Part shown: in pieces, positions 1 to 21,484 of the stretch
How the letters are laid out: the number at the start of each line of letters is the position of its first letter
How positions within the stretch are numbered: position 1 is the first letter of the stretch
Origin: a virus
Reading direction: 5' to 3' (one strand)
Length of the DNA stretch: 21,484 nucleotides
UHGV virus genome: UHGV-0095065
Position numbers and translations under genes: made by a program
The notes under the pieces: generated by a model
What the model saw: the letters and a program-made list of their open reading frames with translations, nothing else
The model's database searches: none
Told to the model about the DNA's origin: nothing

Positions 1-270
1 CACGTCGGTGAACTGCATGGGTAGCATACGCATGGCGGCTTTATACTGCCCGACGGAAATCCCGGCTTTTTGTGCAGCCAGCGCCTGACGGCTCAGCCCC
101 TGTTCAACGGCAGCGGCCTGTTTCTTAAAAGACTGGCTGACACGCCCGGCCATCAAATCCGCAAGGTCACTGGTTTCACCCAGTTCTTTCTTTACCCGTG
201 CAGCCTCTTCAGAAAAACGGGTTGAATCCAGTGTAAGAACAGCTGTCAGATCGGCAAAATTACCCGCCAT
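1..270 (-). CDS. Tail tape measure protein (lambda gpH-like), N-terminal 90 aa only; gene continues beyond window start
   Basis: ATG at 270..268 preceded by GGAGG; translation MAGNFADLTAVLTLDSTRFSEEAARVKKELGE...QALAAQKAGISVGQYKAAMRMLP closely resembles the lambda H N-terminus as recalled; sits directly after G-T as in lambda. Open to base 1 with no stop. Confidence 0.8.
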   Translation of the reverse strand, partial: MAGNFADLTAVLTLDSTRFSEEAARVKKELGETSDLADLMAGRVSQSFKKQAAAVEQGLSRQALAAQKAGISVGQYKAAMRMLPMQFTDV

Positions 271-1122
271 AGCGTACACCTCCTGCAATTCCCTCAGACA
301 CCATCATCAGCATGGCTTCATCCTCTGTGCTGCTCCGCATGTCATCACTGACCGTAACGATTTCCTTCCCGTCAGCCCCAAAGCGGACACCACCAGAAAG
401 TCCTGCCGCTTTCCGCATCAGCATATCGTCCTCATCCGGCCTCTCCGTCTGCGCTTCCTCACGCCGGGGGACAAGCAGACTGAAATCCGAGGGATGCATA
501 TCCGGATCGCAAAAAAACAGGCTGAGTACGGCGTACGTCAGCCCGGAAAAATGCATATCCAGCTGGGTATCGTGAAAATAATGCGTGCGGTAAAAACGGT
601 GCCAGTCGGCATATTCGGTGGATGTCATCCCGGCAAGCATGGCGCGCCAGTCGGGTCTCCCCATCTCACGCGCCAGTCTGAGGGCAAAGTTCAGCTCGCC
701 GTCGAAGACTTTCCCGCAGAAAAATCATCATCAGTCAGCGCGTTATTTTTCGCCACTTCAGTAATATCAGTATCCGGACGAACTGCTTCGATCATCCCGG
801 ACAGGCACAACACAACGTCTTCCGCCCGGGCAATGGCATCGGCAGGCCAGGTGGTGAGCACTTCCTGCTCTATCTTCATCACGGCCTCATTCATTGACGG
901 TGACGCCGTTTTCTGTGGATGGTTATGCCACAGGGACATCGCCACCAGAAACGCCCCGGTTCTGACAAGGTCCTCCACGCTCACCTGCAGGTTACCGCTG
1001 ACTTCAGCCTCTTCTGCCCGCCGTTTCAGGAGGGCAAGATGCTCAATACGCTGCAGCGCAGACAGCTCAGAAAGCGTGACAGACACACCGTTATATTCAA
1101 ATTGTTCTGTTTTCAGAAACAT
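260..1122 (-). CDS. Tail assembly chaperone G-T fusion made by programmed -1 ribosomal frameshift (slippery site about 709..715)
   Basis: G frame ends ...SAGKSSTAS*; the -1 frame from the heptamer G GGA AAG reads ...GKVFDGELNFALRLAREMGRPDWRAMLAGMTSTEYADWHRFY... to the stop at 260, matching lambda gpT as recalled. The track ORF 260..664 is the T portion. Confidence 0.85.
691..1122 (-). CDS. Tail assembly chaperone (lambda gpG-like)
   Basis: 143 aa MFLKTEQFEYNGVSVTLSELSALQRIEHLALLKRR...GAFLVAMSLWHNHPQKT is near-identical in pattern to lambda G; lies between V and the T frame. Confidence 0.9.
   Translation of the reverse strand: MFLKTEQFEYNGVSVTLSELSALQRIEHLALLKRRAEEAEVSGNLQVSVEDLVRTGAFLVAMSLWHNHPQKTASPSMNEAVMKIEQEVLTTWPADAIARAEDVVLCLSGMIEAVRPDTDITEVAKNNALTDDDFSAGKSSTAS
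709..715 (-). other. Slippery heptanucleotide GGGAAAG for the G-T -1 frameshift
   Basis: Minus-strand GCG GGA AAG near the end of the G ORF; same heptamer and position as in lambda G-T. Confidence 0.8.
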
Positions 1123-1141
1123 GCTTTATCACTCCCTCAGC

Positions 1142-1891
1142 TTAACCCGCTGCACCATCCGTGACGGTGATCTCCGCCACCGCCGCAAACTCACCATTGC
1201 CGGTAACCACAGGGATCTGCGCTTTACCTGCCGCAACACCTTTCACGGTGATCGTGTTCCCTTTCACGGTAATGGTCGCAAAATTCTGATTTGCCGACGT
1301 GGCACGGAAGGTTTTATCCGTCGCCCCTTCCGGCTGAACAGCCACGGTCAGGGTGATATTCTGACCTTTTGCCACATTGCCCGTTGGTGGCGTCACGGTA
1401 ATACCGGTGACCGGTGTGATGTCCCCCTGATCTTCCGCCAGCGACGGACGACCGATATTGGTGATTTTTACCGTACGGGTGATCACCTCTTTGGCGGTCA
1501 CCGCTTTACCAATGGCGCTCACCCAGCCACGGAACACATCCACCGTACCGTTCGGGAAGCGGATTTTGTAGGCCCGGGTCTCACTGCTGTCAAACCAGGC
1601 AATCAAATCGCGCTGCCCTTTCTCGCCCGGCTTCCAGGCCAGCGTAAAACTGGTGTCACCGGCAGATTTCTGCCCCTGCCCGGTGGATACCCAGTCAGCA
1701 TCCTCATCATCCAGATAGTTATCATCGTAGGATTCCGCCGTCATCTCGCCGGGGGTCAGATCCTTCACCTTCGCCAGTCGCTGCCAGTCATCGTCTGACA
1801 ACGGGTTTGCATAAGCATCACCAGTGCCGGTGTACACCCACAGTGTGGTACCGGAACCTTTCACCGGCTCAAGAGGATTTGGTGTTGCCAT
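1142..1891 (-). CDS. Major tail tube protein (lambda gpV-like) with C-terminal Ig-like (Big_2) domain
   Basis: 249 aa [57 protein letters not shown]...; strong collinear similarity to lambda V as recalled. Confidence 0.95.
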
Positions 1892-1898
1892 ATCGTCC

Positions 1899-2297
1899 TC
1901 ACATCTCGTAGGTAATTTTCCACAGGAGATCTGCCGATCCCCACATCATAAACTCATCATCCCGGCGGTAGTCATACCCCTGAAGATTCATCTTCAGCAG
2001 TAACGCACTGAGGCCGGGAACCGCCTCCAGCGCAGGAAGAATTTTCTCTTCCATCCACATATCCAGTACCGAGTCCGGTTCTTTTGCCCTGAGAAAAACT
2101 TCAATATGCAGTGTCGCCTCCCAGGTTCCCTCATCAACGAACTCGTCAGCAGCAGACGCATCTGTCAGGTAAACAGCAACAGCAGGCAGTTCCTGTTCAT
2201 CAATAAAAACCGGGCGACCGTCAAACCAGCTCACCCTCTCAGAAATATTTTCTTTCAGGGCAGACAGAACTGCCGCCCGTATTTCACGGTGTTTCAT
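1899..2297 (-). CDS. Tail terminator protein (lambda gpU-like)
   Basis: 132 aa [17 protein letters not shown]...AVAVYLTDA...LHIEVFL...GYDYRRDD...ITYEM, collinear with lambda U. Confidence 0.95.
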
Positions 2298-2309
2298 ACA
2301 CCCTCCCGG

Positions 2310-2939
2310 TCATTTTCTTTTCAGCACCAGACGTAACTGATGCGTCATGGCTTTCATCATCTGCGCCGGTAATTTTTCCCGGTACATCCGGTCCCGTTCA
2401 CGTTCAAAGGTTTCTGCCAGCGGTCCGGCAGTCGGAATCTTCACCACTTCGATCGGCAGACGGTGGCGTTTCGGCCTCCCTTTGCTGTCAGCGCCGGTGG
2501 ACGATGATGCCCACGGCATACGCTGCATCACATGCCAGCGTCCGTTAGCCAGCCGGGTGATAAAGGCATCCGGGATCCGTCTTTTCCCCACAATCAGCAC
2601 ACTGCCACCGCCTTTCGTGACCGAACGCTCGCCTTTCTTTCGTCGCTTTCTGCGGGAAAGCCGCACGCTGGCCGTCCCCAGTTTTATGGCGGGCAGATTA
2701 CCGGTGTTGATGATGACCTTCGCATAAACCCTGTCTGCGCTGGCCCGTTGCAGGCGGATACGCTCACGGATGAGACGGCGCGGAACCGCCAACTCCCTGG
2801 CAACCGAAGAGGCCGTTTTCGCGATGATGGACTCCGCCACACGGTTAAGTGTCGTGGCGGCAGCCCGGGGAACGGCACGGCTGTCAATTGCATCCAGATT
2901 TTTCATGGCCTGCGCCAGACCTTTTATTGCCATACTCAT
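2310..2939 (-). CDS. Putative tail completion protein (lambda gpZ-like position)
   Basis: 209 aa basic protein immediately upstream of U, where lambda has Z; assignment by synteny and size only. Confidence 0.55.
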   Translation of the reverse strand: MSMAIKGLAQAMKNLDAIDSRAVPRAAATTLNRVAESIIAKTASSVARELAVPRRLIRERIRLQRASADRVYAKVIINTGNLPAIKLGTASVRLSRRKRRKKGERSVTKGGGSVLIVGKRRIPDAFITRLANGRWHVMQRMPWASSSTGADSKGRPKRHRLPIEVVKIPTAGPLAETFERERDRMYREKLPAQMMKAMTHQLRLVLKRK

Positions 2940-3217
2940 TCCTGTTCGACAAAAATCCGGGGTTTACCGTTGTACGTGTCATAACGGGTCACCGTCAGTG
3001 TGCGGCCCTCAAACACAACAACATCATGACGGGCCGGACGGTACCGGGCTGAAAACACCACCAGTGACAACTGGCTGCCCGAAAGCGCCCCCATCTCCGC
3101 GGACTCTTCCTCCGGCATCACGTCATACACGACGCCGTTAATCTCCGCCTGTTTGCCCATCACCCGAACGGTCGCCCCGTCCATCCGGCAACACATTCGC
3201 GTAAACAGGTCAGACAT
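2936..3217 (-). CDS. Putative head-tail joining protein (lambda gpFII-like position)
   Basis: 93 aa ORF overlapping the next gene by 4 nt, located between head and tail modules; synteny-based. Confidence 0.5.
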   Translation of the reverse strand: MSDLFTRMCCRMDGATVRVMGKQAEINGVVYDVMPEEESAEMGALSGSQLSLVVFSARYRPARHDVVVFEGRTLTVTRYDTYNGKPRIFVEQE

Positions 3218-3536
3218 TGATTTTTACCGCCACAGTGGCGCTGTTTGCAGGAGCATTTTCCCAGGCTACCCCCGCGGCCACCGCACCGTCTGCAGCCAGC
3301 TGCACAACCCCGTCCTTCAGATAAACCACCGCGCCGGACTGAATGTCGTCAGCAGACTGTTTGGGCAGCAGGAACACGCCTTCGGCAAAACCGTCACCGG
3401 CCTCACCGGCAGGAATATCGGTAATGGCCACGGCCACCATACTGCCGACCACCACCGCAGCACCGCTCAGGATGGTCTGATCTCCGGCATTCACCAGTTC
3501 AATGGTGGTACCGTCCTGTACAAAATTTTTCGCCAT
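3210..3536 (-). CDS. Putative head decoration / capsid-associated protein (Ala/Val/Gly-rich, DUF2190-like)
   Basis: 108 aa with RBS GGAGAAAC upstream; directly downstream of the major capsid gene; composition typical of small capsid accessory proteins. Confidence 0.5.
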   Translation of the reverse strand: MAKNFVQDGTTIELVNAGDQTILSGAAVVVGSMVAVAITDIPAGEAGDGFAEGVFLLPKQSADDIQSGAVVYLKDGVVQLAADGAVAAGVAWENAPANSATVAVKINV

Positions 3537-3553
3537 AATGCTGTTTCTCCGGA

Positions 3554-3601
3554 CAGCCCCAGTGGGGCTGTTTTTCAGGCATAAAAAAAGCCCTTTCGGG
3601 C
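3554..3601. terminator. Paired hairpins between capsid and decoration genes: plus-strand CAGCCCC-AGT-GGGGCTG + TTTTT (3554..3575) and minus-strand GCCC-GAAA-GGGC + U7 (3581..3601)
   Basis: Read directly from sequence; the minus-strand element has a GNRA-type loop and a 7-U tract and could attenuate transcription after the capsid gene. Confidence 0.45.
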
Positions 3602-3623
3602 AGTGATTGTGATAACGCGGTTA

Positions 3624-5648
3624 TCAGGCCACCGACGAACGCACCAGTCCGCGCCAGTCAAGCGGTGCCACACCGGCATCAATACGAATTTTTGTGGCAA
3701 TGCCGTCAGTGGTGAAACCTTCCTGCTGATCAATGTATGGCGTGTCCACGCCATCCAGCCAGGCCACTTCAATGGTGTCAGTGCCCTGTGCCGCCGCCAG
3801 ATACCAGGTTTTCGGATCTGCCGCATCAAGACGCGCTTCTGCAATCACCTCAGCAAAGTTCTGGATGGGGTTAATGACACCGGCGTTTGCATCCGCCCCT
3901 TTCACACTGGCCGATTTGATGGTCTGGTTCGCCACCGTCTCCAGTGCCACCGGTACCAGCATAAAGGCCGGACGGATATTCAGGGCGCGATCGCTTTCTT
4001 TCTGCAGGCGCATCATCTGACGGGCCGCATCCAGTCCGGAAACGGAGATCCCCCCGGTGGCAATATTTTTGTGATCGGCATGGAACAGCGCCTTACCGTC
4101 GGACAGTTTCGGGTTATCCGTCAGCACCTTGTAGACCAGGTCACCAATCGTTGCCTTCGCCGCACGCCCCATCTTCATCGGCACGTCCACCAGCATATTC
4201 AGATCATCATTGATAATGGCCTGGCGGGTGATGGAGAAAATCTCCCCGTAAGTGGCCAGTGCAATGGTCTCCTTGCGATCTGAGGTGGTGATGTATTTAT
4301 ACTCCGCCCCCTCACGAACCTGGCGCAGAGAACCAAAACCGCCCATCCCCACGCGATACGCTGTTTTGAAGTCTGACAGGCGTCCCTTACGGGTCCACTT
4401 CTGGAAGGTTTCTTCTGATTCCTCCCAGCCCTGGATCAGCCCCTTGTTCGACACATCCAGCAGAATATTGCCAAAATCAGAGGTGCTGTGCGTCAGCGCC
4501 AGCCCGACCATCTGCATGGGGTTATAACTGGCCACCCCAATACCGCGCTCCGTCAGTGACATGCGAGCCCATTCACGCAGGGTCATCCCGTTATAGGCGT
4601 TATCCTTCTCGACATTTTCAAATCCGGCACGGGCCAGCATCGCCTGGCGGATCCCGTCTCCCACAAAATTGCCGTTTCCGGCATAAATATGGGCCGGTGT
4701 GTTTTTGTTGGTCGGCGAGGACTCCTTGCCCATTTCATTCAGCAGACGTTCACGGGCCATTTCCAGCGAACAGTCAGGATCAGCCACGCACTGTGCCTGA
4801 AGCGTCTGATAGCGACCGCCGAACATGGCAAACAGATCGTTAATGCCTGACATGCGTGCTTTCTGCTCAGCCATAACGCGGGCGCGAATGGTCGCCTCAT
4901 CAGACACTGCCGGTACCGGTGATGGTTCTGTTACCGCCGGTGCAGGGATTGTCACTGTGGTATCACGCGGGGCACTGTTGCGTGGCGGAGTAATCATGTT
5001 TCGGATGGATTCCGGCATCTTTTTAAATTCCTCTGTACGTTTTGACTGAATACATGCCATTGCCTCAACAGCGGGTGTCACCTGGTCAGCAAATCCGTGT
5101 GCCAGACATTCGGCACCGGACATCCAGGTTTCATCCGCCAGCATGGCGGCAATTTCATCGGTGGTTTTTCCGGTTTTCTGCGCATAGGCTGGCAACAGTA
5201 CCGATTCGACTTTATCCAGCAAATCGGCATAACTGCGCATATCCTCAGCATTCCCGCCACTGAATCCCCATGGCTTATGGATCATCATGAAGGCATTTTC
5301 CGGCATAATGACCGTATCACCGGCCATCGCAATCACAGATGCCATCGAGGCGGCAACGCCATCCACATACACGGTAATGGTCGCCCCCTGATTTTTCAGG
5401 GCATTAAAAATGGCGATGCCTTCAAAGACATCGCCACCCGGTGAATTGATATGGAGATTAATGTGGGTGATATCACCCAGTGCATTCAGTTCTCTGACAA
5501 ACTGCTTCGCGGTAACTCCCCAGAAACCAATCTCGTCATAAATATAAATATCCGCATCACCCGGCCCCCCAGCCTGCATCCTGAACCAGGATTTATTCTT
5601 CATGCTGGCTTTCGGTGTCGCGCTGATACTGTCGTTCAGTTCCGGCAC
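3624..5648 (-). CDS. Prohead protease (ClpP/S49-like) fused to HK97-fold major capsid protein
   Basis: N-terminal part (...INSPGGDVFEGIAIFNALKN...VASMASVIAMAGD...) looks like a ClpP/S49 serine protease; the long C-terminal part looks like a major capsid domain. Start placed at GTG 5648 (AAGGAGG 5 nt upstream); ATG at 5603 is an alternative. The track ORF extends to 5795 but overlaps the portal gene. Confidence 0.8.
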   Translation of the reverse strand: MPELNDSISATPKASMKNKSWFRMQAGGPGDADIYIYDEIGFWGVTAKQFVRELNALGDITHINLHINSPGGDVFEGIAIFNALKNQGATITVYVDGVAASMASVIAMAGDTVIMPENAFMMIHKPWGFSGGNAEDMRSYADLLDKVESVLLPAYAQKTGKTTDEIAAMLADETWMSGAECLAHGFADQVTPAVEAMACIQSKRTEEFKKMPESIRNMITPPRNSAPRDTTVTIPAPAVTEPSPVPAVSDEATIRARVMAEQKARMSGINDLFAMFGGRYQTLQAQCVADPDCSLEMARERLLNEMGKESSPTNKNTPAHIYAGNGNFVGDGIRQAMLARAGFENVEKDNAYNGMTLREWARMSLTERGIGVASYNPMQMVGLALTHSTSDFGNILLDVSNKGLIQGWEESEETFQKWTRKGRLSDFKTAYRVGMGGFGSLRQVREGAEYKYITTSDRKETIALATYGEIFSITRQAIINDDLNMLVDVPMKMGRAAKATIGDLVYKVLTDNPKLSDGKALFHADHKNIATGGISVSGLDAARQMMRLQKESDRALNIRPAFMLVPVALETVANQTIKSASVKGADANAGVINPIQNFAEVIAEARLDAADPKTWYLAAAQGTDTIEVAWLDGVDTPYIDQQEGFTTDGIATKIRIDAGVAPLDWRGLVRSSVA

Positions 5649-7095
5649 TGTTGCCTCCTTTGTCGTTGACGGGGTCAGTATCAAAGACCAGCCCCAGTCT
5701 GCTGTTTTCATCAATTTCAGCCTTGCGGCGACGTTTGACCTCATCCGGATTGCGCCCACCGGCACGCACCCAGTCAGATTCTGTCGCTGCACCACCCCGG
5801 ATCTGAATTCTCCAGGCTTCAGCTTCCTTAACCGGGTCGATCCACGGCATCACCGGACCGGAATACGTCGCGTTATATAGCGTTTTCATCTCCACATCCG
5901 CCGGAATTTTCAGCAGACCTGCCGCAACCACCATATTCAGCCATGTCCGGTACACCGGGCGGGTTACCGCGCCAATAAAACAGTCCTGCAGGATCAGGTA
6001 ACCATCCGTGGACTCGACCAGCTCCTGCCGCTGGGCGCTGTAGGTGCCGTTATAGTTACGCGCCGCACTGGAAAAACTCAGACGACTGCCTGCTGCCACT
6101 GCACGCAACTGGCCGTTGCGGAAAGTTTCAAGATTGGGATTGGGACGGTCAGATTTGACCATGCCGATATCCTCGCCCTTGCGCAAATCGTCATAAATAA
6201 TACCCGGGGTGATATGGACTTCCCGCTCGGTTTCTTTGATCCCCGGATCTTCATAGTCCTGTCCGTCACCTTTACGGATATACAGTCCCAGCGCTGCAGC
6301 AATACGCGCCGCTGTCAGTTCCGCATCCTCATACTCCTTAAGGGCACTGATCCGCATCAGCACCCCCGATAACATGGATGAGCCTCGCGTCTGATGCAGA
6401 CGACGAGTGAACTTCAGGTGGATCATTTTTCCGGCTGCGATTTCTTTCGTATCACTCTGCCGGCCGCTGACCGGATAATTTTTATAAACCAGATATTTTT
6501 TCGGTCTTCCCCACTCATCAAGAAAAACCCCCTGATTCAGTCCGGCGGATTCATCTGTGCGCATGGGAACAAAATCCGGCTCCATCGCCTCAAGCCAGAA
6601 TGGCACTCCCGCCGTCCGTACCAGACCGTTTCCCGCACCACTGACCATCTGCGCAAACACTTCACCATCCCGCAGCCAGGTCCGCAGCAGTAAACGTTCA
6701 AGCACGGGACGGGTATACTGCCCTGTCACATCCGGACTCACGGACCATTCAGCCCACAACCGGCGGATATCCGCAGCCAGCTCAGCCGCCATTTCCCCGT
6801 TTTTTCGTAATGGCTGAGGCTCCACAATAATTCCCCTGGCACCAATCACCCGCTCTTCCAGCTTGTCAAACACACCAATCACCAGGTCATGATTGATATC
6901 CAGAAAACGGGCCTGCTCCCGCAGGGAAACCGCACCGTATTTACTGAGCTGATCAGCAGAGCGATTTTCCCGCCGGGCTTTATGTGTCCGGGTCGGTTTC
7001 ACCGCCTCATAGGCCATGATTAACGCCCTTGAACGCAGTCTGGCTGCTTTCCATCCGGGGGAAAACACGCCTATCACATCATCAATAATTGCCAT
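5593..7095 (-). CDS. Portal protein (lambda gpB-like)
   Basis: 500 aa, between gpW-like and protease-capsid genes; size and position typical of portal; overlaps the gpW-like gene by 1 nt. Confidence 0.85.
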   Translation of the reverse strand: MAIIDDVIGVFSPGWKAARLRSRALIMAYEAVKPTRTHKARRENRSADQLSKYGAVSLREQARFLDINHDLVIGVFDKLEERVIGARGIIVEPQPLRKNGEMAAELAADIRRLWAEWSVSPDVTGQYTRPVLERLLLRTWLRDGEVFAQMVSGAGNGLVRTAGVPFWLEAMEPDFVPMRTDESAGLNQGVFLDEWGRPKKYLVYKNYPVSGRQSDTKEIAAGKMIHLKFTRRLHQTRGSSMLSGVLMRISALKEYEDAELTAARIAAALGLYIRKGDGQDYEDPGIKETEREVHITPGIIYDDLRKGEDIGMVKSDRPNPNLETFRNGQLRAVAAGSRLSFSSAARNYNGTYSAQRQELVESTDGYLILQDCFIGAVTRPVYRTWLNMVVAAGLLKIPADVEMKTLYNATYSGPVMPWIDPVKEAEAWRIQIRGGAATESDWVRAGGRNPDEVKRRRKAEIDENSRLGLVFDTDPVNDKGGNSAGTERQYQRDTESQHEE

Positions 7096-7331
7096 TAAAA
7101 CCTCGCCAGTTTAAATCCCGGTTTTCCCCGCCTGCGGCTCACCATCGCGGCAAGCCTGCGTTCCCACTCCTGACGTCCGGCGCGGATCTGAGAAAGGCTT
7201 TCCAGCGTCAGTTGCTGCCCGTTGAAGGTGACAGACTTCCCCTCCAGTACGGCCATTTCCGCTTCACGGTACCGCTGTATCATTTCTCTGGCTTCTTCTG
7301 TGCTCACAACCAGCCTCCTGATGTTGTCCAT
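7095..7331 (-). CDS. Head-to-tail joining protein (lambda gpW-like)
   Basis: 78 aa; C-terminal ...RRRGKPGFKLARF resembles the lambda W C-terminus (...RRRGPAGFYV) as recalled; sits between large terminase and portal as in lambda. Confidence 0.75.
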   Translation of the reverse strand: MDNIRRLVVSTEEAREMIQRYREAEMAVLEGKSVTFNGQQLTLESLSQIRAGRQEWERRLAAMVSRRRGKPGFKLARF

Positions 7332-9427
7332 GGATTATCTTCCGCACGCTCCGTCCGCAGCTTTTTCTTCCGGCGACGGCGTTTTTCTGCCCCGGCCGTC
7401 AGTTCCGGGTATGCCGTTTCACCAGAACGCTCCTGCGGGAAGACGAGCCACGTTTCCCGCTGTGCCCAGTCCGGTGCGGAGGGCCAGCGGATCTTTTCGT
7501 AACCATGCAGAACGGCAAGCGCATCCGCATAAACCAGCAGGTCAAACGCCTCGTTAGCGCCCCTGCCCGGTTTTCGCCATTTTCCGTCACTGCCGCGCTC
7601 TTCATAGGTCAGCTCATCGTAAAACCACCGCCCCAGCCAGTCGGGAAAGTGGATATAGTTCGGCCCTGGTGTGTCACGCCACAGGGCATTATTTACACGG
7701 TCCTTAAACGCATCCGTCTGAACCAGCCACAGCGCGACATCGCCACTGGCTCTGGCACGGCGGGCACTTCTGCCGGTATTATCCGGGAAGGTTCGGTTAA
7801 TCAGCCTGTCACGGCGAAGTCCATCCCCCTTGAACAGAAACACCCTGTTGCCCAGTCCGTCACTCCGGCAACGACGCCAGAAACGATAGGCGTTATCTGT
7901 CACCCCGCCTTCCCCTCCCGTATCCACCGCCATGGCCATCAGACGCATGCGCACATCCGGATCAGAAGCCAGCGGCCATGTTTTATGGAACACATCCGTC
8001 AGCAACAAATCCCAGTCCTCCGGATATGCCGCCGGATCAACCGGCAGACTTTCACCGTTGGGACTGCATCGCAGTGAATGCCGGATGTTGTAGCGATCAA
8101 CAATCCAGCGTTCCCCCTGCTCTCCGTATCCGGTGATCTGCACAACAAAACGGCGATTTTTACCGCCCTGTACGTCAACCGTTGCCTCAATAAAACGCAC
8201 ACCATCCGGCACAGATCGCCGGGGAAACGGCTCGGCACGCTGTTCAAGCAGTTCACTTTTACGCTGTTCCGTGGCTGAACGGGGCAAATAGGGTCGTCCG
8301 ATATCGGTGTTCACCACCGCTTTCAGGGTCTCTTCACTGCCGGTTCGCTCATACTCTTCTTCTGCCGCCAGCAGCTTAAAAATCAGTTGTTCCCAGGTCT
8401 GAAACGCCGCAGCTGGCCCCTCCATCCAAAATGACGCAATCCGGGAATTTCGTGGCGTTCCGGTGATACTGCCGTCCGCCGCCGCCCGTTCACCTTCACG
8501 AAGCCAGATCCCCTGGTTATTCAGTTCGCGTTTCTGCTCAGGGGCAATCAGCCCGCGACAATGCGGACACATCAGACGGGCAGCCTGACCGGCAGCCACA
8601 AAATCCGGGTTATTCCGGTATCCGGTCATGTTATCCATCACCGGCTGAAAATATTCCCCGCAGTGCGGACACGGCCAGTACCACCGGCGGCGGTCTCCCC
8701 GGTTATACAGTGACAGGATCCCCGTTGTTGGCGGTGCCTCATGTGCGCCACCACAACGCCATTTGGTGTCAGTGATATCCCGCCCCGGTGAACTCTCGAC
8801 CAGGGTCATCCCCGAGGACATAAAGGTGGTGGTACGCTTTGAGGCCAGCGTGAAGGCATCCCCTTCCCCGTCCACGTTTTCAGGGAAACGGTCATAATCC
8901 GTCAGCGCCACACGACGGTAATCCGAAGAGGAAAATACAGTGATCGACGGCCAGCCAATCTTCAGGAAGGAGCCGTCAAGAAACATTTTATCGTGGACGT
9001 TGTTGTCATTACGGGAAGGACTGAGGCGCTTGCTGACCTCCGGACTGTGGCGAAACGTCCTGGAAAGACGCGTTCTGGAATGCTCACGCGCCTTCGTCTC
9101 AGTCATCTGCACCACCAGCATATCCGCCGGATCACAGATGATGCCGTACACAATCCAGCCATCAATCAGCCCTTCGGTTTTCCCGGTTCGCGCCGGTCCG
9201 ACAAACACCACCGCGTCATATTCACGGGCTGATAATGTATTAATGGGGTCAATCATATAGGGCGTCAGCGATGACTCCCACGGACCGGAAGTATTGGCTC
9301 CCCGTGGTACCCGCATATAACGCCTGATGGCTTCCGCTACTGGTAACCGGCCAGGTGGGCGAAACAGCGAGGCCACTTCGCGCCAGATATCGGATGCGCG
9401 GCTATGGCTCTCGTTCACCTGATTCAC
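7304..9427 (-). CDS. Terminase large subunit (lambda gpA family)
   Basis: 707 aa; Walker A-like VGPARTGKTE; size and position between small terminase and W/portal; overlaps small terminase by 4 nt. Confidence 0.95.
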   Translation of the reverse strand: MNQVNESHSRASDIWREVASLFRPPGRLPVAEAIRRYMRVPRGANTSGPWESSLTPYMIDPINTLSAREYDAVVFVGPARTGKTEGLIDGWIVYGIICDPADMLVVQMTETKAREHSRTRLSRTFRHSPEVSKRLSPSRNDNNVHDKMFLDGSFLKIGWPSITVFSSSDYRRVALTDYDRFPENVDGEGDAFTLASKRTTTFMSSGMTLVESSPGRDITDTKWRCGGAHEAPPTTGILSLYNRGDRRRWYWPCPHCGEYFQPVMDNMTGYRNNPDFVAAGQAARLMCPHCRGLIAPEQKRELNNQGIWLREGERAAADGSITGTPRNSRIASFWMEGPAAAFQTWEQLIFKLLAAEEEYERTGSEETLKAVVNTDIGRPYLPRSATEQRKSELLEQRAEPFPRRSVPDGVRFIEATVDVQGGKNRRFVVQITGYGEQGERWIVDRYNIRHSLRCSPNGESLPVDPAAYPEDWDLLLTDVFHKTWPLASDPDVRMRLMAMAVDTGGEGGVTDNAYRFWRRCRSDGLGNRVFLFKGDGLRRDRLINRTFPDNTGRSARRARASGDVALWLVQTDAFKDRVNNALWRDTPGPNYIHFPDWLGRWFYDELTYEERGSDGKWRKPGRGANEAFDLLVYADALAVLHGYEKIRWPSAPDWAQRETWLVFPQERSGETAYPELTAGAEKRRRRKKKLRTERAEDNPWTTSGGWL

Positions 9428-9900
9428 ATATCGGCCTCATCACAACAGTCAATGACTGCCTTTTCCAGTGTGTCGCGGATCTCATCAACCACAATCTGTA
9501 CTTCATTCAGTTGTGATGCGGTCCACCCCCTGTCCCTCTCCAGCCGGTCAGGCCAGGTTTCCAGTACCTGAACTATCGCTTTCACCACGACAGAAAAGGA
9601 CCGCCTGACATCACTGACTGGCACTAGCTGACCAGTTTCCTGCTCAAATTTCAGTCGGTCACGTTCTGACTGGTACCATGCTTTACGCGCATGAGGATCC
9701 ATTTCCTCGTTATCTACAGGCAGAGGAGCTTTCATCAGCTCGGCAAGGATATCTGTCAGTCGGTACAGTTTGAGATTGCTCTCATGACCACCGGCTGGGC
9801 TTATGTTTTTTACCCGAGCCGCAACAGTCTGTCGATGAGCACCGGATAATGCGGCCAGTTGGGAAATATTCAGATGCAGATTTTTTAATTCACGATCCAT
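9424..9900 (-). CDS. Terminase small subunit (Nu1-like, N-terminal HTH)
   Basis: 158 aa; N-terminal LHLNISQLAALSGAHRQTVAARVKN is a helix-turn-helix; RBS GGGGGAG before ATG at 9900; immediately upstream of the large terminase. Confidence 0.8.
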   Translation of the reverse strand: MDRELKNLHLNISQLAALSGAHRQTVAARVKNISPAGGHESNLKLYRLTDILAELMKAPLPVDNEEMDPHARKAWYQSERDRLKFEQETGQLVPVSDVRRSFSVVVKAIVQVLETWPDRLERDRGWTASQLNEVQIVVDEIRDTLEKAVIDCCDEADM

Positions 9901-10120
9901 AACTCCCCCTGAAAATTATGTAAATACACACCAGTGATGAACAAAAAACAACCAAATTCGACACTAAAAATTTTTATTTTTCTATATATCAATAACTTAC
10001 ACTGGTGGTGATGGTGCCATAAAAATCAAAAAATGCGCCTTTTTCCGCGCCGCCCGCCCCGTGTTCAGACCCACCCCACCAGGAGGACCCGCAAAAATGA
10101 TAATGGTTATCATTTTTAAT
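9901..10120 (-). other. Candidate cos region (cosN-like G-rich element about 10045..10060, IHF consensus TATCAATAACTTA at 9987..9999, perfect 11-bp-arm palindrome 10093..10117)
   Basis: Minus strand reads ACGGGGCGGGCGGCGCGG about 150 nt upstream of the Nu1-like start, reminiscent of the lambda cosN end GGGCGGCGACCT; an exact match to IHF consensus WATCAANNNNTTR lies between it and the terminase start, as in lambda cosB. Confidence 0.35.
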
Positions 10121-10319
10121 GTAGTCCGGTTTCTTCCACCATCGCACCGGACAGGCGACTATGAGGGGACAACGCCGCGCTCCGTTAACGCGGTAAACCC
10201 CGGTGTGTATCGTTTTTGATTATCCCCGCACACTCGCGCAGAGGAGTCTCCCTGTCGGGCTGCGGTCTCTGTTAATGCAGGAATACAGCGACAATACCGC
10301 GCATGGATAATAAGGTCGC

Positions 10320-10544
10320 TCAACACACTGGCTGTAATGCAGCAGATACCATGCGGCATTTAGCGGCATTCATCGTACACTCAACGGTTAGCTCTTCATT
10401 CGTGGCATTCACCTGAAAGGTCCGGGAGTGTAATTGCGTACATTTACCACTGAACGAACCTTCAACAAGAACACGACCACGCTGCAAAATATGGAACGGA
10501 ATTGTTCCCTGAAAAGGCTTTACGGTTACCAGTAATTTCTTCAT
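10320..10544 (-). CDS. Hypothetical protein (74 aa)
   Basis: ATG at 10544 with GGAGAA RBS 3 nt upstream; MKKLLVTVKPFQGTIPFHILQRGRVLVEGSF...; no recognisable domain; lies between Rz and cos. Confidence 0.5.
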   Translation of the reverse strand: MKKLLVTVKPFQGTIPFHILQRGRVLVEGSFSGKCTQLHSRTFQVNATNEELTVECTMNAAKCRMVSAALQPVC

Positions 10545-10567
10545 GCATTCTCCGGATAACAAAAATA

Positions 10568-11053
10568 CTAGTTAATACACTGAGTGCGGATATATTCCTG
10601 CGCCCCTTCCAGCTGCTTCTGCATTGTCATCAACCGTTCTCTGAGGATGAAATAATCCCGTTCAGCGGTGTCTGCCAGTCGGGGGCCGGTTGCATTATCC
10701 ACGCCGGAGGTGCCGGTGGCTTCACGCACGGTACCGTGGCAGGTGGCGTTGATCCGCAGGCGCTTACGACCAGCGGCAACGTCAGCGCGAAGAGTTTCAT
10801 TTTCAGCTCTCGCATCGGCTAATTCCCTCGAGTATTTTGCATCGAGCGCAGCAACATCACGCTGGCGCACCTGCATGTCAGTAATGGTGGCATTCGCCTG
10901 TTCCAGCTCTCTGGCTTTTTTATCGCGCTGCGCTTTGTAGGTGATGGCGTTATCGCGGTAATGATTAACAGCCCATAACAGACAGACGATGATGCAGATA
11001 ACCAGAGCGTAAATAATCGCGGTTACTCTTCTCACTGATCTATCCCCCAACAA
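10568..11053 (-). CDS. Spanin, inner membrane subunit (Rz)
   Basis: 161 aa with N-terminal TM segment ([18 protein letters not shown]) then charged coiled-coil-like region; overlaps the endolysin 3' end; contains embedded Rz1 in +1 frame. Confidence 0.85.
10630..10800 (-). CDS. Spanin, outer membrane lipoprotein subunit (Rz1), embedded within Rz
   Basis: [15 protein letters not shown] lipobox followed by Pro-rich sequence ([16 protein letters not shown]); entirely inside the Rz ORF in another frame. Confidence 0.8.
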
Positions 11054-11577
11054 GCTAATGCGCTTTCCTGGTCACGACGAATAACCTGTCCGTAGCAGTT
11101 ATTTGAACGTGTGCGGCAATCACGCCCACCGTCCTTAATCCACCAGCGAATCGACTCACAGGCACCTTTACGATCACCGGCATTAAGCCGCTTATAAAAC
11201 GTCGACGGGAGACACTTACCGGGGCCAATGTTATACGGGCAGAATGACGCAATACCCGCTTTCTGGGGTTCGGTCAGTGGTACTTTGATGTTTTTCTCCA
11301 CCCATGCCAGCGCCTTATCCCGTTCGATAGCGTTAACCCGGTCGCATTTTTCCTTCGACAGCTTCATGCCAGGAATCACAGGCTTACCATCCACCCGGGT
11401 GGCTCCACGGCAGATGGTCCAGATACCCGCACCATCACGGTATGCCGTGGTGTGGTTGCCTTCTTTTTCATCCAGAAACTGGTCGAGGATTTCAGGCGCA
11501 GAAGCACCTGCGGCAATCAGCGCCAGAACGGCAGCCGATAAACCATAGCGGAGTTTCCTGCTCATCAGCTTACTCAC
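11032..11577 (-). CDS. SAR endolysin (phage 21 R-type lysozyme, GH24)
   Basis: 181 aa; N-terminal weakly hydrophobic Gly/Ala-rich SAR segment [19 protein letters not shown], then E...D...T catalytic pattern ([20 protein letters not shown]) typical of T4/P21-type lysozymes. Confidence 0.95.
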
Positions 11578-11785
11578 CCCGTGCCGTCTTACGCCGGTCC
11601 TCTCTGATTTTGAAATACAGGTTCGTCAGATATGTCAGCAGACCAAACAGCAGACTCCCCAGCACGCCTATTGCCGCCCACTGAGACGGGGAAACCCTGT
11701 CCAGCAACTGCAGGAACCAGTAGCCCGTTCCCACCGCTGACGTGGTGTATGACACACCTGTTGTGATTTTTTCCATCTGGTACAT
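11570..11785 (-). CDS. Pinholin (phage 21 S-type holin) with dual-start motif
   Basis: 71 aa [71 protein letters not shown]; two Met codons (M1, M4) give the holin/antiholin dual start; GGAG RBS; overlaps endolysin start. Confidence 0.9.
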
Positions 11786-11817
11786 ACCCCGTCTCCCGCA
11801 ATCCGGAAGCTCACAAC

Positions 11818-11850
11818 AATAAAAAAGACCACCGGCACACACCGATGGTC
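11818..11850 (-). terminator. Intrinsic terminator immediately upstream of the lysis cassette
   Basis: Minus-strand RNA forms a 9-bp stem (one G-U pair) with 6-nt loop followed by UUUUUUAUU; on the plus strand the same pair is a C-A mismatch, so the element is strand-specific. Confidence 0.6.
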
Positions 11851-11862
11851 CCTGACGCATGC

Positions 11863-12108
11863 TTACATCATCATGTCGCTGTCAGGTGTGGGGTCACCGC
11901 TATCTGAAGCACTCCCCTCACCCGCGATGCCTTCCGGCTCCGGAGCTGCCGGTGCGCCCAGCAGTTCATCCAGAATGGCATCCACTTCTGCATCAAGACG
12001 CGCTTCCAGGTTATGGCGGAGTTTCTGTTTCAGTGCGCTCAGGACTTCTTCAGAGCGCAGGACGTCCTTCACTGCTTCAGCAGTGACCAGGGATGTAATT
12101 TCTGACAT
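11863..12108 (-). CDS. Hypothetical acidic protein (81 aa)
   Basis: Start chosen at internal ATG ([37 protein letters not shown]...DSDMMM); the track ORF extends upstream to a GTG at 12282 but overlaps the small membrane ORF; predicted helical, very acidic C-terminus. Confidence 0.45.
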
Positions 12109-12148
12109 GGGATTTTCTCGTCGAAAGATGTGATTAAGAAAGTTGCCG

Positions 12149-12328
12149 CTAAATGAGCGGCTCTTCGGGTTTGCTTCCGGCTGACTGACTGGCGCTGATT
12201 TTCTCAGCGGCCCTTTTGTCAATCTGTCTGCGCCAGAAGTCACGCATGGCCCGGTATCCGCCCGAAAGGAGATACAGCACACAGACCACCGTACAGAAGT
12301 ACAGCATTAACTGGTTCAGAAATGTCAT
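12149..12328 (-). CDS. Hypothetical small membrane protein (59 aa), below the ORF-track cutoff
   Basis: ATG at 12328; MTFLNQLMLYFCTVVCVLYLLSGGYRAMRDFWRRQIDKRAAEKISASQSAGSKPEEPLI: one TM helix plus a basic tail; weak RBS GGTGAG. Confidence 0.35.
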   Translation of the reverse strand: MTFLNQLMLYFCTVVCVLYLLSGGYRAMRDFWRRQIDKRAAEKISASQSAGSKPEEPLI

Positions 12329-12478
12329 GGTTTCTCACCGTGATAGTTGACATGATTTACTTATTTTTGTAGAAAATGTCGCAAACTTCGGTGTCATAAT
12401 GGTCGTTTTACCAGCCGCCAGCATTCATGTAGTGAACACAGTTCATCCCTTTCCTTCATTGCTGGCGGCTTTTTTTTA

Positions 12479-14425
12479 TCATGCCGCGGCGTCCGCGTTA
12501 TTCACTTCCACCGTAATGCTGTCTATCAGTACCGGGTAAGTCGCACCTTTGGTAATGTCTGTCACATGCAGTTTATCCGCCGCAAAGGCACTGACCGGTG
12601 ACTGCGTCAGCGTGAACGGTGTGCCATCCTGACCATCAAGAACCGGCGTCACCTGAAGGCTGTTATTCCCGGCAAAGCGGAAGGCCAGCGTATGCCATTC
12701 GTTATCAAATGCGCCAAAGCTTCCCAGCTTCAGGTTGTTTGTCGCCACTTTCGCATTGTGGTACATCACATTCAGGTCTTTTGCATCCGTCTGGATGTAG
12801 AACGCTGCCAGCAGGTTATTCCCCCCATCGCCGGTCAGGGCAACGCCCTGTGGCAGTGAAGATACCGGCCAGTAAAACGCCATAACATACTGGTTCGCCG
12901 CCAGCGCTCCCGAAGCCTTAAAGCGGCAGCGAATCTGCCCCCCTTTCTGTAACAGAGCCGCGCCGTTGCCCGCAGCGTACTCCAGCACCCAGGTGCTTTT
13001 ACCGGCTTCCTTGGTCAGCTTCACAGCCTTACCTCCGGTTCCCTCCGCATCGCTGACCACTTCTGCCCTGCCGCCACTGGCTGACCATCCCTGTGCTTTC
13101 AGGCTTCCCTCTGACTCGCTGGCAAGGTAAGAGAGCAGTGTTGTGACGCCTGTGACTTCTGCACCGGAAGGCGATGACGGGCGCACTTCTGATACTGTCG
13201 ATGATGCCCCCGCGTTTAGCGCCACTCTTCCCGCATGGCGCAGAATCGCCGTTGCCAGACGGTCGGAAATAATCGCGCGGCGAGCCCATGAACTGAAATG
13301 GCTCTCCCTGTCCTGTGACGTCCAGGTGGCTGAGCTGTCACGCCATTTCGAACCGTAATACCCGATACCCGGAATGTCCGGGTCTTCTTCCGGTTTGTTC
13401 GTCGGCACATTCACCCCGTTCTCATCCGTCATGAACGGTACGAAATGGATATTCTTTTCCGTTTTGTTTTTATAGCTGCCGTACACCGTCTGGTACGTGG
13501 ATTCGTTCTTCTGCTTCCAGAAATACGTCGTGTCCCCGCATATCCAGGGAACACCGCCAGCAGAGCCACCAACGCACTGGCCTGCCATATCCGTCAGGTC
13601 TGCACGGAATTTATCAACCAGCGCACCAAACTGTGCTGCGTGATTTCCGGGCGTGCCGCCAAAATCAAATTCCCCCTGCATCCACACCACGGCAAACAGC
13701 ACATTTTTCGGGTTCTTCTTCAGTGCTGCTTTTGTTCGACCGATAAGGTCCTTATACAGCGGCTTGTCCACACCCCAGCGGGTTGAATTCTCCGAGGCAC
13801 CACTCGCATCACTGTATGTGCCATCGGCTCCGGTGGTGAACGCAGAGCCACCACGGCAGCAAGGTACCAGCAGAATGCCCGCATTCGCCGGTATAAACGG
13901 CAGCAGTTTTTTGGCGATATGCAGCCCCTGCCCCACGGTTCCGTACTGCCCCTTTGACAGATCCGCTTTCGGATGGTTAAGGCGGCTCATGTCCTGCACA
14001 TCATGCAGACAATGGTCCGCCGGAATGATGTCGTTATATCTGCATGCTGCACCACCCGGTGTCACCGTACTGCGACGCGCCAACTGCTTAATACGCGGCT
14101 CCGGACGGTCATATGTCTCCGGCAGCGGAAGACCTTCACCATACGACATGCCGTTTGACTGCCCTGCCAGAACCACAACAAAGTAATACTCCGGGTCGCT
14201 GGTGGCACTGATTACTGCACCTTCTCCACCTGTCGGCTTCACCACAACAGGTGTGCTCACATCACCTTCTGCGACAATCGCCTGAATAAGTGCTGCGCCA
14301 TCATCCGTATACGAAGAAAACGGCCCACCGTATGGTTGCCATCCTTCACGAATTTTTTGCGCAAGTGCATCAGCAAGGTCTGACGGCGATGCCGTCCTGA
14401 CCACATCGTAATGTTTAAATGTCAT
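12479..14425 (-). CDS. nanS-p: Prophage sialate O-acetylesterase (NanS-p-like; SGNH/SASA domain)
   Basis: 648 aa; RBS GGGAGGA; internal VVVLAGQSNGMSYGEG contains the GQSN(M) SGNH-hydrolase motif; size and position (downstream of the stx-equivalent locus, upstream of lysis genes) match the NanS-p esterases of Stx prophages. Confidence 0.8.
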   Translation of the reverse strand: MTFKHYDVVRTASPSDLADALAQKIREGWQPYGGPFSSYTDDGAALIQAIVAEGDVSTPVVVKPTGGEGAVISATSDPEYYFVVVLAGQSNGMSYGEGLPLPETYDRPEPRIKQLARRSTVTPGGAACRYNDIIPADHCLHDVQDMSRLNHPKADLSKGQYGTVGQGLHIAKKLLPFIPANAGILLVPCCRGGSAFTTGADGTYSDASGASENSTRWGVDKPLYKDLIGRTKAALKKNPKNVLFAVVWMQGEFDFGGTPGNHAAQFGALVDKFRADLTDMAGQCVGGSAGGVPWICGDTTYFWKQKNESTYQTVYGSYKNKTEKNIHFVPFMTDENGVNVPTNKPEEDPDIPGIGYYGSKWRDSSATWTSQDRESHFSSWARRAIISDRLATAILRHAGRVALNAGASSTVSEVRPSSPSGAEVTGVTTLLSYLASESEGSLKAQGWSASGGRAEVVSDAEGTGGKAVKLTKEAGKSTWVLEYAAGNGAALLQKGGQIRCRFKASGALAANQYVMAFYWPVSSLPQGVALTGDGGNNLLAAFYIQTDAKDLNVMYHNAKVATNNLKLGSFGAFDNEWHTLAFRFAGNNSLQVTPVLDGQDGTPFTLTQSPVSAFAADKLHVTDITKGATYPVLIDSITVEVNNADAAA

Positions 14426-14619
14426 GAATCCTCCCGGCCGGGATAGTGTACTGAATCAGATAAAGAGCGGGCTGAAGTCCGGAAGTTACAGGACAATGGC
14501 AGAAGGGAGACTTACAGCCCGCAATTCGAAAAAGGCCGCGCAGTTGCGCAGAGTGATTACCATGGGGTATTATTCGCCAGCTGAAATATTACTTCACGTT
14601 TTGTTGTTTATTCCTTGCC

Positions 14620-14648
14620 GCCCGCGTCTCCCAGCGCGGGCTTTTTTT
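14620..14648 (+). terminator. Intrinsic terminator, plus-strand orientation
   Basis: GCCCGCG-TCTCCCAG-CGCGGGC followed by TTTTTTT on the plus strand. Confidence 0.55.
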
Positions 14649-14652
14649 GCCC

Positions 14653-14679
14653 ATAAAAAAAGCCCCTCCGGAGAGGGGC
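14653..14679 (-). terminator. Intrinsic terminator, minus-strand orientation
   Basis: Minus-strand GCCCCTC-UCCG-GAGGGGC (perfect 7-bp GC-rich stem) followed by UUUUUUUAU; lies about 400 nt downstream of the TerB-like gene and about 230 nt upstream of nanS-p. Confidence 0.7.
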
Positions 14680-15075
14680 TTCGCTACGTGTCTGTTAGCC
14701 ATATGCATGGTGCCGGGTGCCTCCCGGTGAGTTCAGTATCAGCACCTGAACCCGCACAGAAAGGATAGAGTAGAAACACCTGCGCTGATATGCCCCTCCG
14801 CTCAGGGGGATTCACCATGCCAGTTTCTTTTAACAAACTCCCCGCAAACCAGACAACTGTCAACCGTCTGAATTGTGAGACATTTAAAATTTTCAGGGCA
14901 TGACTGATACCCGGCTAACTACCTGACATCTCCTTTTTCACCAAAGGAAAAAGCACCACCACAATACCGACCACCAGCACTCCATCCGCCAGCACCGACA
15001 TGATCCTGCTGGTGAAGTCCACCATCACCACCAGAAACAGCAGGAGTGCCACAGCGGCCAGACGCAGTTTTACCG

Positions 15076-15507
15076 TCACAGGTGGTTCTCCAGTCGCAGG
15101 CCAAGAACACCGGCGATCTCTTCCAGAACCTTACGCTCTTCCGGCTCAATTTCACCATCTGCTTCAGCAATGGCCACCGCCACATCCAGCACATCTTCCG
15201 CTTCACGCGTATCGTGTTTCACATCTTCAATTTCACGCAACGCCGCTCGACGACCAATTTTAAAGTTGGTGTCAAGCTGACCTGTGATCGTGGCACTGAT
15301 GGCATTAATTTCTGACGTAAACGCGGACAACGCAGGCTGGTTACGCAAGACCTGCTCGATCTTCGCTTTCTCTGAAGCCTCACATTCACCATCTGCATAG
15401 GCCACCAGATAGGCAGCATTAATAACCGCCTGTGCCAGATCACGTTTCTCAAACTTTTTAATTTCCGCTGCTGCTCTGCGGGTTTTCTTTTTGAAAATAC
15501 CAAACAT
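15076..15507 (-). CDS. TerB-like (tellurite-resistance TerB domain) protein
   Basis: Start at ATG 15507 (AGGAA 7 nt upstream): MFGIFKKKTRRAAAEIKK...AAYLVAYADGECEASEKAKIEQVL...DVAVAIAEADGEIEPEERKVLEEIAGVLGL; repeated ADG-E helix pattern typical of TerB fold. The track ORF start at 15579 is probably too far upstream. Confidence 0.65.
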   Translation of the reverse strand: MFGIFKKKTRRAAAEIKKFEKRDLAQAVINAAYLVAYADGECEASEKAKIEQVLRNQPALSAFTSEINAISATITGQLDTNFKIGRRAALREIEDVKHDTREAEDVLDVAVAIAEADGEIEPEERKVLEEIAGVLGLRLENHL

Positions 15508-15637
15508 CGTGACGTTCCTTTGGGTGGGTGAGCCAACGCCCGGGAGCGATCTGCCCACAGAGAAAGTCACACTGACCACTCCGTAAGCTCACCCCCGAAA
15601 GGCTCTGTGGTTGATATGCGCCGGGCGTGGCGCGGAT

Positions 15638-15663
15638 ACAAAAAAGACCCGCAAAAGCGAGCC
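15638..15663 (-). repeat. 26-bp direct repeat copy A (terminator-like), downstream of the moron gene
   Basis: ACAAAAAAGACCCGCAAAAGCGAGCC; 24/26 identical to copy B; on minus-strand RNA forms GCUCGC-UUUU-GCGGGU (with G-U pairs) followed by CUUUUUUGU. Confidence 0.55.
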
Positions 15664-15683
15664 ATAACATCAAAAAATAACTA

Positions 15684-16205
15684 TTATCCTGAGAACTTCT
15701 GATCCGCAATGAAGCGAATCATCATGCTCTTAATATATTCAGACGCTTCTACGTATCGTTCAGCCTCTTCACCTTTGGAAACATATAACTCAGCTCGTTT
15801 ATCACTTCTGAAGTTGGAAAGCGACATCCCTATTTTTATAAGGTCATCGCAATACTCCATAGTTATATATGCTGGCACAAACATATTTCCCGTCGGAGTT
15901 TCATTAATTAATGTACATATTCTGAACTCAATCACACCATCCTTATTCATCCCAAGACATGAGGGTGAACATTCCTCATACCTTCCGCTCTCGGTCATCC
16001 GCTCGATCCTGACCAATCGCTCCATATCCAGCGCAGAGCTTTCACCACTAAGCGAACACGCATAACACTTCTTCAGAAGTTTAACTTCCCGCCTCAGGGA
16101 ATCATGAACACGCGCGTTATGCCTTCTCATCTCATCATATGCATGTTGAATATCACTATACGTAATCACCGAACGGACCTCCGGAAGCGACTGAAAAATA
16201 AACAT
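15684..16205 (-). CDS. Hypothetical protein, AT-rich moron (174 aa); CxxC...CxxxC cysteine pattern; function unknown
   Basis: Start ATG 16205 with strong SD GGAAGGAGGT; MFIFQSLPEVRSVITYSDIQ...KKCYACSLSG...EECSPSCLG...; coding region visibly AT-rich compared with its GC-richer flanks (judged by eye); occupies the position where Stx phages carry stxAB. Confidence 0.75.
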   Translation of the reverse strand: MFIFQSLPEVRSVITYSDIQHAYDEMRRHNARVHDSLRREVKLLKKCYACSLSGESSALDMERLVRIERMTESGRYEECSPSCLGMNKDGVIEFRICTLINETPTGNMFVPAYITMEYCDDLIKIGMSLSNFRSDKRAELYVSKGEEAERYVEASEYIKSMMIRFIADQKFSG

Positions 16206-16246
16206 TCTATACCTCCTTCCAGAAAGAGTCATGTCCTGGTCACGAC

Positions 16247-16272
16247 ACAAAAAAATCCCGCAAAAGCGAGCC
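16247..16272 (-). repeat. 26-bp direct repeat copy B (terminator-like), between tRNA-Arg(UCU) and the moron gene
   Basis: ACAAAAAAATCCCGCAAAAGCGAGCC; same hairpin plus U-tract on minus-strand RNA as copy A. Confidence 0.55.
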
Positions 16273-16286
16273 CGGGAAAATAAGTG

Positions 16287-16363
16287 TGGCGCGTTGTACT
16301 GGATTCGAACCAGTGACCGATTGCTTAGAAGGCAATTGCTCTGTCCGGCTGAGCTAACAACGC
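16287..16363 (-). tRNA. argO: tRNA-Arg (anticodon UCU), argO-like
   Basis: Minus-strand GCGTTGTTAGCTCAGCCGGACAGAGCAATTGCCTTCTAAGCAATCGGTCACTGGTTCGAATCCAGTACAACGCGCCA; cloverleaf with T-loop GGTTCGAATCC, anticodon loop CTTCTAA, encoded CCA. Confidence 0.9.
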
Positions 16364-16376
16364 TGAATACCGATAA

Positions 16377-16453
16377 TGGACCGCCATCGAGGACTCGAAC
16401 CCCGCGCAGCCAGCTTCGAAGGCTGGCGCTCTATCCCGATGAGCTAATGGCGG
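16377..16453 (-). tRNA. argN: tRNA-Arg (anticodon UCG), argN-like
   Basis: Minus-strand CCGCCATTAGCTCATCGGGATAGAGCGCCAGCCTTCGAAGCTGGCTGCGCGGGGTTCGAGTCCTCGATGGCGGTCCA; anticodon loop CTTCGAA; full 7-bp acceptor stem (C1-G72). Confidence 0.85.
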
Positions 16454-16462
16454 TATGTGATA

Positions 16463-16538
16463 TGGTGGCCCTTGCTGGATTTGAACCAGCGACCTGGCGA
16501 TTATGAGTCGCTCGCTCTCACCACTGAGCTAAAGGGCC
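16463..16538 (-). tRNA. ileZ: tRNA-Ile2 (anticodon CAU, lysidine type; Met by anticodon alone), ileZ-like
   Basis: Minus-strand GGCCCTTTAGCTCAGTGGTGAGAGCGAGCGACTCATAATCGCCAGGTCGCTGGTTCAAATCCAGCAAGGGCCACCA; very similar to E. coli ileX/ileY tRNA as recalled. Confidence 0.85.
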
Positions 16539-16578
16539 GGGCGCAGGATAATAACGGTACGTAACTAATCCTGCAATA

Positions 16579-21484: not shown

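Follow-up and report, generated by a model that had tools for sequence, protein, structure and literature searches.

DUF1378 and DUF826, a gene pair linked to the NanS-p-type esterase of Enterobacterales prophages

In the antiholin systems RI/RIII of phage T4 and LydB of phage P1, small membrane-tethered and small helical cytoplasmic proteins are encoded near the lysis genes, and this format is shared by the pair of small genes considered here. Moron-encoded exclusion proteins of the HK97 gp15 type have other features in common with the pair, namely a small single-pass membrane protein, a location in a cargo slot, and a terminator closing the unit. The pair follows an esterase gene, and the family of this esterase is active on O-acetylated sialic acids (review PMC8065619). 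The phi24B homologue of the esterase, gp84, is a capsid-decorating protein anchored via DUF1737; the two small proteins are not mentioned in this study of the phi24B virion (preprint 10.64898/2026.04.10.717836). The DNA behind the esterase gene is also a described site of small RNAs. According to published coordinates, two Hfq-dependent RNAs of E2348/69, PasC and PasA, have exactly the position and orientation of the small-RNA candidate presented below (Sci Adv PMC8550237, Table S6). The preprint on Pas distribution describes the arrangement “esterase-PasA-holin-lysozyme”, leaves the small ORFs unmentioned, and presents STnc100 as related to PasD, occupant of the same position in other prophages. 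No functional study of DUF1378 or DUF826, the families to which the two small proteins belong, was found in the literature; the mention of “DUF1378” in a paper on ArdC is a typo for DUF1738.

The locus and the two protein families

The window is the whole stretch of 21,484 nucleotides of the virus genome UHGV-0095065. In the part of it considered here the minus strand is the coding strand for all genes, and their order is three tRNAs, STnc100, esterase, 59-aa ORF, 81-aa ORF, terminator, S21-type holin, lysozyme, and Rz with Rz1. The stretch shares 99.7% identity with a prophage from a bovine isolate of E. coli and about 97% with many Stx-converting phages. The features are the following:

16538-16287, minus strand: three tRNAs with anticodons CAT, TCG, and TCT
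14849-14649, minus strand: STnc100 small RNA, just 5' of the esterase (Rfam RF02076, 147 bits)
12479..14425, minus strand: NanS-p-type carbohydrate esterase of 648 aa with the domains DUF1737, SASA, and DUF6645 (Pfam)
12347..12477, plus strand: candidate PasC/PasA-like small-RNA gene in the esterase-DUF1378 spacer (folds and layout)
12334..12339, minus strand: Shine-Dalgarno-like GGTGAG, about 5-6 nt 5' of the DUF1378 ATG (read from the sequence)
12149..12328, minus strand: DUF1378 gene, 59 aa, ATG start (PF07125 and phrog_494)
11863..12108, minus strand: DUF826 gene, 81 aa (PF05696 and phrog_311)
11818..11853, minus strand: intrinsic terminator closing the cassette (pattern scan and fold)
11785-11570, minus strand: S21-type (class II) holin (PF04971, E 1e-32)

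The tRNA trio is the counterpart of ileZ-argN-argO of phage 933W, which is annotated there after Q and ahead of the cargo region. Within the window, the tRNA cluster is not followed by stx genes.

The initial annotation described the 59-aa ORF as having one transmembrane (TM) helix and a basic tail, and hydrophobicity, charge, and the AlphaFold2 helix all agree with this description. Residues 3-25 are hydrophobic, residues 26-43 are basic with a net charge of +4, the pI is 9.2, and a single continuous helix is predicted for residues 2-50. The protein matches PF07125 (DUF1378) over its full length, residues 1-59 aligning with profile positions 1-59 (134 bits, E 2e-39), and also phrog_494 (E 1e-40); for both Pfam families discussed here, membership was assigned when the score exceeded the curated gathering score (25 bits) across the whole domain. 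Compared with Pfam DUF1378 and PHROG 494, it is a typical member of the same size, with no difference seen. The near-identical RefSeq protein WP_000143458.1 comes from a 99.7%-identical prophage. The family is characterized by the conserved helix motif LYF..V..LYL.SGGY; a juxtamembrane helix of basic character and a short tail rich in Pro come next. The C-terminal tail is longer in paired than in solo DUF1378 proteins. DUF1378 is predicted to insert in the inner membrane with the N-terminus out, and with the basic helix and the Pro-rich tail in the cytoplasm. On the nucleic acid level, a 6-pair GC hairpin at 12145-12161 (minus strand; -10.4 kcal/mol, z -3.3), lacking a U-run, carries the DUF1378 stop codon in its loop.

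The 81-aa protein, described initially as highly acidic and helical, is encoded at the stated position, on the minus strand, and both properties are borne out: the pI is 4.1, Asp and Glu sum to 18 against 6 for Lys and Arg, and AlphaFold2 predicts two helices (residues 2-17 and 20-49) followed by a disordered tail (52-81), with a block-mean pLDDT of 93-98 across residues 21-50. The full-length match to PF05696 (DUF826) places residues 1-75 on profile positions 1-75 (131.2 bits, E 1.5e-38); phrog_311 is matched as well, and the RefSeq counterpart is WP_001290230.1. In alignments of the family, the two-helix N-domain (residues 1-51) is conserved, and the acidic, Pro-rich tail varies except for its hydrophobic last residues, MMM/TML, which are conserved. 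These features point to a soluble, acidic cytoplasmic protein of two helices, its tail being flexible and tipped by hydrophobic residues. The opposite charges of the two proteins were considered as a sign of a DUF1378-DUF826 complex, and this argument was dropped, the juxtamembrane helix being equally basic in solo DUF1378 proteins. An identity of DUF826 with YdfR of the Qin prophage, a reported RNase E binder, was also rejected: RefSeq keeps the “YdfR family” separate, and BLASTP gives no alignment. The RefSeq “YdfR family” gene in ST131 sits between holin and lysozyme.

Both ORFs are therefore members of catalogued families without an assigned function and are already present in RefSeq, and the earlier view of them as unannotated-type ORFs resembling no protein that could be named does not hold. 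NCBIfam gave no match for either ORF, and neither matches a lysis family in Pfam, PHROGs, or NCBIfam, nor do the two proteins match any PADLOC defence-protein model. Sequence profile searches of the PDB returned noise only (E at least 0.39), and Foldseek found no match in the PDB for the DUF826 model. The homology searches recommended in the initial annotation show that both ORFs are conserved in related prophages. Of 5426 complete E. coli genomes, 1015 carry the pair; the copies total 2652, and a carrier has 3 of them in the median and 7 at most. DUF1378 formed 123 clusters (90% identity) in a first search and 333 in a profile search among 5.8 billion; for DUF826, 103 clusters were found, and an exhaustive HMM search gave only 55 matches among 1.84 billion representative proteins. 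Both families occur in Escherichia, Shigella, and Citrobacter, with solo DUF826 in Salmonella and solo DUF1378 in Cedecea and Lonsdalea. The two families are narrow and confined to prophages of Enterobacterales.

Reading frames and selection

The brevity of both ORFs, and the history of their annotation in phage 933W, might suggest that they are chance ORFs in a non-coding spacer. The original 933W annotation missed the 59-aa gene and over-extended DUF826 to the 148-aa L0106, the C-terminal 81 residues of which are identical to the window protein. A comparable 139-aa ORF with a GTG start exists in the window (11863-12282, minus strand); it lengthens DUF826 on the upstream side and overlaps the 3' part of DUF1378 in a different frame. 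When compared to Pfam DUF826 and PHROG 311, the legacy calls L0106 (148 aa) and phrog_8301 (139 positions) start too far upstream. P0198, P0232, and phrog_8301 were considered as natural fusions; they look like frameshifted or over-extended calls and were not used as evidence of interaction.

The analysis of selection was based on 43 and 48 distinct DNA versions of DUF1378 and DUF826, respectively, from related loci. The median pairwise dN/dS in the called frame is 0.19 for DUF1378 and 0.30 for DUF826, and reading these nucleotides in the two remaining frames yields 1.2-1.9. Since the off-frame dN/dS exceeds 1.2, the upstream extension of DUF826 is considered non-coding. Within DUF826, the helical N-domain (0.22) is more constrained than the tail (0.42). 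The reading frames remain open down to about 45% protein identity. Because only the called frames show a dN/dS well below 1, DUF1378 and DUF826 are genuine protein-coding genes under purifying selection. Together with the full-length HMM matches and the frames kept intact at such divergence, this selection analysis has already refuted the chance-ORF explanation, the probability of which we regard as negligible.

Linkage to the esterase and independence of the lysis cassette

The synteny sample consisted of the first 128 loci fetched. Of the 123 loci with sufficient DNA on the downstream side, 114 have DUF826 as the next gene after DUF1378, and all 99 paired loci with enough upstream DNA have an esterase-like gene directly upstream. 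DUF826 is almost never seen without DUF1378 and the esterase, and the most divergent DUF826 proteins (Citrobacter) retain the order esterase-DUF1378-DUF826-holin. An S21 holin is immediately downstream in 101 of 104 paired loci. The Mu-like context first surfaced via three paired loci without a holin, and a search with its esterase gave 21 contigs, falling into several divergence classes, in which the order is gin, esterase without DUF1737, DUF1378, DUF826, com, and mom. No lysis gene is adjacent in this gin-com-mom context, which is the right end of the prophage. Within the Mu-like lineage, where dS reaches about 1, dN/dS is 0.24 for DUF1378 and 0.145 for DUF826; both genes are therefore kept by selection without a neighbouring lysis gene. 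DUF1378 and DUF826 are thus tightly linked with one another and with both the esterase and the terminator described below, and they do not depend on an adjacent lysis cassette. It should be considered that the Mu-like copies may all derive from one transfer event, in which case their co-mobility possibly reflects hitch-hiking.

The Mu-type esterase consists of SASA and DUF6645 and has a different N-terminus in place of DUF1737. As DUF1737 is the capsid-docking domain in phi24B, its replacement suggests a swapped virion-attachment module. The esterase cassette is found in the Mu-like viral contigs L086, L126, L139-L153, and L178-L185. Two chimeric contigs, L142 and L145, carry gin, the Mu-type esterase, DUF1378, DUF826, the S21 holin, and lysozyme, an arrangement that suggests that a Mu-like and a lambdoid prophage recombined within the cassette they have in common.

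The reverse situation, a holin without the pair, is found in E. coli E2348/69. In its prophage PP2 (L213) an esterase with the same three domains as that of the window is separated by a 447-nt spacer (NC_011601 743266-743712) from a class II holin, with no small ORFs between them. This interval contains a PasC-like hairpin unit, PasA, and a terminator on the sense strand. Relative to the PP2 arrangement, the pair is an insertion/deletion polymorphism: otherwise collinear phage genomes differ in carrying either the pair (window) or PasA (PP2), which is the presence/absence pattern of a moron. Prophage PP5 of the same strain has the same three-domain esterase, followed by IS elements, and no pair. 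Synteny with the holin-endolysin cassette is therefore not obligate, given PP2 on one side and the 21 Mu-like contigs on the other.

Solo copies occupy further positions, those of Lonsdalea, L128, and Salmonella being distant homologues. DUF1378 alone lies directly 3' of Rz/Rz1 in Lonsdalea, its start overlapping the Rz stop, and after holin, endolysin, and spanin in the metagenomic phage L128; overall, in three of the lineages in which DUF1378 occupies other cargo slots alone, it is placed directly after the spanin genes, and it also occurs after P2-type tail-fibre assembly genes, beside an acyltransferase and a Dam methylase. DUF826 alone follows Rz in Salmonella. The positions of solo and paired copies are the usual cargo (moron) slots of temperate phages. 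In the Salmonella enterica loci of the latter kind (L135-L138), four uncharacterised genes, including a methyltransferase gene, separate the solo DUF826-like gene from the terminase downstream; a possible remnant of DUF1378 (VLAGAGFR) just upstream of the solo gene was judged too weak to claim.

From the position of the two ORFs, a lysis-timing or membrane-related accessory function had been suggested in the initial annotation. The membrane-related part is in agreement with the conserved TM helix and basic helix of the 59-aa protein. The lysis-timing part was based on position only and is not favoured by synteny. If the pair were a lysis-timing accessory, its target would be the S21-type pinholin or the signal-anchor-release endolysin, modulated by the membrane peptide together with the cytoplasmic protein. 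The location directly 5' of the holin in nearly all paired loci, the solo DUF1378 genes after Rz/Rz1 in Lonsdalea and after the lysis genes of L128, and the solo DUF826 after Rz in Salmonella are consistent with this proposal, as is the combination of a small membrane protein with a small helical cytoplasmic one, the known antiholin format of T4 RI/RIII. However, neither sequence nor profile similarity connects the pair with T4 RI/RIII or P1 LydB, no lysis PHROG or Pfam family is matched, the pair is not bound to the holin gene, and a terminator stands between the pair and S. The adjacency to lysis genes is, moreover, expected by location, the positions in question being classical moron slots. 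Because the linkage to the esterase is without exception in the loci that could be scored, the trio is under selection in Mu-like prophages that lack neighbouring lysis genes, and PP2 combines the esterase with a class II holin cassette without the pair, a dedicated lysis-timing role is disfavoured, and we consider it unlikely.

It is also conceivable that DUF1378, with or without DUF826, is independent cargo that hitch-hikes with the esterase and acts on the host envelope or on competing phages. Inner-membrane superinfection exclusion (HK97 gp15, T4 Imm) and modulation of host membrane proteins are examples of such activities. The occurrence of DUF1378 alone after P2-type tail-fibre assembly genes and after spanins, all of them moron hot spots, the variable presence of the pair among otherwise similar esterase-holin regions, and the downstream terminator, a typical moron boundary, would fit this explanation. 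It is weakened by the observations that DUF826 hardly ever departs from DUF1378 and the esterase, that no defence-system model is matched, and that the promoter scan found no promoter belonging to the pair. In the comparison with HK97 gp15-type proteins, the same missing promoter and the company of DUF826 and the esterase set the window copy of DUF1378 apart. Independent cargo is an improbable explanation, and we rate it no higher than a lysis accessory.

The explanation that we prefer, although we would give it slightly less than an even chance, is that the pair consists of a membrane anchor and a cytoplasmic acidic partner, and that it is part of the cargo of the esterase cassette. The mobile cassette would comprise, in this order, the NanS-p-type esterase, the opposite-strand small-RNA candidate, DUF1378, DUF826, and an intrinsic terminator; lambdoid prophages would have it in the cargo slot that follows the antiterminator Q and precedes the holin, and Mu-like ones between gin and com-mom. 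DUF1378 and DUF826 may act jointly late in development, on the cytoplasmic side of the membrane, and they may serve the esterase cassette and not the pinholin clock, e.g., by handling the capsid-decorating esterase or holding it back before release. Against this reading stand the esterases of the same type that lack the pair in PP2 and PP5, the solo copies in other slots, the possible single origin of the Mu-like copies, the silence of the phi24B virion study on the two proteins, and the failure of the scan to find a sigma-70-like promoter of the pair's own.

The spacer RNA candidate, the terminator, and possible cassette control

The spacer between the esterase and DUF1378 is 150 nt long and contains, on the plus strand, a candidate small-RNA gene. 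A TTGACA box (12347-12352) is separated by 17 nt from TAGAAA (12370-12375), a body of ~95 nt follows, and the candidate ends with a terminator composed of a hairpin (12414-12423/12460-12469) and a T8 run (12470-12477) adjoining the stop codon of the esterase gene. The A-run and hairpin in the spacer are kept in 10 of 11 lineages, with differing stem sequences. PasA and PasC (EcOnc51/52, EPEC/EHEC) lie, like the candidate, directly behind the esterase stop on the opposite strand, and they share with it the TTGACA box, an AGAAA(A)T box, and a GCCAGC-type terminator with a U-run. The candidate agrees with these RNAs in location and orientation and in having a putative promoter and an intrinsic terminator. 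The body sequences, in contrast, are not recognisably similar. Rfam gave no match for the candidate at the gathering threshold, and with an nhmmer profile built without the window only the terminator aligns (E 0.28), a similarity that is not significant alone. Because of this nhmmer result, the element is called a candidate and not a member of PasA/PasC.

A scan for sigma-70-like promoters on both strands of 11400-12700 found none, and only weak matches, found by hand, exist on the sense strand. The scan requires T at position 6, a rule that the opposite-strand TTGACA/TAGAAA pair fails. The strong terminator followed by the holin, noted in the initial annotation, is confirmed at the 3' side of the pair: a 13-pair stem (11853-11824) with a U6 run (-19.1 kcal/mol, z = -4.4) begins 9 nt past the DUF826 stop and lies about 35 nt ahead of the PF04971 holin start. 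A GC-rich hairpin was present 3' of the DUF826 stop in all 11 lineages inspected, including Mu-like ones; the stems differ, and a U-run is usual. We read this hairpin as the 3' end of the cassette, which in this respect has its own terminator, as morons do. It probably insulates S-R-Rz from cassette transcripts that are not antiterminated: without Q-mediated antitermination, the terminator after DUF826 would stop such transcripts from entering these genes.

The neighbourhood of the small-RNA candidate and DUF1378 raises another question, whether DUF1378 could be a membrane toxin of the Hok/TisB style, restrained by a PasC-like small RNA and by the acidic, possibly unstable DUF826. With its 59 aa, hydrophobic N-terminus, and charged C-terminus, DUF1378 has the peptide format of a type I toxin, and the candidate is encoded on the opposite strand immediately upstream, complementary to read-through mRNA 5' of the start. 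The flexible tail of DUF826 has a conserved non-polar C-terminus, typical of protease-recognised ends, and might be read as a degron. However, the candidate RNA is complementary only to the upstream read-through RNA and does not reach the DUF1378 ribosome-binding site, and DUF1378 has a strongly conserved cytoplasmic part, an unusual trait in a type I toxin. PasA and PasC, furthermore, occur without DUF1378 and have trans targets, and solo DUF1378 exists without DUF826. A toxin of this kind is highly improbable.

A related and bolder proposal is a portable three-part switch on the integrity of the inner membrane, in which the dose of DUF1378 would be set by a divergent PasC-like Hfq small RNA pairing with the read-through late mRNA immediately 5' of the DUF1378 start, and by the acidic, possibly short-lived DUF826 binding the cytoplasmic tail of DUF1378. 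We mention it as a very unlikely, speculative model. If it were true, the switch could time the release of the capsid-decorating esterase and of virions whatever the holin type, and it would explain how the same unit works in both lambdoid and Mu-like phages.

On present evidence, the pair is a well-conserved known unknown. About one in five complete E. coli genomes carries it, often more than once, and so do most Shiga-toxin phages. It is flanked by the toxin/esterase region on one side and, on the other, by the lysis genes, through which toxin and virions are released; if it controlled this release, it would be relevant to Shiga-toxin biology. Its membership in the esterase cassette shifts the focus from lysis curves alone to esterase handling, virion decoration, and envelope effects. 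The analysis also corrects the over-extended L0106 annotation of 933W and puts a PasC/PasA-like candidate beside the pair.

A further hairpin (CUUCCG/CGGGAG) is located at 11793-11809 (minus strand), just 5' of the holin start at 11785. Its folding energy of -8.4 kcal/mol is no better than that of shuffles, and it is conserved in most of the lambdoid lineages inspected. It overlaps part of the Shine-Dalgarno region of the holin, ahead of the dual-start motif MYQM, and it may be a translational control element of the class II holin.

Follow-up and report, generated by a model that had tools for sequence, protein, structure and literature searches.

A Probable Convergent Small-RNA Dyad between Late-Promoter Cargo and nanS-p in a Lambdoid Prophage

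The window, a 21,484-nt stretch of DNA from viral genome UHGV-0095065, is a lambdoid prophage late region transcribed on the minus strand. Between its TerB-like gene and nanS-p lie a gene for a small membrane protein and two small RNA (sRNA) genes that face each other. This arrangement is very probably (about 85%) a convergent sRNA dyad module of the lambdoid-prophage type, placed between late-promoter cargo and nanS-p. The minus strand, in the sense of late transcription, would encode an STnc100-family sRNA that stops at a strong terminator, and the plus strand a base-pairing Hfq-type sRNA of the EcOnc08/21/42 kind that stops at a second one. The original prediction, which offered a plus-strand or a minus-strand sRNA as alternatives, was essentially right in its reading of the interval: both are present, and the feature was already known. 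Nearly identical relatives of the interval have been published, and elements of its kind are known.

Genomic setting

The features of the interval and the order of the late genes around it are collected in Table 1. Over 1.4 kb around the interval the window shares 99.9% identity with the E. coli GE3 chromosome. In the RefSeq record of GE3, TerB, DUF3927 and the esterase are annotated, and the stretch from the DUF3927 gene to the nanS-p homologue carries no annotation. Among the 30 matches listed of 1124 matching E. coli genome records, no feature covers 14440-14650 with one exception, a partial match that lies under a DNA methyltransferase gene. Thus the earlier statement that the interval has no annotated gene is true for the sRNA part, in the GE3 record and in the E. 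coli records among the matches listed. The companion statement, which puts every credible gene on the minus strand, is true of the protein-coding genes checked.

Some details of the surrounding cargo were also seen. The tRNA at 16463-16538 (minus strand) is called tRNA-Met (CAT) by ARAGORN and tRNA-Ile (ileZ type) by RefSeq; its CAT anticodon is presumably lysidine-modified, and the gene is part of the ileZ-argN-argO trio usually found downstream of Q. The 173-aa cargo ORF between the tRNAs and TerB (15684-16205, minus strand) matches phrog_5091, a PHROG of unknown function, and Pfam gives no match to it; a terminator-like site at 15663-15646 follows. A reading of TerB, DUF3927 and their neighbours as a defence system was rejected, the PADLOC matches being only weak (E about 1e-3).

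Table 1. Features of the interval and of the late region around it (window positions)
Feature	Position	Strand	Remarks
DUF968, RusA, antiterminator Q	18210-19031	-	First in late gene order
DNA methylase		-	After Q in late gene order
tRNA-Met(CAT)/Arg/Arg	16287-16538	-	After DNA methylase
173-aa ORF, TerB, DUF3927		-	Between the tRNAs and the interval
Interval between TerB-like gene and nanS-p	14426-15075		Holds small membrane-protein gene and two facing sRNA genes
DUF3927/TciB-like small membrane protein gene	14915..15079	-	54 codons; Pfam, PHROG, RefSeq
Putative -10-like hexamer TTAAAT of the STnc100-type sRNA	14882..14887	-	First element conserved across upstream contexts
STnc100-family sRNA gene (EcOnc05/EcOnc27/sRNA103 type)	14649..14849	-	Rfam RF02076, full length
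Rho-independent terminator of the STnc100-type sRNA	14655..14682	-	10-bp stem 14682-14659, U7 14661-14655
Plus-strand Rho-independent terminator	14620..14648	+	8-bp stem (7 G-C pairs) 14620-14641, U7 14642-14648
Seed CCUUGCC	14613..14619	+	Just 5' of the terminator; identical in the window
Predicted 70-nt short form	14579..14648	+	41 nt with little predicted structure, then terminator
Putative internal promoter	14544..14573	+	-35 TTGCGC 14544-14549, 18-nt spacer, -10 TATTAT 14568-14573
Plus-strand Hfq-type sRNA, long form, EcOnc08/21/42 type	14466..14648	+	5' end about 14378-14466
nanS-p RBS and start codon	14423..14435	-	GGGAGGA 14435-14429, ATG 14425-14423; sequence, ORF, Pfam DUF1737+SASA+DUF6645
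DUF1737-SASA-DUF6645 esterase, nanS-p type		-	Pfam; after the interval
Lysozyme, Rz, terminase		-	Beyond the nanS-p-type esterase

The two terminators

A plus-strand terminator and a strong minus-strand terminator had been proposed to sit tail to tail, and both were found in the sequence and by a terminator scan, their 3' ends separated by a gap of 6 bp. The plus-strand hairpin reads GCCCGCGU-CUCCCA-GCGCGGGC. The scan of 2.5 kb returned 5 terminator-like sites against 2.2 +/- 1.5 in shuffles, an excess that by itself is poor evidence. Stronger evidence comes from position: each terminator falls at the 3' end of an sRNA detected experimentally in near-identical loci, that of the EPEC sRNA for the plus-strand terminator. 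The minus-strand terminator is the terminal helix of the STnc100 Rfam model and is also present in the predicted fold. The plus-strand stem shows one compensatory change, from G-C to A-U at 14626/14635, in 2 of 31 variants. Both terminators are real, each ending one sRNA gene.

The minus-strand sRNA

The minus-strand sRNA that had been suggested within 14680..14915, ending at the strong terminator, is an STnc100 gene. Its match to RF02076 spans the whole model (positions 1-206 of 206) and scores 147.2 bits (gathering score 47; E 3.9e-33). The alignment has few non-canonical pairs, the terminator and the internal conserved hairpins are present, and the helices are reproduced by the minimum-free-energy fold. 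The Hfq-CRAC peak of EcOnc05 from strain Sakai maps to about 14671-14787. Hfq association or expression has been shown for homologues, by Hfq-CRAC and northern blotting for EcOnc05/27 and also for sRNA103. In EHEC the family is represented by the Hfq-bound sRNA EcOnc27/sRNA103, whose overexpression raised the fimZ and espA transcripts (PMC12711010). Members also lie downstream of stx2B in 933W (208 bits) and downstream of stx1B in BP-4795 and a Sakai-derived Stx1 phage.

A consensus sigma-70 scan of 13500-16000 called no promoter, and promoters were therefore inferred by comparison. Among 36 distinct upstream segments, conservation of the STnc100 locus starts at TTAAAT regardless of the sequence further upstream, and this hexamer is a putative -10 element. 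A start near 14874-14876 would yield an RNA of about 221 nt, a length that agrees with the ~222-nt northern band of EcOnc05 from Sakai Sp4. A perfect TTGACA at 14863-14858 could drive a second, shorter form.

Two segments of the gene, 14761-14795 and 14683-14700 (minus strand), are 55-63% identical among copies while their flanks are 83-92% identical; they may be variable regions for target recognition. The copy in PP6 of EPEC E2348/69 (positions 1121-1297 of extract L001) scores just 75.5 bits, and its alignment with the window fails over the 5' part. It may be IS-truncated, because an ISEc13 transposase gene lies about 140 bp past it. The convergent plus-strand sRNA of PP6 was still detected by RIL-seq, despite the weak STnc100 copy.

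The plus-strand sRNA

The unannotated plus-strand transcript originally proposed to end at the plus-strand terminator corresponds to a homologue of the EcOnc08/21/42-type Hfq sRNAs, with a long form that is antisense to the nanS-p 5'UTR. Its 3' part matches the printed sequence of the EPEC E2348/69 RIL-seq candidate E2348C_1409.E2348C_1408.IGR, the EHEC homologues of which are EcOnc08/21/42 (PMC8550237). The EPEC PP6 locus aligns closely with the window over the whole plus-strand sRNA, and the published coordinates 1444978-1444797 convert to 14466-14648. The module of Sakai Sp4 is 91% identical to that of the window, and the Sakai Hfq-CRAC peaks map to 14482-14568 (EcOnc21) and 14574-14646 (EcOnc08). 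The Sakai northern probe aligns with 14540-14574 and differs from the window at six positions, counted by eye. The published sizes disagree: a northern band of ~271 nt in Sakai and an estimate of 182 nt in EPEC. Inspection by eye found no convincing promoter hexamers inside nanS-p for the ~271-nt form.

The EPEC RIL-seq targets carry a motif, GGCAAGG/GGCAGGG, that is complementary to CCUUGCC, the proposed seed, which in the window is followed directly by the terminator stem and U7. According to PMC8550237, the EPEC homologue is always the 3' partner in Hfq chimeras, and its partners include the 5'UTRs of cfa (767 chimeric fragments) and dppA (197), along with pcm (118), perA (30), tir (29) and espC (26). 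Energies computed with RNAduplex for the cfa and dppA leaders were no better than those of shuffled sRNA (156 and 113 of 500 shuffles, respectively, did at least as well). Covariation was sought in the plus-strand fold, but the homologues, mostly 90-100% identical, are too similar and one compensatory pair was seen; the long-range alifold helices are supported by G-U/A-U wobble only.

No Rfam family matches the plus strand at gathering score. A sub-threshold OmrA-B match at 14560-14648 (26.1 bits against a gathering score of 40, E 0.011) was set aside as a terminator resemblance, since the terminator supplies most of the score; CCAUGGGGUAUUAUU in the same segment resembles the OmrA/B 5' end. 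The 11-mer UUACUUCACGU at 14589-14599 (plus strand) also occurs in the Spot 42 RNA (spf) of E2348/69, at nt 40-50. This identity may be a coincidence, because a match of this kind with some known sRNA has, on a rough estimate, a chance of about 0.1. A second 11-mer, TCACGTTTTGT, matches just upstream of spf.

A shared promoter and exchangeable cassettes

A 25-nt anchor from the shared part of the locus (14527-14551) retrieved 120 IMG/VR stretches; once the window and reference loci were included, 118 extracts could be used. They comprise 72 loci with the cassette type of the window, 45 of AsxR/AgvB type and one hybrid (L029). The STnc100 core is present on the opposite strand in 117 of the 118, including 71 of the 72 window-type loci. 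The cargo up to 1.5 kb from the dyad, on the side of the late promoter, is Stx (Stx1, Stx2), TerB with DUF3927, DUF3927 alone, or none. Since the cargo behind the dyad differs among loci, the dyad is a cargo-independent module.

All cassette types have a hairpin containing TTGCGC, with a -10-like hexamer exactly 18 nt on. In this register the hexamer is TATTAT in all 72 window-type loci and TAAAAT in 43 of the 45 AsxR/AgvB-type loci. An internal plus-strand promoter of this kind would be missed by a consensus scan, because its -35 matches at just 3 of 6 positions. Read on the minus strand, the shared hairpin (14536-14551) looks like a weak terminator (CUGCGCAACUGCGCGG + CCUUUUUCG). The Rfam AsxR match in 933W begins 6 nt past the -10 of that locus, and the AsxR start has been mapped by RLM-RACE. 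Applied to the window, the AsxR register gives a start at A14579 and an RNA of 70 nt; the short form is thus a prediction from the register shared with AsxR/AgvB. Its position agrees with the EcOnc08 Hfq-CRAC peak. Such an RNA would have escaped the published northern probe, the target of which is upstream of 14579.

Among 48 distinct loci, pairwise identity is highest in the short form, at 100% for its -10 and 98.4% for its body. It falls to 86-93% in the upstream part of the long form and to 55-84% in parts of STnc100. The hybrid locus keeps the hairpin, the -10 and a divergent short-form body; over the roughly 30 nt that were inspected on the upstream side of its anchor, it does not obviously resemble the window.

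These comparisons also bear on other explanations of the plus-strand gene. It is possible, though doubtful, that it is a third cassette of the AsxR/AgvB system, with the shared promoter and a 70-nt RNA whose near-invariant body of 41 nt copies pieces of the seeds of core sRNAs. The copied pieces may be the 11-nt Spot 42 identity and a GcvB-R1-like GU-rich run that fits the dppA leader. In that case the long form on northern blots would be a distinct RNA, made by read-through or as an antisense transcript. If this were true, the phage would enter the catabolite and amino-acid regulons of the host by seed mimicry and not by sponging, and would do so beside a sialic-acid esterase gene.

A second explanation is that the plus-strand RNA mainly acts in cis, blocking the 5'UTR and RBS of nanS-p and keeping the esterase silent in lysogens. 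The ~271-nt size puts the 5' end near 14378, inside nanS-p and across the SD and ATG, and the 5' part at 14467-14526 is common to all cassette types beside nanS-p. However the EPEC start at about 14466 falls short of the SD (14429-14435), the antisense part is the least conserved of the RNA, and the hybrid locus retains the promoter and the short-form body without obvious similarity in the upstream stretch inspected. The long form would cover the RBS and ATG only if it started upstream of about 14435. Cis-antisense action is possible for a long form; as the main role of the RNA it is unlikely.

The hairpins could also be a bidirectional transcription insulator between cargo and late genes, the short RNAs being targetless by-products. 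Their tail-to-tail placement with 6 bp between, a site just before nanS-p and the lysis genes, and the fact that a phenotype is known for neither sRNA family would fit such a device. An insulator-only role is nevertheless improbable, because conservation is higher upstream of the plus-strand hairpin (98.4% pairwise identity) than within it (94.7%), a pattern that an insulator does not need. In addition the homologues are abundant Hfq ligands with reproducible, motif-bearing partners. Finally, a 114-codon plus-strand ORF exists at 14424..14768, and some phage records annotate short hypothetical proteins in the interval, but the GE3 RefSeq record has no annotation there and the ORF was rejected as the source of the signal because a 1-nt indel breaks the frame in the Sakai and E2348/69 homologues and it crosses both terminators.

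The hydrophobic ORF

The short hydrophobic ORF pointed out beforehand exists; its extent was given as 36 codons (14915..15025), which is the C-terminal two thirds of a 54-codon gene and would drop the first hydrophobic segment. The GTG start of the full ORF overlaps the TerB stop (GTGA), the 4-nt overlap being also present in the GE3 RefSeq record. The protein matches Pfam PF13064 with 58.8 bits (cut-off 25) and PHROG 1470, [quoted passage not shown], with 87 bits (E 1.1e-24). Kyte-Doolittle analysis shows two hydrophobic peaks at about residues 5-21 and 29-47. By profile and hydropathy it is predicted to be a TciB-like two-helix membrane protein, a result that fits the earlier idea of a membrane peptide.

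The upstream TerB gene matches PHROG 632, "tellurite resistance". The mechanical TerB ORF (15076-15579, minus strand) has 167 codons from a GTG; a 143-codon form from the ATG at 15507 is favoured by RefSeq and by PHROG 632 (positions 1-143 of 143). In phage P1 the TerB-like tciA and tciB form a pair. The DUF3927 gene would be a separate unit, translationally coupled to the TciA-like TerB gene. It is not tied to the sRNA pair, because elsewhere the pair also follows Stx1, Stx2, TerB with DUF3927, or none of these. It is moron cargo and lies outside the pair.

A model for the dyad

In the preferred reading, a convergent dyad of two sRNA genes, the slot would consist of cargo inserted downstream of the Q-dependent late promoter, then the dyad, then nanS-p as the first conserved late gene. 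In a lysogen each RNA would have a promoter of its own, associate with Hfq and regulate host and virulence mRNAs in trans, as suggested by relatives of the two. The plus-strand RNA may pair through CCUUGCC and the adjoining GU-rich stretch with leaders such as those of cfa and dppA, to judge from its homologues. For both sRNA families, function has so far been described by overexpression effects and interaction maps. From general knowledge, the paired terminators would block stray transcription from either side in the lysogen, and during lytic growth Q-modified polymerase would pass both of them, as expected from Q antitermination.

Distribution and significance

Of 5426 complete E. coli genomes, 1117 contain the plus-strand sRNA region; the interval as a whole is present in 353 phage records, most of them from Stx-converting phages. 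The exact pattern of the short-form body had no match in 185,579 species-representative genomes. The only hits of the anchor pattern in other taxa were a hairpin that matched by chance and an 888-bp contig assigned to Xanthomonas pisi. This contig (NZ_JPLE01000080.1 of X. pisi DSM 18956, extract L132) is a 933W-like Stx2-phage fragment with an AsxR/STnc100 dyad and is probably assembly contamination.

The interval is real but ordinary, because the arrangement has already been described in E. coli prophages of the Shiga-toxin type, and it has little weight as a discovery because the dyad and both RNA families are already published. It has value for annotation: RefSeq leaves the sRNA pair unannotated, and Rfam covers half of it, with no family for the plus-strand sRNA. 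The view of a shared promoter with exchangeable cassettes leads to a concrete, testable prediction of the short form.

Comparison with known systems

A "convergent sRNA dyad" between the Q/PR' moron site and nanS-p was described for lambdoid prophages by Tree et al. 2014 (Mol Cell), and in Sakai the prophages Sp3, 4, 5, 9, 10, 11, 15 and 17 carry such dyads (Tree et al. 2014). The EHEC dyads occupy the same slot as that of the window, with cargo genes, the dyad and a conserved nanS-p-type ORF, and are tail to tail in both. The Sp4 dyad, EcOnc05 with EcOnc08/21, is 91% identical to the window dyad. The cargo differs: the window has TerB and DUF3927, whereas the Sakai dyads have Stx or nothing, and the Sp4 dyad comes directly after the tRNAs. 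The reason for the dyad arrangement was called unclear in a 2021 review (PMC7873438).

The STnc100 copy of the window (RF02076) is a full-length model match with a terminator in a prophage context, and scores 147 bits against 208 for the 933W copy. PasD1 and PasD2 of EPEC have been said to be related to STnc100 (Zhu, Shabalina & Storz 2026 preprint). Like the STnc100-type gene of the window, they represent a sense-strand sRNA between DUF3927 and an esterase gene, in PP2 of E2348/69, and the PasD2 (PP2) terminator hairpin aligns with the window hairpin at 14536-14551. Unlike the window, however, the PP2 locus has no STnc100 match at gathering score, and its alignment shows no counterpart of the plus-strand terminator or sRNA body.

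AsxR (RF02703) and AgvB (RF02702) have in common with the window RNA the plus-strand slot, the hairpin with the -35 TTGCGC, the 18-nt spacer and the -10 register, and in all of them a largely unstructured 5' body precedes the terminator. The body and terminator sequences in contrast are unrelated, and the predicted length is 70 nt against 51-60 nt for AsxR/AgvB. An assignment of the plus-strand RNA to AgvB or AsxR was rejected: Rfam gives no match to either at E <= 10 in 14380-15100, and the 3' regions, with the conserved ~42-nt part, cannot be aligned. On 933W and BP-4795 these models reach 88 and 57 bits, respectively. The RIL-seq partners of the EPEC homologue covered here are mRNAs (5'UTRs and coding regions) and not core sRNAs, unlike those of the anti-sRNAs AsxR/AgvB.

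The cargo also has a known likeness. In the TciA/TciB phage pair a TerB family protein is followed by a hydrophobic protein of ~54 aa, with stop and start overlapping, and the window is arranged likewise; the function of the pair is known only by name, as tellurite/colicin resistance and inhibition of cell division.

The closest relatives of the plus-strand gene are EcOnc08/21/42 and E2348C_1409.E2348C_1408.IGR, with homologous sequence and the same strand, terminator and CCUUGCC seed, and with a small number of base changes relative to the window, located in the -35/-10 spacer and the loop of the terminator. As in the window, these genes are convergent with an STnc100-type gene and lie directly upstream of, and divergent from, nanS-p.

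Follow-up and report, generated by a model that had tools for sequence, protein, structure and literature searches.

Classic morons are promoter-gene-terminator units located in the late regions of lambdoid phages, and they are often active in lysogens, to the benefit of the host (PMC8065619). The stx genes are known to be expressed by RNA polymerase that reads through terminators in a Q-dependent manner (PMC8065619). The tRNA-to-nanS-p position occupied by these genes delivers Shiga toxin, hence its medical importance, and a record of the other genes that pass through it helps to show how its cargo is exchanged. In phage P1, the tellurite, colicin and cell-division functions of the tci genes have been assigned by homology alone (P1 annotation).

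Here, we report an analysis of this position in the virus genome UHGV-0095065, of which a stretch of 21,484 nucleotides (hereafter, the window) was available. The locus is a late-operon cargo hot-spot of a Stx-phage-like lambdoid prophage, and every feature of the cargo region is transcribed from the minus strand. The features, in the order of transcription, are:

20503..19415, minus strand: DUF968 gene
19402..19028, minus strand: RusA gene
19031..18210, minus strand: late antiterminator Q, 273 aa (PF03589 with DnaJ-like zinc-finger region, E=5e-52)
18205..18112, minus strand: candidate pR' and two terminator-like hairpins, 18176-18160 and 18129-18112 (candidate tR')
17985..17788, minus strand: 65-aa ORF with weak winged-helix similarity (phrog_331, function unknown)
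17637..16579, minus strand: N6/N4 DNA methyltransferase, 352 aa (PF01555, E=7e-44)
16538..16463, minus strand: tRNA-CAT (an identical gene is tRNA-Ile in RefSeq)
16453..16377, minus strand: tRNA-Arg TCG
16363..16287, minus strand: tRNA-Arg TCT
16244-16272, minus strand: hairpin repeat R1, upstream copy, 29 nt, terminator-like
16205..15684, minus strand: ORF173, 173 aa, PHROG 5091, a rare AT-rich moron
15635-15663, minus strand: hairpin repeat R2, downstream copy, 29 nt, terminator-like
15507..15076, minus strand: TerB-domain protein, 143 aa, TciA-type by homology (PF05099)
15079..14915, minus strand: DUF3927/TciB-like hydrophobic peptide, 54 aa (PF13064; RefSeq annotation)
14849..14649, minus strand: STnc100 sRNA, PasD-related (147 bits against a gathering score of 47)
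14425..12479, minus strand: NanS-p-type sialate O-acetylesterase, 648 aa (DUF1737+SASA+DUF6645)
11860..10568, minus strand: lysis cassette (P21-type holin, lysozyme, Rz)

The nanS-p gene is followed by DUF1378 and DUF826 genes and then by the holin, lysozyme and Rz genes. The architecture proved to be that of Stx phages, as a preceding sequence-only reading had proposed: the flanks of bona fide Stx2a phages are 94-96% identical to those of the window, with stx2A and stx2B placed between the same tRNA genes and nanS-p. The three tRNA genes (CAT, Arg-TCG and Arg-TCT) recur in two Stx2 phages, L004 and L005; Stx2 phages keep the 65-aa ORF at the same position; the quuQ-type Q of the window also precedes stx2 in phage Stx2_EH1910; and the STnc100 sRNA, the right edge of the cargo slot, is present 3' of stx2B in Stx2 phages. 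The slot of the window is indeed free of stx genes, the segment 16243-14883 having no counterpart in Stx2 phage L004 except for a 35-bp hairpin repeat. The gene order given earlier holds but left out two features that separate Q from the tRNAs, the methyltransferase and the 65-aa ORF, and the cargo inventory, which correctly listed the long ORF and the TerB-like gene, omitted the DUF3927 gene and the STnc100 sRNA. The ORF described as encoding 174 residues lies at 15684..16205 as stated, and its 522 nt comprise 173 codons and a stop.

The slot holds diverse cargo. Across 120 IMG/VR loci with the hairpin core it is empty or contains stx2AB, TerB-DUF3927 or other cargo, and the further occupants in this set include two other small ORFs accompanied by TerB-DUF3927 and an antisense iraM-like gene. 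Thus, the slot is open to genes other than virulence toxins. The TerB-like protein carries a TerB domain (PF05099, 61.2 bits against a cut-off of 24.4; phrog_632, E=2e-69; PDB 2jxu TerB, E=1e-7), and the GTG start of the downstream gene overlaps the TerB stop codon; the encoded peptide matches PF13064 (58.8 bits) and phrog_1470 and reaches a maximum 19-residue hydropathy of 2.74. The two genes are found in 807 of 5,426 complete E. coli genomes (2,727 copies), so that the TerB-like gene, previously listed as cargo, is not special but part of an ordinary slot occupant. By homology, from which alone its function is named, this is a tciA/tciB-type pair. The pair is the resident filling of the slot, to which a single-gene moron has been added between the last tRNA gene and tciA.

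That added gene, ORF173, is a real gene. A strong Shine-Dalgarno sequence, AGGAGG, lies 6 nt 5' of the ATG, and the GC content of 0.425, compared with 0.533 for the window, falls in the lowest 0.4% of 522-bp windows; both features had been noticed from the sequence. The impression that the protein has no recognisable domain held up as well, with 0 matches in Pfam, NCBIfam and PADLOC. Full-length homologues (149-183 aa) exist in four host groups, and dN/dS against the homologues with 73% and 68% identity is 0.08-0.19, with dS close to 1. The check for a fragment or pseudogene of a known gene was accordingly negative. The question of whether the arrangement is a known module has a divided answer: ORF173 has no characterised function, whereas TerB/DUF3927 is a common slot occupant.

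The bracketing of ORF173 by terminator-like repeats was also corroborated, in the form of a 29-nt direct repeat (16244-16272 and 15635-15663, 90% identical). The two copies, R1 and R2, are 609 bp apart, both scan as a hairpin with a T-run, and their 16-mer core occurs twice against 0.03 occurrences expected by chance. R2 contains a 7-bp stem followed by TTTTTT (15663-15646, a consensus match). Both hairpins are modest, with 5-7 bp stems that include G-U pairs and folding z-scores of -1.0 and -1.5, and they may be inefficient as terminators. In the empty site of FORC_043 the tRNAs abut TerB with one hairpin copy in between; comparison with this site places the cassette breakpoints at 16244 and 15663. 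R1 is the resident hairpin, which empty sites and Stx2 phages also have past the tRNAs, and R2 is the 3' end of the ORF173 cassette, directly past which the TerB leader resumes. The insert of about 609 bp thus comprises a leader of about 40 nt with the strong Shine-Dalgarno sequence, the ORF and a terminator-like hairpin of its own. Since it was inserted exactly past the resident tRNA-side hairpin, a copy of the same hairpin seems to stand on either side of it.

The cassette is mobile. In five other loci ORF173 is identical at 522 of 522 nt, and in MBT-5 and AUSMDU00014361 this identity persists next to TerB and tRNA flanks that diverge by 5-14%; the unchanged stretch extends from about 16313 to 15500. 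The cassette spreads among prophages by recombination in conserved flanks. An integron-attC-like reading of the repeats was considered and dropped, since no recombinase or other support was found and homologous or short-homology recombination at the hairpin and flanks explains the data. The unit is a clean, small case of recent moron transfer with defined hairpin junctions. A candidate sequence for the cassette junctions is TTTTTTGT(A/G)TC.

The ORF173 family has existing catalogue entries, namely PHROG 5091 and the RefSeq 'hypothetical protein' WP_032185421.1. ORF173 matches the phrog_5091 HMM with E=5.3e-9 (residues 13-172 on profile positions 2-161 of 164), as do all 23 of the 23 aligned relatives (best E=2e-39), and searches of Pfam, NCBIfam and PADLOC with ORF173 and 20-23 relatives returned nothing besides phrog_5091. 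The family is sparse. Among 5,426 complete E. coli genomes, 4 carry the gene, and there is one further copy that is partial and divergent. When 1.84 billion representative proteins were searched with a profile, only 17 matches emerged, and tblastn with ORF173 and two distant relatives found no match in 50,697 phage genomes (INPHARED, GenBank records). A related-locus search with the close ORF173 alignment gave only one locus per collection. A 1,828-aa match in the representative-protein search (P0012) is a BNR-repeat protein and was discarded as spurious. A literature search for the ORF173 protein accessions, phrog_5091 and TciA/TciB yielded nothing functional.

Members of PHROG 5091 occur in temperate phages of E. 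coli, Photorhabdus and Xenorhabdus and in a P22-like prophage and, in the lineages examined, are confined to late-operon accessory hot-spots. The gene lies between Q and the holin gene in Photorhabdus, two Xenorhabdus prophages and the P22-like prophage, and in the tail operon of two myovirus-like Xenorhabdus prophages, those of X. bovienii and X. griffiniae, and its orientation is invariably that of the late genes. Its hot-spot neighbours are mixed, including HicAB and GhoS-like toxin-antitoxin genes, a Tad2-like gene and a GNAT acetyltransferase, and give no clear functional direction. Carrier isolates came from human faeces, fresh water and salad leaves, and the other carriers are prophages of nematode symbionts. 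Being phage-restricted, under purifying selection and provided with a confident structural model, the family is a tractable one.

The AlphaFold model of ORF173, built from a 23-sequence alignment, has a pLDDT of 87.5 and a pTM of 0.81; a model from 8 close sequences (pLDDT 55) was not used. The predicted fold combines a six-stranded antiparallel sheet with two long helices, one at each terminus. Hydropathy analysis detected no signal peptide or membrane segment in ORF173, and throughout the family no 19-residue hydrophobic segment exceeds 1.3, with pI values of 4.7-6.2. We infer that ORF173 is an alpha+beta protein, soluble and mildly acidic, of the cytoplasm. The model shows no recognisable catalytic signature, a Foldseek search against BFVD and PDB gave nothing significant, and the single match of an ORF173 profile search of PDB sequences (E=0.09) is noise. 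The modelled fold looks non-enzymatic and weakly resembles dimeric protein-binding modules. A role as a type III secretion class I chaperone was rejected, since neither its sequence family nor its surroundings, in which a T3SS or an effector would be expected, fit such a role.

Upstream of the E. coli copy, a sigma-70 search detected no usable promoter, although this was a simple consensus scan, which does not prove the absence of a promoter. A promoter-like match at 16232-16204 was discarded, its -10 element running into the ATG. The ORF173 ATG is preceded, at a distance of 45-60 nt, by a terminator-like hairpin, as it is in four distant loci. Farther upstream, the candidate pR' (TTGATT-16 nt-TAAATT) was picked by eye and not returned by the consensus scan, whereas the candidate tR' sites came from a scan for hairpins with T-runs. 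The combination of no recognisable promoter and an upstream terminator-like hairpin suggests that, like stx2, ORF173 would be read mainly after induction, by RNA polymerase that starts at pR' and that Q has made resistant to terminators; that it is expressed from pR' only on induction, as proposed earlier, is plausible.

We therefore favour, with a probability of roughly 0.6, the reading that ORF173 is a classic moron of the late slot that is expressed by pR' read-through on induction and acts inside the cell. What the data show directly is its anatomy, its rarity, the selection on it, its family membership and its mobility; both its expression mode and its functional class are inferred. With low confidence, the protein most likely binds a host or phage protein inside the induced cell; it could then have, equally tentatively, an accessory role in host takeover, counter-defence or the lysis phase.

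It is possible, if rather unlikely, that ORF173 instead serves lysogenic conversion or defence, for example by superinfection exclusion or abortive infection, and is on in the repressed prophage, where it protects the lysogen from other phages. Such activity in lysogens would be usual for classic morons (PMC8065619), the AT-rich cassette has its own 3' terminator, and the HicAB and GhoS-like genes are among the homologous hot-spot neighbours. The Photorhabdus and Xenorhabdus leaders share a conserved TAAAAT-like motif about 15 nt 5' of the Shine-Dalgarno sequence, which could be a promoter -10 element. Furthermore, ORF173 is intact and identical in two decaying prophages (an internal stop in TerB and a frameshifted NanS-p in one), which hints at a host benefit independent of phage production; however, very recent transfer could also explain this identity. 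The failure to find a sigma-70 promoter 5' of the E. coli copy, the terminator-like hairpin directly upstream in several lineages and the invariable co-direction with the late operon all argue against expression in the repressed prophage, and PADLOC gave 0 matches for ORF173 and only chance-level ones for its relatives, no family member having a meaningful E-value.

A broader proposal, which we regard as speculative and a little less probable again, is that PHROG 5091 represents a new class of late phage effectors: small dimeric inhibitors with a previously unsolved fold that would neutralise a late-acting host function or defence, or be packaged for the next infection, and that would travel on hairpin-bounded mini-cassettes recombining at conserved terminator-like hairpins between the late operons of unrelated temperate phages.

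It is doubtful that ORF173 is a third, optional component of the TciA/TciB module, acting with both proteins at the membrane. In all E. coli loci with a known downstream gene (GE3, MBT-5, AUSMDU00014361, an IMG/VR contig and the window), TerB-DUF3927 directly follows, and this holds also for the 68%-identical homologue in an unrelated HK97-like phage, with the order ORF-TerB-DUF3927-holin. Nevertheless, about 2,700 E. coli copies of TerB-DUF3927 come without ORF173, TerB is absent from the neighbourhood of the distant Photorhabdus, Xenorhabdus and P22-like prophage homologues, and in the case of the 73% homologue (L012) the next gene is an unrelated one of 206 aa. The adjacency of ORF173 and TerB is accounted for by insertion at the hairpin upstream of tciA. 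An equivalence of ORF173 with TciC was rejected because P1 TciC is a peptide of only 35 aa, and it is not a relative of ORF173.

The proposal that ORF173 is a Stx-analogous virulence toxin, induced, released by lysis and acting on eukaryotic cells, is very improbable. The earlier analogy with stx stands as far as position is concerned, ORF173 having the transcriptional position of stx2AB in closely related phages, and lysis would free cytoplasmic contents. The toxin side of the analogy is weak: the protein is soluble, with a non-enzymatic-looking fold and neither a signal peptide nor a membrane segment, so that an exported toxin is unlikely; domain and fold searches showed no similarity to RIP, AB5 or other toxin families; and the range of carriers, from faecal, freshwater and salad-leaf isolates to nematode-symbiont prophages, and the tail-operon location in X. 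bovienii and X. griffiniae are at odds with such a function. There is at present no sign of health-relevant or mechanistically new activity. Finally, the notion that the ORF173 frame is open by chance, or that it is what remains of a known gene as a fragment or pseudogene, for which the missing Pfam or NCBIfam domain and the AT-rich region might speak, is refuted by the selection and homology data (the low dN/dS at a dS close to 1, the full-length homologues in four host groups and the full-length PHROG profile match), and the confident AlphaFold model and strong Shine-Dalgarno sequence also oppose it, leaving it a negligible chance.

Among known systems, PHROG 5091 is the family of ORF173 itself and carries no functional annotation. 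CesT/SycE-type chaperones, PI31/Fbxo7 FP domains and CapZ subunits show structural resemblance only, with 4-19% identity to ORF173, which, unlike these folds, has two long terminal helices and six strands. The resident pair is closer to a described system: TerB of the window is 42-52% identical to P1 TciA, and, as in P1 tciA-tciB, an overlapping DUF3927/TciB-like gene follows and tRNA genes adjoin, although an equivalent of P1 tciC is absent from the window. Like classic morons, ORF173 is one additional gene placed where two genes are direct neighbours in related phages, with deviant base composition, its own 3' hairpin and T-run, and a location in the late region; unlike them, it has no recognisable promoter of its own and a terminator-like hairpin directly upstream, so that its expression, instead of being independent of induction, is predicted to require Q read-through. 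The closest counterparts of the locus as a whole are the Stx2a phages Stx2_12E129_yecE (LC567842) and Stx2_EH1910 (LC567834), which have in common with the window the entire backbone of Q, 65-aa ORF, methyltransferase, three tRNAs, hairpin, cargo, STnc100 region, nanS-p and lysis genes. In contrast to the stx products, ORF173 has neither a signal peptide nor a toxin domain, and its cassette carries two hairpin copies where the stx cassette has no second one. In the Stx2a phages the cargo, stx2A/stx2B, starts about 50 nt past the same hairpin as that of the window; in the window, it consists of ORF173, TerB and DUF3927.

ORF173, the AT-rich gene at 16205..15684 (minus strand), is a moron at the hairpin that follows the tRNA genes; it is rare, phage-restricted, recently transferred and subject to purifying selection. 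All features of the region lie on the minus strand. Re-analysis upheld the coordinates of the sequence-only reading, which had described a 174-aa cargo ORF; the ORF is present, with 173 residues, and that inventory had left out three features, namely the methyltransferase, the sRNA and the DUF3927 gene.

Features of the region in the window
20503..19415, minus, DUF968 protein
19402..19028, minus, RusA
19031..18210, minus, Q antiterminator, 273 aa (PF03589)
17985..17788, minus, 65-aa ORF, weak winged-helix similarity, phrog_331 (function unknown)
17637..16579, minus, N6/N4 DNA methyltransferase
16538..16463, minus, tRNA-CAT (identical gene annotated as tRNA-Ile in RefSeq)
16453..16377, minus, tRNA-Arg(TCG)
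16363..16287, minus, tRNA-Arg(TCT)
16205..15684, minus, ORF173
15507..15076, minus, TerB-domain gene
15079..14915, minus, DUF3927 gene (start codon overlaps the TerB stop codon)
14849..14649, minus, STnc100 sRNA (Rfam RF02076, 147 bits), between DUF3927 and nanS-p
14425..12479, minus, NanS-p-type esterase
downstream of NanS-p to about 10568, minus, DUF1378, DUF826, P21-type holin, lysozyme and Rz

Terminase and portal genes follow further downstream, beyond the lysis genes. The promoter-like site TTGATT-16-TAAATT, spotted by eye 3' of Q, precedes two hairpins with T-runs, and these putative elements would match a pR'/tR' arrangement. The 65-aa ORF (17788-17985, minus), which sits 3' of the putative tR' and 5' of the methyltransferase, is conserved there in Stx2 phages and, as a 66-aa ORF, in the Xenorhabdus prophages.

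The segment 12400-19100 has matches at up to 96% identity in 358 phage records, mostly of Stx-converting phages, and this common backbone bears out the earlier proposal that the cargo occupies the stx slot, that is, the interval from tRNA-Arg(TCT) to nanS-p. The order in phage Stx2_12E129_yecE is Q, 65-aa ORF, methylase, the same three tRNAs, 90 bp, stx2A, stx2B, 510 bp and yjhS/nanS-p, and the quuQ-type Q gene is common to phage Stx2_EH1910 and the window. In pairwise BLAST with an Stx2 phage, homology breaks on the left at 16249-16244, just 3' of the hairpin after the last tRNA, and on the right at 14882, where the STnc100 region starts. This region also follows stx2B in Stx2 phages and therefore marks the right edge of the slot; STnc100 has been grouped with prophage PasD sRNAs in a 2026 preprint.

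Slot contents were surveyed in 120 IMG/VR loci listed with the hairpin core, a sample biased by its exact-match seed and by its restriction to the loci listed; counts are approximate, and the remaining loci, which ended too near the hairpin, were left unscored.

Slot states among the 120 listed loci
Empty, at least ~39 loci
stx2AB, at least ~20 loci
TerB-DUF3927, at least ~11 loci
Two small ORFs plus TerB-DUF3927, at least ~9 loci
Antisense iraM-like gene, at least ~9 loci
About 950 bp with no long ORFs, at least ~11 loci

The antisense iraM-like gene (111 aa, phrog_4407, GC 0.38) is exemplified by IMG/VR locus L024, with 875 bp from hairpin to nanS-p. The ~950-bp slots might contain additional sRNA copies.

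Compared with an empty site of the FORC_043 kind, where the tRNAs adjoin TerB, the left flank of the window stops at 16244 and the right flank picks up at 15663; the 29-nt hairpin sequence has one copy in the empty site and two in the window. As previously noted, terminator-like repeats bracket ORF173: the 29-nt copies, 90% identical and 609 bp apart, lie on both sides of it, and 0.03 chance occurrences of their 16-nt core are expected. In the junction alignment, the resident unit reads tRNA flank, GGCTCGCTTTTGCGGGCC, TTTTTTGTATC, TerB leader. Three cargos, namely ORF173, stx2AB and the two-ORF cargo of strain CFIAFB20190167, all start directly 3' of TTTTTTGT(A/G)TC of the hairpin after the tRNAs, and the ORF173 and two-ORF cassettes each finish in a hairpin variant of their own, followed by the same TerB leader. 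The variants have TTTT, TTCG, TACG or TATTG loops and stem variants with compensating changes (junction sites: window 16244-16272 and 15635-15663; L003 4328-4360 and about 4927; the Stx2 phage L004 2363-2397; L012, carrying the 73% homologue, 8520-8541; L013 about 640-670). The shared start point and the variant-hairpin ends suggest that the cassettes may be delimited by terminators. A one-gene moron that ends in a 3' hairpin of its own is thus inserted into a late operon of the Stx-phage type, at the hairpin after the tRNAs.

ORF173 would be transcribed mainly by Q-antiterminated read-through from pR', because no usable sigma-70 promoter was found upstream of it (the single match overlaps the ATG), a terminator-like hairpin lies upstream, and this is the established mode of stx expression (PMC8065619).

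Among 1.84 billion representative proteins, a profile search found 17 matches only, the family members among them being 149-183 aa long. All 23 aligned members match phrog_5091 ('unknown function'; best E-value 2e-39), and the RefSeq entry for the product, WP_032185421.1, is a 'hypothetical protein'. No family member has a meaningful match in Pfam, NCBIfam or PADLOC, in agreement with the earlier statement that ORF173 has no recognisable domain, and the gene was found in no sequenced phage of the phage-genome collection (INPHARED, GenBank records).

Genomic contexts of PHROG 5091 genes
Photorhabdus lambdoid prophage: between Q and holin
X. miraniensis: Q, 66-aa ORF, N6/N4 methyltransferase, Tad2-like gene, homologue, holin
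Another Xenorhabdus prophage: Q, GNAT acetyltransferase, 66-aa ORF, methyltransferase, homologue, holin
P22-like prophage: after HicAB, before holin
Two Xenorhabdus myovirus-like prophages: immediately 5' of the tape-measure gene, GhoS-like gene in the region
HK97-like E. coli phage (68% homologue): ORF, TerB, DUF3927, holin

In the X. miraniensis prophage (L014, 7153-8522), the homologue directly follows the Tad2-like (PF11195) gene and the N6/N4 methyltransferase, and genes of a counter-defence type may be clustered in this late region. In four distant loci, as in the window, the ATG is preceded at 45-60 nt by a terminator-like hairpin with a T-run, and in four loci the stop codon is closely followed by a similar hairpin (L008 7935-7959, L014 7936-7957, L021 7937-7956, L022 7919-7944 and 8720-8741, L011 8499-8517, L020 8498-8517). 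The distant hairpins (Photorhabdus, Xenorhabdus, P22-like prophage) are present whatever the neighbour gene; hairpins look alike across the family, a resemblance that may be owed in part to generic terminator features. A TAAAAT-like motif ~15 nt 5' of the Shine-Dalgarno sequence is common to the Photorhabdus and Xenorhabdus leaders and could serve as a -10 element. PHROG 5091 genes are co-directional with the late genes in all contexts examined, and it is unlikely that ORF173 is a defence or conversion gene expressed in the lysogen.

TerB/DUF3927 usually fills the slot, and ORF173 has been inserted into this arrangement. TerB adjoins the tRNAs directly in the empty-site strain FORC_043 and many further strains, and the TerB-DUF3927 pair, a common and already known part of the locus, was found at 2,727 places in 807 of the 5,426 complete E. 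coli genomes. The pair matches the P1 tciA/tciB-type phrog_632 and phrog_1470; in P1, where functions are assigned 'by homology' only, tciA-tciB-tciC adjoin tRNA genes. Genes of this type stand next to tRNA clusters in phage P1 (L016, 69348-71008), in phage JLK-2012 (L017, 23402-24396; different tRNAs, namely Asn, Thr and Gly) and in the window (14915-16538), a recurring TerB-tRNA linkage. ORF173 could be a third component of a TciA/TciB module, which we consider quite improbable. No constant partner gene was found across the PHROG 5091 contexts examined. In the E. coli strains MBT-5 and AUSMDU00014361 (L002 6335-9882; L007 5189-6319), TerB has an internal stop codon and ORF173 is intact.

The AlphaFold2 model (23-sequence alignment; pLDDT 87.5, pTM 0.81) is built from two helices (residues 16-51 and 148-170) and, between them, an antiparallel sheet spanning 65-143; only I14, S51, L52 and K159 are invariant family-wide. 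Foldseek against PDB and BFVD gave nothing significant and a profile search of PDB sequences gave no match; the predicted fold is therefore one without a close solved relative. Structural resemblances include the PI31 and Fbxo7 FP domains (6.9 and 6.5), about ten CesT-type secretion chaperones (4.6-6.0) and YbjN-like proteins (about 4.5-5.5), and the modelled fold weakly resembles small dimeric protein-binding modules. The family is soluble (maximum 19-residue hydropathy <=1.3) and mildly acidic (computed pI 4.7-6.2), with no signal peptide; a released, Stx-like toxin is very improbable. Tentatively, the product might bind a protein in the cytoplasm once the cell is induced and so act there, possibly as an accessory host-takeover, counter-defence or lysis-phase factor.

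Among 5,426 complete E. coli genomes, ORF173 is present in 4, and one further copy is partial and divergent. The close family of ORF173 comprises seven 90%-identity clusters (62-100% identity), the source-named ones all from E. coli. Its GC content, 0.425 versus 0.533 for the window (lowest 0.4% of windows), confirms that it is AT-rich. Against the 73% and 68% homologues, dN/dS is 0.14 and 0.19 (dS ~1), and 0.08 between those homologues themselves; these values and the 149-183 aa lengths of family members argue against a fragment or pseudogene, and the idea that ORF173 is a non-gene can practically be discarded. An identical ORF173 (522/522 nt) is carried by GE3, MBT-5, AUSMDU00014361, one IMG/VR contig and one metagenome bin. 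Around it, the invariant tract of MBT-5 and AUSMDU00014361 extends from about 16313 (within the last tRNA) to about 15500 (TerB start) amid flanks that diverge 5-14% from the window; the cassette has therefore moved recently by recombination in conserved flanks. The sole differences within this tract are at 15647 (downstream repeat), where the window has one base unlike all five other ORF173-carrying loci, and at 16270 (upstream repeat), where the window also disagrees with MBT-5 and AUSMDU00014361. In MBT-5, the NanS-p, DNA-packaging protein and large terminase genes are frameshifted. ORF173 is a real gene, under selection and recently mobile.

The anatomy of the locus is clean and the family tractable, with no sign of a surprising activity. 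The ORF173 cassette has all the features of the moron definition except a promoter of its own. ORF173 adds another type of cargo to a hot-spot that was already known, and its family is already catalogued as PHROG 5091. In position and predicted regulation the locus parallels that of stx in Stx2 phages; it is not Stx-converting.

Follow-up and report, generated by a model that had tools for sequence, protein, structure and literature searches.

Lambdoid morons, a concept of Juhala and Hendrix, are among the closest described systems, and a moron insertion site downstream of pR' has already been recognised (PMC4104026). The locus analysed here resembles them: a discrete extra gene, which has a promoter-like site and a terminator of its own, lies between genes that are adjacent in relatives, its base composition is atypical, and it is found in a Q-antiterminated late operon of the kind that houses stx and other cargo. 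It differs in that the terminators of the upstream unit and of the moron are near-identical direct repeats. To our knowledge, a sequence-level footprint of the joining event, as found here, is missing from most described morons, and we know of few mosaic phage module junctions that retain a trace of their making; most retain none.

A second comparison is offered by the PeSLs of the T4-type phages RB49 and phi1, which are ~100 bp long, include a strong promoter and occur in many copies across hyperplastic regions (PMC2839356). An ORFan lies between two of these promoter/stem-loop motifs in RB49, phi1 has a single motif, and excised mini-circles have been detected (PMC2839356); homologous recombination between motifs was the mechanism proposed (Arbiol et al. 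2010, PMC2839356). The present locus has the same geometry, with a gene between two motif copies and a single motif in a relative. Unlike a PeSL, the repeat is 29 nt long and consists of a terminator only; the window has two copies of it, and almost every related locus has one. Judged from its sequence, it falls outside the PeSL definition in motif content, the promoter lying outside the repeat, and in copy number.

Short conserved boundary sequences have also been proposed to mediate mosaicism among lambdoid phages (PMC3029335). Junctions at the present locus likewise lie at a short conserved sequence, past whose U-tract at least four alternative downstream modules diverge, but the boundary here is a functional-looking terminator and is duplicated rather than merely shared. 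The ileZ-argN-argO/stx2 junction of phage PA2 (KP682371) has the same tRNA cluster, the same terminator and cargo that starts from the U-tract, whereas no second terminator copy was found within 10 kb of its stx2 segment.

The locus is best read as a clean, nucleotide-resolved example of something already known, the acquisition of a moron at a terminator, and not as a novel class of element. Both alleles, filled and empty, can be aligned to the nucleotide on one terminator with an unrelated second cassette and the stx2 junction, which provides a concrete and testable case for the acquisition of accessory genes by Stx-like prophages through short-homology crossovers at intrinsic terminators. 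The cargo slot is of medical relevance: the U-tract of the argO terminator is the exact boundary of a slot that houses Shiga toxin genes in related phages, and the protein carried there in our locus is of unknown function, matching phrog_5091 only.

The terminator repeat and the gene between its copies

The window, by which we mean the whole 21,484-bp stretch of DNA that was analysed, comes from a lambdoid (Stx-phage-like) prophage of E. coli and covers its late region from Q to lysis, transcribed from the minus strand, as assigned from the GE3 annotation and Pfam. The GE3 and TB06053 prophages were 99.8% identical to the window across this region. On the minus strand the order is Q, a small ORF, a DNA methyltransferase, tRNA-Ile, two tRNA-Arg genes, the proximal repeat copy, a hypothetical protein (the ORFan), the distal repeat copy, a TerB-family gene, DUF3927, a DUF6645/SASA esterase (NanS-p type), and holin and lysozyme genes. 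The features used below are as follows.

18210..19031, minus strand: antiterminator Q gene (PF03589), which defines the late operon containing both terminator copies
16579-17637, minus strand: DNA methyltransferase (GE3 annotation and Pfam)
16287..16538, minus strand: tRNA cluster tRNA-Ile2(CAU)/tRNA-Arg(UCG)/tRNA-Arg(UCU), the upstream module with the duplicated terminator
16377-16538, minus strand: tRNA-Ile2(CAU) and tRNA-Arg(UCG), upstream of tRNA-Arg(UCU)
16287-16363, minus strand: tRNA-Arg(UCU)
16244..16272, minus strand: proximal repeat copy, where the phage tRNA cluster (ileZ-argN-argO type) has its predicted intrinsic terminator
16270-16257, minus strand: proximal hairpin, 5 bp, loop UUUU, with U-tract at 16255-16249 (consensus scan)
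16204..16232, minus strand: sigma-70 promoter-like site ATGACT-17 nt-TAGAAT, of putative function, its -10 overlapping the first ATG
15684..16205, minus strand: ORFan CDS, annotated as 173 aa from ATG 16205, matching phrog_5091 only
15664..16243, minus strand: cassette interior, 580 bp, missing from empty-site prophages
15635..15663, minus strand: distal repeat copy, predicted terminator of the moron gene
15663-15646, minus strand: distal hairpin, 7 bp including two G-U pairs, loop UUUU, with U-tract at 15645-15640
15508..15637, minus strand: 5' leader of the TerB-family gene, conserved and strongly structured, the downstream flank of the insertion point
15076..15507, minus strand: TerB-family gene, the resident gene that comes first after the insertion site
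14425-12479, minus strand: DUF6645/SASA esterase, NanS-p type (GE3 annotation and Pfam)

A sequence-only reading of this DNA had described near-identical 26-bp direct repeats around a moron gene, and we confirmed them. A search of the window for the 26-mer ACAAAAAARWCCCGCAAAAGCGAGCC gave two copies and no more, at 15638-15663 and 16247-16272. No match was found in any of 100 dinucleotide-preserving shuffles, even with up to 3 mismatches allowed. A repeat finder extended the repeat by 3 nt to 29 nt (15635-15663 and 16244-16272; 26/29 identical, 609-bp spacing). The proximal copy starts 14 nt past the 3' end of tRNA-Arg(UCU), and the distal copy starts 20 nt past the stop codon of the ORF (15684-15686). 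Rfam gave zero matches for the repeat or for the TerB leader, and our literature search found no paper describing the argO terminator or its duplication here.

The minus strand of the distal copy reads GGCTCGC-TTTT-GCGGGTC followed by TTTTTT, for which the consensus scan gave a 7-bp stem with 5 G-C pairs; the proximal copy reads CTCGC-TTTT-GCGGG followed by ATTTTTTT, with a 5-bp stem. Calculated energies of the minus-strand RNA hairpins were -9.9 kcal/mol (distal) and -7.2 kcal/mol (proximal). Plus-strand RNA of both copies reached only -3.2 kcal/mol, with an A-run before the fold and no U-run after it. The fold had been proposed to work only in the coding orientation, through G-U pairs, and this holds, the minus-strand folds being more stable than those of the plus strand. 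The accompanying proposal of a hairpin and U-tract in each copy stood with one correction: both copies scored as terminator-like on the minus strand, but the proximal one has a weak 5-bp hairpin. By hairpin and U-tract, both copies are read as unidirectional intrinsic terminators.

Related prophages have a single-copy version whose hairpin reached -12.6 kcal/mol; two G-C pairs at the base of that stem are lost from the proximal copy (GG to AT on the plus strand). In MBT-5 the energy of the proximal copy falls to -4.6 kcal/mol, and in its local context ViennaRNA favoured an alternative 5-bp pairing for the proximal copy. The distal copy in GE3, MBT-5 and AUSMDU00014361 is identical to the single copy of empty sites. 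With its weak hairpin the proximal copy may terminate poorly, and one may speculate that some transcription from the tRNA unit could thereby continue into the moron.

Directly after the proximal terminator stands ATGACT-17-TAGAAT, the sole promoter-like site in 14400-19200, which matched 9/12 consensus positions. When the upstream regions of seven homologous contexts were aligned, a -35-like ATGAC(A/T) and a -10-like TA(A/G/T)AAT were seen at constant positions, and the spacer from the upstream U-tract to this site varied in length and sequence. Approximately 36 nt downstream of the site, every homologue had GGAG and then a start-capable codon: GTG 16169 in the window, TTG in one homologue and ATG in the other five. 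The GTG 16169 residue is where protein conservation starts, and several remote homologues begin there. The true product of the ORFan is more likely a protein of ~161 aa starting from GTG 16169.

Searches with the ORFan protein returned no Pfam and no PADLOC match, phrog_5091 (unknown function) alone, zero sequence relatives in PDB, and nothing by tblastn against 50,697 phage records. An AlphaFold model built from 7 sequences was of low quality (pLDDT 59.5), and Foldseek returned only meaningless matches to it. The distal repeat copy would be the moron's own factor-independent terminator. Since the interior holds a promoter-like site and the ORFan, followed by the distal terminator copy, the unit has the layout of a complete, textbook moron, and it appears to fit the moron definition on every feature that can be tested by sequence.

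Filled and empty sites

When window positions 15400-16600 were used as the query, most matches showed about half coverage and a target span of 591 bp, with tRNA-Arg adjoining TerB. Alignment with FORC_043 and MCJCHV-1 revealed a single copy, GATACAAAAAAGGCCCGCAAAAGCGAGCC, with the TerB leader on one side and tRNA-Arg on the other; phage Evi also had a single-copy empty site. The TerB leader was identical between filled and empty loci. In BLAST comparisons of the window with four empty loci, the alignment broke at 15660-15663 and resumed at 16244, the two pieces overlapping by the repeat. Comparison with prophages that lack the moron, which the sequence-only reading had proposed, thus showed that many relatives have one copy at precisely the point to which the two would collapse. 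A 171-nt probe for the empty junction was at least 80% covered in 834 of 5,426 complete E. coli genomes, a number that includes a few filled sites in which the tool had merged both pieces. The insert thus has the precise intergenic junction, occupied in some phages and vacant in close relatives, that is expected of a moron.

The cassette interior was also foreign in composition. Its GC content was 41.9%, whereas the window has 53.3% and the neighbouring segments 49.5-56%, a base composition unlike that of the surrounding phage genes, as is typical of morons. With the 583-bp interior (15664-16246) as the query, matches were found in 4 of the 5,426 E. coli genomes, at 100% identity in all; a fifth genome among them had a partial interior match of 79.5% identity. 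A scan of metagenome contigs added one further locus, on a MAG contig that was 99.6% identical to the window over 2.9 kb. Compared to MBT-5 and AUSMDU00014361, positions 15494-16347 showed mismatches at 15647 and 16270 only, both within the repeat copies, while TerB showed ~70 mismatches in ~540 bp (~13%). Because the two regions differ in this way, the identical cassette lies in diverged prophage backgrounds; it has spread laterally. Foreign GC content and 100% identity amid ~13% divergence of the neighbours argue for a recent arrival of the cassette. The earlier suggestion of a duplicated terminator delimiting an inserted cassette, or of a recombination footprint, is supported by the empty sites, the foreign composition and the moron layout.

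We consider it likely that the moron was inserted by short-homology recombination within the terminator sequence, in a manner analogous to the PeSL shuffling of T4-type phages, leaving the 29-nt terminator duplication. Insertion within the terminator is suggested because the terminator of the cassette and the resident one belong to the same GG(C/T)TCGC-NNNN-GCGGGCC-Un family. The 580-bp AT-rich moron cassette would have entered immediately downstream of the tRNA-cluster terminator, from a donor in which the cassette's own terminator and the one preceding it were both homologous to the resident tRNA terminator. The route could have been two sequential short-homology exchanges between phages, or integration of a PeSL-like circular intermediate, with phage recombinases presumably acting on 15-30 nt of homology; the UUUU loop in both copies could be explained by repair of a heteroduplex or by gene conversion.

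In the lysogen, the proximal copy would end tRNA transcripts and the distal copy would end moron transcripts, so that TerB and the late genes would be insulated. Upon induction, RNA polymerase modified by Q would be expected to read through both copies, as in established lambdoid late-gene regulation. Terminator activity, promoter activity, Q read-through and the recombination route are in this sense predictions.

The direction of the event, insertion or deletion, is suggested by frequency and composition only. Were the cassette-bearing state the older one, empty sites would have arisen by recombination or slippage between the direct repeats. RecA-independent or Red-mediated deletion can act on two 29-nt direct repeats spaced in this way, 609 bp apart, and the copy at the empty site is a plausible hybrid, with a U-tract side of the distal type and a tRNA side of the proximal type. 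Empty sites, however, are ~200 times commoner than the cassette and occur in far more diverse prophage backgrounds, the terminator is single-copy beside stx2 and other modules, and the composition and identity of the cassette indicate its recent arrival. We regard deletion as distinctly improbable.

A discrete insert between direct repeats, with a single copy at the empty site, is also the arrangement expected if the repeat were the target-site duplication or attachment site of a transposon, MITE, integron-type cassette or homing element. The repeat finder detected no inverted repeats in 15400-16500, cassette ends included, so terminal inverted repeats are lacking from the cassette, whose one ORF showed no recombinase, transposase, integrase or nuclease domain. 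The length of the repeat, moreover, varies among contexts (15-20 nt, 29 nt or ~50 nt). An imperfect duplication of 29 nt far exceeds the target-site duplications known to us. Transposon, MITE and site-specific explanations were rejected for the lack of inverted repeats in 15400-16500 and of a recombinase in the cassette, and an origin of this kind has almost no likelihood.

How the cassette spreads at present may differ from how it was first joined to the terminator. The identity tract at 15494-16347 outreaches the repeat-bounded unit, taking in the TerB leader, which is universally conserved, and part of tRNA-Arg; as it is wider than the repeats, present-day spread may use the tRNA genes and the TerB leader as homology arms. 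Current transfer of the cassette could thus proceed via these longer conserved flanks rather than via the 29-nt repeat.

The tRNA terminator as a module boundary

The same terminator stands 3' of tRNA-Arg in prophages with an empty site and in Stx2 phages, as well as in ~112 of the 120 IMG/VR matches listed. These 120 loci carry the exact core sequence, and counts among them are not population frequencies. Immediately past the U-tract, the downstream sequences of the 120 listed matches split into four main classes and 9 others. The main classes among the matches listed were as follows.

At least 68 loci: sequence joining directly to the region 3' of stx2B in PA2
At least 20 loci: stx2 type
At least 14 loci: TerB leader
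At least 9 loci: two-gene cassette

Stx2 phage PA2 (KP682371) has the same tRNA cluster, with GGCTCGCTTTTGCGGGCCTTTTTT after argO and cargo directly past the U-tract. In PA2 and in an stx2 prophage, the region upstream of stx2A begins at the end of the U-tract, and homology to the window starts at 16249. The stx2 segment replaces TerB and DUF3927, and its distal junction therefore lies elsewhere. Duplication is not needed for cargo exchange here, since one terminator copy is all that is present where stx2 or the commonest downstream module joins. Nor does it mark cargo in general at this site: the ORFan cassette has it, and those two have no second copy.

The two-gene cassette (strain CFIAFB20190167) is unrelated to the ORFan cassette and occupies the same site. 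Its distal hairpin is different, and GGCCTTTTTTGTATC(Y)GCG, which is common to that hairpin and the proximal terminator, brackets the cassette.

A second copy of the terminator family was seen in 0/120 related loci among the IMG/VR matches listed, and the family was for this reason rejected as a pervasive linker flanking many cargos. A different terminator, GCCCGC-TTTTT-GCGGG, was present ~1.8 kb upstream in 3 of the 120 listed loci, and it alone made these three score twice.

Homologues in other phage contexts

The ORFan family is small: a set of 5.8 billion proteins yielded 7 clusters at 90% identity, and 19 representatives had E<=1e-3 among 1.84 billion proteins. Diverged homologues (62-86% amino-acid identity) were found upstream of TerB, a holin, a TolA-like gene or other ORFs. 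Bracketing by terminators was recurrent: in all seven contexts of diverged homologues, a terminator of the form GG(C/T)TCGC-NNNN-G(C/T)GGGC(C)-Tn flanks the gene on both sides, the contig end of one of them (L011) retaining just the 3' half of the upstream copy.

In two of these contexts, L017 and L020, the flanking copies form direct repeats of ~45-50 nt that reach past the hairpin, and the within-locus partner was the best match overall. The L017 copies have 16 nt of the holin leader in common besides the hairpin. By sequence comparison, the window, L017 and L020 are three independent contexts with a local direct duplication. A search of E. coli for the empty site of the L017 (holin-upstream) context gave no match; the L017 contig is probably not E. 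coli. The loop was the same on both flanks in the window, L019 and L020 and varied between contexts; in L010 and L012, loops and stems differed between the two sides.

These comparisons bear on whether the repeat has any role in recombination. Each transcription unit might simply have its own terminator, the two being alike by family ancestry or convergence. Terminators are expected anyway after a tRNA cluster and after a moron, and the homologues are flanked by related, non-identical terminators that in L010 and L012 differ in loops and stems. On the other hand, 26/29 identity, which includes the loop, the U-tract and 5 nt beyond, exceeds what functional convergence needs, and the remaining terminators of the window are unrelated to the repeat in sequence. 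The homology breakpoints at empty sites coincide exactly with the repeat ends, and the L017 repeat runs 16 nt into the holin leader. That the two terminators have no part in recombination is, on this evidence, very improbable.

A different role for the repeat would follow if the gene were a PeSL-like mobile cassette, in which recombination between repeats excises the gene with one terminator as a circle that reintegrates at homologous terminators. In that case the terminator would be a dedicated recombination linker, and its two copies would serve as working ends of a mobile unit rather than being a passive scar. The filled and empty architecture is exactly that of ORFan192 of RB49/phi1 (PMC2839356), and the gene family occurs in at least 5 downstream contexts, bracketed by terminators each time. 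The identical cassette lies within diverged backgrounds, and the loop pattern of the window, L019 and L020, matched within a context and different across contexts, is also consistent with such a unit. Against it, the repeat is just 29 nt long with the promoter outside, and the loops of L010 and L012 differ between sides. Nor is the family genome-dispersed: there are 2 copies in the 21-kb window and a second copy in 0/120 listed loci. We consider a PeSL-like cassette unlikely.

It is similarly doubtful that GG(C/T)TCGC-NNNN-GCGGGCC-Un acts as a functional recombination linker, with the ORFan family as a self-contained mobile cassette and the argO terminator as one landing pad. If true, this linker, as a lambdoid counterpart of the T4-type PeSL mini-circles, could explain why stx2 and other cargo join there.

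The loops speak against the preferred reading, insertion by recombination within the terminator, in its simplest form. Both window copies have UUUU, which is the loop of the tRNA terminator, while terminator loops elsewhere are UNCG-like (TACG, CACG, TTCG, TGCG). A single simple crossover does not predict UUUU in both copies unless a heteroduplex was repaired, gene conversion took place or the donor's loop was UUUU from the start.

Other contents of the cassette slot

The slot that holds the moron in the window was occupied by a different cassette in strain CFIAFB20190167 (L006, 3236-3860). This cassette encoded two small ORFs with products of 69 and 74 aa, one of which had a weak DUF7336 match, and it carried its own distal hairpin, GGTCGCTATTGGCGGCC; 15-20 nt from around the U-tract were also repeated. 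The same two-ORF cassette was also seen at match H79 (PV0838) and at about nine IMG/VR loci among the matches listed.

Stx2 phages used the same junction. In phage PA2 (L007, 4990-5030) and at locus L016 (2512-2534), the region upstream of stx2A began directly after the U-tract of the argO terminator, the terminator that ends the tRNA cluster. In BEN2908-type loci (L014, 2300-2525) the argO terminator was followed immediately by sequence located on the 3' side of stx2B in PA2, and because of this junction these loci resemble stx-empty alleles. The stx2 genes themselves had no duplicated terminator on their flanks.

In AUSMDU00014361, the Q gene and its neighbours differed from those of the window and the cassette was 100% identical. 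The three-tRNA array was reduced there to one gene of 71 nt with the annotation tRNA-Met (L005, 3889-3959; counterpart, window 16319-16474), apparently by a deletion between tRNA-Arg(UCU) and tRNA-Ile.

Possible read-through into the moron and its probable start codon

Every locus that bears the cassette had a proximal terminator that had lost both basal G-C pairs (window 16249-16272 compared with 3241-3264 of the empty-site locus L002). Its folding energy was -7.2 or -4.6 kcal/mol in these loci, whereas the single copy carried by empty sites had -12.6 kcal/mol. Such weakening could let transcription of the tRNA unit continue into the moron.

The annotated minus-strand ORFan start, ATG at 16205, shared bases with a conserved -10-like hexamer. 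Downstream, a conserved GGAG was followed by GTG at 16169 (minus strand; ATG or TTG in homologues), the point at which protein conservation set in and which also matched the N-termini of remote homologues. Judged from the sequence, the ORFan protein is probably 161 aa long, not 173 aa.

Non-coding elements downstream of the cassette

Features of this region were as follows.
15508-15637, minus: TerB leader (about 130 nt), from the distal terminator to the TerB start codon
14649-14849, minus: sRNA STnc100, a strong Rfam match (147 bits)
14620-14641, plus: convergent terminator
14551-14536, minus: further terminator, upstream of the NanS-p-like gene

The TerB leader showed no differences among prophages whose TerB coding sequence was approximately 13% diverged, and folding of 166 nt gave an extended, stable hairpin with an energy of -66.7 kcal/mol (z = -2.3). 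No Rfam family was found for 15508-15637; the element could be an sRNA or could act as a cis-regulatory leader.

EHEC prophages have been described as having a "convergent sRNA pair at the moron site" (PMC4104026), and the arrangement at 14536-14849 fits that pair.
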